NCBI GenBank assembly: GCA_009914755.4
Contig: CP086569.2
Span: forward strand, 1,632,001 to 1,696,000
Length of the DNA stretch: 64,000 nucleotides
Reading direction: 5' to 3'
Origin: the human T2T-CHM13v2.0 reference genome, Homo sapiens
Shown here: positions 1 through 64,000 of the stretch, piece after piece
Layout: the number at the start of each line of letters is the position of its first letter
Position numbering within the stretch: the first letter of the stretch is position 1
Position numbers and translations under genes: made by a program
The notes under the pieces: model-generated
Database searches by the model: none
What the model was told of the DNA's origin: nothing
The model's input: the letters and a program-made list of their open reading frames with translations, nothing else

Positions 1-1540
<1,540 letters not shown>

Positions 1541-1855
1541 CAATATCCCTTTTTCTGGGGTCAGACGTTGAATGCATACCTAGCTTAGCTCCGTACCTGG
1601 TGCTATGCCCCGAATGCTTATTGATCTTGTTTTCTGGGTATTGTGGATGAGTGAAGATCCATGCACTGATGTTGGGTTGTTTCATTGTGGTCACTTCTCA
1701 TAGCCCCCATCACACTGCAGCCTTCTCTGTGTCTCTGCATCCACATAGTTGGAGCTAGCCATCTCACTCAGGGCTTTCTTGGAAGCATAGGGAGTTGCTC
1801 CATGCTGCAGAACGGATTCCATCTGTGCAGTGAGAGAACAGGAATTGATAGATAA

Positions 1856-2327
<472 letters not shown>

Positions 2328-2380
2328 TGCAATCACCTTTTAAATAATCTATCAGTATCCAGATACTGCTTTTCTTTTCT

Positions 2381-2676
<296 letters not shown>

Positions 2677-2732
2677 TGCAATCACGTTTTAAATAGTCTA
2701 TCAGTACCCAGATACTGCTTTTCTTTTCTTTT

Positions 2733-3044
<312 letters not shown>

Positions 3045-3149
3045 AGATGTTGGTTTTCATCTCTACTTTTGAGGAATGCTGATCTAGTACATGTAGGGAA
3101 GACTCATGTATTGTCACAACAACCATGAAAGCAAAGGACAGAATCTGGG

Positions 3150-3483
3150 TGTCAGGGAGTGACATGGGTAGAATTGTGTGCCCTACAACATTAGGTTCAA
3201 GTTCTGACGCCAGGTACCTGTTAACGTGACCTTCTTTGGAAATCAGGTCTCTGCAAATGTAATGAGTCCAGACACCAAGGGAAACGGAGAAGATAAGAAG
3301 CAGAGATTGAGGTAATGCGTCCACCAGCCAAGGAGCACCAAGACGTGCTGGCGACCACCAGATGCTAGCGGGGAGACCTGGAACAGATTCTCCCTCAAAG
3401 CCTCCAGAAGTAAACCAACTCTGTAGACACCTTCATTTCAGACTTCTGGTCTCCAGAGCTGTGAGAGAATCCATTTCTGTTCA
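3150..3483 (+). mobile_element. MaLR-type LTR (MLT1/MST-like), 3' portion
   Basis: Ends ..CTTCTGGTCTCCAGAGCTGTGAGAGAATCCATTTCTGTTCATTGCAGCCAC, matching the CCAGAACTGTGAGAAATAAATTTCTGTTGTTTAAGCCACCCAG tail family. The exact subfamily is uncertain. Confidence 0.5.
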
Positions 3484-3640
3484 TTGCAGCCACTTTTTTC
3501 TTTTCTTCCTTCTTTCTTTTCTTTTTTCTTTCTTTCTTTCTTCCTTCCTTCCTTCCTTTCTCTCTCTTTCTCTCTTTCTTCTTTTCCTTCCTTTGCTTCC
3601 TTTCCTTCCTTTCCTTGTTTCTTCTCTCTTTCTGAGATGG
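3483..3640. repeat. (TTTC/TTCC)n polypyrimidine microsatellite
   Basis: ttttcttttcttccttctttcttttc...ttccttcctttcc. Confidence 0.9.
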
Positions 3641-3912
3641 AGTTTTGCTCTGTCACCCAGGCTGGAGTGCAGTGGCGCAATCTCGGTTCACTGTGACCTC
3701 TGCCTCCTGGGTTCAAGTGATTCTCCTGCCTCAGCTTCCTGAGTAGCTGGGATTACAGGCACAAGCCACCATGCCCGGATAATTTTTTATATTTTTGGTA
3801 TAGACGAGGTTTCACCATGTTGGCCAATCTTGTTTCAAACTCTTGACCTCAAGTCATCCAGCCACCTTGGCCTCCCAAATTCTGAGATAACAGGTGTGAG
3901 CCACTGTGTCTT
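3640..3912 (-). mobile_element. Alu
   Basis: GAGATGGAGTTTTGCTCTGTCACCCAGGCTGGAGTGCAGTGGCGCAATCTCGG...GTGTGAGCCACTGTG. Confidence 0.9.
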
Positions 3913-4483
3913 GCCTGAGCCATTTCTTCAGCAGTGATTTTTTTTTTTCATGGCTGCCCTAGCTAAGGAATACCATTACAATGAAAGCTGAGCTGCTTAA
4001 GCTACAATTTTTTTTATTACTTATTTATTTACTTTTGTTTCAGTCATTTTTGGAGAACAGGTGGTTTTAGGTTACATGGATAATTTCTTTAGCAGTGATT
4101 TTTGAGATTTTCATGCACCCATCACTCAAGGAATGTACACTGTACTCAATGTGTAGTCTTTTATCCCTCACTCCCCTCCTACCCTTTCCCCCGAGTCCCC
4201 AAAGTCCGTTGTATAATTCTTATGCCTTTGCATCCTCGTAGCTTAGCTCGCACTTATGACTGAGAACGTTTGATATTTAGTTTTCTTATACCCAAGTTAC
4301 TTCACTTGGAATAATGGCCTCCACTTCCATCCATGTTACTGCAAAATACATTATTTTACTCCATTTTATGGGTGAGTAGTATTCCGTGGTGTATATACAC
4401 CACACTTTCTTTATCCACTCCTTGGTTGATGGGGATTTAGGCTGGTGTCATATTTTTGCAATCGCAAATTGTGCTGCTATCAG

Positions 4484-4576
4484 TTACCACTAAAGAACTC
4501 ATCCATGTAACCTAAAACCACCTGTCCTCCAAAAACTACTGAAACAAAAGTCAATCAATAAATAATAATAAAAGGC
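4484..4576 (+). mobile_element. Inverted ~93-bp copy of the L1 3' terminus (with A-rich tail), replacing ~10 bp inside the same L1
   Basis: Reverse complement of 4484-4576 aligns to 4005-4095 (TTTGTTTCAGT(C/A)(A/G)TTTTTGGAG(A/G)ACAGGTGGTTTTAGGTTACATGGAT). Confidence 0.6.
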
Positions 4577-4639
4577 AAGTGCCTTTTTTCATATAATGAC
4601 TTCTTTTCCACTGTGTAGATACTCAGTTCTGAGATTGCT

Positions 4640-5085
4640 GGATCAAATTGTTGATCTACTTTTAGTTCTTCAAGGAACCTCCATACCTGGATCAAATGGT
4701 AGTTCTATTATTAGTTCTTCAAGGAGTCTCCATACCTGGATCAAATGGTAGTTCTAGTATTAGTTCTTTAAGGAGTCTCCATACCTGAATCCAATGGTAG
4801 TTCTACTATTAGTTCTTTAAGGAGTCTCCATACCTGGATCAAATGGTAGTTCTATTATTAGTTCTTTCAGGAATCTCCATACCTGGATCAAATGGTAGTT
4901 CTAGTTTTAGTTCTTCAAGGAGTCTCCATACCTGGATCAAATGGTGGTTCTATTATTAATTCTTCAAGGAATCTCCATACCTGGATCAAATGGTGGTTCT
5001 ATTATTAGTTCTTTAAGGAGTCTCCATACCGGGAACAAATGGTAGTTCTAGTATTAGTTCTTTAAGGAATCTCCGCAGTGGTTTC
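4640..5085. repeat. Internal tandem array of a 49-bp unit x9 inside L1 ORF2 3' region
   Basis: Unit CTGGATCAAATGGTAGTTCTATTATTAGTTCTTCAAGGAGTCTCCATAC starts at about 4640, 4688, 4736, 4787, 4834, 4884, 4933, 4982 and 5031. The L1 consensus carries it once. Confidence 0.85.
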
Positions 5086-6161
5086 CATAGTGGTTAAACT
5101 AGTTTACATTCCCACCAGCAGTGTAAAAGTGTTCCCTTTTCACCACATCCACACCAACATCTGTTATTCTTTGATTTTTGAATTATGGCCATTCTTGCAG
5201 GAGTAAGATGGTATCTCACTGTGGTTTTAATTTTCATTTCCCTGATCATTAGTGATGTTGAGCATTTTTTCATATGCTCATTGGACATTCATATATCTAC
5301 TTTTGAGAATTGTCTATTCATGCCCTTTGCCTATGTTTTGATGGGATTGTTTGTTTTTTTTTCCTGCTGATTTGTTTGAGTTCCTTGTAGATTCTGGATG
5401 TTAGTCCTTCGTCGGATTCATAGTTGGGCAAATTTTTCTCCCATTCTGTGAGTTGTGTGTTTACTCTGCTGATTCTTTGTTTTGCTGTACAGAATAAGCT
5501 ACAATTTTAAGGAAGAGGATTTGTGGCAACTTACGTAGCTCAGTAAAGAGAGTGAGTAGGACCTCAAAGCATTCTTTAAAGGAGAGAGAGGACATGATCC
5601 AACTTAGACAAAGAGAATGTTCTGGCCACAGAGGCAATTTGGCCAGAAACTAGATAACAGGATGTCAAACTAGATAACAAGGAAGTCTACCTTAATTCAA
5701 TGGCACAAGAGCTTGAAATCATCAAAGAGTCTTTCTGAATACTACGCTAAAGCAATTGCTTTTAATGAATATATTCAGACTTGCCAAGGCTGAGACCTCA
5801 AATACTATCTTGAGGTCTTTAACAGCTATCTGATGCTGTCAATGATTTTGTATATAAAAAGACCTTGGAACAGGAGGTTGCCATTTAGTGAACAGGGTTG
5901 GCAGTATACCTTCCCGCCTGCTTTGCATAGTGACTCATTGTCTACTCAACGAGGATTCTTAATAATCATGTCATTGGTGACACATAGGCAGTCAGTGGAT
6001 TTTTTTTTTTAATGACAAGTGGAAAAATGTTAAAAGCCAGCTTTGATTAAAATGTGAGTTAAGCTGGAAAGCTCAGTGAAATCCATCCATGGCTGTATAT
6101 TAAGAACTGTAACCTGCCACTGTGTGTAACACCCGTTATATAAACTCATGTAAAGATTTCA

Positions 6162-6495
<334 letters not shown>

Positions 6496-7137
6496 CTACC
6501 AAGTATGTCTCCGCTGGCAATCCTTGAGAATCAATAGAAGTTATTCCAAAATATAAGCTGGTATAGTGATAAACCTGGTGAAAAGCACCGTGTTTTATAA
6601 TGCAATGTCTAAGCCCACAGTGGCGCCTGTGTCATGGATGGAAACAATTTCCAAGTATGGCAGTGTGGGCTGCAGCTGTTCCACAGAAGATCGTAAAGTA
6701 TATGGAATGGTAAATGCATGGCACGTTTTGTAAAATAATTAAATGAAGCCCAATGCTGCCATCCCTCAGGTCATATTTACATAGATGATTGAGCTGTCTG
6801 ATTCACTGAGGGTTCTCTCTGTGTGTCTCTTTGGTGAAGCAATTTATTCTGCTTTTACAGATTAGATATTTTCTAAGTGACGAAATACAAGTCTTCCAGT
6901 GGCACAATATAAAATCGTATTAAAGAGCATTAAAGCATATAAGCTAACAGCATGCATACTTATCTACAAACTGGTTTCTAAAAATGGAGAAGCATTTTTT
7001 GCTTTCAGATGGAGATTGTGTACTCAGATCTCGAATTCTGTTTCCTTAAAAAATGGTTTAATGAACCCTAATGCATCTACCACTCAGGTTTTAACGATTA
7101 CAAACAGTTATCAATGTGTTTTATTTTTCCATTTTAA

Positions 7138-7525
<388 letters not shown>

Positions 7526-7880
7526 CCAACAATACTTTTATCTACTCATCAGTATGTGTTCAAATTTCCCTCAGTCTTAGAAATGACTTTCTGTGGTTGG
7601 TTTCTTTAAATAAAAATGGAAAGAAACTCCACACACTTTAGATGGCTGATTTGTCTCATAAAAGTTTTTTGATTTGTAATAATTCACCATCTTCCCTTTA
7701 TTTTGTCCTGATTATATAGTCCATATCCCTTGTGACTTTCACCATAGAAGGACTTTATCCCTGTCTTCAAAAGCCATAAAAATAGTCCCCGTTGCTAACT
7801 AACAACATTGATGCTTTTGTGACCTAGGAAAGCTTCTAAGTGTAGCTTTGATCTCCTTTGTTGAGACAGAAATGGGCTGA

Positions 7881-8339
<459 letters not shown>

Positions 8340-9065
8340 TGACTACAGTTTCTGTACATTGGACCAATTTGGCACATTTCTTTATATAGGACAATCCATG
8401 TCCATTTACCTGTGTTCTGTGAGACAGAGGAAGCCTGGACTTCTGCTATCCTGCCCTTGCTGGGAATGAGCAGGGTTGTACCTGCACTCATCATGGAATA
8501 AGCACTAAAGAAACAAAGCTACAACAGAAGATGTCCTCTACTGCAGGGCACCTTACATTCCAATCCTCCAATATGGCAGCGAGTCAAAATCTCAAAAGAC
8601 CTGAGTGCCTTCTGCGTAAGTCCCCGTAGGCTTCTAGTATTCATTTTACAAGTATACTGATGCTCTCAGTTGATGCTGAGGGGGTGGCTGTTCATGAAGA
8701 TGATGGAATTGGCTTTGGCAGAGGTCTCTCTTTGACCATCTAGAGGCACTGTTGCTTATCTATCAGGAAACGGAGGGAGGCACTGGGAATTTGAACTCGA
8801 GCTCTGGAGTTCTTCCATGCAGCTGTGTTTACGTATCATCAAGCACCGATTCATTGCCCGTTGGGACAGAGGAGAATCAGGCCTGGTCTGGCATCATTGC
8901 CGGGTGGGTGTGAAATGCCACTTCTACCGAGACCAACTGGAAATGAAAGATCGTCAACAGTCAAAAAGGTCACTGCATAAATGCCTGTGAAGTCCAAGTA
9001 ACTGTCAGAGACAGAATACGCTTTGCAGCGGAGAGTTTTCCAGGAAAGAAAAATGGTCTCTGTGA

Positions 9066-9503
<438 letters not shown>

Positions 9504-10353
9504 TAACACCGTCTGGGTAATTCACAGAAGAAGTTTATTTTGTAAAGTCCTGGAGGCTGGCAAGTCCAAAAGGCATGGTGCCTGCATCTGATGAGAGCCT
9601 CTTGCTATAGTACAACATAGTGGAGGACTTATAATGCCACCAGCTCTGTCCATGTGGGCCTCGCTTTGATGATCTTACCTAATTCTAATCGTCTCCTAAG
9701 GGTGCCACTCCAAATACTACAACATACTAATTTGAGAGAGAAGTTTCCAACACATGAAGCTTGGGAGACACAAACCATACAGGGTGGAGTCAAGACGGCT
9801 TGTTTAATTCCGCCAACTTGAGCAAAGAGGCATAATGGTTATTGCCTCTCTGGGTTCACTAAACACATAAACATGCCCACACTAATAATTCACGTCGACC
9901 GCAGTACTCTCTGCTTTTCCTGAATAGCATATTGTGTTGAACAGGTTATACGACCTTGGGTAGAGACTTAGCTCTCTTTAAGCCTCCATTTCTCATCTGT
10001 AAAATGAGAATGAAAGATGGTTTCTCCGTATTTATGGAAGGGTTCCAACAAGGTAAAGTGTGTAGCGTACTTTGTCAATTCTAAAGCACTCTTCTGATAT
10101 AAATTATAGCATCCCCGGATTCATTGTTTGAGTTGGTTTCTTTTTTAAAATTAATTTCTGTTGTATGTATTTAAGGTGTGCAACATGATTTTTTGATATA
10201 GTGACATAGTGAAATGATTATAATTGTTAAGAAAATGAACACAGCTATCATCTCACATATTTACCTTTTTTGCGACAAGAGCACCTTAAATCTACTCTCT
10301 TAACAAAAATCCTAAATATGAAATGTATTATAGTCCTTATATTTTGCATTTGA

Positions 10354-10680
<327 letters not shown>

Positions 10681-11474
10681 TAGATTCTTTATATAAGTGA
10701 GATCCAATACTTTTAACTGAATGTGAACATTTCTTTTACAAAATAAAATGTATGTTCAGGCTTTTACTTAATCCATGCTAGTAAGAGCCTGGTTCAAAAA
10801 TGAGCTGCAGGTTTTTTCAAAGAGAATCACAATCATTTCTGTGGAATAGGTGAAGTGAAAGACATTTTTAGAAAGTTTGCATCTTTTTGCAGAGACTTTT
10901 AATGAAGGGGTTTATGTTTTCCGCTCTGTTCGTTTACTGAAAGCAAAAGAAGAAAAGTGAGGAAGGGATTATACAAAGAAAGTGACTGAAAAATTCTGAA
11001 AATATCTGTTTTCATAAGATAAGAGCTTTATTCTAGTTCTGAACATATAATCATAGTCATCATTGTCCTTATTTAAATAAAAACAGCTAGCTGGGCAACT
11101 TAGTCTCATTGAAATTCCTGAGATCTTCATTCTTTCTTGGTATTTGGCTGAAAAAAGAATAAGTTTATCTCATTCTTTTCCCAAAGTATAGCACAAGGTT
11201 GAGAGCCTGGACTCGTGGCATGCATACCTAATGAGACCGTTGTATTACTTGGGGTGAAACTCCTTCCATTTGACTTGATGTAGTTATTTTCTTTTTCTTG
11301 CAAGGGAAGCAAACTTTGGGTTCTACCTGGGTCTTCCTTAAGCATCAGGTGTGTTTCAAATGGATAGATTTAATAATAATTGATCCACTAATAATTGATC
11401 CACTGGGCAATGATTTTTTAAATGTTTGTTTTCAAATTTAAAACAATGCCTCAAGTTTAGAAATGCCTCTCCTC

Positions 11475-11831
<357 letters not shown>

Positions 11832-12210
11832 TCAAGGCTGAGTTCTGGGTTGGCAGGACAGTCTTGAATGAGGATCTGAATGTAGGAGTATTCCTGCAAT
11901 TAGTCTTCGTTGCCACTAGGAGGTGGTGTGTAGCGGGGTGTCCTTTTGAGTTGACTTGCCAAGAAGACCAGGTGTAGGGTTAAGCATGATTTTCCAAATG
12001 GAAGCTTCAGGAAAGCTTCAAAAGATACCTTATGCACTGTAATGCACAGCATTTGATATTAAAACAATACATAGCATCTTAAACAATACATAGCAAGTGA
12101 AGTTTCTCTCAGGCTTCCCTCACAAAGAGCAAGCCTTGCTTATGGTGTCCTTGTTCTGTCCTATACCTTATCTCAGGCACTGTGAGCTGGGAATTAAAAT
12201 TTTCTTTCCT

Positions 12211-12500
12211 TTTTTTTTTTGAGACAGAGTCTCGCTCTGCTGCCCAGGGTGGAGTGCAATGATGCAAACTTGGCTCACTGCAACCTTTGCCTCCTGGGTT
12301 CAAGCAATCATCCTGCCTCAGCCTCCTAAGTAGCTGGGATTACAGGCGCCCGTCACCACACCATGCTCATTTTGTATTTTAGTAGAGATGTTGGTTTCAC
12401 CATGTTGGTCTGGCTGGTCTCAAACTCCTGATCTCAGGTGATCCACCTACCTCCACCTCCCAAAGTGCTGGGATTACAGGTGTGAGCCACCACACCCAGC
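12211..12500 (-). mobile_element. Alu
   Basis: poly(T) then GAGACAGAGTCTCGCTCTGCTGCCCAGGGTGGAGTGCAATGATGC...GTGTGAGCCACCACACCCAGC. Confidence 0.9.
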
Positions 12501-12504
12501 TATC

Positions 12505-13040
12505 TTTACATTTTAATTATGGCAAAATACATATAACATAACATTTACTACTAGTGACATTCAGAACATTCCCCATGCTGTATAGCCATTACCTCCATCT
12601 CCTTCCAGAACATTCAACATTCCCCATGCTGTATAGCCATTACCTCCATCTCCTTCCAGAACATTCTAATCACCCTAAATGGAGACCTTGTACCTATTAA
12701 GCCCTCACTCCTCCTTTTCCCAACCCATGCAAACCCCTAATCTACTTTCTATCTCTAGGGATTCATTCCTTCTAGACATTTCACATAAATGGAATAACCC
12801 AAGGTGTGGCTTATTTATATCTGGCTTCATTTACTGAACATAATGTTCTCAAAGTACACTCACATAGCAGCGTGTGTCAGGATTTCATTGTGTTTGATGG
12901 CTGTTTCATATTCCACCATATGGATAGACGCCATTTTGTTTCTCCATTCACCTATGGGTGAACATTTGGGTTGTATTTACCCGTTGGTGATTGGGAAGAA
13001 TGCTGCTATGAATAATTGGATACGTATTTTTGTTTGAACA
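12505..13040 (-). mobile_element. L1M-type 3' end (antisense), containing a ~50-bp tandem duplication at 12562-12656
   Basis: TTTTAATTATGGCAAAATACATATAACATAACATTTAC..., GAATAA(C/T)..CATTGTATGGATA..CATTTTGTTTCTCCATTCA..GGGTGAACATTTGGGTTGT and GAATGCTGCTATGAA all match L1M antisense. CAGAACATTC(AA)CATTCCCCATGCTGTATAGCCATTACCTCCATCTCCTTC occurs twice. Confidence 0.65.
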
Positions 13041-13405
13041 TTTGTGCTATGCTCTGAAGGTTTCTGTGTCCCCAAAGTTCATATGAGGAAAGCTAATACT
13101 CAAGGTGATAGTATTAAGAGGTGGAACCCTTGGAAAGTGATGAGGTCAAGAGAATGGAAGCTCCATGGATGGGATGAGTGCTCTTATCAAAAGAACCCCA
13201 GAGAGCTCCTTTTTTTCCTTCTACCATGCAAGGACACAGAAAGAAGGTGCCATCTACGAACCAGGAACTGGGTTCTTACCAGACACTGAATCTTCTATGT
13301 CTTGATTTTGGACATCCAACTTCCAGAACTGTGAGCAATAAACATCTGGTGTTCAAAAGCCACCCAGTCTAAAGTATTTTGTTACAGCAACATACAAAAA
13401 GACAG
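13040..13405 (+). mobile_element. MaLR-type LTR (MST/MLT-like)
   Basis: ..GATGAGGTCAAGAGAATGGAAGCTCCATG.. then AACTTCCAGAACTGTGAGCAATAAACATCTGGTGTTCAAAAGCCACCCAGTCTAAAGTATTTTGTTACAGCAAC. Confidence 0.55.
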
Positions 13406-14159
13406 TGGCCCCCAAAATCTCCTCTCATCACAAGGAGCCCCCTTCACTTCACCCACAAAGGAGGCAAGATTTGAGGTCATCAGGCTCCCAACCAAGGGAC
13501 TGGGTGTTCTGATCTATGTTTTAACTTTTCAATCAAGTACATCACTTCCAGCTGGGACTCTGGGTCTAGCACAGGGAGAAATAAAGTGTGAACCATCATT
13601 ACAAGCTCAGGGAGGGAGGGAGAAAGTGCAAATCGAAGAGCTGGAAAATCATCGAGCCAGCCCAACTGTTGGGAGATTGGGGATTCTTTGTGCACGGAGC
13701 AGAAACAATCTCCTGCACGGGGTGGCGGCTTGGGCCAGGACTTCTCGGCATTGAGGAGTTACAGAGCTGTTTTGTAGCTAAACCGACTTTCATTCCAAGC
13801 ACTTCTACAGAGAACGAAATCAAACAGCGGTGATGATGGGATCCCCAGGCCCGGCCAGTGATCTGCTTAATTACTGACCAGGGAAGCTTCAGTAGCTTAA
13901 TTGGATTGATGGGCACAGTGCCTAGTCCTCCACCCACTGGTCCCAGAGATTTTTATGGATAGCATGCTGATCTTCCATGCCCTGAGGCTTGGGGTCCTGT
14001 GTCCAGCATTCCCCACCAACTGGGCAGATGCTGCTGGATTTATGTCAACAGCGAGTTCTGCAGGCACACCTCTAAAACACAGTCTCATAGTGTCTTCTGT
14101 TTTCAGGAACAAATACAAATTTTCTTCTCACATAAGTTATATCATGAACATGAGCATTT

Positions 14160-14225
14160 AACAAGGGACGGTGTGTGTGTGCGAGCACGTACATGTTGTA
14201 TGTTGTGTGTTTTGTGTGTGTATGA
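14160..14225. repeat. GT-rich simple repeat
   Basis: ggtgtgtgtgtgcgagcacgtacatgttgtatgttgtgtgttttgtgtgtgtatgagagag. Confidence 0.7.
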
Positions 14226-14307
14226 GAGAGACACCACAGACACACTAGCCCCATGAAAGGCCAGGGCAGTGAGGCCTGGACCATGGTCTGCTAAGGACCT
14301 GGTGTGG

Positions 14308-15085
14308 CACACTGATGGTTATCACAAGTGGCCTGGGAGGTGTTCTGTTGGCCCCAGGGGTTCACTGACCATCATCACAGGTGGCCTGTGATGTGTTGAC
14401 TTGGTGGGGCCCACTGACCACCATTGCTGGTGGCCTTAGAGGTGATCTGTTGACCCCAGGGGCTCACTGGTGACCACTGCCGGTAGCCTGGGAGGTGGTC
14501 TGTTGACCTTGGGGACTCATTGATGACCATTACAGGTGGCCTGGGAGATGGTCTGTTGACCCTGGGGAGTCACTGATGACCATTTCAAGTGGTCTGTTGA
14601 CCTTGGGGGCTCACTGACGGCCATTGCAGGTTGTCTGGGAGGTGGTGTGTTGACCTTGTGGGCTCACTGATGGCCATTGCTGGTGGCCTTGGCGATGATG
14701 GTCTGTTGACCCCAGGGGCTCACTGGTGACCACTGCAGGTGGGCTGGGAAGTGGTCTGTTGACCTGGGGACTCACTGACCACCATTGCTGGTGGCCTTGG
14801 AGATGGTTTGTTGACCTTGGGGACTCACCACCATTGCAGGTGACTTGGAGATGGTTTGTTGACCTTGGGGACTCACTGACCACCACTGCAGGTGACTTGG
14901 GAGATGGTTTGTTGACCCTGGGGACTCACTGGTGACCATTACAGGTGGGCTGGGAAGTGGTCTCTTGACCTGGGGACTCACTGACCACCACTGTTGGTGG
15001 CCTTGGAGATGGTTTGTTGACCCCAGGGGCTCACTGATGACCATTGCAGGTGGCCTGGGGGATGGCCTATTGACTGGGCACATCC
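14308..15085. repeat. Minisatellite of ~53-bp unit x15
   Basis: CACTGA(C/T)(C/G)ACCA(T/C)TGC(A/T)GGTGGCCTGGGAGATGGTCTGTTGACC(T/C)TGGGGACT is repeated with 41-56-bp variants. The repetitive ORFs at 14611-15120 are artefacts. Confidence 0.9.
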
Positions 15086-15912
15086 TACTGATTCACTGCA
15101 GAAGGCGGGCAATTTGCTGAGCACCTAGAAGGGCCTGACTATCAGTGCCAGGGTTAGTGGGTCCAACCTCAAGGTCCTGCACCTAGAGGACCTAACACAG
15201 ACAATGTTCTGCTGGCTGCTGAACACTTGGACCTAACCCTGACCATCTTCTGCACATTGCCCAGGACTAGTTGGCCCCACTTCTTCTCTTCTCAGAGCCC
15301 ACGATAGGCCCTGTGGTCACTCCCTCTGCAGAGGTGGAACTGAAATTCCCTCAGGTCACATTCCTGGTTATGCAGGAAGCTGAGAATGAGACAGGAATTC
15401 CAAACCCAGGTCAGTGGCCTAAATATGGTCCTGTGGGTCTGACCACAGGCAGTTACAAGGCTGGAACCCAGGGGAAAGCTGCCTTCCCACATCGCGCTGG
15501 GTGCACACCTGGAGCATTACACAGCTTGGGGGGATGAAGGGTAAGACCTCAGGCCCCTGGGCAGCCATGCTCTTATGAGTATGTATATCCTGGAGCAGGT
15601 CCTGCCACTTCAGGCCTCCTTACTAGTGGTGGAAGAGGCAGGTGCCTGAGCCCCTCTTCCCCATTCTGACTTGTACCTTTTGACTCCTAGCCCTTTCCAC
15701 TCTCCCTCCCCAGACCTCCTAGTTCAGGACATGCCTGAACACCTCCGGTAACCTTCCCATGTGTAGTTTCCAGTATACCAAGAGGAGCTTGTGCGGTGGT
15801 TGAGCTTTAAGCAGCAGAAAGTTTCTCAGCAATTTGCCTCGTATATATTGGTATTGGTGTGCTCCAGGGAGACAGAACCAATTGTATCATTTCACGATAA
15901 GAAGAGGTTCTA

Positions 15913-16233
<321 letters not shown>

Positions 16234-16243
16234 AAGGTTCTAA

Positions 16244-16925
<682 letters not shown>

Positions 16926-17349
16926 ATACGTCCAAAGACAGCATCTGAAGGACTTCAGGCTAAACCTACCTGGTGGAAGAAACTATTCTCTTAACTCTCA
17001 TTTCCAAATGAGAAGTATATTTAAGATGGGTGTACTTCCCTCACGGTGAAATGGTTTTCAACTTCTCAGGGAGAGAAGTCTTATTTCCTCTTTGCCTTTC
17101 TCCCCCCATTTTCCCTTTCTTTCCTCTTCCACATAGAGCATTTTAGATGCGTCCAGGGGGCCATGGTCTGTCACTCACTCACTTCTCTTTAGCTTACAGA
17201 AAGACAACATGCTATGAAAAAGAAAGAAAAAATCTCTCTTCTCAGTTTCTGATGTTTGCTTATCTGTTATTCTTGTAGATGTATATTGCCAGATTAGTAT
17301 ATGTCAATGTGTTATGGAAATTTTAACAGATATAAAAAGTATAAACAAT

Positions 17350-17670
<321 letters not shown>

Positions 17671-17687
17671 CAGAATAGTGAGTTTCA

Positions 17688-17836
17688 GCCAGGTGTGGTG
17701 GCTCATGCCTATGATTCCAGCACTTTGGGAGGCCGGAGAATTACTTGAGCCCAGGAGGTCGAGGCTGCAGTGAGCCAAGATCACGTCAAGGCACTCCAGC
17801 CTGGGTGATGGAGCGACGTTCTGTCTCGAATTTTTA
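17688..17836 (+). mobile_element. Internally deleted Alu (left-monomer start fused to right-monomer end), preceded by a second copy of the first Alu's 5' flank
   Basis: The flank AATAGTGAGTTTCA is followed by GCCAGGTGTGGTGGCTCATGCCTATGATTCCAGCACTTTGGGAGGCCGGAGAATTACTTGAGCCCAGGAGGTCGAGGCTGCAGTGAGCCAAGATCACG.. Confidence 0.8.
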
Positions 17837-18157
17837 AAACAAGAAGGGTGAGTTTAAAAGCTTGTGTACCTGCGCAGAACTTCAAGAAAATATTGCAATG
17901 TTATCTTCTTCACTTTCAGCCAGAAACTTAGCCAGGTGTGGTGGCAGGTGCCACCTGGAGATCTGGATGGGGGTCGTATGAGAACATCACGTTCTTTTTC
18001 TGAGCCTCTGGTATCCAGCCTAGCCTGTAGGCATTGCTTCCTCCGATGGGCAGTTTGTGCCTTTGGAAATCACCCTTCTACCTCCCATACCCCCATCCCA
18101 ATATCTCTGTGTGCTTGGCACATAGGAGGTGGGACATTTGGTAGAGAAAATACGTGC

Positions 18158-18226
18158 TGAAGCAAATGGAGTGAAATTGGGGAATCTGATAGAAGCAAAT
18201 GGAGTCAAATCTGGGAATTTGATAAG
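18158..18226. repeat. 33-bp tandem duplication
   Basis: GAAGCAAATGGAGTGAAATTGGGGAATCTGATA / GAAGCAAATGGAGTCAAATCTGGGAATTTGATA. Confidence 0.6.
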
Positions 18227-18568
18227 CCTCCCATTCACACTGGGGATACTGGGACCAGATCCAAAGCCAGCAGCATTGAAACAGCGGTTGAAGCAGCGTT
18301 CAAACAGTATTGAAACAGATTTGTGGACACCGCAGTCGTGCATGCATTCCTCATGAGGAAAGGCTGTCACTCTTTAAATTTCTCCCTGACTTGGGTGTCT
18401 GCAAATATCCATGAGTCTTATTCTCTACGTGGACACACAGATGTCCACTCGGATACCTCAGCCGTAGAAGAATCACCAAGCATCTATGACCCACATTGTT
18501 TATCTATTTATCTTGCCAGTCGTTTTGTGGGGAGGAAGGGGGCTTGCTTTGTTTAAAAAATTATTTGA

Positions 18569-19015
<447 letters not shown>

Positions 19016-19217
19016 TCAGGTACTTGGAGTGAAAATGAGAATTAAAGGCACAAGAAAACAGTTATTTTGCAACAGGAATATATTTGGCAGGGACCTCCAA
19101 ATCCCAGTTGTGGACCCATTGCTGGCTGCAAGTACAGGATCTCAAACATGGTTTATCTATGTTGCCTATATTTTTTGGAGAGGAAGCGGGCTTGCTTTGT
19201 TTAAAAAATTGTCTGAG

Positions 19218-19594
<377 letters not shown>

Positions 19595-20289
19595 TTATGA
19601 CTGGAAGGGAGGCTTCAGGTACTCGGAGGAAACATGGGGATTAAAAGCACAAGAAAACAGTCATTTTGCAACAGGAATATATCTGGCAGGGACCTCCAAA
19701 TCCCAATTGTGGACCCATTGCTGGCTGCAAGCACAGGCTCTCAAACCTGGTTGGGCAGTGGGGACCCTCTGGGCAGAATCACCTCCATCCCACCTGGGTT
19801 TCCACTTTAAACCCCCCAGTGGGGATTTTCCCATTCTGGAGACCTGGATGGGGTCCTCTGAGAACATCAGGCTCTTTTTCTGAGCCTTTGATCTCCAGCC
19901 TAGCCTGAATCAGGCTGGATGTCAGAGGTGCATCCTCCTTAGAATGAAGGAAGAAGGGACTTGGTAGTGTTCTATGTACACACGGCAGGGTGATGCTTTG
20001 GGGTGTTTGTAAACGAGGTTTCTCCCTCTCATTCAGTTGCTCATCTTCCCTTTCACCCACTGCCCTGCCAACTAATTTGAGTAGCCTGATGGTGCTTGCT
20101 TCATCTCGCCAGGGGAGGGATGGGTTAGACCAGAGAGATGGAGAAAAACCAGCCTCTCCCTCGCTTGACTTCAAGGTCTGTTTTCAAGAGGGAGGCGCGC
20201 GTGGGTTTGGGTTAGACCTAAAGTGGTTGATGCTTAGAGGGAGGGATTTCTTTGCTCTCAGACTAGGGGGCAGAGATGAGGTAGCGAGG

Positions 20290-21101
20290 ATGGAATATAG
20301 AGGTGATTGAAGGTATCTGGAAAGATATGCGTGGGCAATATGCAAATATTACACCATTTTATATAAGGGACATCCATGAATTTTACTAGCATCTGCTGAG
20401 TGTCCTGACATCAATCCTCCACAGATAACAAGGGATGACTGTATATAGATGACTTAGAGATACAGAAAGATATATAGAGAGATAGGGCGATACAGAGATG
20501 AAAGATTGATTGATGATAGATACCTGGATGGATAGATAGGAGATAGATAAATACATAGATACATAGATAGACGACAGATAGATACATAGATAGATAGATA
20601 CATACATAGATAGATGATAGAAAGATAGATGATAGATGGTAGATAGATAGATAATAGATAGATAAGTAAATAGATAGTAGACAGAAGATAGACAGTAGAC
20701 AAGTAGCTGGTAGGTACATAGTAGAAAAGTGGTAGATAGATAGATAGAAGACAAGTCGCTGGTAGGTAAGTAGACAGACAGTAGACAGGTAGCTGTGTAG
20801 ACAGATGATAGATAGATAGATAAGATAGATAGAAACATAGATGATAGGAGACAGGTACATAGATATCTGGATGAATAGATAGGAGATAGATGACAGATAG
20901 ATAGATAGATGATAGATGGTAGATAGATAGATAATAGATAAGTAAATAGGTAGATAGTAAACAGAGATAGAAGATAGATAGTAGACAAGTAGCTGGTAGG
21001 TAGATAGGTAGATAGAAAAGTAACTGGTAGATAGATAGAAGACAAGTAGCTGGTAGGTAGGTAGATAGAAAGACAGTAGACAGGTAGCTGTGTAGACAGA
21101 T

Positions 21102-21147
<46 letters not shown>

Positions 21148-21260
21148 CAAAGATAGATAGTAGATAGATAGTAGATAGAAAGATAGATAGATGGATAGTA
21201 GATAGATAGATAGAGATAGATGATAGATAGGAGACAGGTACATAGATTGATGTCGTGTTG
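20290..21260. repeat. Left arm of a large inverted repeat: ~160 bp unique flank plus ~800 bp (GATA)n/(GATG)n tetranucleotide array
   Basis: Flank ..GAAGGTATCTGGAAAGATATGCGTGGGCAATATGCAAATATTACACCATTTT..CATCCATGAATTTTACTA..CACAGATAACAAGGGATGACTGTATATAGATGACTTAGAGATACAGAAA, then gatagatagatag.. The ORFs 20386-21490 (300-360 aa, S/I/Y/L-rich) are artefacts. Confidence 0.85.
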
Positions 21261-21934
21261 ATTGACAGATGATAGAGCCATATACACTGAGGTGTGTACA
21301 CACACATGTATAAACGCACATTGGATATACAGATGTATATATAGAGAGAGAACCATATGCACAGAGTCATGTACTCATATGCCCCCCACTGCTGTGTCAC
21401 TGCGTACATTTTCAGAAATCCACCTATTTCTGAGTCGAGGAAGAACCTGCTCTCCCAGGGGTAAAGGGGTGTGCCGCTCCAGGATGACATGCCACCCTGG
21501 TGTTGACTCTTTCAGCCCCACACACAAACCCCACCCGCTGGGTCAGGGTTTACACCCTCTTCAGTGAATGTCCTGGATTTCCTGGAGAGGCTCAGCCAGG
21601 CAGGAGGGGACCAGGAGAGGCGCTGGCCATTCCTCCAGTTTGGTCACCAAGAGGTGGGTGGTTTCAGCCTGAAAGATGCACCTGCAGGACCTGTGGGTTG
21701 AGTAGATGGTGTCACCTGAGGGGCAGGGGATGACCAGCGTCCCTGGGTGGAGAGGGCTGCGTGGACAGTGCACTCATCCCACCTTGCTGCCCCTCAGTCG
21801 CCTGGCCACAGAGACTCCGGGTCCACCACATTGAACCCCCACTGCCACGATGCCCTTCACCCTTGACGTGAAAGTCCCTTCCTCACCTGAGCCCGCCAAC
21901 GTCTCTCCATCCTCACTTCCTCATCTCTGCCCCC

Positions 21935-22610
21935 AGTCTATCTACTTATCTATTTATCTATGTATCTATCTATCTACTATCTATGTATCTATCTATCTAC
22001 TATCTATCTATATCTATGTATCTATTATCTATCTATATCTATGTATCTATGTATTATCTATCTATATCTATCTATGTATCTATCTCTATCTACCTATCTA
22101 TCATCTATGTATCTATTTATCTATCTAGCTATCTATGTGTGTATCTAGTATCTATCTATCTAGCTATGTATCTATGTATTATGTATCTATCTTCTATCTA
22201 TATCTATCTATCTATGTATCTATCTATCTCTATCTATCATCTATGTATCTCTCTATCTAGCTATCTATGTATCTAGTATCTATCTATCTGGCTATCTATG
22301 TATGTATCTATGTATTATCTATCTTCTATCTATCCATCCATATATCTATCATCAGTCAATCAATCCTTTCATCGCTGTATCGCTCTATCCAGGTATCTTA
22401 TCTATTTATTTTTCTCTTTCTATATTTCTGTATCTCTAACTCATCTATATACAGTCATCCCTTGTTATCTGTGAGGGATTGGTTCCAGGACACACGACAG
22501 ATAATAGTAAAATTCATGGATGTGGCTGATAGAAAATGGTGTAGTATTTGCATATTAGCTATGCACATCCTTCCAAATACCTTCAATTGCCTCTATATTA
22601 CTTATAATAC
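21935..22610. repeat. Right arm of the inverted repeat: (TATC)n array (~410 bp) plus inverted copy of the unique flank
   Basis: ctatctacttatctatttatctatgtatc... The reverse complement of 22440-22600 matches 20300-20455 (CACAGATAACAAGGGATGACTGTATATAGATGA, ATATGCAAATA(C/T)TACACCATTTT, TGAAGGTAT(C/T)TGGAA). Confidence 0.85.
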
Positions 22611-22784
22611 TTAATACAATGTAAGTGCTATGTAAATAGTTACTATACCATATTGTTCAGGGAATAATGTTTTAAAAAGTCTGTACATGTTCAGTACAGA
22701 TGCATTTTTTTCCAAATATTTTTCATCTGTGGTTGGTTGAATCCACGGATTTGGAAGCCACAGATATGAACAGCCAACTCTGTG

Positions 22785-23405
22785 TGAGTGTGTGGGTATA
22801 TATACATATGTATGTGTGTATACATGTATATGTATATATGTATGTGTGTATATGTGTATATATGTGCGTATAGATGTATGTGTGTATATATGTACATGTA
22901 TATATGTATGAGTGTATATATGTGTATATGTATATGTGCATTTATATGTATATATATGTGCATATATGTATGTGTATATATGTACACGTATATATGAGTA
23001 TATATGTGATTTGTATATATGTATGTGTATATATGTGCGTATGTATATGTATATGTGTGTATGTTTATATGTACATGTGTATATATGTACATGTGTGTAT
23101 ATATGTATATATGCATGTGTGTATATCTGTCTGCATGTACATGTATGTGTGTATATATGTATATGCACATATGTCTGCGTGTACATATGTGTGTATATAT
23201 GTATATGTTTATATGCACGTATGTACATGTATATATGTGTGTATATATGTACATGTATATATGTATGTGTGTATATATGTGTGTATATATGTATGTGTGT
23301 GCATATGTATGTGTATGTGTGTGTGTAGATATGTATATGTACGTGTGTATATATGTGTGAATATGTATGTGTGTATATATGTATATGTGTATTCGTGTAT
23401 GTATA
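22785..23405. repeat. Complex TG/TA (TATGTGTA/TACATA)n repeat of ~620 bp
   Basis: tgggtatatatacatatgtatgtgtgtatacatgtatatgtatatatgtatgtgtgtatatgtg... The ORFs 22611-23524 (MYTYTNTHIHIY..) are artefacts. Confidence 0.9.
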
Positions 23406-24203
23406 CACTACATTTATTCTATCTCATAATTATGTATAAAACATGTAAGACAGATGCTAATTGTTGCCGCTCACCTACCTACATTTTCTCTTTAAGAAAC
23501 ATACGGTTTCAGATTTTAAAATGAAACAGACTTGAAGCCATGTGGAAATTTTTGACTGAAGTTCTCCAGTGGCCAATTTCTGTTTAAAAAATGTAAAAAG
23601 ACCAAGGATTTCACACACTCCATCAGGCACCTAATAAAGAGACTCATGCATCTGTCAGTAACAGCAGCCCAGCAACCCAGCATTGCACGGTTAGAATATC
23701 TACTAGGAAGTGAAAAATAAATAACCGTTGTATCTGAACCTTTACAGGGTCTCAAACACCTGCCTGATTCACAATGGTGCATAATTCCAGTGATTTTCCA
23801 TTTATGAAGGTTCTTGGAGCACCTGGTCTCTCTTCCCTATGATCATGCAAAACCAGCTTTCAAAACCTTTTCATCGGCGGATTAAACAGATTCTCATTTC
23901 CCCTCTCCCTTAATACGTTCCAAGGTGTTTGAAAGAGTCGTGGATACATTTTAATTTTCTTAATCATAGTTTTGCGGCGAATTGTCACGTCACCGGGTTC
24001 ATTTGTTTGGAAGTGTATTGAAGCTTCCTCTTCTGTAACGTTATGAGATAATTGCTTTCTATCCAAATCCCATTCTGTGAATCCATGTGTCCAGTGGAGG
24101 GTGCCTGTACCCAAGCTAAGTTACTCTTTCAGCCCGGGAGGCTCTAAAATCCAAAGAATGCTTGCTTGTCTAAAACGTCCAGTTCAATATCTGGACCTTT
24201 GCT

Positions 24204-24885
24204 TTTTCTTTTCTTTTTTATTTTTAACCAGTAGCCTAGTTAGAAGGTCCCTTTCTCTTTATTTTTATTTTACTTTAACTTCTGGGATACATGTGCAGAA
24301 TGTGCAGGTTCGCTACAGAGGTATACATGTGCCATGGTGGTTTGCTGTACCTGTGAACCCGTCATCTAGGTTTTAAGCCCTGCATGCATTAGATATTTGT
24401 CCTAATGCTCTCCCTCCCCTTGCCCCCCACCCCCTGACAGGCCCCTGTGTGTGATGTTCCCCTCCCTGTGTCCATGTGTTCTCATTGTTCAACTCCCACT
24501 TATGAGTGAGAACATGCAGTGTTTGGTTTTCTGTTCTTGTGTTAGTTTGCTGAGAATGATGGTTTCCAGCTTCATCCATGTCCCTGCAAAGGACATGAAC
24601 TCATTCTTTTTGATGGCTGCATAGTATTCCATGGTGTATATGTGCCACATTTCTTCATCCAGTCTATCATTGATGGACATTTGGGTTGGTTCCAAGTCTT
24701 TGCTATTGTGAATAGTGCTGCAATAAACATACGTGTGCATGTGTCTTTATAGTAAACTGATTTATAATCCTTTGGGTGTATACCCAGTAATGGGATTGCT
24801 GGGTCAAATGTATTTCTGGTTCTAGATCCTTGAGGAATCGCCACACTGTCTTCTACAATGGTTGAACTATTTTTCATATCGTTTC
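24204..24885 (-). mobile_element. L1PA-type 3' end (3' UTR plus ORF2 C-terminal region), 5'-truncated
   Basis: Antisense L1 motifs: AACTTCTGGGATACATGTGCAGAATGTGCAGGTT, CTCCCACTTATGAGTGAGAACATGCAGTGTTTGG and GCTGCATAGTATTCCATGGTGTATATGTGCCACATTT. Confidence 0.85.
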
Positions 24886-25132
24886 TATTGCATAAGCACT
24901 TTCTTAAATAAAAAAAGTTTTATTCCTCCTTCCCAATATGTAGGCATTTTCTTAGCTTTTTTGAATTGCACTAGAGGGTCCTACAGTTTGCTTTTGTGTG
25001 AGACAGGACACTTTGCTGTGCTCCTGATCTTACCAGGAAGGCATTTAGCCCTTCCCTGCTAAGTATAATCAATAGCTGTCAGTTTGTAATGTGCTTTATA
25101 AGGTGGAAGAAATTGTCTCTATTCCTACTTTA

Positions 25133-25134
<2 letters not shown>

Positions 25135-25191
<57 letters not shown>
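25135..25191. repeat. (AT)n of ~28 repeats
   Basis: atatatatatat... Confidence 0.95.
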
Positions 25192-25193
<2 letters not shown>

Positions 25194-25367
25194 AACATGA
25201 ATGTGTACATTTGTCAACTGTCTTTTTGGCATTTACTGTAATCATATGCTTTTAATTCTTTATTCTGTTGTCATGGTGAGTTACCTTGATCTGCTTCAAA
25301 GGCTGAGCCAACCCACATTTCTGGGATAGATTCTTTCCTTCCCCAACCCTTGGTCATGAAATATTCT

Positions 25368-25478
25368 CTTCTCCTCTCCTCTCTCCTCTCTTCTCCTCTC
25401 TCCTCTCCTCTCTCCTCTCCTCCCTCCTCTCCTCTCTCCTCTCCTCTCCTCTCCCCTCCCCTCTCCTCTCCTTTTCGG
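25368..25478. repeat. (TCTCC/TCTCCTC)n polypyrimidine microsatellite, apparently expanded from the C-rich segment of the adjacent L1 3' fragment
   Basis: ctctcctctctcctctctcctctcttctcctctctcctctcc...ctcccctcccc runs directly into the L1 fragment at 25478. Confidence 0.8.
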
Positions 25479-25545
25479 TGTGTGATGTTCCCCTCCCTGT
25501 GTCCATGTGTTCTCATTGTTCAACTCCCACTTATGGGTGAGACTC
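25478..25545 (-). mobile_element. Short L1 3'-UTR fragment (duplicate of 24448-24500)
   Basis: GTGTGTGATGTTCCCCTCCCTGTGTCCATGTGTTCTCATTGTTCAACTCCCACTTATG is identical to the L1 at 24.4 kb. Confidence 0.8.
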
Positions 25546-25574
25546 TCTTTTCTTTCTTTTCTTTTCATTTATGT

Positions 25575-25861
25575 TTTTGAGACGGAGTCTCACTCTTGTC
25601 ATCCAGGCTGGAGTGCAGTGGCGCGATCTCAGCCTCACTGCAACCTCCGCTTCCCGGATTCAAGCGATTCTCCTGCCTCAGCCTCCCGAGTAGCTGGAAT
25701 TACAGGCACCCAGCAGCACATCTTGCTAATTTTTGTTATTTTTAGTAGAGACGGGGTTTCGCCATGTTGACCAGGATGGTCTCAATCTCTTGACCTGGTG
25801 ACCCGCCTGTCTCGGCCTCCCAAAGTGTTGGGATGACAGGTGTGAGCCACTGCACCCGGCC
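25575..25861 (-). mobile_element. Alu
   Basis: GAGACGGAGTCTCACTCTTGTCATCCAGGCTGGAGTGCAGTGGCGCGATCTCAGCCTCACTGCAACC...GTGTGAGCCACTGCACCCGGCC. Confidence 0.9.
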
Positions 25862-26953
25862 AATACTATTGTTTTAGTACTGGTGGTATTAATCTGTCAA
25901 CATCTTGCGAAGCCAGCATTCCCTGGATACTAACACCAGACTAGGACATTGTCAGACTCTAAAACGAATGGCAAAGATTCCTCATGAGCAAATATACAAA
26001 AAGTCTTTAATATAATGGGCTGAGAAGTATATGCTTCCATTTTCTGGAAGCATTTCTATAGCATTGAGGTTTTTTTTTTCTTGAATAATTGGTAGAATTT
26101 ACCTGTACAGCTGTTTGGGGTTGGAGTTTTCTTTGGGAGTATTTAATGGCAAATTCATTTACCTTATTCGATATATAAGAGAGCAGTGAGTGAGCTGAGC
26201 CTCTTTCAAACCAGAACCCCTGTGGGATCCCAAGACCTTCCACTGAGCCAGATGCTGGAATCCACCTCAGTACCCCACGGAACTCAAAGAACAGGCTTAA
26301 ACAGTGAGAAAAACACCCTTTCGAGTCAGATTAAAAACTGGGACATTTCCATGTTTCTGTTTGACGCCATTTGGTGCGTGTATAAATATAATCTCAAGGG
26401 ATAACTTCCAGTTCCAGGCAGAGCAAAGGACCATGACGTCTCAGCCCAGAGAGAAAGGCTTTGAATATCTGCCATCCTCTCAGGAAAAAATAAAGGCGTT
26501 TTTCCATAGTTCCCTTCCGACTTATCTTCCCCTTGACATATTGCATCAAATGCTTTAAAATTTTATTTTTGGTGTTGGCTCATGACTCACATCCATGCTT
26601 CAATGTCTGAAATCTAATTAATATTCTCTGAGTCCCCCTGTTGAGTTAGCCTGAAGTCCCAGCCTTTGAGCAGTGCTCAGATGTTACAGGAAGAAGAAAG
26701 TAATCGAAACTTGGTGAGTTTGAGACACTTTTGAAATGTTCCTCTGCGTTTAGAGATCCTGCTAGTTCTCATCTCTTGCCAGTTCCAAAGTGTAACACAT
26801 TCTGCTTCCCTGAGCTAATAAAAATCAATTTCTGCTGCTCACAGTTTGTCTTTCTCAGAAAGACGGGTCTCAGGCTATTTGTCTTGGCCAGGTGCCACAG
26901 AAGTAACCGCAGGGAGAAACTGGTCTTGGATGTTCTGCCCGTAAGATTAGTCA

Positions 26954-27250
<297 letters not shown>

Positions 27251-27289
27251 ATTAATCATCTCCTGGGTTTTTTGTTTATTTTTATTTTT

Positions 27290-27580
27290 ATTTTTTTTGA
27301 TATGGAGTCTCACTCTCTGTCGCCCAGGCCGGAGTGCAGTGTCGCGATCTCAGCTCACTGCAACCTCCGCCACCCAGGTTCAAGCGATTCTCCTGACTCA
27401 GCCGCCTGACTAGCTGGGACTACAGGCACATGCCACCATACCTGGCTAATTTTTGTATTTTTAGCAGAGATGGGGTTTCACCATGTTGGCCAGGCTGGTC
27501 TCGAACTGCTGACCTCAAGATCCGCCCGCCTCAGCCTCCCCAAGTGTTGGGTTTACAGGCGTGAACCACTGTGCCTGGCC
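27290..27580 (-). mobile_element. Alu
   Basis: ATGGAGTCTCACTCTCTGTCGCCCAGGCCGGAGTGCAGTGTCGCGATCTCAGCTCACTGCAACCTCC...GTGAACCACTGTGCCTGGCC. Confidence 0.9.
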
Positions 27581-27654
27581 AGAATGATCTGGTTTTAAAC
27601 ATCAATACTGCTGAGGTTGAGAAAATCTTCTTTAGCATGAGAGACTCAGTCTAC

Positions 27655-28673
27655 ATATTCTCTCTCTGTCTTTCATCTGTCACTATTGTTACTATTCTAT
27701 CTGTTCATCTATCTATTAATATCTACATATCTTCTATATATCATCTATTATCTAACATCTACCTATATCTATATATCATGTATTATCACGTATCTATCCA
27801 TTGTCTATTTCTGTCATTTATCATTCTGTGTATTGATCATCTTTTTTTCTATCATCTATGTAACTCATCTATCATCTGTCATGTCTATCATCTATCTATT
27901 TTTCTATCATCTGTGCATTGATCGATCTAGCATCTATTATCCCTCTCTATCATCTATTGATCTATCTACATATCTATCCGTCTACCTACTTAGCATCTAT
28001 CTGTCATCTATTGGTCTTTCTACATATCTACCTACCTACCTACCTACTCAGCATCTATGTATCTGTGTATCCATCTATCATCTATTGATCTTCCTACATA
28101 TCTACTTACCTACCTACTCAGCATCTATGTATCTATCTATCATCTATTGATCTCTCTACATATCTACCTACTAACCTACTCAGCGTCTATGTATCTATGT
28201 ATCTATCTATCATCTATTGATCTCTCTACATATCTACCTACCTACCTACTCAGCGTCTATGTATCTTTGTATCTAGCTATCATCTATTGATCTATCTACA
28301 CATCTATCTACCTACTTAGCATCTATCATCTATTGACCTATCTATATATCTATCTACCTACCTACTCAGCATCTATTATCTATCATCTATCTATCATCTA
28401 TCTAATCTATCTATTGTCTATTGATCTATCTACACATCTATCTACCTACCTAGTTAGCATCTATCATCTGTTATCTATCTACATATGTGTCTACCTATCT
28501 ACTTAGCATCTATCTATCATCTATTGATCTATCTATATATCTATCTATCTACCTACTTAGCATCTATCTCTGTATCATCTATTGATCTATCTACATATCT
28601 ACCTACCTATCTACTTAGCATCTATCTATCACCTATTGGTCTATCTACATGTCTATATACCTACCTCCTTAGC

Positions 28674-28720
<47 letters not shown>

Positions 28721-28905
28721 ATCTATTGATCCATCTACTTGTCTATATACCTACCTCCTTAGCATCTATCTAATCTATCATCTGTCTATCTATCTATCTA
28801 TCCAGCTATCTCTCATCTATTTACCTAAGTATTCTCTCTCTCTCTCTCTCTCACTCTTGCTCTCTCCCCCTTGCTCTCTCCCTACTACCTATCTATTATA
28901 TATCT
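27655..28905. repeat. ATCT/TATC-derived degenerate array with ~60-70-bp higher-order units (contains pure (TATC)12 at ~28670 and (CT)n at ~28827)
   Basis: The unit ..CTCAGCATCTATGTATCTATCTATCATCTATTGATCT(C/T)TCTACATATCTACCTACCTACCTACT.. recurs at about 28049, 28118, 28179 and 28248. Confidence 0.85.
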
Positions 28906-28929
28906 ATCTATGGCAGTTGCTAGCAACCA

Positions 28930-29635
28930 GGTACGATGTTTTGCCCTAGGGCACATTTGGCAATGTCTGAACATATTCTTGGTGTCACAAGGCTGTTTGG
29001 CACATCTTGTGTAATTATGAATTTCCCAGAACATAGGCTTTTATCAGGAAATCCTCATGGTTCTGCCCTCAGCATGTATCCCACAGGTGAGTACATTATG
29101 ACCTCTAGGGTGCCCAGTGAAGTCTCAGCCCTCCACCACACACCCTGTGCTTGACTTTTGAAGCCATCTCTTCCTGGTCTTTCTGCCTCTTACCTGACCC
29201 TTGGTCTATCAACTGTAGATAATCCTGGGGAATAATCATGCTGTTACCTGAGTGGGCTGCTTTGAAGAATGTGTCCCAAATCCATCCAACGGGAACCTCA
29301 GAATGTGACCTTATTCGGAAATAAGATTTTTGCTGAAGTGATGAGTTAACACAACATCATATTGGAGGTGCATGGGCCTTAAGTCCAATGACAGGTGTCC
29401 TCACAAGAGACAGAAGAGGAGACACAGACACAGACGAGGAGGCCACATGGACATGGCGGCAGAGACTGGAATGATGTGGCCACAAGCCCATGGATGCCTG
29501 CCACCCCCAGGAGCTGGGAGAGGCAGGAAGGATCCTCCCCTAGAACCTCCAGAGGGAGCTCAGCCCTGAGACACATTCAGTTCAGACTTGTGGTCTGCAG
29601 GACTGGGAGAGGATACATTTCTGTTCTACCTGTCT
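28930..29635 (+). mobile_element. MaLR-type LTR (MLT1-like), about 700 bp
   Basis: GCACATTTGGCAATGTCTGAACATATTCTTGGTGTCACAAG..., AATGTGACCTTATTCGGAAATAAGATTTTTGCTGAAGTGATGAGTTAAC..., ..GAGACACATTCAGTTCAGACTTGTGGTCTGCAGGACTGGGAGAGGATACATTTCTGTTCTACC. Confidence 0.5.
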
Positions 29636-29639
29636 GACT

Positions 29640-30545
29640 ATCATCTATCTATCATCTCTATTTATCTATCACCTCTATCTATCTATCGTCTATCCCTCAT
29701 CTCCATCTATCTATTATCTATCGACCTATCATCAATCTATCATCTATTATCTATCTATGTATCTATCTATCCTTTCCATCTATCATGTCTATTTATCTAA
29801 CCTGTCTATTATCTATGTATCTCTCACCTCCATCTATTATCTATCGATCTATCATCTATCATCTATGTATCTCTCATCTCCATCTATTATCTATTATCTA
29901 TTGATCTATCATCGATCATGTGTTATCTGCCTATCTATCATCTATTATCTGTCTCTCATCTCCATCTATTATCTATCGATTTATCATTTATCTATCATCT
30001 ATTATGTGTCTATCTATCCTTTCCATCTATCATCTCTATTTATCTATCCTATCTATGTACCTCTCATCTCCATCTATTATCTATCGATCTATCATCCGTC
30101 TATCATCTATGTATCTCTCATCTCCATCTATTATCTATCGATCTATCATCTATCTATGATCTATGTATCTCTTATCTCCATCTGTCTATTATCTATCTAT
30201 TGCCTATTGATCCATCATTATCTGCCTATCTATCATCTATTATGTATGTATCACTCATCTCCATCTATTTTCTATAGATCTATCATGTATCTATCATCTA
30301 TTATGTATCTATCTATTATCTATGTATCTCTTATCTCCATCTATTATCTATTTTCTATAGATCTATCATCTATCTATCATCTATTATGTACGTATCTCTC
30401 ATCTCCATCTATTATCTATAGATCTATCATGTATCTATCTTCTATTATCTATCTATCTATCTATCTATCCTTTCCATCTGTCTATCATCTATTATCTATC
30501 TATCTATCTATCTACCCTTTCCATCTATCCATCATCTATCATTTA
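29640..30545. repeat. ATCT-derived minisatellite with ~50-63-bp higher-order unit x~15
   Basis: CTCTCA(T/C)CTCCATCTATTATCTATCGATCTATCATCTATCATCTATGTAT is repeated. The ORFs 29588-30590 (277 aa etc.) are artefacts. Confidence 0.85.
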
Positions 30546-31003
30546 CTGTGGTGTCCCCAGGATCACCCCCTGGGCTCTCATCAACAATGAGAATGAATCC
30601 CAGTGGACATCCTTTTGTTCAGGGTCTCCGGACACCATCTCTGGACACCCTCCTCTTTTCTAACTCAAACTGCCACAGACCAAGATAAACATTTCAGCTG
30701 GAATTTCCACTTTGTGACCCTGGAGGAAGAATTTCCTATCCTTCAGGTCCCAGTCTTGATTTAGTCATTTCTGCTGGCTGATTGCTCTGTGATTTGTTAA
30801 TTACCCACTTGCTCTTCAGTGACCACAATTTAATCTCAACTTAACAGGGTCGCGCTCCATACTCAGACCTTGGCGGATGTTTTCTTACTGACCAAAGACT
30901 GGATTTCTCAGGCATGTGTTTTCAGACACTGCTCAGAATCTACAGGCAGGAATGGCAGAGCTAATTTCAGGTCTTAGGAGCTCAGCACAAAATTAGGTAG
31001 TGA

Positions 31004-31335
<332 letters not shown>

Positions 31336-31610
31336 CCAGAGTCAATTCTGATCATTCAGCGTGTAGAACAGCTCAGGAACCATGGATCTGGCTTGGTGTT
31401 TGCAGCCACCAGGTGCTTTCTCTATAGGCTGGTCCCCTTCCCATCTCTTCTTGTGGACTGGATTTGACCCCCTACCACCGCTCAGAGACACAGGTGGAAG
31501 CTCTGAGTCCACCATTACGACTGTATTTGGAGACAGGGTCTGTGAGGAGGTAACTGAGGTCAAATGTGATCATAAGTGTGGGGTTGTAACCTGGTAGAAT
31601 TGTGTCTTTA

Positions 31611-32025
<415 letters not shown>

Positions 32026-32071
32026 TTATCAGTGAGAACAGGTCGTATTTCATTTTCTCTTCCTGTGTTAG

Positions 32072-32549
<478 letters not shown>

Positions 32550-32907
32550 TGAATAGTGACATGAACAGGTAGTTTTGAAAAGAAGGCATACGTATGGTCA
32601 AGAGTCATATGAGAAAAATTCTCAACATCACTAATCATTAGAGAATTGCAAATCAAAACCACAATGAGATACCATCTCACTTCAGTCAGAATGGCTATTA
32701 CTACAAAATCGAAAAACAGCAGATGCTGACGAGGTTACAGAGAAAAGGGAACGCATATATGCTGCTGCTGGCAATATAAATTAGTTCAACCATTGTGGAA
32801 AGCACTGTGACAACTCCTCAAAGAACTAAAAACAGAATTACCATTCTACCCAGCAATCCCATGATTGGGTATATACCTGACGGAATATAAATTGTTCTAG
32901 TGTAAAT

Positions 32908-33913
<1,006 letters not shown>

Positions 33914-34794
33914 TCATTGCAGCACTAACTTTTGGCTTTCTTTTCTGGTAGGATCCAAACGTTTTCACGGGTTGGTGCCATTTTATTCTGTTGTTAGCAA
34001 GCATCTATGACCTGTGGTGAGTTACTCCTAAGCAGTGGCTCTGAACTCTGGGTGCACAAAGGCATTTTATGGGAGCTTTTAGAAAATACTGAGGCTAGGA
34101 TCCACCCCCAGAGACCCACGTTTATTTGATGGGAGGTTTCGGCTGGGTAACAGGAGTCCTAAGGTATCAGCAAGGGGTGGTGAAATGCAGAGAGTTTGAG
34201 AAACCGCTGAGCTAGCCAGGTGTTCTGCACCTTAACTCCGCCATCCCTAGTGGGTTGGGGGTGCCCTCAGGAGTCAGTGAGGAGCCTCCAGTTTGGACGC
34301 GGCTTCAGCAGCTTGGCTGCAAGACATCCCATCAATACAGGCCAGCCAAGATGAATCAATTTTCAGTTGCCTGTGGCCAGCTGCCCTGCAAAGCCAATTT
34401 GTAATCTGATCCCGTCCTTGTCCGGGGGAGCTTTCTTTTTTTTTTTTTTTTTTTTTTTGAGACAGAGTCGTGCTCTGTCACCAGGTTAGAATGCAGTGAA
34501 GCTTTCAAATTTCCCTGGGATGCCTGGAAGCCTGTGGAGACAGAGAGGCTGTTTCTGTAGGGTTACCCGGTGGCCGCGCCAAAATGCTCAGCTCTGCGTT
34601 TCGGGGGGCCGGCATCCCCTGAGACTCAGTGAGAAAAGAAAACAAGGGCTAGAAGGAGGGTTAGTGGGACGGGTGAGAGGCTGTTTCAGTCATGGTATTC
34701 TGCAGTGTGCTGGCATACAAAATGCAGCATAGTGTCATGCTTTGTGTTATATGTACTTTATAACACCTATAAAACATCTATAAGATGCGGAATA

Positions 34795-35245
34795 TATAAT
34801 CGTGCAATTGTTTAAAAAGATATATATATATAATATATATTATACATGGGATATATATGTTATAAAGTATATATAAAGATATATATTATATATAAAATAT
34901 ATATTTATAAAGACACGTATCTTTATATATAAAAGATATATATTTATCCATAAAGACATCTTTATATATTAAAGATATATCTATTTATAAAGACATATAT
35001 CTTTTATATATATAAAAGATATATATTTATAAATAAAGACATATATCTTTATACATATAAAAAGATATATGTCTTTATTATATATTATATATATCTTTAT
35101 ATATATTATATATCTTTATTATATATATTATATATAAGATATACATTTATAAATATATATCTTTTATATATATAAAAGATATATATTTATAAATAAAGAT
35201 ATATATCTTTATATATATATTAAAGATATACATATATATTTTTTC
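34795..35245. repeat. AT-rich minisatellite (~40-46-bp unit) built on the palindromic core AAAGATATAT...ATATATCTTT
   Basis: aaaagatatatatttataaataaagacatatatctttatacatat is repeated about 10 times with variants. Confidence 0.85.
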
Positions 35246-35526
35246 TTTTGCAGGAGTCTCGCTCTGTCACCCAGGCTGCAGTGCAGTGGCGCAATCTTCA
35301 CTGACTGCAACCTCTGCCTCCCAGGTTTAAGCAATTCTCCTGCCTCAGCCTCCTGAGTATCTGGGACTACAGGCACCCGCCACCATGCCTGGCTAATTTT
35401 TGTATTTTTAGTAGAGACAGGGTTTCACCGTGTTAGCTAGGATGGTCTCAATCTCCTGACCTCGTGATCCACCCACCTTGGCCTCCCAAAGTACTGGGAT
35501 GACAGGCGTGAGCCACCTCACCCGGC
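35241..35526 (-). mobile_element. Alu
   Basis: GCAGGAGTCTCGCTCTGTCACCCAGGCTGCAGTGCAGTGGCGCAATCTTCACTGACTGCAACC...GCGTGAGCCACCTCACCCGGCC. Confidence 0.9.
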
Positions 35527-35559
35527 CTATATGTGTTTTATTATATATATTATACACAG

Positions 35560-36370
<811 letters not shown>

Positions 36371-36782
36371 TTATATAAGTTATGTCTATATAACACACAT
36401 GTGTACATATAACACCCATACATGTAAGTATATAACACATATATGTGTATATGACACACACATACGTGTATATGATGCATATACATATATGTATATAAGA
36501 CATATATATATATATATGGGTTCACATAGAGGGTTTTGGCTTGGAGCTGGGCTCTTCAGCGAGCTGCTTCCAGCAGTGAATGGGACACGCACCCTGCACC
36601 ACAGGCTCATGTGTATTAGAAATATTACTCAGTGCCCAGCACAGCACATCCCTGGGCTGGGGTGAGTCAATGGTGGGAGCTGCAGGCAGGGTGCACAGTG
36701 AGAGAGACCCTGATCCGGACCACTCAGCAAGGGCATGGTACAATGATTTTCATGTCTGTGTTCACCCAAGTTCATGTTGAAT

Positions 36783-37762
<980 letters not shown>

Positions 37763-37963
37763 GTATTTTTATAGCAGCCTGAAATGGACAAACACACAAA
37801 GATGAAAAAAATAACTCTAGTCGTGTTCTCCAGGGTTTAGAACAGCGGCAGAATAGGCAAGCTCATGCCTTGCAAATGGTGAGACCCTTTTTGACAAGTT
37901 GTTGGACAGCAATTCCTTTTCCATGAGATTTTTTTTTTTCCTAAGGATAAAAATGGAAAATGG

Positions 37964-38259
<296 letters not shown>

Positions 38260-38612
38260 GGCAAATGAAACATTAAGGATCAGACTGAGTTGCCGTGCCA
38301 TTTATACATGGAGAAAACTCCAGAGGGATCTCATGTCCAAGGACCAGGACACAGCCAGGTAACAGCAAAGCTTCCATGCAACTGACAGGGTGAAAAAAAT
38401 AGCGTGGATGGTCCCCACCGAGAAAGAAACCCAACACATTTTCCAGTGGAGAAAATGGGACTGGTGGGAGAACATCACGACGACGACGGTGCAGCAACTC
38501 AATCTACGCGCAGAGGTTATCTGGATTCAGCAGAAAAGGAAGGTGGCAGGTGTGACCGGTTTGCGTTTCATAAATATTTGCAACGCTTTTTAATTAATTA
38601 GTTAGTTTACTA

Positions 38613-38897
38613 TTTTTGAGATGGAGTTTCGCTCTTGTTGCCCAAGCTGGAGGGCGGTGGCGCGATCTCGGCTCACTGCAACCTCTGCCTCAGCTTCATG
38701 CAATTCTCCTGCCTCAGCCTCCTGAGTAGCTGGGATTACAAGCGCCTGCCAGCACGCCCGGCTAATTTTTGAATTTTTAGTACAGATGGGGTTTCTCCAA
38801 ATTGGCCAGGCTTGTGTCAAACTCTTGACCTCAGGTGATCTGCCCGCCTCGGCCTCCCAAAGTGCTGGGATTACAGGTGTGAACCACTGCACCTGGC
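38613..38897 (-). mobile_element. Alu
   Basis: GAGATGGAGTTTCGCTCTTGTTGCCCAAGCTGGAGGGCGGTGGCGCGATCTCGGCTCACTGCAACC...GTGTGAACCACTGCACCTGGCC. Confidence 0.9.
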
Positions 38898-39346
38898 CAC
38901 ATTTTTCCCCTCTTACAATGACAGTATCATGTTGCATCAGGGGCCAACTCCGCTTCATTCTGACCAAATCTTTACGAATTGCATCTGCAAAGGCTCTATT
39001 TCCAAACGAGGTCACACTTGAGCTTCTGAGCAGACGTGAATTTGAGGGGTACATGTTTCAACCCCATTCACATCAACGTCTTTTTCTTCTTTAGCAATCA
39101 GTGAAGATAATAAGGTCATTTTTATTCTGAGAGGAAATGTGAGTTCGTCTCGTCTCAGAGGATTGCTCAGAGTCCAGTTGAGCATGGCTGGGGTGCTAGG
39201 CTGTGCCGTTCTTGCTCTAAGCCCGAGGGATAACTAATTTCCATTATTTTGTTCTTGCCGCCTCATAATTTGTCTACATGGGGGTGAGGAGAGTGAATGT
39301 CCTGTTACAGGAAGCTGTTGCGGGTGGACTATTTAAAGGGATTTCA

Positions 39347-40643
39347 GGCCAGGTGCGGCAGCTTATGCCTGTCATCCCACCACTTTGGGAGGCCGAGGAG
39401 GGTGGATCACAAGGTCAGGAGTTCGAGACCAGCCTGGCCGATATGGTGAAACTCCATCTCTACTAAAAATACAAAAATTAGCCGGGTGTGCTGTCGGGCG
39501 CCTGTAATCCCAGCTACTCAGGAGGCTGAGGCAGGAGAATCTCTTAGAACCCGGGAGGCGGAGGTTGCAGTGAGCCAGATTGGGCCACTGCACTCCAGCC
39601 TGGGTGACAAGAGGGAGACTCCATCTCAAAAAAAATCATAAAATAAAAAATTAATTAATTAAAAAGGCTAGGTGCAGTGGCTCATGCCTGTAATCCCAGC
39701 ACTTTGGGAGGCCGAGGTGGGCAGATCACCTGAGGTTGGGGGTTTGAGACCATCCTGGCCAACATGGTGAAACCCCATCTCTAGTAAAATACAAAAATTA
39801 GCTGGGTGTGGTGTCGGGTGCTTGTAATCTCAGCTACTCAGGAGGCTGAGGCAGAATCTTAGAATCCAGGAGGTGGAGGTTGCAGTGAGCCGAGATCAAG
39901 CCATTGCACTCCAGCCTGGGCGACAAGAGGGAGACTCTGTCTCAAAAAAATACATAATATAATAAAAATAAATAAATAATAAAATAGGCCAGGCACGGTG
40001 GTTCACGCCTGTAGTCCCAGCACTTTGGGAGGCCAAGGCGGGTGGATCACCTGATGTCAGGTGTTCGAGACCAGCCTGGCCAACATGGTGAAACCCCATC
40101 TCTACGAAAAATACAAAAATTAGGTGGGTGTGGTGTCGGGCGCCTGTACTCCCAGCTTCTCAGCAAGGTGAGGCAGGAGAATCTCTGAGAATCCGGGAGG
40201 TGGAGGTTGCAGTGAACTGAGATTGGGCCACTGCACTCCAGCCTGGGCGACAAGAGGGAGACTCTGTCTCAAAAAATATATATATATAAAATAAATAATT
40301 AATAAAATAGGTCAGGTGCACTAGCTCATGCCTGTCATCCCAGCACTTTGGGAGGCCAAGGCAGGTGGATCACCTGATGTCAGGACTTCGAGACCAGCCT
40401 GGCCAACATGGTGAAACCTCGTCTCTACTAAAAATACAAAAATTAGCCGGGTGTGGTGTCGGGCGCCTGTAATCCCAGCTTCTCAGGAGGCTGAGGCAGG
40501 AGAATCTCTTAGAACCCCGGAGGCAGAGGTTGCAGTGAGCTGAGATTGCACCACTACACTCCAGCCTGGGCGACAAGAGGGGGACTCCATCTAAAAAAAA
40601 AAATGATAAAAAATAAATAATATAAAAAGTAAAATAAATAAAA
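39347..40643 (+). mobile_element. Head-to-tail tandem array of 4 complete Alus (39347-39665, 39666-39985, 39986-40309, 40310-40643), with one TSD pair flanking the whole array
   Basis: All four copies share the private variants GTGGTGTCGGGCGCCTGTAAT, GAGAATCTCTTAGAA(C/T)CC(G/A)GGAGG and GACAAGAGGGAGACTC, and (AATA/AAAT)n tails. The outer flanks are AAAGGGATTTCA|GGCCAGG and ...AAATAAATAAAAGGATTTCAGAGG. Confidence 0.9.
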
Positions 40644-41079
40644 GGATTTCAGAGGCATCTAACCAAGTAAGGACCCGGCCAAGCATGTATGTTGAAGACA
40701 AGCTGAGAAGGCTTTATAGCAATTAACAAAAAAAAACAGCTGGTAACAACAGCCAGTCTGGGGGTGTAAAAATGGAACTACCATTGGTAACAGGACCTTC
40801 CGTTCCTTCTAATGACCTCTTTGAAGGTACGAGTGATTTACACTCCATCATAACCCTCTTGGCCCCTGGGGCCTCGTCTCAGCATCCGTTCCGTAGGCAG
40901 GAGGCACGGTTCTCGGTGTTTCCGGAGACCAACCCTGTTTTGTTTCTTTGGTAAAGCATAGAGCGTGGTGCTATTGACGTCGGGAGAATACCACGGCTTT
41001 GAAAACATTATTCTCAGTGAACGGAAGCCTGTCGCTGAAGACCACGTATCCTGTGATTTCATTCAGATGAAAGGTTCAG

Positions 41080-41545
41080 AATAGACCAGTCCAGACACAA
41101 AGCAGATTAGTGGTTTCACAGGGGCTGGGGTGGGGGTGGGAAGGGAGTGGGGTCATGGGGAAAGAGTGTGGGGTTTCTTTGTCTTCTGCAAGGGATGAAA
41201 ATATTGTAATCTACCCACAGTCATGCTTCTCTGCATCTGTGAATATCCTAAAAGCCACTCAATGGTAAATTGAATTGTCCATGACCAGAGGGGCCGGTGC
41301 ACGTGACAGGCAGAGGTAGGAGACCCCATCCTAGCATCCACTGTTGACATTCTAAAAGTGACTGTCGGCCAGGCATGGTGGCTCACGCCTGTCATCCCAG
41401 CATTTTGGGAGGCCGAGGTGGGTGGATCACCTGAGGTCGGGAGTTCGAGACCAGCCTGGCCAACATGCTGAAACCTTGTCTCTACTTGAAAAATGAGTGA
41501 ATTGTGTGGGATGTGAATTATATCTGAATAGAACAATCTTTTTTC
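41080..41545 (+). mobile_element. L1M-type 3' UTR end (sense), split by a free-left-monomer (FLAM-like) Alu at 41368-41495
   Basis: GGGGCTGGGGTGGGGGTGGGAAGGGAGTGGGGTCATGGGGAAAGAGTGTGGGGTTTCTTTG..GATGAAAATATTGTAATCTA..GTGAATATCCTAAAAGCCACTCAATGGTAAATTGAATTGT ... TGAGTGAATTGTGTGGGATGTGAATTATATCTGAATAGAAC matches the L1M 3' end (..ACTAAAAACCACTGAATTGTACACTTTAAAATGGTGAATTTTATGGTATGTGAATTATATCTCAATAAA). Confidence 0.7.
41368..41495 (+). mobile_element. Alu left monomer only (FLAM-like)
   Basis: GGCCAGGCATGGTGGCTCACGCCTGTCATCCCAGCATTTTGGGAGGCCGAGGTGGGTGGATCACCTGAGGTCGGGAGTTCGAGACCAGCCTGGCCAACATGCTGAAACCTTGTCTCTACTTGAAAAA. Confidence 0.85.
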
Positions 41546-41624
41546 TTTTTCTTTTGGCCGATTTTCTTTTTCTTTTGGTTTCTTTTGATCTGATGGTTTT
41601 ACAAATGGGAGTTCCCCTGATAAT

Positions 41625-41795
41625 GTCTCACTCTGTCACCCAGGCTCAAGTGCAGTGGCACGATCATAGCTCACTGCAGCCTCGATCTCCTGGGCTCAGG
41701 TAACCCTCCCACCTCAGTGTCAGCATAGCTGGGACCGCAGGTGTGCACCACCATGCCCAGTTAATTTATTTTTTCTAATCTGTAGAGACTTAAAA
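41625..41795 (-). mobile_element. Old Alu (AluJ-like), partial
   Basis: TGTCTCACTCTGTCACCCAGGCTCAAGTGCAGTGGCACGATCATAGCTCACTGCAGCCTCGATCTCCTGGGCTCAGGTAACCCTCCCACCTCAG.. Confidence 0.8.
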
Positions 41796-41819
41796 AAAAT
41801 ATATATATATATATATATG

Positions 41820-42095
41820 GAGGCCGATGCGGGTAGATCACCTGAGGTCAGGAGTTCGAGACCAGCCTGACCAGCATGGCGAAACCCCATCTATAGTAAA
41901 AGTACAAAATTACCTGGGCGTGGTGACTCCTGCCTGTAATCCCAGCTACTCAAGAGGCTGAGGCAGGAGAATTGCTTGAAGCTGCTAGGCGGAGGTTGCA
42001 GTGAGTGGAGACCTCACCACTGCACTCCAGTTTGGGTGACAGAGCAAGACTCCATCTCAAAAATAAAATAAAATAAAATAAAAGTGCATATAAAA
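41820..42095 (+). mobile_element. Alu, 5'-truncated, with (AAAAT)n tail
   Basis: GGAGGCCGATGCGGGTAGATCACCTGAGGTCAGGAGTTCGAGACCAGCCTGACCAGCATGGCGAAACCCCATCTATAGTAAAAGTACAAAATTACCTGGGCGTGGTG... Confidence 0.85.
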
Positions 42096-42194
42096 GGTAT
42101 GTTTATAACCATATTGTAGCCTATTAAACGTGCAATAGCATTATGTCTTAAAAATATGCATGCTTTAATTTAAATCTACTTTTTTCTTAATTAT

Positions 42195-42345
42195 AGTTTA
42201 AGTTCTAGGGTACATGCGCACAACGTGCATGTTTGTTACATATGTATACATGTGCCATGTTGGTGTGCTGCACCCATGAACTCATCATTTACATTAGGTA
42301 TATCTCCTAATGCTATCCCTCCCCCCTCCCCCTACCCCAATTTCA
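42195..42345 (-). mobile_element. L1PA 3'-terminal ~150 bp (severely 5'-truncated)
   Basis: TTAAGTTCTAGGGTACATGCGCACAACGTGCATGTTTGTTACATATGTATACATGTGCCATGTTGGTGTGCTGCACCCATGAACTCATCATTTACATTAGGTATATCTCCTAATGCTATCCCTCCCC. Confidence 0.85.
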
Positions 42346-42584
42346 AATCTATTTTATTGCTAAAAAAGCTAATAGATTTTCTCCATGGGTGGGGTTACGA
42401 CATTCCTGCAATTTGTAAACAACAACAACAAATAGTGTCTGACGGTGCCATAAAGCAAACTGCAATCAAATGAGGCATGCCTGTATAGACACACTTTGGC
42501 ATCCATTCAATTCTTTATCTAACCAGAATATATATGTAATTTTCATTATTTATTTATTTTAATTTTTAATTTTTTTATTCTTTG

Positions 42585-42901
42585 ATATTTTATTTTATTT
42601 TATTTTATTTTATTTTATTTTGAGACAGAGTCTCGCTCTGTCTCCCAGGCTGGAGTGCAATGACCCTATTTTGGCTCACTGCAAACTCCACCTCTGGGGT
42701 TCAAGTGATTCTCCAGCCTCAGCCTCCTGAGTAGCTGGGATTACAGGCATTCACCACCAGGCCTGGCTAACTTTGTATATTTAGTAGAGACGGGGTTTCG
42801 TCATGTTGGCCAGGCTAGTCTCGAACTCCTGGCCGAGGTGATCCGCTCGCTTCAGCCTCCCAAAGTGCTGGGATGACACGTGTGAGCCACCGTGCCTGGC
42901 C
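42585..42901 (-). mobile_element. Alu with (ATTTT)n tail
   Basis: (attttattttatttt) then GAGACAGAGTCTCGCTCTGTCTCCCAGGCTGGAGTGCAATGACCC...GTGTGAGCCACCGTGCCTGGCC. Confidence 0.9.
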
Positions 42902-43392
42902 CAAATCTTTCAAGCCGGCTGTCAGCAGGCATCCGTGTCAGGTCCACCTGTCCGTCCAGCTCCAAGCTGATTGTCAGCCACTGCACAGGCTGAAAAAAAT
43001 GGACTTTAATATCTGTGAAAACCTCGTTGGCTCAAAGGAAACTGTAGCAAATTCTTTTTTTTTATTTTTGTTTTTTAACTCAAAGAGTGGAGTTTGCATT
43101 GACCTTGTGATGGCACGCTGCTCTTTTGTTTTGGTGTAAATCCTCTAGTGGGCACTTTGCAAAAGCAATTTTAGAGCAAAGGTGGTGGCATGGAGTTGTG
43201 TGAGGTTGCTGAAAAGTAGCAAATGGAAGAAAGGTTAATGGAGCTGGATTTCTACAAAGGACGTCCTTTGAGGAGATCCACAGCAGCAACAATCACAGAG
43301 CAGCTTGCGTTTCCTATTCTGGGGACTTGGAGCACTTGATTGTAAGGAAGAAAGTGTGAGTGGGCACAAGGCTGGTGGTCACAATAAAAAGA

Positions 43393-46300
43393 ACAACAGT
43401 AATAATATGATACTACCACTGCATGAGAGCAGTAATAACAACAACAGTAATACAATACCACCGCCGTGTGAGAGCAGTAATAACTACAACAGTAATACGA
43501 TACCACCGCTGCATGAGAGCAGTCATAATCACAACAGTAATATGATACTACCGCCGCATGAGAGCAACAACAGTAATATGATACTACTGCCGCATGAGAG
43601 CAGTAATAACAACAGTAATATGATACTACCACTACATGAGAGCAGTCATAATCACAACAGTAACATGACACCACCGCCGCATCAGAGCAGTAATAACAAC
43701 AACAGTAATATGATACTACCGCCGCATGAGAGCAGTAATAACAACACTAATATGATACTACCACTACATGAGAGCAGTCATAATCACAACAGTAACATGA
43801 CACCACCGCCGCATGAGCAGTAATAACAACAACAGTAATATGATACTACCGCCGCATGAGAGCAGTAATCACAACAGTAATATGATACTACCGCTGCATG
43901 AGAGCAGTAATAACAGTAATATGATACTACCGCCGCATGAGAGCAGTAATAACAGTAATATGATACTACCGCCGCATGAGAGCAGTAATAACAACAGTAA
44001 TATGATACTACCGCCGCATGAGAGCAGTCATAATCACAACAGTAATATGATACTACCGCCGCATGGGAGCAGTAATAACAACAACAGTAATATGATACTA
44101 CCGCCGCATGAGAGCAGTAATAACAACAGTAATATGATACTACCGCTGCATGAGAGCAGTAATAACAGTAATATGATACTACCGCCGCATGAGAGCAGTA
44201 ATAACAACAGTAATATGATACTACCACTACATGAGAGCAGTCATAATCACAACAGTAATATGATACTACCACTACATGAGAGCAGTCATAATCACAACAG
44301 TAATATGATACTACCACTACATGAGAGCAGTCATAATCACAACAGTAATATGATACTACCGCCGCATGGGAGCAGTAATCACAACAGTAATATGATACTA
44401 CCGTTGCATGAGAGCAGTAATAACAACAACAGTAATATGATACTACCGCCACATGAGAGCAGTAATCACAACAGTAATATGATACTACCGCCGCATGAGA
44501 GCAGTCATAATCACAACAGTAATATGATACTACCGCCACATGAGAGCAGTAATAACAACAGTAATATGATACTACCACTACATGAGAGCAGTCATAATCA
44601 CAACAGTAATATGATACTACCACTACATGAGAGCAGTCATAATCACAACAGTAATATGATACTACCACTACATGAGAGCAGTCATAATCACAACAGTAAT
44701 ATGATACTACCGCTGCATGAGAGCAGTAATAACAACAGTAATATGATACTACCGCCGCATGAGAGCAACAACAGTAATATGATACTACTGCCGCATGAGA
44801 GCAGTAATAACAACAGTAATATGATACTACCGCCGCATGAGAGCAGTAATAACAACAGTAATATGATACTACCACTACATGAGAGCAGTCATAATCACAA
44901 CAGTAATATGATACTACCGCCGCATGAGAGCAGTAATCACAACAGTAATATGATACTACCGCTGCATGAGAGCAGTAATAACAGTAATATGATACTACCG
45001 CCACATGAGAGCAGTAATAACAGTAATATGATACTACCGCCGCATGAGAGCAGTAATAACAACAGTAATATGATACTACCGCCGCATGAGAGCAGTCATA
45101 ATCACAACAGTAATATGATACTACCACTACATGAGAGCAGTCATAATCACAACAGTAATATGATACTACCGCTGCATGAGAGCAGTAATAACAACAGTAA
45201 TATGATACTACCGCCGCATGAGAGCAGTAATAACAGTAATATGATACTACCGCCGCATGAGAGCAGTCATAACAGTAATATGATACTACCGCCGCATGAG
45301 AGCAGTAATAACAACAGTAATATGATACTACCGCTGCATGAGAGCAGTAATAACAACAGTAATATGATACTACCACTACATGAGAGCAGTCATAATCACA
45401 ACAGTAATATGATACTACCGCCGCATGGGAGCAGTAATCACAACAGTAATATGATACTACCGTTGCATGAGAGCAGTAATAACAACAACAGTAATATGAT
45501 ACTACCGCCGCATGAGAGCAGTCATAATCACAACAGTAATATGATACTACCGCCGCATGAGAGCAGTCATAATCACAACAGTAATATGATACTACCGCCA
45601 CATGAGAGCAGTAATAACAACAGTAATATGATACTACCACTACATGAGAGCAGTCATAATCACAACAGTAATATGATACTACCACTACATGAGAGCAGTC
45701 ATAATCACAACAGTAATATGATACTACCACTACATGAGAGCAGTCATAATCACAACAGTAATATGATACTACCGCTGCATGAGAGCAGTAATAACAACAG
45801 TAATATGATACTACCGCCACATGAGAGCAGTAATAATCACAACAGTAATATGATACTACCGCCGCATGAGAGCAGTAATCACAACAGTAATATGATACTA
45901 CCGCCACATGAGAGCAGTAATAACAGTAATATGATACTACCGCCACATGAGAGCAGTAATCACAACAGTAATATGATACTACCACTACATGAGAGCAGTC
46001 ATAATCACAACAGTAATATGATACTACCGCTGCATGAGAGCAGTAATAACAACAGTAATATGATACTACCGCCACATGAGAGCAGTAATAATCACAACAG
46101 TAATATGATACTACCACTACATGAGAGCAGTCATAATCACAACAGTAATATGATACTACCGCCACATGAGAGCAGTAATAACAACAGTAATATGATACTA
46201 CCGCCGCATGAGAGCAGTAATAACAGTAATATGATACTACCGCCACATGAGAGCAGTAATAACAGTAATATGATACTACCGCCACATGAGAGCAGTAATC

Positions 46301-47310
46301 ACAACAGTAATATGATACTACCACTACATGAGAGCAGTCATAATCACAACAGTAATATGATACTACCGCCGCATGAGCAGTAATAACAGTAATATGATAC
46401 TACCGCCGCATGAGAGCAGTAATAACAACAGTAATATGATACTACCACTACATGAGAGCAGTAATAATCACAACAGTAACATGACACCACCGCCACATGA
46501 GAGCAGTAATAACAACAGCAATATACTACCGCCGCATGAGAGCAGTAATAACAACAGTAGTATGATACTACCACTACATGAGAGCAGTCATAATCACAAC
46601 AGTAATATGATACTACCGCCGCATGAGAGCAGTAATAACAGTAATATGATACTACCGCCGCATGAGAGCAGTAATAACAGTAATATGATACTACCGCCGC
46701 ATGAGAGCAGTAATAACAAGAGTAATATGATACCACCACCGCATGAGAGCAGTAATAACAACAGTAATATGATACCACCGCCACATGAGAGCAGTAATAA
46801 CAACAGTAATATGATACTACCACTACATGAGAGCAGTCATAATCACAACAGTAATATGATACTACCACTACATGAGAGCAGTCATAATCACAACAGTAAT
46901 ATGATACTACCGCCGCATGAGAGCAGTAATAACAGTAATATGATACTACCGCCACATGAGAGCAGTCATAATCACAACAGTAATATGATACTACCGCCGC
47001 ATGAGAGCAGTAATCACAACAGTAATATGATACTACCGCCACATGAGAGCAGTCATAATCACAACAGTAATATGATACTACCACTACATGAGAGCAGTCA
47101 TAATCACAACAGTAATATGATACTACCACTACATGAGAGCAGTAATAACAACAGTAATATGATACTACCGCCACATGAGAGCAGTCATAATCACAACAGT
47201 AATATGATACTACCGCTGCATGAGAGCAGTAATAACAAGAGTAATATGATACCACCGCCACATGAGAGCAGTAATAACAACAGTAATATGATACTACCAC
47301 CGCAGGAGAG
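43393..47310. repeat. Large minisatellite/VNTR of about 90-95 copies of a 39/42/45-bp unit with two unit subtypes
   Basis: Subtype P is AGCAGTAATAAC(AAC)0-2AGTAATATGATACTACCGCCGCATGAG (39, 42 or 45 bp). Subtype L is AGCAGTCATAATCACAACAGTAATATGATACTACCACTACATGAG (45 bp). The ORFs 43813..46383(+) of 856 aa and 43784..46324(-) of 846 aa are non-stop frames of the unit. Confidence 0.95.
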
Positions 47311-47345
47311 CAGTAGTAGGAGTAATAATAAAGTTAACAGCAGCA

Positions 47346-48074
<729 letters not shown>

Positions 48075-48254
48075 TTAAGAGGTGACAGGGCCATGAGACC
48101 TTTGCCCTCATGAATGGATTACTCCACACATAGATTAATGAATTAATGGGTTAATAGATTAAGTGTTTATCATGCAAATGTACTGACCTAAGCCAAGATG
48201 TGGATATTATGGGGTTTCACCCATGCTGCCATAGCAAAGTCTCACAGACTAGGT

Positions 48255-48735
48255 GGCTTAACCAACAGACATTGATTCTCCCACAGTCCTGGAGGCTGCA
48301 AGTCTGAGATCCAGGTGTGGGCAGGGCTGGTTCCTCCTGAGGCCTCTCTCCTTGGCTTGGAGACACTGTCTTCTCCCTGCAGCCTCACAGGGTCATCCCT
48401 CTGTGTGTGTCTGTGTCCTCACCTCCTCTTCTTATGAGATGCCTTAGTCCATTTCAGGCTGCTAACACAGAATACCATAGACTGGGTGACTTATAAACAA
48501 CAGACATTGATTCTCCCACAGTCCTGGAGGCTGGAAGTCTGAGATCCAGGTATGGGCAGGGCTGGTTCCTCCTGAGGCCTCTCTCCTGGGCTTGTAGACG
48601 CCGTCTTCTCCCTGTGCCCTCACAGGGTCATCCCTCTGTGTGTGTCTGTGTCCTCACCTCTTCTTCTTATGAGATGCCTTAGTCCATTTCAGGCTGCTAA
48701 CACAGAATACCATAGACTGGGTGACTTATGAGCAA
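48255..48735 (-). mobile_element. Two tandem ~240-bp copies of a MaLR-type LTR 3' part (antisense)
   Basis: CCATAGACTGGGTGACTTATAAACAACAGACATTGATTCTCCCACAGTCCTGGAGGCTGGAAGTCTGAGATCCAGGT..GGGCAGGGCTGGTTCCTCCTGAGGCCTCTCTCC...CTCACAGGGTCATCCCTCTGTGTGTGTCTGTGTCCTCACCTC appears twice. It is the reverse complement of the ..CCAGAACTGTGAG..AAGCCACCCAGTCTATGGTATT.. tail family. Confidence 0.6.
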
Positions 48736-49539
48736 CAGACATTGATTCTCCCACAGTCAAGACAGGGGAAGACCATGGAGAGGAGGGTCATGTATCTGTA
48801 ACTCTTGAACATTTTATTCCAGGATCAAGTAAACGTGCCAATATTTGGGTTAGCTTTCTGCTTTTTCTCCGGCAAAACACGACAATTTACACTGCATTGA
48901 ATTTAAGGATGGTTGCTTTCTCCTTGACATGCCAACAGAACAAACAGGGTCTCCGATTCTGAAATGACTCCAGATTTGGGAGACAAAGTTGTGTCAGCCA
49001 ATTTCTACAGATGCTGTCTGTAGACTCTGCTTGTGCCTGCATTTGGCTTTACAGATTCAGGCTGTGTTTCTGGAGCCGCCTCGCACGTTCTCCTCTATTG
49101 AGATTATAAAATTATCAAAAGCTTGAAGGTAAATGCTCTCTGTTGACTCAACACGATTACAACTTTGTGTGTGTGTGTTTGCTGCAGTGCAGCGCACAAG
49201 TTTTATAGGACAACCTGAGCCTTCATTTCTTCAGTTTGACATTCTGAGTTTAAGACAAAGGGAATGATCACCCCGCCGTGTTCTTGGTAAAGGAAGAGTG
49301 TTAGAGCATCATGGCAGTATTCTTCCAGCCTCCAGGAAGAGAAGCTTTTAAAATGACAATTTCTGATTTGACATTTTCACTTGTAACACCCTAGAGGTAT
49401 AGGCAGGTCTTGCATCTGCAAAAGGTTATTGCTGTGGAGAATTGGGAGCTGTGGTAAATGAAGTGTGACCGCCTTGCCCACAGTAAGGCAGGGAAGACAA
49501 GAGAATGTAAAAAATGTGAATACCTTGAGGAAGACAGTG

Positions 49540-50130
49540 TGCTAATTCCTCAAGGATCTAGAACCAGAAGTACCTTTTGACCCAGCAATCCCATTACTGG
49601 GTATATACCCAAAGGATTATAAGTCATTCTACTATAAAGACTCATGCACACTTATGTTTATTGTGGCACTGTTCACAATAGCAAAAACTTGGAACCAACC
49701 CAAATGCTCATCAGTGATAGTCTGGATAAAGAAAATGTAGCACATATACACCATGGAATACTCTGCAGCCATCAAAAGGAACAAAATCATGTCCTTTGCA
49801 GGGACAGGGATGAAGCTGGAAACCATCATCCTCAGCAAACTAACACAAGAACAGAAAACCAAACACTGCATGTTCTCACTCATAAGTGGGAGTTGAACAA
49901 TGAGAACACATGGACACAGGGAGGGGAACATCACACACCAGAACCTGTCAGGGGAGGGGGGCTAGGGGAGGGATAGCATTAGGGGAAATACCTTATGTAT
50001 ATAATGGGTTGATGGGTGCAGCAAACCACCATGGCACATGTATACCTATGTAACAAAACTGCCCACGCTGCACATGTACCCCAGAACTTAAAGTATAATT
50101 TAAAAAAAAAAAGAAAAAAAATGTGCAATA
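49540..50130 (+). mobile_element. L1PA (intermediate-age) 3' end with poly(A)
   Basis: ..CCAGCAATCCCATTACTGGGTATATACCCAAAGGATTATAAGTCATTCTACTATAAAGACTCATGCACACTTATGTTTATTGTGGCACTGTTCACAATAGCAAAAACTTGGAACCAACCCAAATGC...CTCACTCATAAGTGGGAGTTGAACAATGAGAACACATGGACACAGGGAGGGGAACATCACACACC...GTAACAAAACTGCCCACGCTGCACATGTACCCCAGAACTTAAAGTATAATTTAAAAAAAAAAAG. Confidence 0.9.
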
Positions 50131-50559
50131 CTCACCAGATGATGTTCCAAGTTGTTTAGCTGCAATAGTGACTGGCTTAATGCATTAGTTTGCCCCCCTT
50201 TTTCCTTATTATTTTGTTATCCCAAAAAACCTTTCCTACAGGGGCTAAGAATATATGGGAAATTCCAATATACCATTTCTGGGGAAACCCAAGCAAATAA
50301 CAGACAGGGGTTATGGCCACACCGTGCTTTCTGGATATTTGTACTATTACGAGTGGAAATGTGTCCTATGCCAAATTCATAGATTGACGTCCTAAATCTC
50401 AGTTCCTCAGACTGTGATCTTGTTTGGAAGTACATCATTGCAGATGTAATTAATTAGTTCTGTTAGGATGAGGTCAGGCTGGAGTCAAATGGGCCCCTAA
50501 TCTAATATAAATGTTGTCTTCATCCATTTGAGCATCTATCACGAGATGTCATAAATTGG

Positions 50560-50700
50560 GTTGGTTTGAAATAACGGGAGTTTATCACTCACAGCTCTGT
50601 TGGCTAGAATTTCAAGATCAAAGGGTGGAAGATTCAGTGTGTGGGAACGGCTTCCTGGTTCACAGACGGTGCCTTCTCACTATGCCCTTACATGGTACCG
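50560..50700 (-). mobile_element. MaLR-type LTR portion (antisense) leading directly into the 59-bp array
   Basis: GGCTTCCTGGTTCACAGACGGTGCCTTCTCACTATGCCCTTACATGGTA.. matches the MaLR antisense ..CTTCCTGGTTCATAGACGGCGCCTTCTCGCTGTGTCCTCACATGGTGGAAG. Confidence 0.55.
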
Positions 50701-53700
50701 CCTCCGCCAACAGGGAACAGATTTCAGCATGAGACCCAAACACCTCCACCCAGTCCCACCTCCATCACTGGGAACCAGATTTCAGCATGAGACCCAAACC
50801 CCTCACCCAGCCCCACCTCCATCACTGGGAACAAGATTTCAGCATGAGACCAAACACCCTCACACAGACTCACCTCCAACAATGGGGACCAGATTTCAGC
50901 ACGAGACCAAACACCCTCACCGAGCCCCACCTCCAACACTAGGGACCAGATTTCAACATGAGAAACAAACACCTCCATCCAGCCTCACCACTAATACGGG
51001 GGACCAGATTTCAGCATGAGACCCAAACACCCTCACCCAGCCCCACCTCCCACACTGGGAACAAGATTCCAGCATGAGACCAAACACCCTCACACAGACT
51101 CACCTCCAACAATGGGGACCAGATTTCAGCAATAGACCCAAACACCCTCACCCAGCCCCACCTCCAAACTGGGGACCAGATTTCAGCATGAGACCCAAAC
51201 ACACTCACGCAGCCCCAACTCCAACACTGGGGACCAGATTTCAGCATGAGACACACACACCTCCACCCGGCCTCACCCCCAACACTGGAGACCAGATTTC
51301 AGCATGAGACCCAAACACCCTCATCCAGACCCACCTCCAACAATGGGGACCAGATTACAGCATGAGACCCAAACACTTCCACCCAGCCCCACCGCCAACA
51401 CTGGGGACCAGATTTCAGCAGGAGACCCAAACACCCTCATCCAGACCCAACTCCAACATTGGTGACCAGATTTCAGCATCAGAACCAAACACCCTCACCC
51501 AGCCCCACCCCTAACACTGGGGACAAGATTTCAGCATGAGACCCAAACAACTCTATCCAGCCTCACCACCAACACTGGGGACCAGATTTCAGCATGACGC
51601 CTAAACACCCTCACACAGACCCACCTCCAACACTGGAGACAGATTTCAGCATGACATGCAAACATCTCGACCCAGCCCCACCTCCAACACTGGGAACCAG
51701 ATTTCAGAATGAGACCCAAACACTTCCACCCAGCCCCACCTCCAACATTGGGGAGCAGATTTCAGAATGAGACCCAAACACCTCCACCTGGCCTCACCTC
51801 CAACTTCAGGGACCAGATTTCAGCATAAGACACAAACACCTCCACCCAGACCCACATCAAACACTGGGAACAAGATATCAGCATGAGACCCAAACACGTC
51901 CACCCAGCCCCACCTCCAACAATGGGGACCAGATTTAAGCATGAGGCGAAAACACCCTCACCCAGACCCACCTCCAACACTGGGGACCAGATTTCCGCAT
52001 GGCACCCAAACACGCTCATCCAGACCCACCTCCAACATCGGTGAAAAGATTTCAGCATGAGACCCAAACACGCTCACCCAGCCCCACCCCTAACACTGGG
52101 AACAAGATATCAGCATGAGACCCAAACACCCTCACCCAGCCCCACCTCCAACAATGGGGACCAGATTTCAGCATGAGACCCAAACACCTCCACCTGGCCT
52201 CATCCCCAACACTGGGGACCAGATTTCAACATGAGACGCAAACACCTCCACCTGGCCTCACCTCCAACTTCAGGGACCAGATTACAGCATGAGACCCAAA
52301 CACCTCCACCCAGACCTACCTACAACACTGGGAAACAGATTTCTGCCTGAGACCCAGACACCTCCATCCAGCTTCACCACCAGCACTGGGGACCAGATTT
52401 CAGCATGAGACCCAAACACCCTCAGCCAGCCCCACCTCCAACACTGCGGACGAGATTTCAGCATGAGACCCAAACATCCTCACCCAGCCCCACCCCTAAC
52501 ACTTGGGACCAGATTTCAGCATGAGACCCAAACACCCTCACCCAGCACCCCCTCCAACACTGGGGATGAGATTTCAGCATGAGACCCAAACACCCTCACA
52601 GAGCCCCACCCCTAACGCTGGGGACCAGTTTTCAGCATGAGACCCAAACACCTCCATCCAGCCTCACCACCAACACTGGGGACCAGATTTCAGCATGAGG
52701 CCCAAATACCCTCACCCAGACCCACCTCCAACACTGGGGACGAGATTTCAGCATGAGGCCCAAACACCCTCACGCAGACCCACCTCCAAAACTGGGGACC
52801 AGATTTCAGCATGAGACCCAAACACCTCCACCCAGCCTCAACACCAATACTGGAGACCAGATTTCAACATGAGACCCAAACACCTCCACCCGGCCTCAAC
52901 ACCAATACTGGAGACCAGATTTCAACATGAGACCCAAACACCTCCACCCAGCCTCACATCCAATACTGGAGACCAGATTTCAGCATGAAGCCCAAACACC
53001 CTCACCCAGCCCCATCTCCAATAATGGGTACCGGATTTCATCATGAGACCCAAACGCTTCAACCCAGCCCCAACTGCAACACTGGGGAACAGATTTCAGC
53101 ATGAGACACAAACACCCTCCCCAAGACCCACCTCAAACACTGGGGACCAGATTTCAGCATGAGACCCAAACACCTTCACCCAGCACCACCCCTAACACTG
53201 GGGACCAGATTTCAGCATGAGACCCAAACACCTTCACCCAGCACCACCCCTAACACTGGGGGCCAGATTTCAGCATGAGACCCAAACACCCTCACCCAGC
53301 CCCACCTCCAACACTGGGGACAAGATTTCAGCATGAGACCCAAACACCCTCACCCAGCCCCACCCCTAACACTTGGGGACCAGATTTCAGCATGAGACCC
53401 AAACACCTCCATCCAGCCTCACCTCACCTGGGACCAGATTTCAGCATGAGACCCGAACACCTCCATCCAGCTTCACCACCAACACTGGGGACCAGATTTC
53501 AGCATGAGGCCCAAATACCCTCACCCAGACCCACCTCCAACACTGGGGACCGGATTTCAGCATGAGACCCAAACACCTCCATCCAGCCTCACCACCAACA
53601 CTGGGGACCAGATTTTAGCATGAGACCCAAACACCCTCACCCAGCCCCACCCCTAACACTTGGGACCAGATTTCAGCATGAGACCCGAACACCCTCACCC

Positions 53701-54335
53701 AGCACCCCCTCCAACATTGGTGACCAGATTTCAGCATGAGACCCAAACACCCGCACCCAGCCCCACCCCTAACACTGGGGACCAGAATTCAGCATGAGAC
53801 CCAAACACCTCCATCCAGACTCACCTCCAACTTTGGGGACCAGATTTCATCATGAGATCCAAACACCTCCATCCGACTGGCCTCACCTCCAACAGTTGGG
53901 GCCAGATTTCAGCATGAGACCCAAACACCTCCATCCGGCCGGCCTCACCTCCAACATTGGGGACCAGATTTCAGCGTGAGACCCAGACACCCTCACCCAG
54001 CACCCCCCCAACACTGGGGACCAGATTTCAGCATGAGAGCGAAACACCTCCATCCAGCCTCACCACCAATACTGGGGACCAGATTTCTGCATGAGACTCA
54101 AACACCTCCATGCAGCCGGCTTCACCTCCAACACTGGGGCGAGATTTCAGCATGATACCCAAACACTTCCACCTGGCCTCACCTCCAACACTGGGGCGAG
54201 ATTTCAGCATGATACCCAAACACTTCCACCTGGCCTCACCTGTAACAGTGGAGACCAGATTTCAGCATGATTCCCAAACACCTCCACCTGGCCTCACCTC
54301 CAACATCAGGGATCAGATTTCAGCATGAGATTTGG
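50690..54335. repeat. Satellite-like tandem array of a ~59-bp unit x~62 (3.6 kb), with the unit derived from the terminal ~60 nt of a MaLR LTR
   Basis: Unit CCAGATTTCAGCATGAGACCCAAACACC(C/T)TCACCCAGCCCCACCTCCAACACTGGGGA has a period of 59 bp (for example 50772->50831). Perfectly identical adjacent units occur at 53160-53280 and 54130-54230. The ORFs 50600-54328 are artefacts. Confidence 0.9.
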
Positions 54336-54689
54336 AGAAGACAAACATGCCGACTATATCAGCCACCGCGCCTGGCCACAGATATTTAGTCCTTAGCAAC
54401 TGGTGTCCTTATGAAAAGGGGGAAATGGGATGTGAATGGCGAGAAGCTATGGGAACTTTGCAGTGATGCTGCCCCAAGTCAAGGAAGTAACAGATGCCAG
54501 AAAAGGCAAGGAAGGATTCCTCCCTGGATCCCTCAGAGGAAACGCAGGTCTGCAGACACCTTAATCTCAGACGTCTGGACTCCAGAACTGGGTGAATCTA
54601 CACTTCTGTTATTTAAGCCACTCTGTTTTCTGTATTTTGTTAGATCTGCTCCAGCAAACTAACATTTTATTCCTGTACCTGAACATTGA

Positions 54690-55261
<572 letters not shown>

Positions 55262-55329
55262 TAACATTTTATTCCTGCACCTGAACATTGAAACTCAGCT
55301 ATGAATGAGTAGGTTCATACTGGACAGCA

Positions 55330-55626
<297 letters not shown>

Positions 55627-56214
55627 CTGCAATGGACTGTGTTTTTCTAACGTCATCCTCATAGACTCAAAGGCATCTCTCGGCCTTCAGTCCACCTGGG
55701 TGGCTCATCACAACTTTACAACCCTGCTGTCCCATCTGGGTAGAATTCCACCTGCGTTCATTCCACCAGCACGATTTTATGACCCTGCTGTCCAAAAGTA
55801 TATGTACGTTAGCTTGATTTAGCTGTTCCACAATGTGTATATATATATTGCAAAATAACATAGCGTGCCATGGTAAATAAATGCCATTTAAATCTGTCAA
55901 TTTCAAAACGATAAAACTTTAAATATAATAGGGCAAATTTACCAACTGCAATAAACAAGCAAAACCTGAGGATTGGTTCACTGTAAACTGTAATAGGGTT
56001 CTTGACAGGGTAAAGGAACAGGCTGGGAGCTTCAGAGCAAGCAAAGTTCTTCAGACACTTTAAACTTTGATGTCTGGACTCCAGAACTGAGAGGGTCTAC
56101 ACTTCTGTTATTTCAGCCATTCAGTTTGCTGCATTTTTGTTAGATCTGTCCCAGCAAACTAACATGCATTGATCAAAAGTATTCAGGTATTTCATTCCTG
56201 CACCTGAAAATTGA

Positions 56215-56575
<361 letters not shown>

Positions 56576-57107
56576 TGCAATGGACTACGTTTTTCTAACG
56601 TCATCCTCATAGACTCAAAGGCATCTCTCGGCCTTCAGTCCACCTGGGTGGCTCATCGCAATTTTACAACCCTGCTGTCCAAAAGCGTATGTACAATAGT
56701 TTCATTTAGCTTTTCCACAATGTGTGTAGATGTTACAAAAGCACATAGTGTGCATGATAAATAAATGCAATTTAAATGTACTAATGTTAAAAGTAAAAAT
56801 GTTTAAAATAATAGGGCAAATTTATCATTCCAATTTTAGTATACGTGCTGCCAAAGTGAGCATGGCAAAGTTATCAACTGCAACAAACAAACCAAATGCA
56901 AATTGTAATAGTGTCCTTGAGACAGGAAAAACGGACCCTTGGCCCTTCACTGGGAATGCAGTTCTGTGGACACCTTAATCTCAGACGTCTAGAGTGCCCT
57001 AGAACAGTGAGTCTAAATTTGTGTTGTTTAAGCCACTCTGTGGTATTTTGTTAGATTTGCCCTAGCAAACGAATATGCATGGAACAAAAACAAAGCTCAT
57101 CCCAGCA

Positions 57108-57718
<611 letters not shown>

Positions 57719-57940
57719 GGCCAGGGCCAGTGGCTCAAGCCTGTAATCTCAGCACTTTGGGAGGCCAAGGCCGGCGGATCACCTGAGGTCAGGAGTTCGA
57801 GACAAGCCTGGCCAACATGGTGAAACCCTGTCTCTACTAAAAATACAAAAGTTAGCCAGGCATGGTGGCGGGCACCTGTAATCCCAACTACTTGGGAGGC
57901 TGAGGCAGGAGAATCGCTTAAACCTGGGAGGTGGAGGGGC
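57719..57940 (+). mobile_element. Alu, 3'-truncated, abutted by the next Alu
   Basis: GGCCAGGGCCAGTGGCTCAAGCCTGTAATCTCAGCACTTTGGGAGGCCAAGGCCGGCGGATCACC...GCTTAAACCTGGGAGGTGGAGG. Confidence 0.85.
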
Positions 57941-58255
57941 CAGGCGTGGTGCCTCATACCTGTAATCCCAGCACTTTGGGAGGCCAAGGCAGGCGGATTC
58001 ACGAGGTTAGGAGTTTGAGGCCAGTTTGACCAACATGGTGAAGCCCTGTCTCTACTAAAAATACAAAAATTAGCCAGGCGTGGTGGTGCACACCTGTAAT
58101 CCCAGCTACCCTGGAGGCAGGAGGAGGCAGGAGAATTGCTTGAACCTGGAAGGCGGAGGTTGCAGTGAGCTGAGATCATACCACTGCACTGCAGTCTGGG
58201 CGACAAAGTAAGAGTGTGTTTCAAAAAAAAAAAAAAAGTGAAAAAGCAATGGACT
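57941..58255 (+). mobile_element. Alu, full length
   Basis: GGCCAGGCGTGGTGCCTCATACCTGTAATCCCAGCACTTTGGGAGGCCAAGGCAGGCGGATTCACGAGG...poly(A). Confidence 0.9.
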
Positions 58256-58532
58256 GTGAATGACATTCATATCTTAAATTCCCACACACATCGTGAAACT
58301 GGCTGCTTTCAGCTTTACGGAAAACCCAGGGAGGATGATTTCAATGTTTAGCAAATACTGGATCAATATTGAAAACAGGGTCTACTATTTTTCCACTCAC
58401 ACGAGACAGTGGGTGAGACCCAGCCATTCTCCATAAGTTGGAGGCATCTGCTCTTGTTTAAACTCATATCCAAACATGGAAATATGAACTTACTTGGAAA
58501 AATGATCTTTTGGAATAAAGATTATTATTATT

Positions 58533-58819
58533 TTTTTTTGAGACAGAGTTTCTCTCTTGTTGCCCAGGCTGGAGTGCAGTGGCATGATCTCAGCTCACTG
58601 CAACCTCCCCTTCCGGGTTCAAGCAATTCTCCTGCCTCAGCGTCCTGAGAAGCTGGCACTACAGGCACCCGCCACCATGCCCAGCTAATTTTGTATTTTT
58701 AGTAGAGACAGGGTTTTGCCATGTTGGCCAGGCTGGTCTTGAACTCCCGACCTCAGATGATCTGCTTGCCTCGGCCTCCTTAAGTGCTAGGATTACAGGC
58801 GTGAGCCACCGCGCCCAGC
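58533..58819 (-). mobile_element. Alu with 16-bp TSD TGGAATAAAGATTATT
   Basis: poly(T) then GAGACAGAGTTTCTCTCTTGTTGCCCAGGCTGGAGTGCAGTGGCATGATCTCAGCTCACTGCAACC...GCGTGAGCCACCGCGCCCAGC. Confidence 0.95.
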
Positions 58820-59185
58820 TTGGAATAAAGATTATTTACACGTGTAAACATTCAGAATTTTTATGTAATCTTTACTAATTAGATAAGTGAACTTACTTGG
58901 GTTCCACCACACAGTAGCAGAAAAGTAGCAGAAAAGGCTCGCTTAATTGGCTAGCCCATGGACTTGGGTCCCATTCAGATTTCCAGGTGGGAGTGGGTGT
59001 GTGGTGCCCGCCAGGTCTAGGGTGGGTGGAATAACACAGGACTGCTTTGAAAGGTCTTCAGAGAACCTATTGTTAGTTCATTCATACTTCCCAGCTCATA
59101 ATGATAAATTAATTTGCTTCAATGAGGCTGAAACGACGATATCCATGTTATCTGACGGGGTCACCATATTGAAAGTCATGCACGG

Positions 59186-59880
<695 letters not shown>

Positions 59881-60097
59881 GTCATACATGGTACTTAGAT
59901 GGAGCTGGAGTAAGGTCACGTAACAGAACCACCTCGTTGTGACCCTTTGCAGTTCAAGTTGGTGAAAGAGCCGGCTCTGGGACTCAAAGAGGTGGCTGGG
60001 AGACAGGGAGTGAGGGATTAGGTGAGCTGATGTCTGGTCATACCCAAGGACTAGGAGGAAGACAGCGGAACGGTGGCAGCTCTCGTCTCCAATATAA

Positions 60098-60403
<306 letters not shown>

Positions 60404-61321
60404 CTCCAATATAATTTTCTTACACTTGACCTTTGCCATGGCCTCCATGGATAGAATCCAGGCTGCAACCTGGCCAGGAGGCTCTAAATGCATTCCCAAA
60501 GCCAGGGAAGTCAGAGAAACTCAAGGCAGCACGGGCCATCTTGGCCACGTCGTCCGTTGGAGAAGGTTTTGGGCTGTAACATGTTGGAATAAATTTTAGA
60601 AAGTGCCTTCAAGAATGTTGCTGAGCTGTGTTGAACGCTGATGGAAAGTTATGCATTGTCACGTATGGGGTTCTCCAAAAGTGACAGCTCTCCGAGGAGT
60701 TGGCTTCTGTGTCCTCCAATTTAATTTTAAATTGCCCTCAGGGAGGTGCTGGGAACCTCTTTCCCTGGAGGCTGTGAGCGATGGGAGAGAAGCCATCTGT
60801 CTGCCTCGCTTGGGTGCTAGTAACACAATGCAGCTCATCTTCCAGCTTCCAAAGCAGGATGATATACGCGTCATTCCTCACGATGTACACACCGAAGGCA
60901 AGAAAAAGAAATCCACCAAAAGACCCACTTTTACATCTTCTTATGCTTTCAAACTCAGGCATGAAGTGTCTTCACATACAGAATGGTTGTGATTCTTTTT
61001 TAATTACAACCATTTCTGTGAGAGCCTGCACAGCACAGATAAAGCCACCAGAGAGAAACATTCATGAAAATGAAACGTCGTGTTTGGAAATAATAATGGA
61101 AGAAATCAGTATGTACGTTGCCGGCTCAGGGGAGATTTACCTTGTTAATTCGACATGAAGGCCGTGAGGCAGAAATGCATTCTTAATTTAACTGTACTGT
61201 GTTTACAGATTTATGAAGATTATAGTAGTAAATGCAAATAGGCATTGGCATGAATATGGAAAGGAGGATGTAAAATGTGATTAAAAATTACAAATGGAGA
61301 AGAAAAGGAAACAATAATCAT

Positions 61322-61411
61322 GAAGGAAGGAAAGAAAGAAAGAAAAAAGAAAGAAGGAAGGAAGGAAAAGGAAGGAAGGAAGGGAAGGGAAGGAAGGGAA
61401 AGGAAAGGAAG

Positions 61412-61469
<58 letters not shown>

Positions 61470-61728
61470 GGAAGGAAGGAAGGGAAGGGAAAGGAAAGGA
61501 AAGGAAGGGAAGAAAGAAAGAAAGAGAAAGAGAGAAAGAAAGAAAAAGAAAGAAAAGAAGGAAGGAAAGAAAGAAAGAAAAGAAGGAAGGAAAGAAAGAG
61601 AGAAAGAGAGATGGACGGAAGGGAAGGAAAGGGAAGGGAAGGAAAGGGAGAGAGAGAGAAAAAAAAAGAAAGAAAGGAAGGAAGGAAGGGGAAAGGAAAG
61701 GAAAAGAGAAAAAGAAAAGAAAGAAATA
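61322..61728. repeat. ~400-bp purine-only (GAAA/GGAA/GGGAA)n tract
   Basis: gaaggaaggaaagaaagaaagaaaaaagaaagaaggaagg...(aaag)16... The ORFs 61220-61871 (K/E/R-rich on + and F/L/S-rich on -) are artefacts. Confidence 0.95.
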
Positions 61729-62291
61729 GGAGAAATACAAGGATATAGGATTGGGAAGATCCAACATAGGAGAGAGGCAGACGAAATTCCAAAGATCATC
61801 ATAAAAAACATCTCAGGAAAAGAGATCTGAACAGCAATCCATTCACAATGCAGTAGGAGAGTACAAGACATTAATCAATCCATGAAACTGATTGATTTTC
61901 AGAAACTCTACAAACAGGCACTATTTCTTCTGCGAATCCACTGCCAGGTTGATTAATCCGCTGGTTTCTCACTCTCCCTTCATGTTGGTAACACCCAAAT
62001 CCACGATACCTCCCAATTGAGGAAGCATGGATTGCATCAGCCTGGTTTTTAGCAGAAAATGGCTAGCTTGCTCATTTAGGATTTTTAAAAGCCTGCACAG
62101 ATAAACGGAAAGGGTTAAGAAAATTCCCAGTGGCTGCGGATCCTCCCAGAGCTTACTAACATAGCAGAGAAGTTTCATCACCCCTGAGCTTCCAGGTCAA
62201 AAGACAATGAGGTCAAGATACTGTTAAGGCTCATTCAACAGCAAGGGTCTCTGCAGCAGACAGGCTGCCCAACAAAAGACGTAGTTGATGA

Positions 62292-62730
<439 letters not shown>

Positions 62731-63584
62731 TAGAAAAGCTCCAGAAACCTTGGGTGATGAAATCCAAAGTCATCAGCCTCTTGGAGATGTAAATTTGATC
62801 AAACGGAGGGAAATGTAGTGTGTCTGGTATACGTATCAAGTGCTGAGGGTCGGTCATCTGAAGTCCGCTCTTACCAGGCTAAAAGTTAGGTGTGGGAGAG
62901 TCTATTAGTTCTTCACAATTCTTCTTCCTCTCTAACTGGTCTCTGGCTCATGCCCCACGGGAGAAGCACGCCTCCTGCCCCCACTAACTTTGGACTGCCA
63001 TCTGATTTGTTTTTGCTTATAGAATGTTGGTCAGTGCTGTTGCGGTAAACTGAGGAACGGAGAGACCAATACGGAGTACAGGAGGATTTGTTTATTTTTA
63101 GGTACACACTGGCTCAGCAGAATCGCGTTTAAAAAGCTCAGCATTGAACAAAGACGGAGCGGGGGTTTCATAAGCGGCCTTATAACATAACTCGTGACCT
63201 TGCATAGCTGGTGGCCTTGTAGCTGCATTGAAAGAAAAACAAGAACTGGCTAAATACAGACATTTGTAAAACATAGTCATGCTTAAGAAGCCTGGGAAAA
63301 GAGTAACAGTAAAATAATCTGTCTTTCTCTTTTTTCCTTCAACCTTGCTCTGGAAGGCGGGTGGGGTGTCTGGAGCCCATTCCTTTGGCCTTGGCTACTG
63401 TGACAGTGTTACTTTATAACTATCCTTGAAGTGAGCTGGTAGGCAGAGGAAAACTTGTTCTTTTCTCTCTTTTTTTTTTTTTAACCCTTGCCTTGCCACA
63501 TTCTGGGCCTTAGCTTTGACTTTTCTTGGAGTGAATAAATGCAGGACTTATTATTTTTTAAATTTCTGCCTCAGTGGAGGCACA

Positions 63585-64000
63585 ACAGGGGTTGACACAG
63601 TGTGTTATGTCCGTTCTCATGCTACTAATAAAGACATATCTGAGACTGCGTAATTTATTAAAAAAAAAAAAAAAAGAGGTTTAATGGACTCACAGTTCCA
63701 CGTGGCTGGGGAGACCTTACAATCATGGCTGAAGGTGAAGGAGGAGCAGAGGCATGTCTTACATGGTGGCAAGCAAGAAAGCTTACGCAGGGGAACTCTC
63801 CATGATGTCTCCCAATTAAGGAGACATTGATTGCTTCAGTCTGGTTTTTGGCAGAAGACCACCAGATCTCATGAAACTTATTCACTATCACGAGAACAGC
63901 ATGGGGAAAACCAGCCTGCGTGATTCAATTACCTCCCACCAGGTTCCTTCCATGGCATGTGGGCATTATGGGAGCTACAGTTCAAGATGAGATTTGGGTG
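63585..64000 (-). mobile_element. THE1/MST-type MaLR LTR (antisense), running to the window end
   Basis: TGTGTTATGTCCGTTCTCATGCTACTAATAAAGACATATCTGAGACTGCGTAATTTATT..GAGGTTTAATGGACTCACAGTTCCACGTGGCTGGGGAGACCTTACAATCATGGCTGAAGGTGAAGGAGGAGCAGAGGCATGTCTTACATGGTGGCAAGCAAGA...CTTATTCACTATCACGAGAACAGCATGGGGAAAACC..GATTCAATTACCTCCCACCAGGTTCC..GGGAGCTACAGTTCAAGATGAGATTTGGGTG. Confidence 0.85.

What the first reader, a model, noticed from the sequence alone, without database searches (positions are those of the whole stretch)
20290..22610. About 2.3-kb palindrome: inverted duplication whose arms each contain a long GATA-type tetranucleotide array plus ~160 bp of matching unique flank
The left arm (20290-21260) reads unique flank then (GATA)n. 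The right arm (21935-22610) reads (TATC)n then unique flank. The right-arm flank is the reverse complement of the left-arm flank. For example CACAGATAACAAGGGATGACTGTATATAGATGA(C/G)TTAGAGATACAGAAA and ATATGCAAATA(T/C)TACACCATTTT..CATCCATGAATTTTACTA are present in both arms, in opposite orientation. So this is a true inverted duplication, not two coincidental microsatellites.

The arms are separated by a ~675-bp GC-rich unique spacer. Long palindromes of tetranucleotide arrays can extrude hairpins or cruciforms. They are associated with replication stalling, deletion and rearrangement. The arms have also diverged in array length (~800 versus ~410 bp).
Basis: seen in the sequence. Interest (0 to 1): 0.6.

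Follow-up and report, generated by a model that had tools for sequence, protein, structure and literature searches.

The report
Old small inversion with duplicated ends
The two opposed GATA/TATC arrays with matching flanks are a real but ancient inverted duplication in a primate genome, best read as the scar of a ~1-2 kb inversion that copied both of its breakpoints; it is an ordinary, apparently neutral relic rather than an unstable palindrome.

Summary
20294-20957 aligns in reverse complement to 22599-21938 (77% over 703 columns). The 174-bp flank aligns without gaps at 86%.

The flank is the first ~148 bp of a ~330-bp Tigger-like DNA transposon. The copy at 22452-22781 is complete. The left copy (20441 back to 20294) is truncated.

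The arms are sister copies, not independent insertions:
- They are 84% alike, against 41-70% to 11 other family members.
- They share a 3-bp insertion and a 6-bp deletion.
- Homology runs ~150 bp past the transposon end into the array.

It abuts the outer edge of the left arm and the inner edge of the right arm. The layout U-p-E'-spacer-p'-E-rest is the footprint of an inversion with duplicated breakpoints (staggered breaks, or two template switches: 'dupINVdup'). A simple copy-and-flip cannot give this order.

Arm divergence (6.7% per lineage at non-CpG sites) matches the local Alus (7.7%), so the event is tens of millions of years old.

A 677-bp spacer and 77-86% arm identity lie outside the range where palindromes are fragile in duplex DNA.

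No outgroup sequence could be obtained. Known kind, low interest.

The parts
20262..20293 (+). Short duplicated breakpoint segment 'p' (ACTAGGGGGCAGAGATGAGGTAGCGAGGATGG). It is continuous with the upstream unique sequence U and abuts the outer edge of the left arm (novel junction 20293|20294).
   Evidence: local alignment with the reverse complement of 21907-21937, 29/32 matches, score 47 against a shuffle null of 19.8 +/- 2.4 (max 35). No other copy in the window.
20294..20441 (-). Left arm, transposon part (T1'): the first ~148-151 bp of a Tigger-like non-autonomous DNA transposon in reverse orientation. It is truncated at 20294, where it joins p.
   Evidence: aligns to consensus positions 1-151. 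(follows the empirical family consensus, then departs from it exactly at ...CTCTATATT). (84% identical to the right copy, 41-70% to other family copies).
20442..20600 (+). Left arm, non-transposon part that is still collinear with the right arm: the TA target site, TATAGATGACTTAGAGATACAGAA, and the degenerate start of the array (GATAGGGCGATACAGAGATGAAAGATTGATTGATGATAGATACCTGGATGGATAG...).
   Evidence: (I10), 6 and 24: collinear tiles score 57-105 against 37-67 for the next-best place.
20464..21260 (+). Left (GATA)n-type array. It contains an internal tandem duplication (20531-20957 ~ 20807-21245, 80%). Its inner end joins the spacer; in the model this is an ancestral junction, now inverted.
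   Evidence: TRF 20464-21230, period 4, 201 copies, 67% matches..
21261..21906 (.). Unique spacer S, inferred to be inverted relative to the upstream sequence U. No coding, Pfam or Rfam signal.
   Evidence: spacer 21261-21937, which includes p': 677 bp, GC 55%. (no families). Orientation is inferred from the positions of p and p'.
21907..21937 (-). Second copy of the short breakpoint segment (p'). It is continuous with the spacer and abuts the inner end of the right array (novel junction 21937|21938).
21938..22451 (-). Right arm, non-transposon part: the (TATC)n-type array (128-bp higher-order period) plus the array-proximal segment (about 22290-22451) that is collinear with 20442-20600.
   Evidence: TRF 21937-22350, period 4; period 128 x 3.2 copies at 81%..
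22452..22781 (+). Full-length Tigger-like non-autonomous DNA transposon (TA|CAGTC...CAACTCTG). Its first 148 bp (22452-22599) are the right arm's unique flank. The element runs uninterrupted across the arm boundary 22599|22600, which marks this copy as the original.
   Evidence: consensus 1-344 aligns to 22452-22779. (empirical consensus from 15 independent copies: family homology begins at TA|CAGTC and ends at CAACTG|TA; TIR 19/25 in the consensus).

Best explanation
This is the fixed, ancient product of one small rearrangement in a primate genome: an inversion of roughly 1-1.4 kb in which both breakpoints were duplicated.

Inferred ancestral order: U - p - S' - (TATC)n - transposon. U-p-S' was one continuous unique sequence. 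The tetranucleotide array already lay next to the 5' end of a Tigger-like transposon.

Two mechanisms give the same product:
- Two pairs of staggered breaks, one pair 32 bp apart around p and the other a few hundred bp apart (from within or at the edge of the array to position ~150 of the transposon), followed by fill-in and end joining.
- Two replication template switches.

Either way the segment between was inverted and the sequence between each pair of breaks was left on both sides in opposite orientation. The result is the present order: U - p - [transposon fragment' + GATA array] - S - p' - [TATC array + transposon fragment] - rest of transposon.

Since then the copies have diverged by about 14% and the arrays have turned over independently. 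The structure has no evident function.

Shown here: the homology of the arms, their sister relationship, the second repeat p/p' and its exact abutment to the arm edges, the intact transposon on the right, and the age relative to Alus.

Inferred: the ancestral order, the one-step mechanism, and neutrality.
For: 1. The arms are true paralogues. They are 84% identical in the transposon part, against 41-70% to any of 11 other family copies. In 29 columns both arms agree against the family consensus, including a 3-bp insertion absent from 15/15 other copies and a 6-bp deletion. Only 11 and 10 changes are arm-specific.
2. Homology runs past the transposon terminus (TA|CAGTC at 22452 / 20441). It covers 26 nt without gaps and ~120-160 nt more with collinear distinctive motifs.
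3. A second inverted repeat p/p' (29/32; score 47 vs 19.8 +/- 2.4) is unique in the window and touches 20293|20294 and 21937|21938 exactly. The order p-E'-S-p'-E is the a-B-E'-mid'-B'-E-f pattern of the staggered-break model. In that model duplications ranged from 46 bp to 1.9 kb, median 321 bp (PMC1885836). It also matches the human dupINVdup class (PMC5338099).
4. Polarity: the right transposon copy is continuous across the arm boundary, while the left copy is cut there and joined to p.
5. Only two novel junctions are needed.
6. p/p' (3 differences in 32) and the flank (25/174) are similarly diverged.
7. The left array is the only one of four GATA-type arrays in the window that lies in GATA orientation on the + strand.
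8. Age: 6.7% per lineage at non-CpG sites, against 7.7% for the 43 local Alus.
Against: - No outgroup or orthologous sequence could be obtained, so the ancestral order U-p-S' is inferred, not observed.
- Nothing else in the window spans the reconstructed junction.
- A strand test on the spacer's repeat-like edge was inconclusive (27 vs 38).
- p is only 32 nt.
- A two-step history gives the same end product: an inverted insertion with a 32-bp target duplication, followed by a recombinational flip of the spacer between the arms.
- Microhomology at the two novel junctions is 1-2 nt. After ~14% divergence it cannot separate end joining from template switching.
- Array collinearity beyond ~160 nt is not demonstrable, so the size of the larger duplicated segment at the time of the event (~300 to ~660 bp) is uncertain.
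Confidence: 0.62

Rival explanations
1. Two-step history with the same end product. First, an inverted copy of [array + first ~150 bp of the transposon] was inserted between U-p and S' with a 32-bp direct target duplication of p, giving U-p-E'-p-S'-E. Later, homologous recombination between the then near-identical inverted arms flipped the intervening p-S' segment, giving U-p-E'-S-p'-E.
For: It reproduces every junction observed. Inverted repeats of a few hundred bp can mediate inversion of the sequence between them; this rests on established knowledge of NAHR. The microinversion literature stresses the role of flanking inverted repeats (PMC8755829).
Against: It needs two independent events and an unusually long 32-bp target duplication. 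There is no poly(A) or other mark of a retrotransposition-type insertion at the left arm. The one-step model needs only two new junctions.
Confidence: 0.2
2. A plain inverted duplication of [array + flank], with the spacer in its original orientation. The p/p' match would be incidental, for example a short templated filler inserted at a junction.
For: The arm homology itself. Short templated insertions at rearrangement junctions are known; this is my own knowledge and was not tested here.
Against: A copy-and-flip of p'-array-flank would give flank'-array-p, with p next to the spacer. The observed order is p-flank'-array. The rival needs four novel junctions instead of two, and a filler that happens to sit exactly at the inner end of the other arm. 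p/p' is highly significant and unique in the window.
Confidence: 0.1
3. Two independent insertions of the same transposon family in opposite orientation, each of which happened to acquire a GATA-type microsatellite beside it.
For: The unique flank is a dispersed repeat: 15 independent copies were recovered elsewhere. The window contains two further GATA-type arrays, so such arrays arise readily in this region.
Against: - Homology continues 26 nt without gaps and ~150 nt in total beyond the transposon terminus.
- The arms are far closer to each other (84%) than to any other copy (41-70%). They share a 3-bp insertion found in 0/15 other copies and a 6-bp deletion.
- The left copy is truncated exactly where arm homology ends.
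Confidence: 0.02
4. A structurally active palindrome: the arms pair as a hairpin or cruciform (or as double-stranded RNA if transcribed) and cause replication stalling, deletion or rearrangement, or serve a regulatory or boundary role.
For: As a free 2,338-nt single strand with DNA parameters, the region folds arm on arm. MFE is -511 kcal/mol, against -242 +/- 13 for shuffles and -174 with the right arm flipped. 152/174 flank positions form mirror pairs and there are 421 array-array pairs. In long single-stranded regions, inverted repeats with 25% divergence and kb-scale spacers can still interact (PMC10164571).
Against: - In duplex DNA, fragility drops ~300-fold from a 12-bp to a 100-bp spacer and disappears at 75% homology. 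Here the spacer is 677 bp and arm identity is 77-86%.
- The arms have diverged at about the local neutral rate. There is thus no sign of homogenisation or of selection, and the structure has survived for tens of millions of years.
- No RNA family or coding signal was found.
Confidence: 0.06
5. Assembly or sequencing artefact, for example a fold-back chimera.
For: Inverted duplications around low-complexity arrays are a known failure mode of assemblies; this is my own knowledge.
Against: Artefactual fold-backs give near-identical arms. Here the arms differ at 25/174 flank positions plus several indels, array lengths differ, and there is a 677-bp unique spacer.
Confidence: 0.01

Closest known systems
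Inversions flanked by inverted duplications of their breakpoint sequences: the staggered-break model of Ranz et al. 2007 in Drosophila (PMC1885836)
   Same: - Two different sequences, one from each breakpoint, are each present twice in inverted orientation at the two ends of the inverted segment.
- The order is a-B-E'-mid'-B'-E-f.
- Duplication sizes (32 bp and ~300-660 bp) fall in or close to the reported range of 46 bp to 1.9 kb.
- The copies then diverge by substitutions and small indels.
   Different: - The Drosophila cases are chromosomal inversions of kb-to-Mb scale, defined by comparison between species. Here the inverted middle is only ~650 bp and no outgroup was available.
- One duplicated segment here is itself a microsatellite plus a transposon fragment.
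dupINVdup complex structural variants in human genomes (Collins et al. 2017, PMC5338099; usually attributed to replication-based template switching)
   Same: An inversion with a duplication at each end, arising as one event, in a primate genome.
   Different: Described cases are polymorphic or de novo variants, typically much larger, and detected by read mapping. This one is fixed in the sequence given, ~14% diverged, and sub-2-kb.
Microinversions and short-range template switches in great apes (PMC8755829; PMC7954356)
   Same: A small inverted segment bounded by inverted repeats. Template switching or break-induced replication are proposed mechanisms.
   Different: Those events are 17-33 nt (or shorter), with pre-existing short flanking inverted repeats of 3-75 nt and no duplication of hundreds of bp. 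Here the inverted repeats appear to be products of the event, not its cause.
Fragile long palindromes and closely spaced inverted Alu pairs (Lobachev laboratory work; PMC10164571)
   Same: Inverted repeats a few hundred bp long that can pair if single-stranded.
   Different: Fragile examples have near-identical arms and spacers of ~10-100 bp. Here the spacer is 677 bp (1.96 kb between the unique flanks) and arm identity is 77-86%.
Tigger-like (pogo / Tc1-mariner superfamily) non-autonomous DNA transposons of eutherian genomes. From memory the sequence looks like the short element RepeatMasker calls Tigger3a; that name was not verified.
   Same: - ~330-345 bp, with TA|CAGT...ACTG|TA ends and a ~25-nt terminal inverted repeat in the family consensus.
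- Many dispersed, CpG-decayed copies.
   Different: It is only the raw material for the arms' 'unique flank' and plays no demonstrated part in the rearrangement. The window copy's own terminal repeats are too decayed to be significant.

Membership tests
Inversion with duplicated breakpoints (staggered-break / dupINVdup class) | Two distinct sequence pairs, each in inverted orientation, arranged a-B-E'-middle-B'-E-f | tested here: met
   E'/E = 20294-~20600(-20957) vs 22599-~22290(-21938). B/B' = 20262-20293 vs 21937-21907. Both abutments are exact.
Inversion with duplicated breakpoints (staggered-break / dupINVdup class) | For each pair, one copy keeps its ancestral continuity with the outside flank and the other sits at a novel junction | tested here: met
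   The right transposon copy runs uninterrupted across 22599|22600 and follows the family consensus to its 3' end. The left copy leaves the consensus at 20294 and joins p. For p the same is inferred but cannot be checked without an outgroup.
Inversion with duplicated breakpoints (staggered-break / dupINVdup class) | Both duplicated pairs are the same age | tested here: inconclusive
   p/p' has 3 differences in 32 columns (2 mismatches and 1 indel, ~9%). The flank has 25/174 (14.4%). These are compatible, but p is too short for a real test.
Inversion with duplicated breakpoints (staggered-break / dupINVdup class) | An outgroup shows the un-inverted, unduplicated arrangement | not testable with these tools
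   Scans for the locus or the family in genome contigs, viral contigs and metagenome contigs found no orthologue. Five exact-ORF look-ups found nothing.
Tc1/mariner-type (Tigger-like) non-autonomous DNA transposon (identity of the 'unique flank') | Dispersed multi-copy family with sharp common ends | tested here: met
   32 contigs fall into 15 independent loci. Column agreement is 0.8-0.99 inside the element and ~0.4-0.6 outside it. The ends are at TA|CAGTC and CAACTG|TA.
Tc1/mariner-type (Tigger-like) non-autonomous DNA transposon (identity of the 'unique flank') | Terminal inverted repeats | tested here: met
   The empirical consensus ends pair at 19/25, score 20 against a null of 11.7 +/- 2.0. 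In the decayed window copy alone the test fails: score 16 against 14.5 +/- 2.2.
Tc1/mariner-type (Tigger-like) non-autonomous DNA transposon (identity of the 'unique flank') | TA target-site duplication | tested here: met
   TA precedes CAGTC and follows ACTG in the family consensus, and at 22450-22451 / 20442-20443 in the window. At the 3' end of the window copy, CAACTCTG is followed by TG, which is decayed.
Tc1/mariner-type (Tigger-like) non-autonomous DNA transposon (identity of the 'unique flank') | Match to a named curated consensus (Repbase/Dfam) | not testable with these tools
   No repeat library is available. A consensus I recalled from memory aligns over positions 1-344, with differences mostly at CpG sites. 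The family name remains unverified.
Fragile / cruciform-forming palindrome | Near-identical arms (fragility is lost at about 75% homology in duplex DNA) | tested here: not met
   86% in the flank and 77% over the whole arms, with many indels in the arrays. Threshold taken from PMC10164571.
Fragile / cruciform-forming palindrome | Short spacer (tens of bp) | tested here: not met
   677 bp between the arrays and 1,958 bp between the gapless flanks. A 12-to-100-bp increase already gives a ~300-fold drop.
Fragile / cruciform-forming palindrome | Arms can pair intramolecularly when single-stranded | tested here: met
   MFE -511 kcal/mol against -242 +/- 13 (shuffles) and -174 (flipped-arm control). 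152/174 mirror pairs. This is in silico only.
Fragile / cruciform-forming palindrome | Observed instability (breaks, deletions, orientation or copy variants) | not testable with these tools
   No population or cross-species data were available. Indirectly, neutral-rate divergence of the arms argues for long-term stable inheritance.

The most novel reading that the evidence does not exclude
The inverted arms are not just a scar. The GATA-type array may have been the fragile or stalling site that triggered a replication template switch. The resulting inverted repeat may still matter, for example by letting the 677-bp spacer flip between orientations in present-day populations. If the locus is transcribed, it could also form a long double-stranded RNA hairpin that is an editing substrate or promotes back-splicing. 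This would make it a natural, datable example of a microsatellite-seeded dupINVdup with continuing consequences.
Probability: 0.1. Interest if true: 0.45.

Novelty: new member of a known kind. Interest (0 to 1): 0.25.

Why it matters
The mechanism class is known, so the value is mainly as a clean worked example. A kilobase-scale inversion with both breakpoints duplicated can be recognised from a single genome sequence. The cues are the relative placement of two unequal inverted repeats, and a transposon that is intact on one side and truncated on the other, which gives polarity. Such relics are probably common and usually get annotated only as 'simple repeat + DNA transposon fragment'. The case also shows that two opposed microsatellite arrays should not be read as an unstable palindrome without checking spacer length, arm identity and age. 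If primate comparisons confirm the prediction, the locus gives a dated example, at about the age of the main Alu expansion, of this rearrangement class with a breakpoint at a tetranucleotide array.

Tried and rejected
- Independent copies of the flank family by exact-pattern scans: two patterns in genome contigs and one in viral contigs gave nothing. A 21-nt core in metagenome contigs gave 32 contigs, which I used after collapsing 17 redundant ones.
- Orthologous or allelic copies of the locus: a 32-nt spacer pattern in metagenome contigs gave nothing. Exact-ORF look-ups with five ORFs in or next to the structure gave nothing. I ran no further search on spurious ORFs, because short-read contigs would break at the arrays and would not show the ancestral state.
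- Terminal inverted repeats in the window's own transposon copy: not significant. I used the family consensus instead.
- A sequence elsewhere in the window or in the fetched loci that spans the reconstructed junction U-p-S': only Alu hits, none spanning.
- Strand test of the spacer's (CA/TA)-like edge against the (TG/TA)n array right of the transposon: 27 (plus) vs 38 (minus), composition unbiased, inconclusive.
- Collinearity of the deep parts of the arrays: not demonstrable.
- Relationship to the other two TCTA arrays at 27.7-28.8 and 29.6-30.5 kb: array-only similarity, no shared flank, so they are not further copies.
- Coding or RNA function: Pfam on six local ORFs gave nothing. Rfam at gathering thresholds gave nothing and there are no tRNAs. 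A permissive Rfam scan gave only sub-threshold, repeat-driven miRNA-like matches in the (TG/TA)n array.
- p/p' as terminal inverted repeats of a mobile element spanning 20262-21937: rejected. There is no matching target duplication in the flanks and no other copy of p. It also would not explain why the element's interior starts with a copy of the sequence lying just outside its other end.
Full report
**1. The observation**

Reading 19900-23000 shows a (GATA)n-type array on the left and a (TATC)n-type array on the right. The two are separated by unique sequence.

- TRF places the arrays at 20464-21230 (767 bp) and 21937-22350 (414 bp).
- The inverted-repeat finder reports arms 20294-20480 / 22413-22599, 187 nt at 85%.
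- Gapped BLAST extends this to 20294-20957 vs 22599-21938, 76% over 699 columns, E = 6e-127.
- My own local alignment gives 541/703 identical. The flank 20294-20467 aligns to 22599-22426 without a gap, with 25 differences in 174 positions.
- The spacer 21261-21937 is 677 bp with 55% GC.

Two refinements are needed. Register-specific homology inside the arrays is demonstrable only for the first ~120-160 nt next to the flank. Beyond that, tiles of the right array match the purest GATA tract of the left array as well as or better than the collinear position. The extra length of the left array corresponds to an internal tandem duplication, 20531-20957 ~ 20807-21245 at 80%.

**2. What the flank is**

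The window is primate. The 36-nt Alu 5' signature occurs 7 times against 0 expected, and 43 near-full-length Alus are present.

The 'unique flank' looked to me like the end of a Tigger-type DNA transposon. A 344-nt consensus that I recalled from memory aligns end to end with 22452-22779, with differences mostly at CpG sites. Its first 151 nt align with 20441 back to 20294.

Because a recalled sequence is only a lead, I looked for independent copies. A 21-nt core found 32 metagenome contigs, which are host DNA since they carry Alus. These collapse to 15 independent loci.

Their alignment shows family homology with 0.8-0.99 column agreement. It begins at TA|CAGTC and ends at CAACTG|TA, with ~0.4-0.6 agreement outside those ends. 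The consensus ends form a 19/25 terminal inverted repeat, score 20 against 11.7 +/- 2.0.

The right-hand copy (22452-22781) is thus a complete ~330-bp non-autonomous Tc1/mariner-type element. The left arm contains only its first ~148 bp, in reverse orientation.

**3. Paralogues or independent insertions?**

- In the transposon part the arms are 84% identical to each other, but only 41-70% identical to any of 11 other family members that cover the segment.
- In 29 columns both arms agree against the family consensus. These include a 3-bp insertion found in none of the 15 other copies and a 6-bp deletion. Only 11 (left) and 10 (right) changes are arm-specific.
- Homology continues past the transposon terminus. 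TATATAGATGA(C/G)TTAGAGATACAGAA aligns without gaps. Distinctive non-GATA motifs then follow in order (GATAG(G/A)GCGATACAG(A/C)GATGAAAGGATTGATTGA..., CTGGATGGATAGATAG...).

Independent insertion is therefore excluded. A fold-back assembly artefact is excluded by the 14% divergence of the arms.

**4. A second inverted repeat changes the interpretation**

The 32 nt immediately left of the left arm are 20262-20293, ACTAGGGGGCAGAGATGAGGTAGCGAGGATGG. They are the reverse complement of 21907-21937, the last bases of the spacer before the right array. The match is 29/32, score 47 against 19.8 +/- 2.4 (max 35) for shuffles, and it occurs nowhere else in the window.

I use these labels:
- p: the 32-nt segment
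- E: [array + first ~148 bp of the transposon]
- S: the spacer
- U: the upstream sequence
- T2: the remainder of the transposon

The present order is U - p - E' - S - p' - E - T2.

A simple copy-and-flip of p'-E would give E'-p, with p next to the spacer. That is not what is seen. The observed order is exactly what an inversion with duplicated breakpoints produces: ancestral a-B-middle-E-f becomes a-B-E'-middle'-B'-E-f.

Ranz et al. described this for Drosophila inversions and explained it by paired staggered breaks, fill-in and end joining, with duplications of 46 bp to 1.9 kb (PMC1885836). In human structural-variant catalogues the same topology is the 'dupINVdup' class (PMC5338099). That class is usually attributed to two replication template switches.

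The inferred ancestral sequence is U - p - S' - (TATC)n - transposon. Only two junctions are new: 20293|20294 and 21937|21938. Each has 1-2 nt of possible microhomology, which is too little and too decayed to choose between end joining and template switching.

Polarity is supported by the transposon. It is continuous across 22599|22600 on the right and is cut at the corresponding point on the left.

If the inner break of the larger pair fell within the array, the left array should be the longer one, with its extra part next to the spacer. That is what is observed. An independent expansion would also explain it.

As circumstantial support, the left array is the only one of four GATA-type arrays in the window that lies in GATA orientation on the + strand.

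**5. Rivals**

A two-step history gives the same product: an inverted insertion of E' with a 32-bp target duplication of p, followed by recombination between the arms that flips p-S'. It cannot be excluded from one sequence. It needs two events and an unusually long target duplication.

Reading p/p' as the terminal repeats of a mobile element fails. There is no target duplication and no other copy. It also leaves unexplained why the element's interior would start with a copy of what lies just outside its other end.

**6. Age**

The arm flanks differ at 14.4% of sites, and 4 of the 25 differences are CpG-type. The non-CpG Jukes-Cantor distance is 0.135, or 6.7% per lineage. The 43 Alus of the same window differ from their consensus by 7.7% on average at non-CpG sites, range 4.4-12.7%.

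The rearrangement is therefore about as old as the bulk of the local Alus. By established knowledge of Alu history (my own knowledge, not tested here), that means some tens of millions of years. The estimate is a minimum if gene conversion ever occurred between the arms. I expect the structure to be shared by apes and Old World monkeys.

**7. Does it act as a palindrome?**

Folded as a free 2,338-nt single strand with DNA parameters, the region pairs arm on arm. MFE is -511 kcal/mol, against -242 +/- 13 for shuffles and -174 when the right arm is flipped. 152 of 174 flank positions form mirror pairs. The thermodynamic potential is real.

In duplex DNA, however, inverted-repeat fragility falls ~300-fold when the spacer grows from 12 to 100 bp, and vanishes at 75% homology. 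Only in long single-stranded regions do divergent, widely spaced repeats interact efficiently (PMC10164571).

With a 677-bp spacer (1.96 kb between the clean flanks), 77-86% identity and many indels, this locus lies outside the fragile range. Its neutral-rate divergence over tens of millions of years shows that it has been stably inherited.

No coding, Pfam, Rfam or tRNA signal lies in or beside the spacer.

**8. What could not be done**

No outgroup or allelic sequence was obtainable. Nothing in the window spans the reconstructed junction. A strand test on the spacer edge was inconclusive. The ancestral order is therefore an inference from the geometry of two inverted repeats and one polarity marker.

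**9. Verdict**

The finding is real, and the 'true inverted duplication' reading is right. The fuller and better-supported description is an ancient, fixed, kilobase-scale inversion with duplicated breakpoints, in which one breakpoint lay at a tetranucleotide array beside a Tigger-like transposon. It belongs to a known class of rearrangement and shows no sign of function or present instability. Interest is low to moderate (0.25).

Noticed in passing
window 27696-28820 and 29638-30540: Two further long TCTA/CTAT-type tetranucleotide arrays (1.1 kb and 0.9 kb), both in the same orientation as the right arm. They share only array-type similarity with the arms and no unique flank. Four kilobase-scale GATA-type arrays within 10 kb is unusual local density.
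   Followed up: partly
window 43403-47315: Large minisatellite: TRF reports period 45 (the printed consensus unit is 42 nt) x ~92 copies at 88% matches, consensus TAATATGATACTACCGCCGCATGAGAGCAGTAATCACAACAG, about 3.9 kb.
   Followed up: no
window 50713-54330: Second large minisatellite: 58-bp unit x ~62 copies at 82% matches (GGGACCAGATTTCAGCATGAGACCCAAACACCTCCACCCAGCCCCACCTCCAACACTG), about 3.6 kb. The region has strongly negative GC skew (-0.3 to -0.4).
   Followed up: no
window 22781-23405: A (TG/TA)n-type array (units such as TGTATATG) starts directly at the 3' end of the full-length transposon. It gives sub-threshold, repeat-driven matches to the mir-297 / mir-466 / mir-1277 models, the best at 48.8 bits against a gathering score of 90.
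   Followed up: partly
whole window; e.g. 2011-3033, 32909-33736, 39346-40621, 59196-59716: Very high Alu density: 43 near-full-length copies in 64 kb, including several head-to-tail Alu clusters that TRF reports as 135-390-bp tandem repeats. Together with the many minisatellites (also 4638-5074, 49 bp x 9; 14324-15074, 53 bp x 14; 48259-48758, 235 bp x 2 at 95%), this suggests a GC-rich, repeat-dense chromosomal region.
   Followed up: no
loci L001-L032 (metagenome contigs): 17 of the 32 metagenome contigs that carry the transposon core are the same locus assembled repeatedly in different samples. Contigs from that cluster carry Alus, so these are primate (probably human) host DNA inside metagenome assemblies.
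   Followed up: partly
window 19836-19907 vs 17955-18027: A 73-nt direct match at 88% just upstream of the structure. It was not seen elsewhere in the window and is of unknown nature.
   Followed up: no

What the first reader, a model, noticed from the sequence alone, without database searches (positions are those of the whole stretch)
39347..40643. Four complete Alus in perfect head-to-tail tandem sharing private mutations and a single outer TSD
The four copies are at 39347-39665, 39666-39985, 39986-40309 and 40310-40643. They share variants not in Alu consensus (GTGGTGTCGGGCGCCTGTAAT, GAGAATCTCTTAGAACCCGGGAGG, GACAAGAGGGAGACTC). All four also have AATAAATAA-type tails. The array is bracketed by ..AAAGGGATTTCA|GGCCAGG and ..AAAAGGATTTCAGAGG.

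So one Alu insertion was amplified to 4 copies of ~320 bp by unequal exchange. Together with the x3 Alu+flank module at 2.0-3.05 kb, the x2 modules at 17.35-17.84 kb and 47.29-48.02 kb, and the x2 650-bp module at 18.5-19.9 kb, it shows that whole-Alu tandem amplification is recurrent in this window.
Basis: seen in the sequence. Interest (0 to 1): 0.5.

Follow-up and report, generated by a model that had tools for sequence, protein, structure and literature searches.

The report
Old four-copy tandem Alu array
One Alu retrotransposon insertion was copied in place into four head-to-tail copies tens of millions of years ago, which is a real but ordinary example of a transposon-derived tandem repeat in a very repeat-rich stretch of primate DNA.

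Summary
Positions 39347-40643 carry four complete dimeric AluS-type elements, all on the + strand. Each has its own A/T-rich tail, and no other sequence lies between them (TRF period 323 x 4.0). One 12-14 bp target-site duplication brackets the whole array (13/14 identical). All four copies share three rare markers: TGTCGGG, CT(T/G)AGAA with an extra A, and AGAGGGRGAC. None of the other 37 full-length Alus in the window has any of them.

Three refinements apply:
- The copies differ by 10-15%, almost as much as unrelated Alus, so the amplification is ancient (roughly 30-50 Myr) and happened soon after insertion.
- The history is close to star-like, with a few conflicting shared sites. It is neither cleanly nested nor recent.
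- The 1->2 step cannot have been homologous exchange. Only a 3-bp AGG microhomology marks the unit ends.

The one at 17.35-17.84 kb is an independent insertion beside an older Alu. This is an ordinary member of a known class, so interest is low.

The parts
39335..39346 (+). Left target-site duplication AAAGGGATTTCA. It is preceded by CTATTT, so the inferred L1 endonuclease nick site is TTT|AAA.
   Evidence: family D9 (13/14 match with 40639-40652); sequence read.
39347..39665 (+). Copy 1: Alu body 39347-39627 plus a 38-nt A/T-rich tail 39628-39665. It carries a private 2-bp deletion (CACAAGG instead of CACCTGAGG).
   Evidence: 89.1% to AluSx over consensus positions 1-282; two Metazoa_SRP hits.
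39666..39986 (+). Copy 2: Alu body 39666-39943 plus tail 39944-39986. It is the most diverged copy (23 singleton changes, a 5-bp deletion in the right arm, only 4 CpGs left).
39987..40309 (+). Copy 3: Alu body 39987-40270 plus tail 40271-40309. Its tail end, AATAAAATA|GG, is nearly identical to the end of tail 2.
40310..40643 (+). Copy 4: Alu body 40310-40592 plus a 51-nt tail 40593-40643.
40640..40651 (+). Right target-site duplication AAAAGGATTTCA. Its first four A's cannot be told apart from the end of tail 4; the unambiguous part, GGATTTCA, is 40644-40651.
   Evidence: family D9.
39346..39348 (+). AGG at the left edge of the repeating unit. The same AGG recurs at every junction (39665, 39986, 40309) and at the right edge (40642-40644). 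It is a 3-bp microhomology at the duplication breakpoints.
   Evidence: family D6 (AGGCCAGG, AGGCTAGG, AGGCCAGG, AGGTCAGG) and (AGGATTTC after the last tail).

Best explanation
A single AluS-type element inserted by L1-mediated target-primed reverse transcription at the site ...CTATTT|AAAGGGATTTCA|GAGG..., which created the one TSD.

Soon afterwards the segment 'Alu body + A-rich tail' was duplicated in tandem at the DNA level. The breakpoints share only AGG, so this first step was replication slippage, template switching or microhomology-mediated repair, not homologous exchange.

Once two identical 320-bp units lay side by side, unequal sister-chromatid or interhomologue exchange, possibly with gene conversion, quickly raised the number to four.

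Mutation, especially CpG decay, then eroded the identity needed for further homologous exchange. The array froze and has since drifted as neutral DNA for an estimated 30-50 Myr.

What is shown: four copies, one TSD, shared rare markers, homologous tails, and old, near-equal divergence. What is inferred: the order and mechanism of the duplication steps, and the absolute age.
For: - One TSD surrounds the whole array (13/14, D9). The sequence at its left edge fits the L1 endonuclease TTTT|AA-type site; I read this and the consensus is from established knowledge.
- The internal junctions are tail|GG with no TSD copy and no foreign sequence.
- All four copies carry TGTCGGG, CT(T/G)AGAA(C/T)C with an extra A, and AGAGGG(A/G)GAC. 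None of 37 other full-length Alus in the window does. None of 20 contaminant Alus sampled from public bacterial assemblies has the G>T.
- Random Alu sets of four reach 4 or more shared non-CpG-transition states in 0.12% of draws.
- The tails share non-A interruptions at matching places: AAAT(C/G)ATAAAA in tails 1 and 4, and ...AAATAAATAAT.AAAATA in tails 2 and 3.
- Near-star divergence: 9 states are shared by all four copies, and each copy has 11-23 singletons. Only 5 non-CpG states are shared by pairs, and they conflict (c1+c4, c3+c4, c2+c3). This fits a fast burst followed by long independent decay, with some exchange or conversion.
- The window is exceptionally prone to tandem duplication. 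TRF covers 32% of it. At least four other Alu+flank modules are duplicated in tandem with similar raw divergence.
- TE-derived tandem repeats that expand in situ are documented (PMC3389668).
Against: - Overall similarity is weak evidence. Within-array identity is 84-90%, against a background of 82.5 +/- 2.5% among unrelated Alus in the window, and copy 1 is 88% identical to an unrelated neighbouring Alu.
- NJ bootstrap recovers the four-copy clade in only 23.5% of replicates.
- A-rich TSDs of separate insertions into tails could not be recognised against tail homology, so they cannot be strictly excluded.
- The near-star pattern fits a single-step origin equally well.
- No orthologous locus or second haplotype could be examined.
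Confidence: 0.75

Rival explanations
1. Single-event concatemer. The four copies were laid down in one retrotransposition event. Either the L1 reverse transcriptase switched from the 5' end of the Alu RNA back onto an A-tail (of the same RNA or a sister RNA) three times, or one long read-through transcript of a pre-existing source array was copied. Either route gives one TSD and spacer-free head-to-tail copies from the start.
For: There is one TSD and perfectly abutting complete units, each with its own tail. Divergence among copies is near star-like, with very few shared-by-subset changes. No TTTT Pol III terminator occurs on the + strand from 39347 to 40937, so an array like this could be read through.
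Against: A jump onto the true 3' end of a Pol III Alu transcript should carry source-locus 3' flank and a U-run into the junctions, and none is present. Rare transversions are shared by subsets only: c1+c4 at alignment columns 14 and 27, c3+c4 at columns 69 and 173. Under this model they would need later conversion or parallel mutation. The window shows many DNA-level tandem duplications that include non-Alu flank, so a local DNA-level process is demonstrably active here. I know of no documented four-unit Alu concatemer from de novo insertion assays. The 226 recovered inserts in PMC3415434 showed recombination-type anomalies in 3.5%, and my term search of that paper turned up no concatemers.
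Confidence: 0.1
2. Independent tandem insertions. Three further Alus from the same rare source lineage each inserted into the A-rich tail of the previous one. This is the common route to head-to-tail Alu pairs. Their own TSDs would be A-rich and invisible.
For: Tandem Alu inserts are common (El-Sawy and Deininger 2005, as cited in PMC3415434 and PMC3783187; a two-Alu tandem peak on chromosome 7 in PMC3592446). This window itself has two head-to-tail pairs formed by separate insertion (17347-17830 and 15899-16516). A-rich TSDs could hide in the tails.
Against: All four copies carry three rare markers that are absent from 37 other Alus in the window. The one marker tested further, the G>T, is also absent from 20 sampled contaminant Alus, giving 0 of 57 for that marker. 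That puts a 95% upper bound near 5% on the lineage frequency, so three further hits from the same lineage have probability below about 1e-4. Alu retrotransposition has no known local preference for its own source. The tails share interruptions, and two junctions are nearly identical.
Confidence: 0.05
3. Concerted evolution of unrelated neighbours. Four separately inserted Alus acquired the same variants afterwards by gene conversion among adjacent copies.
For: Site patterns conflict in a position-dependent way, which suggests some conversion or exchange inside the array. Copy 1 shares a unique G>C, a 2-bp deletion and a C>T with the neighbouring Alu at 37965, so conversion may operate locally.
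Against: There is a single outer TSD and no internal ones. The markers are spread from alignment column 151 to column 272, and they are interleaved with many sites where the copies still differ. Several very short conversion tracts would each have had to hit all four copies. The homologous tails are also unexplained.
Confidence: 0.04
4. Double insertion followed by exchange. Two Alus from the same source inserted head to tail, and unequal exchange between them then produced copies 3 and 4.
For: Double insertion of TEs is a documented seed for tandem arrays in Drosophila (PMC5932611, title and abstract seen). It removes the need for a non-homologous first duplication.
Against: It still requires a second hit from the same rare lineage at the same spot (below about 5%). 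No second TSD is detectable.
Confidence: 0.05

Closest known systems
TE-derived tandem repeats and Alu-derived minisatellites or satellites (Jurka and Gentles 2006; Ahmed and Liang 2012, PMC3389668)
   Same: A transposon sequence is multiplied head to tail in situ after insertion. The model is initiation by slippage or short direct repeats, followed by expansion through unequal exchange. Most such arrays have 2-3 units, and AluS is a frequent source.
   Different: Here the unit is the complete Alu plus its tail (about 320 bp), not a 20-150-bp internal fragment. The flanking direct repeat is only 3 bp, against the 5-20 bp described. The copies are about 85% alike, so the array would fail the >=95% filter used in that survey.
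Tandem Alu insertions (El-Sawy and Deininger 2005, as summarised in PMC3783187 and PMC3415434)
   Same: Head-to-tail Alus with nothing but A-rich sequence between them.
   Different: Those are separate retrotransposition events, each with its own TSD and usually of different subfamily or age. Here there is one TSD, and rare markers are shared by all four copies. The window's pairs at 17347-17830 and 15899-16516 are of that kind; the array is not.
TE dimers as seeds of satellite DNA (McGurk and Barbash 2018, PMC5932611)
   Same: Tandem TE copies provide the homology that lets unequal exchange expand an array.
   Different: That model starts from a double insertion and concerns young, polymorphic arrays in Drosophila. 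This array is small, old and apparently frozen.

Membership tests
Alu (dimeric 7SL-derived primate SINE), AluS-type | Two 7SL-derived monomers joined by an A-rich linker, with the right monomer carrying the extra ~31-bp segment | tested here: met
   Rfam gives two Metazoa_SRP matches per copy, eight in all, on the + strand, E = 2e-14 to 2e-6, all below the gathering score. Each copy aligns full length to Alu consensus positions 1-282.
Alu (dimeric 7SL-derived primate SINE), AluS-type | AluS rather than AluY or AluJ diagnostic positions | tested here: met
   Identity is 88.4-90.7% to AluSx and 86.1-87.8% to AluY. Copy 1 has the 2-bp deletion typical of Sc/Y-type elements, but as a private change.
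Alu (dimeric 7SL-derived primate SINE), AluS-type | A-rich 3' tail and flanking target-site duplication from L1-mediated insertion | tested here: met
   All four copies have tails. There is one TSD, 13/14 identical, around the array as a whole. Individual copies have no recognisable TSD.
In-situ TE-derived tandem repeat | Two or more head-to-tail units with a constant period | tested here: met
   TRF period 323, 4.0 copies; start-to-start spacings of 319-323.
In-situ TE-derived tandem repeat | Units are each other's closest relatives rather than copies from elsewhere in the genome | tested here: inconclusive
   Three rare markers occur in 4 of 4 copies and 0 of 37 other Alus in the window. By overall identity the copies are mostly, but not always, each other's nearest neighbours, and the NJ clade has 23.5% bootstrap support. 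A genome-wide comparison is not possible with these tools.
In-situ TE-derived tandem repeat | Short direct repeats (5-20 bp) flanking the founding unit (Haber-Louis initiation) | tested here: not met
   Only AGG (3 bp) is common to the two unit boundaries. The 12-bp TSDs were not used, because no TSD copy lies between units. This lowers the case for that specific initiation route, not for in-situ duplication.
Independent tandem Alu insertions | Each element is bracketed by its own TSD | tested here: inconclusive
   No internal TSD is recognisable. An A-rich TSD would be masked by tail homology.
Independent tandem Alu insertions | Elements are unrelated draws from the active Alu pool (no private shared mutations expected) | tested here: not met
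   All four copies share rare markers absent from 37 other Alus in the window; the G>T marker is also absent from 20 sampled contaminant Alus.
VNTR (copy number polymorphic in the population) | Different copy numbers among haplotypes | not testable with these tools
   No primate or human population assemblies are available. The metagenome and bacterial-genome scans returned no copy of this locus.

The most novel reading that the evidence does not exclude
The four copies were made in one step at insertion, as a reverse-transcriptase template-switching concatemer or as a retrotransposed read-through transcript of a source array. That would be a natural example of multimeric SINE integration under a single TSD. 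A weaker variant is that this window records a time-limited burst of local tandem duplication. Several Alu-containing modules have similar raw divergence, K2P 0.15-0.20, which would mark an ancient unstable, subtelomere-like domain.
Probability: 0.1. Interest if true: 0.45.

Novelty: new member of a known kind. Interest (0 to 1): 0.2.

Why it matters
The finding matters little on its own. It is a clean case for telling in-situ amplification of a SINE apart from serial insertion. The informative evidence is the single TSD plus rare shared markers, because overall identity is almost uninformative for old Alus.

It also illustrates how an array can expand quickly while its units are identical and then freeze as they diverge. 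In addition, it marks this window as a region where tandem duplication has been unusually frequent. If the locus still varies in copy number, or if a single-step origin were shown, it would be of more interest for SINE integration mechanisms.

Tried and rejected
- Distance phylogeny of all 41 full-length Alus in the window. NJ does not recover the four copies as a clade in the full tree, and bootstrap support is 23.5%. I kept this as an honest weakness, not as support.
- A search for a resolved nested duplication history. Pair-shared sites conflict (c1+c4, c3+c4, c2+c3), and only about 5 non-CpG sites are informative, against 1-2 expected by chance on a rough estimate. No stepwise order can be claimed.
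- Scan of bacterial and archaeal assemblies for GGTGKCGGGCGCCTGTA, to sample contaminant human Alus and estimate the marker frequency.
- Scan of metagenome contigs for GAGAATCTCTKAGAAYCC. None of the 63 hits is an Alu. This is uninformative about a subfamily or other haplotypes.
- ORF list and bacterial promoter/terminator scan of the region. Only Alu-frame ORFs appeared, and nothing relevant.
- Exchange between the two TSDs as the first duplication step. Rejected because no TSD copy lies between the units.
- Assembly artefact. Rejected because the copies differ at 10-15% of sites, so they are unambiguously distinct.
- El-Sawy and Deininger 2005 could not be read. Its content is cited only through PMC3783187 and PMC3415434.

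Full report
WHAT IS THERE

The window looks like primate DNA with very dense Alu content.

At 39346-40621 TRF reports a period-323 array with 4.0 copies, 84% matches and score 1793. Reading the sequence and aligning it to Alu consensus sequences shows four complete dimeric Alus on the + strand:
- Bodies at 39347-39627, 39666-39943, 39987-40270 and 40310-40592.
- Each body is followed by an A/T-rich tail of 38, 43, 39 or 51 nt that abuts the next copy directly.

Rfam gives an independent, database-based confirmation: eight sub-threshold matches to Metazoa_SRP (7SL RNA), two per copy, all on the + strand.

THE BRACKET

TAAAGGGATTTCAG (39334-39347) and TAAAAGGATTTCAG (40639-40652) match at 13 of 14 positions, exactly at the two ends of the array (family D9). 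At most 0.44% of random position pairs at this spacing do as well, even in this repeat-laden window, and that tail probably comes mostly from the VNTRs, which I did not check.

The left edge reads CTATTT|AAAGGG. This is a good L1 endonuclease site (established knowledge of the TTTT|AA preference).

None of the three internal junctions holds a copy of GGATTTCA or any other non-tail sequence.

SHARED VARIANTS

Relative to AluSx, nine derived states are shared by all four copies. They divide as follows:
- Four are CpG transitions and say little.
- The C>G that gives GGCGGGCGCC is present in 22 of 37 other full-length Alus in the window, and the extra A in GACAAGAG is present in 9 of 37. These two are not private.
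- Three markers are rare: G>T in TGTCGGG, G>T plus an inserted A in AATCTCTTAGAA, and C>G in AGAGGGAGAC. As motifs they occur in all four copies and in no other Alu of the window.

Random sets of four other Alus share four or more non-CpG-transition states in 0.12% of 20,000 draws.

The tails are also homologous. Tails 1 and 4 share AAAT(C/G)ATAAAA. Tails 2 and 3 share ...AAATAAATAAT.AAAATA and end in nearly the same junction, AATAAAATA|GG.

HOW STRONG IS THE CASE?

Overall similarity is weak evidence and should not be oversold:
- Body identity between copies is 85-90%. The within-array mean is 86.8%, against 82.5 +/- 2.5% for unrelated Alu pairs in the window. Copy 1 is 88% identical to an unrelated Alu at 37965.
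- An NJ tree of 41 Alus does not recover the four copies as a clade. Bootstrap support is 23.5% for all four and 43% for copies 1+3+4.

The argument therefore rests on architecture (one TSD, no spacers, homologous tails) and on the rare markers.

Serial insertion from one lineage would need three further hits by a lineage whose G>T marker was seen in 0 of 57 sampled Alus: 37 in the window and 20 contaminant Alus in bacterial assemblies. That gives a probability below about 1e-4.

AGE AND HISTORY

At non-CpG sites, the K2P distance between copies is 0.077-0.111 (mean 0.095). The distance from each copy to the AluS consensus is 0.049-0.067. The common ancestor of the four copies therefore sits close to the consensus, which means the amplification followed the insertion quickly.

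Half the pairwise distance is about 0.048 per lineage. At about 1-1.5e-9 substitutions per site per year this gives roughly 30-50 Myr. This is an inference with wide error.

Each copy has 11-23 singleton changes. Only five non-CpG states are shared by pairs, and they conflict:
- c1+c4 at alignment columns 14 and 27.
- c3+c4 at columns 69 and 173.
- c2+c3 at column 207.

In the separate 41-Alu alignment (different column numbering), the state corresponding to column 14 and the state corresponding to column 69 are each seen in no other Alu of the window.

The history is thus neither a clean nested series nor a perfect star. It looks like a fast burst with some exchange or conversion between units.

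MECHANISM

The first duplication cannot have used homology. Exchange between the two TSDs would leave a TSD copy between the units, and there is none. The two unit boundaries share only AGG (family D6). This points to slippage, template switching or microhomology-mediated repair (inference).

After that, two identical 320-bp units are a good substrate for unequal exchange, which can take the array to three and then four copies. Divergence then removes the substrate and freezes the array. This explains the near-star pattern without a special event.

A single-step origin is not excluded. Possible routes are reverse-transcriptase template switching, or a read-through transcript of a source array; no TTTT occurs on the + strand between 39347 and 40937. 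It is disfavoured because there is no source flank or U-run at the junctions, because rare transversions are shared by subsets only, and because the window shows an active DNA-level duplication process.

TRF covers 20.5 kb of the 64 kb window, or 32%.

Self-alignment confirms tandem duplications that include non-Alu flank (with homologous 5' flanks):
- 2011-3043: three units, offset 363, 78-81% identity.
- 18493-19752: two units, offset 653, 81%.
- 47272-48036: two units, offset 379, 83%.
- 54495-56680: three units of about 600 bp, 80%.

Their raw divergence (K2P 0.15-0.27) is similar to that of the array (0.145-0.197 with tails included).

The module at 17.35-17.84 kb is different. It reads AATAGTGAATTTCA - Alu (Sc/Y-like right arm) - tail - AATAGTGAGTTTCA - Alu (J-like right arm, internally deleted) - GGGTGAGTTT.... 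The two Alus belong to different subfamilies. This is a second insertion at the head of an older Alu that reused the target site, a situation described by El-Sawy and Deininger 2005 as summarised in PMC3783187. The pair at 15899-16516 has the same layout.

'Recurrent whole-Alu amplification' is therefore better stated as 'recurrent local tandem duplication that often includes Alus'.

COMPARISON WITH WHAT IS KNOWN

TE-derived tandem repeats, including Alu-derived ones, are well described. Ahmed and Liang 2012 found 7,276 in the human genome, mostly with 2-3 units, with in-situ expansion and initiation by slippage or short direct repeats in a minority (PMC3389668). They credit Jurka and Gentles 2006 with the model for Alu minisatellites.

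Head-to-tail Alu pairs from separate insertions are common (PMC3415434; PMC3592446).

The present array belongs to the first class. It differs in three respects: a whole-element unit, four copies, and only 3-bp boundary homology. It is a new member of a known kind, not a new kind.

WHAT COULD NOT BE DONE

No primate genomes or population assemblies were available. The orthologue test and copy-number genotyping, which would settle age, stepwise versus single-step origin, and polymorphism, remain to be run. Two collection scans for the markers returned nothing useful.

VERDICT

Interest is low.

Noticed in passing
window 17347-17830: The layout is TSD - Alu - TSD - Alu - TSD-like (AATAGTGAATTTCA / AATAGTGAGTTTCA / GGGTGAGTTT). 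The first Alu is Sc/Y-like. The second is J-like with an internal deletion. This looks like a second insertion at the head of an older Alu that reused the same target site, not a duplication.
   Followed up: partly
window 15899-16545: Same head-insertion layout. AAGAAGAGGTTCTAAG lies before the Alu at 15916 and AAGAAAAGGTTCTAAG lies between its tail and the Alu at 16244. The two Alus share few derived states.
   Followed up: partly
window 32908-33829: An Alu whose left monomer is repeated about six times (period 133-135, 83% matches) before a single right monomer. The units fall into two alternating types, because TRF also finds periods of 255 and 390. It is younger than the main array (K2P 0.04-0.19).
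   Followed up: partly
window 59185-59865: A second left-monomer array: four left-monomer units (period 133, 87% matches), the last of which belongs to a full Alu with a right monomer.
   Followed up: partly
window 54495-56680: A module of about 600 bp (Alu on the - strand plus about 320 bp of flank) is present three times at about 80% identity, with about 300 bp of extra sequence before the third copy.
   Followed up: partly
window 37965-38245 and 39347-39450: Copy 1 of the array and the same-orientation Alu 1.1 kb upstream share a G>C seen in no other Alu of the window, the 2-bp CT deletion, and a C>T (columns 12, 64-65 and 97 of the 41-Alu alignment). This may reflect short-tract gene conversion between neighbours, or chance.
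   Followed up: partly
window 43403-47315 and 47272-48036: A 45-bp minisatellite has about 92 copies, with an 87-bp two-unit higher-order period at 88% matches. An Alu inserted at its right end was then duplicated together with a piece of the minisatellite (379-bp unit, two copies).
   Followed up: partly
window 50713-54330: A 58-bp minisatellite with about 62 copies at 82% matches.
   Followed up: no
window 20464-21230, 21937-22350, 27696-28820, 29638-30540: Four long degenerate (AGAT)n / (TCTA)n arrays of 100-290 units. They lie in opposite orientations on either side of about 21.5 kb.
   Followed up: no
window 48243-48758 and 12565-12666: The two youngest tandem duplications in the window: a 235-bp unit in 2.1 copies at 94-95% identity, and a perfect 51-bp unit in 2.0 copies at 100%. 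Duplication here was therefore not confined to one ancient period.
   Followed up: no
window 1-64000: TRF-detectable tandem repeats cover 32% of the window, and there are about 50 Alus. From general knowledge this is far above what is typical for a primate genome, and it suggests a subtelomere-like or otherwise exchange-prone domain. The locus and species were not identified.
   Followed up: no
window 39479-40595: Each copy gives sub-threshold Rfam matches to mir-1268 (+ strand, three of four copies) and mir-3135 (- strand, all four copies). From general knowledge I believe both families are Alu-derived. The matches reflect Alu sequence and are not evidence of miRNA genes.
   Followed up: no

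What the first reader, a model, noticed from the sequence alone, without database searches (positions are those of the whole stretch)
43393..47310. 3.9-kb minisatellite of 39/42/45-bp units with two interleaved unit subtypes and strictly triplet-quantized length variation
About 90-95 head-to-tail units span 43393-47310. Units come in two families. P units are AGCAGTAATAAC(AAC)nAGTAATATGATACTACCGCCGCATGAG. L units are AGCAGTCATAATCACAACAGTAATATGATACTACCACTACATGAG. L units occur in runs of three (for example ~44221-44345, ~44580-44700, ~45640-45760), embedded in similar P-unit contexts. That is a higher-order periodicity, which implies repeated unequal exchange of multi-unit blocks.

All length variants differ by multiples of 3, because they arise from AAC-triplet slippage or from a 12-mer swap. 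This is why one + frame and two - frames stay open across the whole array, giving the 856-aa and 846-aa track ORFs. With 3 of 6 frames open for a 42-mer, the open frames are about what chance predicts. Both strands are open at once and the 'protein' is a pure 14-residue reiteration, so I regard it as a non-coding VNTR.

Arrays of this length and purity are usually hypervariable between individuals. I do not recognise the unit as a named human satellite.
Basis: seen in the sequence. Interest (0 to 1): 0.7.

Follow-up and report, generated by a model that had tools for sequence, protein, structure and literature searches.

The report
Ordinary non-coding 42-bp minisatellite array
This is a real 3.9-kb tandem array of about 92 copies of a ~42-bp unit in Alu-rich primate (almost certainly human) DNA, and every test run here says it is an ordinary non-coding minisatellite (VNTR), not a gene or a new kind of element.

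Summary
The array is real and lies where stated: TRF 43403-47315, 91.8 copies, 91 full units plus a partial first one, and chance expectation 0. Three details of the description are wrong.

(1) Length variation is not strictly in triplets. Two units are 43 bp (a 2-bp GA deletion). As a result no reading frame is open across the whole array; all six have at least 32 stops.

(2) There are not two unit families. Two variable modules give 34 distinct units.

(3) There is no regular higher-order periodicity. The signal comes from irregular intra-array block duplications, chiefly one recent ~474-bp block repeated ~1.06 kb away at ~99.4% identity.

The non-coding interpretation is supported:
- Three open frames of six is chance level.
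- + frame substitution types are 16 non-synonymous to 4 synonymous.
- No protein among 1.84 billion representatives, and no Pfam family, matches.
- The main variants are CpG transitions.
- The triplet steps come from a degenerate (ANN)9 tract inside the unit.

I could not test locus identity or copy-number polymorphism with these tools. Interest is low.

The parts
43393..47315 (+). Minisatellite array of 91 full units plus a partial first unit. Consensus unit: AGCAGTAATAACAACAGTAATATGATACTACCGCCGCATGAG (42 bp; length classes 36/39/42/43/45). GC is 39% and the + strand is 41% A.
   Evidence: TRF; segmentation; core pattern matched 87 times against 0 expected; composition.
43393..43860 (+). Degenerate 5' edge of the array. 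The first ~10 units carry 2.4 rare substitutions per 33-nt core, against 0.15-0.3 in the interior.
43774..43816 (+). First 43-bp unit (2-bp GA deletion). It ends the 172-aa + ORF and shifts the open frame.
46334..46376 (+). Second 43-bp unit (2-bp GA deletion). It ends the 856-aa + ORF.
44294..44767 (+). First copy of the recent intra-array block duplication (about 11 units; unit code ANOHDIAAAE...).
   Evidence: Lags of 1059 and 1062 bp; 2 mismatches plus one 3-bp indel over about 474 bp.
45353..45829 (+). Second copy of the block duplication (unit code ANODDIAAAE...).
46430..47315 (+). Degenerate 3' part of the array. The last 21 units carry 1.05 rare substitutions per core and many singleton units.
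47282..47660 (+). Copy 1 of an old 382-bp tandem duplication: last array unit, a 37-bp AGT/AGC-rich spacer, and an Alu (47339-47640).
   Evidence: TRF period 382 x 1.9 copies, 85% matches; in-register alignment.
47664..48014 (+). Copy 2 of the 382-bp duplication: relic unit (47664-47696), spacer, and an Alu (47721-48014). It shares Alu variants GTCATCC and GAGTCCGAGG with copy 1; these look non-consensus from my memory of the Alu consensus.

Best explanation
This is a single-locus, non-coding minisatellite (VNTR) in Alu-rich primate DNA, almost certainly human. I infer no sequence-specific function; the structure records how the array grew and turned over. Steps marked 'shown' rest on tool results, and the rest are inferred.

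(a) Shown: the unit is a ~42-bp sequence whose first 27 bp are a degenerate (ANN)9 trinucleotide tract (AGC AGT AAT AAC AAC AGT AAT ATG ATA).

(b) Inferred: slippage or misalignment inside that tract adds and removes AAC/AAT/CAT triplets. This produces the 36/39/42/45-bp length classes without any selection on a reading frame. Shown: two independent-looking 2-bp losses in the GAGAG run were tolerated.

(c) Shown: the main base variants are transitions at the unit's two CpGs (CCGCCG to CCGCCA, CCGCTG and CCACTA). Inferred: they arose by deamination of methylated CpG in the germ line and were then spread to many units.

(d) Inferred from the pattern shown: the array grows and is homogenised by out-of-register exchange (unequal sister-chromatid or homologue exchange, gene conversion, or replication slippage). 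The pattern is a homogeneous interior, degenerate edges, 19 exact copies of one 45-mer, and a 474-bp block duplicated 1.06 kb away at about 99.4% identity.

(e) Shown: the progenitor sequence is old. A relic unit plus an Alu at the 3' edge were duplicated together as a 382-bp module whose copies are now about 15% diverged. Inferred: the bulk of the array is much younger, because its CpG observed/expected ratio is 0.70 against 0.30 in the rest of the window.
For: - Array and units.
- Cryptic triplet tract: lag-3 self-match of 23 of 42 positions against 6-14 at other lags, and A at codon phase 1 in 9 of 14 triplets.
- All common indels fall in alignment columns 38-43, inside that tract.
- CpG transitions dominate: column 18 G>A x25, column 20 C>T x35, column 21 G>A x40. 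Only 34 of 91 units keep both CpGs.
- Edge versus interior divergence is 2.4 and 1.05 against 0.15-0.3 rare substitutions per unit.
- Block duplication: (0 of 1000 shuffles).
- Old duplication of relic unit plus Alu.
- Non-coding: frames broken; open-frame count at chance; 16 non-synonymous to 4 synonymous substitution types in the + frame; no homologue; no Pfam family; no Pfam-detectable exon in 199 unmasked ORFs of the window.
- Size is within the known VNTR range: mean unit 40 bp and total length 65-14,168 bp in 467 human VNTRs, most of them intronic or intergenic, with allele differences driven by internal duplications and deletions (PMC8327921).
Against: - No population, transcript or methylation data could be consulted. 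Copy-number variability, germ-line methylation and lack of expression are therefore inferred, not shown.
- The locus (chromosome and gene) was not identified.
- Whether the unit belongs to a dispersed repeat or a transposable-element family could not be tested, because no TE library was available.
- In - frame 2, 10 of 20 substitution types are synonymous, which is somewhat high. That frame also gains stops through 2 variant types, three frames were tested, and 17 of the 20 types are transitions, so I read this as noise.
Confidence: 0.88

Rival explanations
1. It is a coding VNTR: the array is an exon (or part of one) encoding a 14-residue repeat (SSNNNSNMILPPHE on the + strand, or one of the two - strand readings), like mucin-type repeat exons.
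For: 89 of 91 units have lengths divisible by 3. The ORFs are long, at 856 aa (+) and 846 aa (-).
Against: - Two 43-bp units break every frame, so no frame spans the array.
- Three open frames of six is chance level.
- + frame substitution types are 16 non-synonymous to 4 synonymous, and the commonest variants change Pro to Leu and Asn to His.
- No similar protein exists in 5.8 billion clusters or 1.84 billion representatives. The best hits are unrelated repeat proteins with a ~14-residue period.
- No Pfam family matches.
- The - strand readings are implausible Leu- or Cys/Tyr-rich reiterations.
- The triplet steps are explained by the internal (ANN)9 tract.
- An Alu starts 24 bp past the array's end.
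Confidence: 0.02
2. It is one copy of a dispersed repeat family, either a satellite or the internal minisatellite of a transposable element, and not a unique-locus VNTR.
For: Many minisatellites arise inside transposable elements (general knowledge). The neighbouring 58-bp VNTR at 50713-54330 looks TE-derived (my recollection of MaLR LTR sequence, untested). The window is about 45% repeats by my crude mask.
Against: The unit occurs nowhere else in the 64-kb window except as a relic at the array's own edge. I saw no SVA-type hallmarks, such as a hexamer repeat or SINE-R, when reading the flanks. No paper contains the unit sequence. A genome-wide check was not possible with these tools.
Confidence: 0.07
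3. It is a functional cis-regulatory or chromatin VNTR. In this reading the array, probably intronic or intergenic, tunes expression or splicing of a nearby gene according to its length. This can hold together with the main explanation.
For: Non-coding VNTRs of this size are reported to affect expression and disease risk, for example ABCA7, WDR7 and CACNA1C (as cited in PMC12855859, and PMC8327921). The array retains about 150 CpGs, judging from an observed/expected ratio of 0.70 against 0.30 in the flanks.
Against: - There is no CpG island in the window.
- No Rfam family matches anywhere in the window.
- Neither strand folds better than shuffled controls, with z from -0.3 to +2.1.
- No PRDM9 13-mer or Jeffreys core lies in the array.
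- The relatively high CpG content is equally well explained by the array being young.
Confidence: 0.08
4. It is an assembly artefact, i.e. a mis-assembled or mis-sized repeat.
For: Long VNTRs are hard to assemble (general knowledge).
Against: The internal structure is orderly and biologically typical. It has degenerate edges, a homogenised interior, structured variants, and unique junctions on both sides that include the old unit-plus-Alu duplication. The artefactual patterns I would expect, such as long perfectly identical stretches or abrupt junctions, are not present.
Confidence: 0.02

Closest known systems
Non-coding human VNTRs / minisatellites as catalogued from long-read assemblies (e.g. 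the intronic and intergenic VNTRs of Course et al. 2021, PMC8327921; the TRF-based catalogue of PMC12855859)
   Same: - A head-to-tail array with a unit of about 40 bp, matching the mean unit of 40.1 bp in that set.
- A total length of 3.9 kb, inside the reported 65-14,168 bp range.
- Many internal motif variants.
- Structure shaped by internal duplications and deletions 'anywhere in the repeat'.
- A non-coding location.
   Different: At 3.9 kb it lies in the upper tail of that set, whose mean is 1.2 kb. Membership in any published list could not be checked, because no motif tables were held as text. Whether the expansion is human-specific is unknown.
Classical hypervariable GC-rich minisatellites (Jeffreys-type, e.g. 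MS32 and CEB1; named from my own knowledge)
   Same: A tandem array of 10-100-bp units with interspersed variant repeats (MVR-like structure) and evidence of out-of-register exchange.
   Different: This array is AT-rich (39% GC) and its strand bias is A-rich, not G-rich. It has no Jeffreys core and no PRDM9-type 13-mer. Nothing in its sequence ties it to a recombination hotspot.
PROP1-type 'STR within a VNTR' (Course et al. 2021, PMC8327921, section 11)
   Same: Unit-length variation comes from a short-period tract nested inside each unit. There it is a TG stretch; here it is a degenerate (ANN)n / (AAC)n triplet tract.
   Different: The nested tract here is a trinucleotide and varies by only 1-3 triplets. 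That is why the unit lengths look 'codon-quantized'.
Coding VNTRs (MUC1 60 bp, MUC4 48 bp and others; PMC8327921, PMC12855859)
   Same: The unit length is a multiple of 3, and one sense frame is open per unit.
   Different: Frameshifting units are present, no frame spans the array, there is no protein homologue and there is no synonymous bias.
AT-rich fragile-site minisatellites (FRA10B ~42 bp, FRA16B 33 bp; from my own knowledge)
   Same: A similar unit length of about 42 bp, and relatively AT-rich.
   Different: Those units are far more AT-rich and form hairpins. This unit is 61% AT, and neither strand folds better than shuffled controls.

Membership tests
Minisatellite / VNTR | Head-to-tail tandem array of units of at least 7 bp (typically 10-100 bp) | tested here: met
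   TRF reports 91.8 copies and a 42-nt consensus. I segmented 91 units.
Minisatellite / VNTR | Interspersed variant repeat units within the array | tested here: met
   There are 34 distinct unit sequences; the variant columns are listed.
Minisatellite / VNTR | Copy number varies between individuals | not testable with these tools
   No second haplotype could be retrieved. The only indirect sign of recent turnover is a block duplication at about 99.4% identity.
Minisatellite / VNTR | Single locus with unique flanks (not a dispersed family) | tested here: inconclusive
   The unit is found only here within the 64-kb window. The genome-wide copy number was not testable.
Classical GC-rich hypervariable minisatellite (Jeffreys type) | GC-rich unit with G-rich/C-rich strand asymmetry | tested here: not met
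   GC is 39%. The + strand is A 41%, C 22%, G 17%, T 20%.
Classical GC-rich hypervariable minisatellite (Jeffreys type) | Shared core (GGGCAGGANG) or PRDM9-type motif (CCNCCNTNNCCNC) in the unit | tested here: not met
   Neither motif occurs in the array.
Coding VNTR (mucin-type exon repeat) | All unit lengths are multiples of 3, and one frame is open through the whole array | tested here: not met
   Two units are 43 bp. Every frame has at least 32 stops across the array.
Coding VNTR (mucin-type exon repeat) | The encoded repeat is present in known or predicted proteins, or in a protein family | tested here: not met
   Searches found none.
Coding VNTR (mucin-type exon repeat) | Excess of synonymous over non-synonymous differences between units | tested here: not met
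   The + frame has 16 non-synonymous and 4 synonymous substitution types.
Coding VNTR (mucin-type exon repeat) | Transcript or peptide evidence | not testable with these tools
   No expression data were available.
Satellite with higher-order repeats | Regular multi-unit periodicity along the array | tested here: not met
   Unit-lag autocorrelation has isolated peaks only at lags 6 and 25-26. The lag-25 peak traces to one duplicated block.
AT-rich hairpin-forming fragile-site minisatellite (FRA10B/FRA16B type) | Very AT-rich unit with strong single-strand secondary structure | tested here: not met
   The unit is 61% AT. DNA folding z-scores are +2.1, +1.35, +1.47 and -0.32 against shuffles.
TE-embedded VNTR (e.g. 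SVA) | The array lies inside a recognisable transposable element | not testable with these tools
   No TE library was available. Reading the flanks showed no SVA hallmarks. Alus abut the 3' end but do not enclose the array.

The most novel reading that the evidence does not exclude
The array could be a lineage-specific (ape- or human-specific), recently expanded and highly length-polymorphic VNTR whose copy number or unit composition modulates a nearby gene, i.e. an unrecognised regulatory VNTR or eQTL. Two observations allow a recent expansion: its CpG content is high relative to the flanks (observed/expected 0.70 against 0.30), and it contains a block duplication at about 99.4% identity. Nothing here shows a regulatory function.
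Probability: 0.08. Interest if true: 0.4.

Novelty: already known. Interest (0 to 1): 0.1.

Why it matters
It matters little as a discovery. Minisatellites of this size and architecture are a well-described class. Current TRF-based catalogues list more than 700,000 human VNTRs (PMC12855859), so an array with a TRF score of 5189 would be captured routinely.

I chose 'already known' on that basis: the kind is known, and the locus is almost surely catalogued. I could not verify the catalogue entry itself, and no paper I could search describes this particular unit.

The useful outcome is a cautionary one. A VNTR can show near-perfect 'codon-quantized' length variation and 850-aa ORFs on both strands for purely mechanical reasons. 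Here the cause is a nested degenerate trinucleotide tract, and open frames occur at chance rates in short tandemly repeated units. If the locus proved to be strongly length-polymorphic, it could serve as a marker or as a candidate regulatory variant for its host gene.

Tried and rejected
1. Literature search for the unit sequence on both strands and for its peptide found 0 papers. A search for a VNTR with 39/42/45-bp units also found 0.
2. Supplement searches of four VNTR catalogue papers for the motif gave nothing: there were no hits, or no supplement text was held. The Sulovari et al. 2019 paper is not held.
3. The word-index protein search of the 856-aa ORF returned nothing. N/S-rich words may have saturated it, so I repeated it exhaustively. 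That gave 104 weak hits. All the top ones I inspected are unrelated ~14-residue-period repeat proteins, and only a single stray LPPHE occurred among the 104.
4. An exact look-up of two array ORFs in public assemblies found neither on record.
5. Scans of metagenome, prokaryote-genome and viral contig collections for the unit core, and of the first two for the left-flank junction, found 0 hits. No second allele was obtained.
6. Locus identification through exons failed. I scanned 199 unmasked stop-to-stop ORFs of at least 55 aa against Pfam and got only two chance-level hits, E about 0.006. Rfam found no family in the window.
7. Structure-driven instability is rejected, because neither strand folds better than shuffles.
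8. A recombination-hotspot or core-motif explanation is rejected.
9. A regular higher-order repeat is rejected.
10. I considered the somewhat high synonymous share in - frame 2 (10 of 20 types) as a hint of coding. I rejected it because two variant types create stops in that frame, three frames were tested, transitions dominate, and the frame is broken by the 43-bp units.
Full report
**Context**

The window is primate genomic DNA, almost certainly human. I found 50 Alu-like intervals covering 23% of it. By eye there are also L1 and LTR fragments. Tandem repeats are numerous. There is no CpG island and no Rfam family. None of 199 unmasked ORFs of at least 55 aa has a credible Pfam domain. I could not identify the chromosome or host gene with the tools available.

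Yes.
- Tandem Repeats Finder reports one array at 43403-47315 with period 45, a 42-nt consensus, 91.8 copies, 88% matches and score 5189.
- My own segmentation gives 91 full units plus a partial first unit at about 43393.
- A 33-nt degenerate core matches 88 times in the window at up to 3 mismatches. Of these, 87 are in the array and one is a relic at 47664-47696. Dinucleotide-preserving shuffles give 0.

**Where the description is wrong or too simple**

*Unit lengths.* They are 36 (x2), 39 (x15), 42 (x33), 43 (x2) and 45 (x39). The two 43-bp units start at 43774 and 46334 and have lost GA from the GAGAG run. Because of them, length variation is not strictly in triplets. The + strand reading splits into three ORFs: 43305-43823, 43813-46383 and 46373-47425. 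Each of the six absolute frames carries 32 to 227 stops over 43393-47310. The 856-aa and 846-aa ORFs are the stretches between the two frameshifts, not whole-array frames.

*Unit types.* The units do not fall into two families.
- The head has five main alleles: GCAGTCATAATCACAAC x30, GCAGTAATAACAAC x23, GCAGTAATAAC x13, GCAGTAATCACAAC x9 and GCAGTAATAACAACAAC x6.
- The tail has four main alleles: CCGCCG x34, CCACTA x23, CCGCCA x17 and CCGCTG x10.
- Together they give 34 distinct units.
- The ACTA tail is linked to the CATAATCAC head of the following unit in 21 of 23 cases (Fisher p = 1.6e-11). It is linked to its own head in only 10 of 23 cases (p = 0.30).
- In the corrected register the commonest unit is a 45-mer present in 19 exact copies.

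*Higher-order structure.* It exists but is not periodic.
- Unit-lag autocorrelation peaks only at lags 6 and 25-26.
- A ten-unit string (ANO[H/D]DIAAAE) occurs twice, and 0 of 1000 shuffles reach this.
- At base level, 44294-44767 matches 45353-45829 with 2 mismatches and one 3-bp indel.
Three such runs arise in 45 of 1000 shuffles.

**Coding or not?**

Per consensus unit, three of six frames are open: SSNNNSNMILPPHE on the + strand, and [14 protein letters not shown] and HAAVVSYYCCYYCS on the - strand. Shuffled 42-mers of the same composition average 2.6 open frames and reach three or more in 54% of trials.

Further evidence against coding:
- In the + frame, the 20 substitution types seen in the constant-length part of the unit split 16 non-synonymous to 4 synonymous.
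- The word-index search of 5.8 billion protein clusters returned nothing.
- N/S-rich words might have saturated that search, so I ran the exhaustive HMMER search of 1.84 billion representatives. It gave 104 hits at E of 0.001 or below, and none at or below 1e-30. The best hits are unrelated proteins with their own 13-14-residue repeats, such as GKMLEEHESGKDQD, SSTNSCLVAVPHA and EMSANYDRILPPGA. None carries the array's motif.
- No Pfam family matches any of the four array ORFs.
- An Alu begins 24 bp after the array's end.

I conclude that the array is non-coding. What remains untested is transcript and peptide evidence.

**Why the length steps are triplets**

The unit's first 27 bp read AGC AGT AAT AAC AAC AGT AAT ATG ATA. 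This is a degenerate (ANN)9 trinucleotide tract.
- Circular self-match at lag 3 is 23 of 42 positions, against 6-14 at lags 1-12 otherwise.
- A occupies phase 1 in 9 of 14 triplets.
- All common indels fall in alignment columns 38-43, within this tract.

Slippage in a nested trinucleotide tract gives triplet steps with no need for frame selection. It resembles the 'STR within a VNTR' described for the PROP1 VNTR (PMC8327921).

**Mutation spectrum and turnover**

- The three most variable columns are the G of the first CpG (G>A x25) and the C and G of the second CpG (C>T x35, G>A x40).
- Only 34 of 91 units keep both CpGs.
- The CpG observed/expected ratio is 1.17 for the consensus, 0.70 for the array and 0.30 for the rest of the window. 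The array is decaying by CpG transitions but is much less decayed than its surroundings, which fits a comparatively recent expansion or continuing homogenisation.
- Rare substitutions per 33-nt core are 2.4 in the first ten units, 0.15-0.3 in the interior and 1.05 in the last 21 units. Degenerate edges with a homogenised interior are what arrays maintained by out-of-register exchange are expected to show.

**The 3' edge**

The last unit, a 37-bp AGT/AGC-rich spacer and an Alu (47282-47660) recur as a relic unit, spacer and Alu (47664-48014).
- The two copies align in register and share Alu variants GTCATCC and GAGTCCGAGG, which look non-consensus from my memory of the Alu consensus.
- TRF reports this as period 382, 1.9 copies and 85% matches.
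- The unit sequence therefore existed before an old duplication that carried an Alu along. The progenitor is much older than the bulk of the array.

**Mechanistic leads rejected**

- Three-unit stretches of either strand fold no better than shuffled controls as single-stranded DNA, with z of +2.1, +1.35, +1.47 and -0.32.
- The PRDM9-type 13-mer has 8 hits in the window, most of them of the CCRCCTTGGCCTC form inside the Alu-like intervals, and none in the array.
- The Jeffreys core occurs once in the window, at 62971.
- With 39% GC and an A-rich + strand, this is not a classical GC-rich hypervariable minisatellite. It is also not an extreme AT-rich hairpin-forming fragile-site repeat.

**Comparison with what is known**

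- In 467 human VNTRs studied by Course et al. (PMC8327921), the mean unit is 40.1 bp and copies range from 2 to 300. Total length ranges from 65 to 14,168 bp with a mean of 1.2 kb.
- In that set, 451 of 467 are intronic or intergenic, and allele differences arise mainly from duplications and deletions anywhere in the repeat.
- A TRF-based long-read catalogue lists 737,641 VNTRs on T2T-CHM13 (PMC12855859).
- The present array is a long but otherwise typical member of this class.
- No paper I could search contains its unit, and no motif tables were available as text.
- I therefore rate the kind as already known and the locus as almost certainly catalogued but, as far as I could see, not individually studied.

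**What could not be done**

No second haplotype or orthologue could be retrieved from the assemblies look-up or from the metagenome, prokaryote-genome and viral collections. Hypervariability, lineage specificity and single-locus status therefore remain untested. The decisive computations are listed under next steps.

**Verdict**

This is a real, correctly located, ordinary non-coding minisatellite. Its claims of strict triplet quantization, whole-array open frames, two unit families and higher-order periodicity need correction. Interest is low.

Noticed in passing
window 50713-54330: A second large VNTR lies here: a 58-bp unit, 62 copies, 82% matches, and a strongly C-rich + strand (GC skew about -0.4). 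The unit length is not a multiple of 3. From memory, the unit and the sequence just upstream (about 50480-50712) resemble the 5' end of a MaLR (THE1/MST-type) LTR, so it may be a TE-derived minisatellite. This was not tested.
   Followed up: no
window 20464-21230 and 21937-22398: Degenerate (AGAT)n and (TCTA)n arrays of 0.4-0.8 kb are reverse complements of each other about 700 bp apart, forming an inverted pair. Further (TCTA)n-type arrays of about 1 kb lie at 27696-28820 and 29638-30540.
   Followed up: no
window 47282-48014: A 382-bp tandem duplication carries a relic minisatellite unit, a 37-bp spacer and a whole Alu. The copies are about 15% diverged and share Alu variants that look non-consensus from my memory of the Alu consensus.
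   Followed up: yes
window 48259-48758: A 235-bp unit is duplicated 2.1 times at 95% identity inside what looks like an LTR-type repeat.
   Followed up: no
window 14324-15074 and 4638-5074: Two more minisatellites are present. One has a 53-bp GC-rich unit (14.5 copies, 73% matches). The other has a 49-bp unit (8.9 copies, 90% matches) that, from memory, resembles L1 3'-region sequence.
   Followed up: no
whole window: Repeat density is very high. There are 50 Alu-like intervals (23% of the window), and with the tandem arrays about 45% is masked by a crude mask. Such VNTR clustering is reported for subtelomeric regions, though mainly for GC-rich VNTRs (PMC7608644). The chromosomal position of this window was not determined.
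   Followed up: partly
window 43371-43378: The octamer GCTGGTGG, identical to the E. coli Chi sequence, lies 15 bp left of the array. An 8-mer is expected about twice by chance in 64 kb counting both strands, so it is probably coincidence.
   Followed up: no
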